In this document: in pieces, positions 1-5,983 of the stretch
How positions within the stretch are numbered: position 1 is the first letter of the stretch
How the letters are laid out: every line of letters begins with the position of its first letter
Assembly: GCF_000142905.1 (NCBI RefSeq)
Contig: NW_013657574.1
Coordinates: forward strand, 1 to 5,983
Origin: Thecamonas trahens ATCC 50062
Taxonomy: Eukaryota > Protista > Apusomonadida
Direction of reading: 5' to 3'
Length of the DNA stretch: 5,983 nt
Made by a program: the position numbers and the translations under genes
Notes under the pieces: generated by a model
The model's input: the letters and a program-made list of their open reading frames with translations, nothing else
Told to the model about the DNA's origin: nothing
The model's database searches: none

Positions 1-2
1 AA

Positions 3-20
3 CCCCCCCCCCCCCCCCCC
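3..20 (+). repeat. Poly-C homopolymer (18 nt) upstream of the TBC1D7-like start
   Basis: Read directly; continues as C-rich sequence up to the ATG at 49. Confidence 0.9.
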
Positions 21-48
21 TCCCACCTCCACCCACCCGTTCGTACCC

Positions 49-1695
49 ATGCGGGGCAATAACTTCCGCGCAGGCTTCCTGCGGAAGATGGGCGTACCAG
101 GTACACCCACCACTCCGCCCACCTCGCCGTCGCAGGGAGAGTTCCCGGCTCTGCACCGGCTCGACTTCCCGCCGCCCACGCGGGCGACTGCCGACGACAC
201 GGCACCGTCAGACAACCTCGCACCTCGTGTTGATGATGGTCGTAGTGTGGGCCGGAAGGATCGGGCGCTGGTGCTGCCCATTCTTGCTTCCGCAGAGCTG
301 TCATCGCCGCCGTCCATGCATCTGCCGTCGCCGCCGGCGCTCAACACCCCGACACAGGCCTCCGTCGCTGCTGTCGCGCGCGCCGCCATGCCCGAGCCGG
401 ATCATGGCGGCGCGGTCGGACTTGGCGACTCGGTCGCCGCAGGTACCTCGGTCTCGGCCGCGCTGGCTGCCGGATCGGCCATGGCCTCTCTCTCGGCCTC
501 GGCTGCCGCGGCGCACCAGGCCCACACGCCGCATCACGGCGCCCCCCCTCCGCAACCCGCCCGCAACCTCTCAGTCGCGGCCATCCTCTCGTCCGAGGTG
601 GTTGACACGGATGCACTCCGTGCCGCTGTCGTCCGCTCTGCCGGCGCCCCGCACGAGTTCCGCCCGCTGGTCTGGCGGCTCCTCACCGGCGCGCTTCCGC
701 CGCCGCAAGCTGCTTGGGAGCTGGTGTCTGGGTGCTCGCGGGAGGCGTACAACGACCTCGCTGCGGTTGTCGGCGTTTTGCTTCCGTCCACGTACGCTGA
801 TGTGCTGGACGGGCTTGCCAACTCGCTGCCGCCGCTCGCCTCGGCCCATGCCGGCGAAGAGGAGGACGAGGCCGTGCGGACCATCGCACTGCGCCTCCTC
901 AGAGTCCATGCCACCGCCGGCGCACTCTCGCCGGCATCTACGCCGCGGCCAAACCTCCTCTCGCGACAGTCTAGCAGCGACGGCGATCCCGACGCCGAAG
1001 CCATGCTCGCCGACCTGCTTTTCGCTGACGATCGCGACTCGGACGACGAGGTTGGCGGCTCGCACCTCCTTGCGCCACACGTTGTCTCGGCCTCGTCTCC
1101 ACATGCGCTCTCGCTCCACCATCAGATTGCAGGCAGCCTCGCCTCACACCCACAGAAGCGTAGGTTGGCCCGCCAGGCTGTCCCACCGCTCCCCGCGCTC
1201 CAGCTCCAGGCCGCAGCCGCGTACCTGACAGCGGCAGTCCTCGACGACGAGGCTGAGGCCTACGCCTGCTTCTCTGGCCTGATGGACCGGGTGCTGGTCT
1301 CGGTCGTCGACGACTACCCTGACTGGCTCGACACCATTGTCTCGCGGCTGAGCGGGCTCCTTACGTCAAAGTCTGCACGGCTTGCCGCCCACTTTGATGA
1401 GCTCGAGCTGGACCTGCACCGACCGGTCTCGGCCTGGCTTGCCTCGCTCTTCCTGGGCACGCTCGCTTCCGACTCTGTCGAACGGCTGCTCGACTGCACT
1501 CTCGCTCTTGGCCCGGACCTGTTTGTGTTCATGTCGTATGCGCTGCTCTACTCGTATACACCCAAGCTGCTCGGCTTCAAGTCGGCGGCCGCGGTCGAAG
1601 CCTTCCTCCTCGCCCTCCCCGCCGACGTGGATGTCTCTGCAGCTATCCGCATGGCGTGCACTATGACTGCCGACAGCGACGAGCCCCATGCATAG
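49..1695 (+). CDS. TBC1D7: TBC1 domain family member 7-like protein (TBC/Rab-GAP fold; TSC complex subunit homolog), 548 aa, with low-complexity insertions
   Basis: ATG (cccATG) after a C-rich tract, open to TAG at 1693-1695. Three blocks match human TBC1D7 as I recall it. NFRAGFLRKMG resembles NFRSVYYEKVG. ILSSEVVDTDALR...FRPLVWRLLTGALPP...REAYNDL resembles ILLKDDRLDTEKL...YRALVWKVLLGILPP...KEQYLDV. WLASLFLGTLASDSVERLLDCTLALGPDLFVFMSYALL...KLLGFKSAAAVEAFL resembles [39 protein letters not shown]...KVMALNSAEKITKFL. No IxxDxxR or YxQ catalytic finger motifs are visible, as expected for TBC1D7. Confidence 0.85.
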   Translation: MRGNNFRAGFLRKMGVPGTPTTPPTSPSQGEFPALHRLDFPPPTRATADDTAPSDNLAPRVDDGRSVGRKDRALVLPILASAELSSPPSMHLPSPPALNTPTQASVAAVARAAMPEPDHGGAVGLGDSVAAGTSVSAALAAGSAMASLSASAAAAHQAHTPHHGAPPPQPARNLSVAAILSSEVVDTDALRAAVVRSAGAPHEFRPLVWRLLTGALPPPQAAWELVSGCSREAYNDLAAVVGVLLPSTYADVLDGLANSLPPLASAHAGEEEDEAVRTIALRLLRVHATAGALSPASTPRPNLLSRQSSSDGDPDAEAMLADLLFADDRDSDDEVGGSHLLAPHVVSASSPHALSLHHQIAGSLASHPQKRRLARQAVPPLPALQLQAAAAYLTAAVLDDEAEAYACFSGLMDRVLVSVVDDYPDWLDTIVSRLSGLLTSKSARLAAHFDELELDLHRPVSAWLASLFLGTLASDSVERLLDCTLALGPDLFVFMSYALLYSYTPKLLGFKSAAAVEAFLLALPADVDVSAAIRMACTMTADSDEPHA

Positions 1696-1731
1696 CACTG
1701 CCGCGCGAGAAGAGGTTAGTATTCTTCATTG

Positions 1732-4021
1732 TTACACCATGCGCACCGAGTATTGAGACCGCGATGGCATGCGGAAAGGCGACGAGGTGCCGTTGCCGTT
1801 GGCAGCAACAGCAAACGGCACCGGATGCGGCGAGACCGCGCGCGGGCGGTGCATGAACCCGCCCGGTGGGCCCGGCGACGGCGATCGCATCCGCCGCGGC
1901 GACATGCCCATAGCACCGGCGTCGATCGACTGCCGCCGGCGCATCATGCCGGCGGGCATCCCACTGGCGCCCATCGGCGCTATCGTCTTGGATGCCGGCT
2001 TGGACGACGCTGTCTGGCGTGGCTGCGACCGCGACCGCTCGCGGTTGGACTGGTCGCGGATCCGCTCGCGGCCGACCCGCTCCGCTCTAGCGTTGTCGCA
2101 CACGTTCTCGTCAGCACCCCCGTCACCAGCCGCTGCTGCGGCTGCGGCTGCCCGCGCAAGCTTGGCCTCGAGCTCGGCACGGACCCGCGCTGCGCGCTCG
2201 GCAGCCGCCACCTCGCGCTCCTTGGCGTGCGCCGCCTTTTCGGCCACGAGCTCCTTAGCCGCGGCCTCGGCCTCGAGCTCCAGCTCGGAGATCTTGGCCT
2301 TTTGCCGGACAATGGTAAACTCGGCTGCGTCGTCTTGCGCGTGCAGCTGCGCCTGCAGCTTCTTGATCTCGGCCTCTTTGGCCTCGGCCAGGTGCTTGTA
2401 GTTGTCCTTGTATGCGCTCTCCATCTCGCGGATGTACGCGTCGTCGAGCCCAATCTGCATGTCTGCAGCCTCGAGGTCCGACTTGGCCTTGTACAGCTCT
2501 GCCTCGACGCCTGCCAGCTTGTCGAGGCACACGTCAAGCAGCCGGCTCCGTGCCGCCGCTGCTGCCGCCGCAACCACCTGCGACCGCTCGTCACCACTTG
2601 TGGCTTCCGGCACTGGTGCAGGCGAACCTGCAGGCACAACCGAGAGCTTGGCTTCCAGCTCGGCGATGGTGGCGTCGCGGCGCTTGACAGCCGCCAACGC
2701 CTTCTTCTTTTTCATCTCGGCCTTGTCGCGGGCAGCGACGGCGGTACGCGACGCGTGGGTCGTCGCCTCGAGCTGCGACTCGAGTGCTACCTTTTCAGCG
2801 TTGACAATCCGGAGCTTGTCGCACAGCTCCTGCACGTTGGGCGCCCCATCCTTGGCCTCCAGCACCTTGTTGGCCGCCATAAGTGACTTGATCGTCTTCT
2901 TGGCCTTGCGCAGCTGCAGCGTGACATCGCCGGCACCCGCGCCTCCACCGGACCCGCCGCTCGCCACCTTTTTCTTGAGCGTCTGCACATACGCCGAGAG
3001 CTTGAGGAACTGCTCGCGGAGGACCGAGAGGTCCGGGCTCTGCTCACCAGAGTTGACTCCGTTGAGGCCGTCGACCGCTGACGCGACGATCGACGCTACG
3101 TTGGCCAGCTCGGAGGAGATGGACGACTCGGGAGCAGACTCCTGAGCCGGCTCACCAGCTGCGGCGCTGGCTGCCTCCAGCTCGGCAATGCGTGTACGCG
3201 CAGTCTCGAGCTCGGCCTTGAGCGCGTGCTCTGCGGCCCGTGCCAAGGCCAGCGACGACTGCGATGAGCACGCTGCCGAGTGCGCGGCCTCGAGCTTGGC
3301 CTTCAGGTCGGCCATGGCCGAGCGGGCGTCCTCGGCCTCGCACTTGAGCTTGTCGTTGGTGTCGTGCAACGACTCGAGCTCGGTGTTGAGCTTGCGAATA
3401 GTGTCCTTGGCGGCACGCGCTGCAGCGTCGGCGGCGTCGGCATCGGCCGAAACCGCTGCGAGCTTCTCATTAGCGTCGAGCATCTCCTCCTGATGCTCGA
3501 GCTTGAGGTCGATCATGGCGTTGGCCTGGGAACGCGCCTCGCGCTCCAACTCGTAAACCTTGTCGTTGGCGGCATCCCGTTCGGCGCGAGCCTCAGTCAG
3601 TGCGCGGCGGACAGCGGCGACGTCCTCCTGGAGCTTGAGACCTGCGGCTCCGGCAACTTCCAGGTCGCGCTTCTGGGCCGCCAGCTTGGCGTCGGCATTT
3701 GCCAGCTTTGTGAGCAGGGCATCGCGCTCGCTCCGCAGCTCGGCTTCCTCCCGCTTGAGCGCCTCCAACTCTTCCCTGTTGTCTGCTGTAGCCGACGTTG
3801 TTGTCGAGTTCATCGAGCCATACGCACTGCCACCAGCCGTTGGCGGCGCTGACGGCGAGCCGTACACAATCGACCCAAACGAGGGCCTGCGGCCCCATCC
3901 AAAGAAGCCTGAGCAAGAGAACAGAAGGGGAGGGGGGCGAGAATGATAAGTCGGTGCATGTGCATGTGGGGGAGGGAAGAACCAAGTGGTGGGGAATGGG
4001 CATGCTCGTCGTCGTACTCAT
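1732..4021 (-). CDS. Long coiled-coil protein of unknown function with a disordered R/S/P/G/M-rich C-terminal tail; proposed join(4021..4018,3908..1732), 726 aa
   Basis: The 711-codon - strand ORF ends in TAA at 1734-1732. It has heptad-like A/E/K/L/R-rich runs (e.g. LEALKREEAELRSERDALLTKLANADAKL) broken by S/G/P linkers. The track start at 3867 is GTG, and the frame continues upstream (GFFGWGRRPSFGSIVYG) to a polypyrimidine+CAG acceptor at 3909. An ATG at 4021-4019 (aagcATG) is followed by A|GTACGA, giving the in-frame start MSFFGWGRR. The fallback start is the ATG at 3813. The coding region is confident; the 5' and 3' ends are less so. Confidence 0.8.
3909..4017 (-). other. Spliceosomal GT-AG intron (109 nt, phase 1) of the coiled-coil gene
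   Basis: On the - strand: ATGA|GTACGAC...ccccttctgttctcttgctCAG|GCTTC. The acceptor has a long polypyrimidine tract, and splicing restores the frame (A+GC = Ser). A competing donor GAC|GTAAGC lies at 4027. Confidence 0.65.
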
Positions 4022-4388
4022 GCTTACGTCGAGTGTGCGCCGTTGCAAAAAGTTTGAATATTTTGTCGCAACGGTCGCCCCCCCCCTCTGGATCACCAGC
4101 AGATTCGTCACCGCCCTCCCCTCGCCCCCTCCCCCCCTCCCCCTCTCCCCGTCTTTCCCCCCTACTTCTCATCAGAGATCACTCCCACCCCTCACCTGGT
4201 TAAAGCTGTAGCGAGCGCAGCTGTGTGGCCGTTGGCGACGCATAGATGTTGTGTTCCGAGACGTGGCAGCTGCCGAGGTGATGACGGGCGTATGGCTGAA
4301 AAAAAGGCAGTGCCCACAAAACGCGCACTCGGACCGGGAGCACATGCAGTGGTGAGAGACTCCCACGCTGGCAGCTGATACATTTGCC
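4022..4388. promoter_or_regulatory. Probable bidirectional promoter region between the divergent coiled-coil and F-box/Sec7/PH genes
   Basis: The 367 nt lie between head-to-head ATGs (4021 - and 4389 +). They include an AT-rich island (4047-4064) within an inverted repeat and a long C-rich tract (4078-4195). Confidence 0.6.
4078..4195. repeat. C/T-rich low-complexity tract with multiple C-runs (G-quadruplex-capable on the - strand)
   Basis: C9 at 4078-4086, then many C3-C7 runs separated by 1-7 nt between about 4114 and 4162. Confidence 0.75.
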
Positions 4389-5735
4389 ATGGCTGCACAC
4401 AATGAAGCCACGCTGCTGGATCTCCCAGCTGAGCTGCTGGTTGAGATAGGCAAGATGCTCGGGGCAGGCGACGTGGCGGCGCTGGCGTCGACGTGCACGC
4501 AACTGGCGTGGCTTGTGCGCGACAACATGGTGTGGCGAGCAAAGTACATCGAAACACTTGGCGATGTGCCACCGATGAGCCGGAGACGGCTCATCGCCGA
4601 CAGCCCGTCCCACTCTTGGGCGGATGAGCTCCGCTGGCGGATCGCGACTCAGCAGACGGTGACCTGCAACTTTAACAAGGCGCCAAGCCTCGACGACGCG
4701 CTCGCGTACCTACAGTCGCTGGCGCTGTTTGATTGCATGGAAAAGGACGATGAGGTTGGTGTCGACACCAAGGTCTTTGACTTTGTCTTTTACACACCGG
4801 GCATTTCCAAGCGTCGTATCGGCGAGCTCCTTGGCTCTGCAACGTACGCGGCTGCGCGCGATTGGTACGTGATGGCGCGGATGCCAGCGCTTGTCGGGCT
4901 CGACTTTGCCGACGCGCTGCGCGATTTCTTGCACCCTCTGTGGATGCCTGGTGAGGCCCAGGCCATTGATCGAATCATGCATACCTTTGCCAAGGCGTAC
5001 TGCAGCGCCAACCCGGAAGTCACGGCCTCGTCAGCTCAGGACGTCGTCATCGACGACAACGGCTTTACCAATCTGCTCACAGTCGACGCAGCGTACGTTC
5101 TCTCGTTCGCCGCCGTCATGCTCAACACCGATGCCCACTCATCGCACACCATCTCGGGCTTTACCCGGTCCTCGTTTGTGCAAAACTGCTCCGGGCTCGG
5201 CGTGCCGCGCGCATTGGTCGAGCACGTGTGGGAGTCGGTCACCTCCAACCCGATCCTTCACGACTCGGACAATGTGCTCTCGCCGCCTCTGGCCACCAGT
5301 GCAGCGCACATCCACACCGGCGGCATGCTCTTTCCCTGGCGATCTCGCTTCCTCATGCTCACCTGCAACAAGCTGCTGATATTCCACAGCGAGGAGAGCC
5401 AAGATCGCGCGCTTGCCAAGTACCCGCACCAGGCGCTCCAAGTCGTCCGCCTCGGCGAGCGTGACATCACCATCGAACCACATCCTGTTGCCGGCTACGC
5501 CACCCTCGATGGCTGGGTCACCAGAACTGGCCTCTTTGCGCGCTCGGATCTCCTCTCCCGATCAACTGAGACTATTGTCCGCATTCGGCTCCCTACGTCC
5601 GACCTCGCCGACAAGTGGGAGCTCCTCATCAATCGTGCCCTCAACACAGCTGTCGTGGAGGACGTATGCGAGCTTGATCCCGCGCGAGACGTTACCGAGG
5701 CCGTCCATAACCATAACCTCATCACCAGCGAGTGA
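4389..5735 (+). CDS. F-box / Sec7 / PH domain protein (Arf guanine-nucleotide exchange factor with cytohesin-like Sec7-PH and an N-terminal F-box), 448 aa
   Basis: Strong Kozak context gccATGG. F-box: LLDLPAELLVEIGKMLGAGDVAALASTCTQLAWLVRDNMVWRAKY (aa ~9-53). Sec7 (~4650-5258): FNKAP, GISKRRIGELLG, GLDFADALRDFL, motif 1 LWMPGEAQAIDRIMHTFAKAYCSANP (Glu189 at 4953-4955), and motif 2 AYVLSFAAVMLNTDAH. PH-like (~5300-5650): TGGMLFPWRSRFLMLTCNKLLIF, with a terminal helix ADKWELLINRAL. Confidence 0.92.
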   Translation: MAAHNEATLLDLPAELLVEIGKMLGAGDVAALASTCTQLAWLVRDNMVWRAKYIETLGDVPPMSRRRLIADSPSHSWADELRWRIATQQTVTCNFNKAPSLDDALAYLQSLALFDCMEKDDEVGVDTKVFDFVFYTPGISKRRIGELLGSATYAAARDWYVMARMPALVGLDFADALRDFLHPLWMPGEAQAIDRIMHTFAKAYCSANPEVTASSAQDVVIDDNGFTNLLTVDAAYVLSFAAVMLNTDAHSSHTISGFTRSSFVQNCSGLGVPRALVEHVWESVTSNPILHDSDNVLSPPLATSAAHIHTGGMLFPWRSRFLMLTCNKLLIFHSEESQDRALAKYPHQALQVVRLGERDITIEPHPVAGYATLDGWVTRTGLFARSDLLSRSTETIVRIRLPTSDLADKWELLINRALNTAVVEDVCELDPARDVTEAVHNHNLITSE

Positions 5736-5774
5736 CGAACAGCGCTTGCCCCGGCGCCAGCATCATACGCCCCC

Positions 5775-5782
5775 GCCAATCA
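5775..5782 (+). promoter_or_regulatory. Putative CCAAT (NF-Y/HAP-type) box GCCAATCA
   Basis: Matches the extended CCAATCA consensus, about 120 nt upstream of the ATG at 5901. Function is not demonstrated. Confidence 0.35.
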
Positions 5783-5791
5783 AACACGTTT

Positions 5792-5851
5792 CCATCGCAC
5801 CTTCTTTCCCCTCTCCCCTGCCATCGCCCCCCATCGCCCATCGCCCATCGC
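5792..5851 (+). repeat. CCATCGC heptamer cluster, 5 copies (5792, 5821, 5831, 5838, 5845; last three tandem)
   Basis: Read directly in the 165-nt intergenic region before the ATG at 5901. Confidence 0.85.
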
Positions 5852-5900
5852 ACGTCGCCGGTCACCGGTCACCACTCGCCAGCCACCACTCGTCTGAACC

Positions 5901-5983
5901 ATGGCCGAGACTCTCCAGGTCCAGCTGGTCTCGCGGTGCCGCGAGCCGGCCCACAGCAAGGTCCCCTCCTCGCTCTTCTCCGT
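5901..5983 (+). CDS. 5' fragment of a gene running off the window (MAETLQVQLVSRCREPAHSKVPSSLFS...); possibly ribosome biogenesis protein WDR12/Ytm1 (N-terminal ubiquitin-like/NLE domain)
   Basis: Ideal Kozak context accATGG after a C-rich tract, GC3-rich codons, and open to the window end. The pattern Q-V-x-hydrophobic-x-S/T ... V-P/D-x-x-x-F-S-V/I resembles the Ytm1/WDR12 N-terminus (recalled human [25 protein letters not shown]). Only 27 codons are visible, so the product call is tentative. Confidence 0.55.
   Translation, partial: MAETLQVQLVSRCREPAHSKVPSSLFS

Follow-up and report, generated by a model that had tools for sequence, protein, structure and literature searches.

A Thecamonas trahens gene that encodes an F-box, a Sec7 domain, and a PH-fold domain in a single reading frame

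The analyzed window is a stretch of 5,983 nucleotides of Thecamonas trahens ATCC 50062 DNA. This marine flagellate belongs to the apusomonads, the sister group of animals and fungi. The window contains one complete gene whose product combines an F-box, a Sec7 domain, and a PH-fold domain (Table 1). The gene is readable without an intron, and its orthologue from the Tara Oceans metagenomes is likewise a single ORF. Its predicted start codon is the first ATG in an open frame of 459 codons, and an identical sequence of 448 amino acids is present in NCBI, UniRef, and EukProt as a model on the same 5,983-base contig. The initial annotation had read this frame as a fusion of an N-terminal F-box, a complete Sec7 domain with the glutamic finger, and a C-terminal PH-like domain, unlike both the cytohesins and FBX8. 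All three modules were confirmed, and they are co-conserved in three lineages.

Table 1. Features of the F-box-Sec7-PH gene and of the duplicated stretch in the window
Feature	Position	Strand	Details
F-box-Sec7-PH gene, complete, intronless	4389..5735	+	448 codons plus stop, single ORF
F-box	4416..4550	+	Residues 10-54 by Pfam; about 9-57 overall
Short helical linker, F-box to Sec7	4560..4658	+	Residues 58-90, family alignment
Sec7 catalytic domain	4659..5255	+	Residues 91-289 by Pfam, E 7.7e-32; residues 79-292 by structure
Glutamic finger codon, Glu189	4953..4955	+	Inside PGEAQ at 4947-4961
Sec7 insertion of about 17 residues	5028..5078	+	Residues ~214-230; gap in the Grp1 alignment
PH-fold domain	5286..5651	+	Residues 300-421, seven strands and a C-terminal helix with invariant Trp410
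Acidic C-terminal tail	5652..5732	+	Residues 422-448, low model confidence
Duplicated stretch, second copy on scaffold C9	4424..5983		99.4% identity, starts right behind a 484-N gap

The second copy of the duplicated stretch differs from the window at nine positions. Seven of them fall within 4446-4503 and include five single-base insertions in C9, which lie within the first 80 bases past the 484-N gap and disrupt the frame of the F-box. Apart from its first residues, up to residue 11, the F-box segment is nevertheless present in C9. The public model on C9 is a protein of 386 amino acids that begins at Met63 and lacks the F-box; the F-box is concealed in this model because the C9 copy adjoins the assembly gap and carries the five insertions.

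The N-terminal module proved to be an F-box by both profile and fold. The Pfam F-box-like family (PF12937) matched the single sequence with 24.9 bits, just above the cut-off of 24.3, and the F-box scored 28.8 bits in a six-frame scan of the genome. In the two relatives described below, P0011 and P0012, the same family was matched with E values of 0.045 and 0.0019, respectively. An hhalign comparison of the N-terminus of the three-member family with 20 Thecamonas F-boxes gave a probability of 97.3% over 56 columns (P 2.2e-11), and the two environmental members alone reached 96.5% (P 8.6e-10). Four helices were placed at residues 14-24, 26-33, 37-44, and 46-57. The four best VIA matches of the N-terminal model were FBXO31, FBXO3, Cdc4, and Fbs2, each in a Skp1 complex, with Z 7.8-6.4, values below 8 being middling for a small helical domain. 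The best 29 Foldseek matches of this model were nearly all F-box proteins, mostly from Skp1 or SCF complexes (best E 0.065). A search of the PDB with the N-terminal profile, which included the full-length P0012 row and was dominated by Sec7, reached F-box chains at E 0.3-0.7 only. The family alignment showed P13, I20, D28, V29, L39, and W49 to be invariant across the three members.

The linker carries the family-specific residues W77, A78, E80, and R84, and the AF2 model of the whole protein (pLDDT 78.5) places helices at residues 63-71 and 77-96. In the Sec7 domain that follows, the PGEAQxIDR motif with the glutamic finger and the second motif, MLNTD, are both kept. In an alignment of 81 Sec7 proteins, G188, E189, Q191, I193, R195, and R178 do not vary; all invariant columns are retained, and the near-invariant ones differ conservatively at most. 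The Sec7 domain of ARNO (1r8q_E) superposed on that of the AF2 model with Z 19.9 and an rmsd of 2.0 Å over 185 residues. The insertion of about 17 residues is common to the Thecamonas protein and P0011, whereas it is missing from P0012 and the cytohesins. In addition, the PDB phmmer alignment showed that a Phe-Ala pair is retained, which we take to be a mark of the brefeldin-insensitive Sec7 type. Judged from its sequence, the Sec7 domain is complete and apparently exchange-competent.

Behind the Sec7 domain, residues 300-421 of the AF2 model superposed on the PH domain of ARNO (1u27) with Z 16.7 and an rmsd of 2.5 Å (115/119 residues), and on that of Grp1 (1fgy) with Z 16.4. A VIA comparison of the region with the PH domains of ARNO, Grp1, TAPP1, and CERT gave Z 14-16.7. 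A phmmer search of the PDB aligned residues 128-342 with Grp1/cytohesin-3, reaching into the first PH strands, and Pfam PH was weakly matched in the orthologue P0011 (E 0.008). The profile of the PH region alone found nothing significant in the PDB, the best match being unrelated (E 0.35); therefore, the PH assignment rests on the fold, the Grp1 alignment, and the weak Pfam match in the orthologue. The tail bears the family motif E424, V426, P431, and A432 and has no polybasic stretch. The initial annotation had also suggested that the protein could be membrane-targeted. The PH fold behind that suggestion was found, but the phosphoinositide motif of the cytohesins is altered: its first Lys (in LxK) is replaced by His and the Arg of GGR by Met (Met or Tyr in the comparison with cytohesins), while the later R-x-R is kept. 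Because this Lys and this Arg are absent, membrane targeting by the PH domain is uncertain, and the case for it is weaker than first put.

A search of 1.84 billion representatives returned only two close relatives, P0011 and P0012, both from uncultured protists and both with the three-part layout. P0011 (460 amino acids) is 45% identical to the Thecamonas protein over aligned residues 6-438 (E 7e-113), and its ORF is intact on five or more marine contigs, from Tara Oceans and elsewhere. The environmental sources include the Tara contigs ERZ908065 and ERZ2783005 and the run SRR30952584. The more distant P0012 (528 amino acids) matched at the N-terminus with E 3e-9 (BLASTP, residues 1-95) and at the C-terminus with E 5e-8. 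The F-box of the Thecamonas protein is 35% identical to that of P0011 and 31% to that of P0012, close to the values for Sec7 and PH. In independent metagenome assemblies, this N-terminus is likewise encoded in frame, and its start corresponds to that of the Thecamonas protein. Word-based single-sequence and family-profile searches found no additional members, and a scan of JGI metagenomes yielded 80 loci, all of them ordinary Sec7 matches with 26-43% identity and none spanning the F-box. Three of these 80 loci were on gut-metagenome contigs, two of which are labelled human-gut; the three were left out of the analysis. No shared synteny was found between the Tara contig and Thecamonas, where the 52%-identical counterpart of the WD40 neighbor on the Tara contig sits on another scaffold. 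Our literature search found no paper describing the F-box-Sec7-PH layout and none naming Thecamonas together with Sec7. A published survey reported no other domain combinations in its sampling of Arf GEFs, and Thecamonas is absent from its main text (PMC6727740). The three proteins are best read as a small, lineage-restricted subfamily of Arf GEFs.

The Thecamonas genome contains six distinct Sec7 genes: three canonical Sec7-PH genes, one BIG, one GBF, and the F-box-Sec7-PH gene, which is the only F-box-bearing gene among them. Its Sec7 domain is by far the most divergent (113 bits vs. 207-247) and much more so than those of the three canonical Sec7-PH genes. The genome also encodes a single Skp1, letter-for-letter XP_013763140.1 of T. 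trahens ATCC 50062, at least four cullin loci, and 15 Arf-family loci, and gave at least 81 F-box matches.

Among the known Sec7 families, the cytohesins (ARNO, Grp1/cytohesin-3) were the best matches in sequence and structure (2r0d, E 7.5e-18, in addition to the ARNO superpositions), and they likewise have a PH domain directly behind Sec7. However, the cytohesins begin with a coiled coil, whereas the Thecamonas protein has an F-box in this place, about 20 residues ahead of Sec7, and their C-terminal polybasic region contrasts with its acidic tail. The score of the protein to ARNO was 58 bits, compared with 40-44 bits to IQSEC1/2. Neither the IQ motif nor the IQ_SEC7_PH Pfam family of the IQSEC/BRAG proteins was matched, and none of the long relatives scanned had an IQSEC-type domain; they were of the cytohesin, ankyrin-Sec7-PH, or BIG type instead. 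In the AF2 model, the packing of Sec7 against PH is like that in BRAG2/IQSEC1 crystals (Z 19.1-19.5, rmsd 5.6-5.9 Å over 288-294 residues), and the pair superposed more poorly on autoinhibited Grp1 (rmsd about 18 Å). This arrangement could hint at an IQSEC-like kinship; how two domains are oriented in a predicted structure is weak evidence. Quick Sec7-only trees recovered the family as monophyletic at an SH-aLRT of only 85 (150 rows) and 71 (55 rows), and a long branch was flagged; these trees, which lacked FBX8, IQSEC, and EFA6, fixed no branching point for the family on its long branch. Precedents for protist lineages attaching a new module at either end of a cytohesin-type Sec7 protein are the ankyrin-repeat cytohesins (ARCC) and the TBC-Sec7 proteins (TBS) (PMC6727740, PMC553965). 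Lineage-specific proteins of the ARCC/TBS type were among the best Sec7 matches, and the module added in the Thecamonas protein differs from theirs in being an F-box. The protein is best read as a fast-evolving GEF of the cytohesin (Sec7-PH) type.

The other protein relevant to its origin is animal FBX8/FBXO8 (the FBS subfamily), in which an F-box at the N-terminus is closely followed by Sec7, as in the Thecamonas protein. FBX8 has nothing after Sec7, where the Thecamonas protein has its PH domain. FBX8 associates with Skp1-Cul1 and marks Arf6 with ubiquitin (PMC2721971). It has been called the least understood Arf GEF subfamily, with an unclear role of the F-box, and was reported inactive as a GEF in vitro (PMC6724607), whereas the apusomonad protein keeps all catalytic Sec7 motifs. 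In the survey mentioned above, FBX8 is found only in metazoans, lacks a C-terminal domain, and branches within IQSEC7, IQSEC being reported as its parent (PMC6727740). In the Atlas feature search, FBX8 ranked second with the full protein and 24th (0.76) with Sec7 alone. The F-box fusion was most likely independent of metazoan FBX8. Of the two origins offered by the initial annotation, a form ancestral to FBX8 or an independent fusion, indirect evidence favors the second: the catalytic Sec7 positions are kept, the sequence resembles cytohesins more than IQSEC, and FBX8 drops in rank once the query is reduced to Sec7.

We therefore consider it reasonably probable that the gene encodes a lineage-restricted F-box-Sec7-PH Arf GEF of the cytohesin type, linked to SCF through its F-box and fused independently of FBX8. 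Recruitment of Skp1-Cul1 by the F-box is a plausible prediction, and we infer that the protein binds Skp1, exchanges nucleotide on Arf, and binds lipid. In such a protein, the F-box would dock on Skp1 and thereby recruit a ubiquitin ligase with Cul1-Rbx1 to the site at which Sec7 engages Arf. The PH domain would position or regulate the protein at the membrane, or might bind Arf/Arl-GTP as cytohesin PH domains do. By analogy with FBX8 and Arf6, the most likely outcome would be an SCF ligase whose substrate-binding arm is Sec7 and whose target is the Arf engaged by that domain, exchange still being possible. Alternatively or additionally, self-ubiquitination by SCF might keep the GEF short-lived.

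Several other explanations were weighed against this reading. The true product might be the 386-amino acid protein starting at Met63, with the F-box attached to it only through an error of assembly or annotation. The public model without an F-box is on a large scaffold, and the contig that makes up the window is small and unplaced. However, C9 itself has the F-box sequence, in a broken frame, and independent metagenomes encode the N-terminus in frame. Since a full-length orthologue with 45% identity is intact in the Tara Oceans metagenomes and the third member matches beyond Sec7, the layout is not an artefact of assembly; this explanation is largely refuted and extremely improbable. The N-terminal helices might also stem from an F-box that has decayed or been co-opted and has lost its binding to Skp1, which would make the protein just a divergent cytohesin capped by helices. 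The marginal Pfam scores of all three members and the fold Z below 8 are consistent with decay. Nevertheless, the Leu-Pro pair, Ile20, Asp28-Val29, Leu39, and Trp49 have stayed invariant at a segment identity of only 31-35%, and the profile-profile match is strong, which makes the loss of Skp1 binding quite improbable. Another possibility is that the F-box binds Skp1 outside any ubiquitin ligase and that the protein is a Skp1-regulated Arf GEF, comparable to yeast Rcy1-Skp1 in membrane recycling. In the work of Galan et al. from 2001, Rcy1 reportedly forms a non-SCF complex with Skp1. Rcy1 is an F-box protein of membrane traffic needed for endosome-to-Golgi recycling (PMC7185969). It has neither Sec7 nor PH; the likeness is functional only. 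With its catalytic Sec7 motifs preserved, the Thecamonas protein may then act chiefly as a GEF. Against this, FBX8, the sole characterized F-box-Sec7 protein, binds Cul1 via Skp1 (PMC2721971), and we regard a role outside SCF as unlikely.

A common origin with FBX8 would place an F-box-Sec7-PH ancestor before the split of apusomonads and opisthokonts, with FBX8 later losing its PH domain and catalytic competence and the gene disappearing from fungi and from most of the unicellular lineages related to animals. The domain order is identical, with the F-box near Sec7 in both proteins, and established taxonomy places the apusomonads as sister to the opisthokonts. The Atlas models superpose over residues 5-292 with TM 0.64 (normalized to FBX8), and the clusters nearest by Atlas features combine F-box and Sec7 (0.78-0.79, a range that counts as a lead only). 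The BRAG2-like Sec7-PH arrangement of the model points the same way, and the published placement of FBX8 within IQSEC7 has weak branch support (0.82/50/92; PMC6727740). However, FBX8 falls in rank in the Sec7-only Atlas query and was not in the best 150 of 2353 Sec7 matches, and F-box fusions are very frequent in the Thecamonas genome, as the number of F-box matches indicates. Moreover, a common origin needs many losses because FBX8 has been reported from animals only, sponges and placozoans excluded (PMC6727740). A shared ancestry is thus distinctly unlikely, and the independent fusion of an F-box to a cytohesin-type GEF remains the preferred reading.

The F-box-Sec7-PH layout extends the set of Arf GEF architectures catalogued so far (PMC6727740), and the gene is an example of an assembly gap hiding an F-box in the main-scaffold model. 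If the common origin were true, the account of the origin of FBX8 would change: FBX8 would be a stripped, catalytically dead descendant and not a metazoan derivative of IQSEC7, and the wiring of Arf GEFs to SCF would be as old as the ancestor of apusomonads and opisthokonts. If the fusion was independent, it would be a second case linking Arf activation to SCF ubiquitination, suggesting that joining the two has a value of its own. With either origin, the protein offers a test case for whether a single protein can load Arf with GTP and also ubiquitinate Arf, or itself, at the same membrane.

The three-domain layout seen in the initial annotation was confirmed, including the glutamic finger and the complete Sec7 domain, and the accompanying interpretation was supported in part. 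Pfam placed Sec7 at residues 91–289 of the 448-aa window protein (E 7.7e-32), and in the full-length AlphaFold2 model, built from an 81-sequence alignment (mean pLDDT 78.5), residues 79–292 superposed on the Sec7 domain of ARNO with Z 19.9 and an rmsd of 2.0 Å. The PGEAQ motif (4947–4961) identified Glu189 as the glutamic finger; all invariant columns of the 81-protein alignment (R178, G188, E189, Q191, I193, and R195) were present, and the near-invariant Sec7 columns showed conservative deviations only. Within Sec7, an insertion of ~17 residues relative to the cytohesins (window 5028–5078) was common to the environmental relative P0011 and missing in the second relative, P0012.

The single-sequence Pfam score of the N-terminal F-box exceeded the cut-off only narrowly (24.9 versus 24.3 bits); therefore, the domain was put to three further tests. 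The hallmark residues Pro13, Ile20, Asp28, Val29, Leu39, and Trp49 were invariant in every family member, with an F-box segment identity between lineages of only 31–35%. A profile of the three N-termini matched the profile of 20 clear Thecamonas F-boxes over 56 columns (97.3% probability, P 2.2e-11), and P0011 and P0012 alone gave 96.5% and P 8.6e-10. When an HMM of the same 20 F-boxes was searched against the three family members and ~155 other Sec7 proteins, only the window protein and P0011 were reported, and P0012 was not. The model of residues 1–100 (pLDDT 75.8), compared with 48,161 PDB representatives, had FBXO31, FBXO3, Cdc4, and Fbs2 as its four best fold matches, all of them Skp1-complexed (Z 7.8–6.4). 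The top 29 Foldseek matches were F-box proteins nearly throughout, mostly in Skp1/SCF complexes, at weak E values of 0.065 or worse. The conservation, profile, and fold results combined show that the F-box suspected from the sequence is real.

The C-terminal PH-like domain was upheld by its fold. Model residues 300–421 formed seven strands and a C-terminal helix, and 115 of 119 residues were superposed on the ARNO PH domain 1u27 (Z 16.7, rmsd 2.5 Å); other isolated PH domains followed (Grp1 1fgy, Z 16.4; TAPP1, CERT, and pleckstrin, Z 14–15). The domain is very divergent in sequence: the best Pfam PH match had an E value of 0.008, in the orthologue P0011, and a sequence profile of the region found no match in the PDB. 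The phmmer alignment to Grp1 in the PDB covered residues 128–342, reaching the first two PH strands. The suggestion of membrane targeting is weakened by partial loss of the cytohesin phosphoinositide site, in which the strand-1 Lys is replaced by His and the Arg after Gly-Gly by Met (Tyr in P0011), whereas the later R/K-x-R is present.

Genes of the window
Feature	Position	Strand	Basis
RabGAP-like gene, TBC type	49–1695	+	long ORF, Pfam
Coiled-coil gene, 711 aa	1732–3867	-	long ORF
F-box-Sec7-PH gene, 448 codons	4389–5735	+	first ATG within a 459-codon open frame

The gene is an unbroken ORF, as initially annotated, on a contig of 5983 bases (C106; G+C 60–73%), one of 131 in the 28.7-Mb genome. 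A second copy lies directly behind a 484-N gap on the main scaffold C9 (G000:C9:252309-253873; L008:6309-7873) and matches window 4424–5983 at 99.4%, with seven of the nine differences inside 4446–4503. Since five single-base insertions in its first 80 bases disrupt the F-box frame, the public C9 model begins at Met63 and is 386 aa long; the intact 448-aa model, whose sequence is already deposited in public databases, is present only on C106. Window 1–4380 had no second occurrence anywhere in the genome, and judging from this uniqueness the contig probably fills the C9 gap. The F-box-Sec7-PH layout is not an artefact.

The RabGAP-like gene lies 2.7 kb upstream of the F-box-Sec7-PH gene on the same strand. 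Its 548-aa product matched RabGAP-TBC in the C-terminal half only (E 3.4e-10, profile positions 98–216), has 200 low-complexity N-terminal residues, and, judged by eye, apparently lacks the Gln-finger YxQ motif. Other protists have TBC-Sec7 fusions (TBS), one of which was among the best word-search matches to the window protein. The product of the minus-strand gene is an Ala/Glu-rich coiled coil with Pfam matches all below cut-off (CENP-F leucine-zipper region, 26.8 bits against 34.5).

A HMMER search of 1.84 billion representative proteins returned 2353 Sec7 matches but only two close relatives; the architecture extends beyond Thecamonas, to a family that appears to be small. P0011 (460 aa, 45% identity, residues 6–438 aligned, E 7e-113) is encoded by one uninterrupted ORF on at least five contigs from marine metagenomes, Tara Oceans among them; its WD40 neighbour in the Tara sequence shares 52% identity with a Thecamonas gene that is not syntenic. 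P0012 (528 aa, from one Logan assembly) carries Sec7 and an F-box-like match (E 0.0019) and resembles the window protein at equivalent places beyond Sec7 (N-terminus, E 3e-9; C-terminus, E 5e-8). Among 81 scanned proteins, only the window protein and P0012 had an F-box at E ≤0.01 (P0011, E 0.045). The remaining matches were ordinary Sec7 or Sec7-PH proteins (E 1e-21 or weaker), and no further family members emerged from word-based searches or a JGI metagenome scan. Sec7-like matches of ~31% identity to residues 72–251/293 were seen on metagenome contigs of 3–40 kb (L049-L053, L063, L064, L073, L076, L079), three from gut metagenomes (two of these labelled human-gut) and the rest carrying no source label; RalF-like effectors of bacteria may lie behind them, or else gut protists.

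In Sec7-only trees, the window protein paired with P0011 (SH-aLRT 98), and P0012 joined this pair with a support of 85 in the 150-row tree and 71 in the 55-row tree, values to be read with a long-branch warning. The trees covered cytohesin-type, ankyrin-cytohesin, BIG, and GBF sequences and did not settle where the family branches among these. The case for monophyly therefore draws more on the F-box, linker, and C-terminal motifs that the members have in common than on the tree.

FBX8 is known from animals only and lacks C-terminal domains, whereas the window protein has a PH domain after Sec7; an origin of FBX8 from IQSEC7 was proposed with weak support (0.82/50/92), and the same Arf GEF survey, with no mention of Thecamonas in its main text, states that its sampling contained no additional combinations of domains (Pipaliya et al., 2019, PMC6727740). 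Common descent, with the window protein as an ancient relative of FBX8, appears improbable, though its chance is not negligible. The predicted Sec7-PH packing, nearer to BRAG2 than to autoinhibited Grp1, points in that direction; however, Sec7 scored 58 bits with ARNO against 40–44 with IQSEC1/2, and none of the long best matches scanned was of the IQSEC type. In the ESM Atlas, the FBX8 cluster ranked among the top matches for the whole protein (0.78) but fell to rank 24 (0.76) for Sec7 alone. The resemblance of the window protein to FBX8 most likely arose by convergence. The literature yielded no paper on a protein with the F-box-Sec7-PH layout, and among Arf GEFs the combination is a rare architecture that had not been described.

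Thecamonas belongs to the apusomonads, which form the sister group of the opisthokonts. Its genome contains a single Skp1 gene (L010:1477-1986, minus strand; translation identical to the T. trahens ATCC 50062 protein XP_013763140.1), four or more cullin loci, 81 or more F-box matches, and 15 Arf-family loci. The six distinct Sec7 genes comprise three canonical Sec7-PH genes (Pfam Sec7 scores of 210–247 bits), a BIG gene, a GBF-like gene, and the far more divergent F-box-Sec7-PH gene (113 bits), the only one near an F-box match. A second join between an F-box and the Arf system, there to the GTPase itself, was seen at G000:C29 ~153500-156937 (+) (L096:3-3434), a single open frame of 1291 aa. 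In the 1144 aa scanned, Kelch repeats and an RCC1-like propeller occur together with an F-box-like domain (residues 850–892, 32.9 bits) and a GTPase domain of the Arf family (residues 977–1141, E 3.8e-23).

FBX8 binds Cul1 via Skp1 and ubiquitinates Arf6 without resulting degradation (PMC2721971); in vitro it shows no GEF activity, and what its F-box does has been called unclear (PMC6724607). As less likely alternatives for the window protein, the F-box may act in a Skp1 complex other than SCF, as in Rcy1, or may be decayed. In the ligase-coupled mechanism that we propose, the F-box would dock on Skp1, Sec7 would engage an Arf in two ways, for nucleotide exchange and for presentation to the ligase as its target, and the PH domain would position or regulate the protein; the output would be Arf ubiquitination, fast self-turnover of the GEF, or both.
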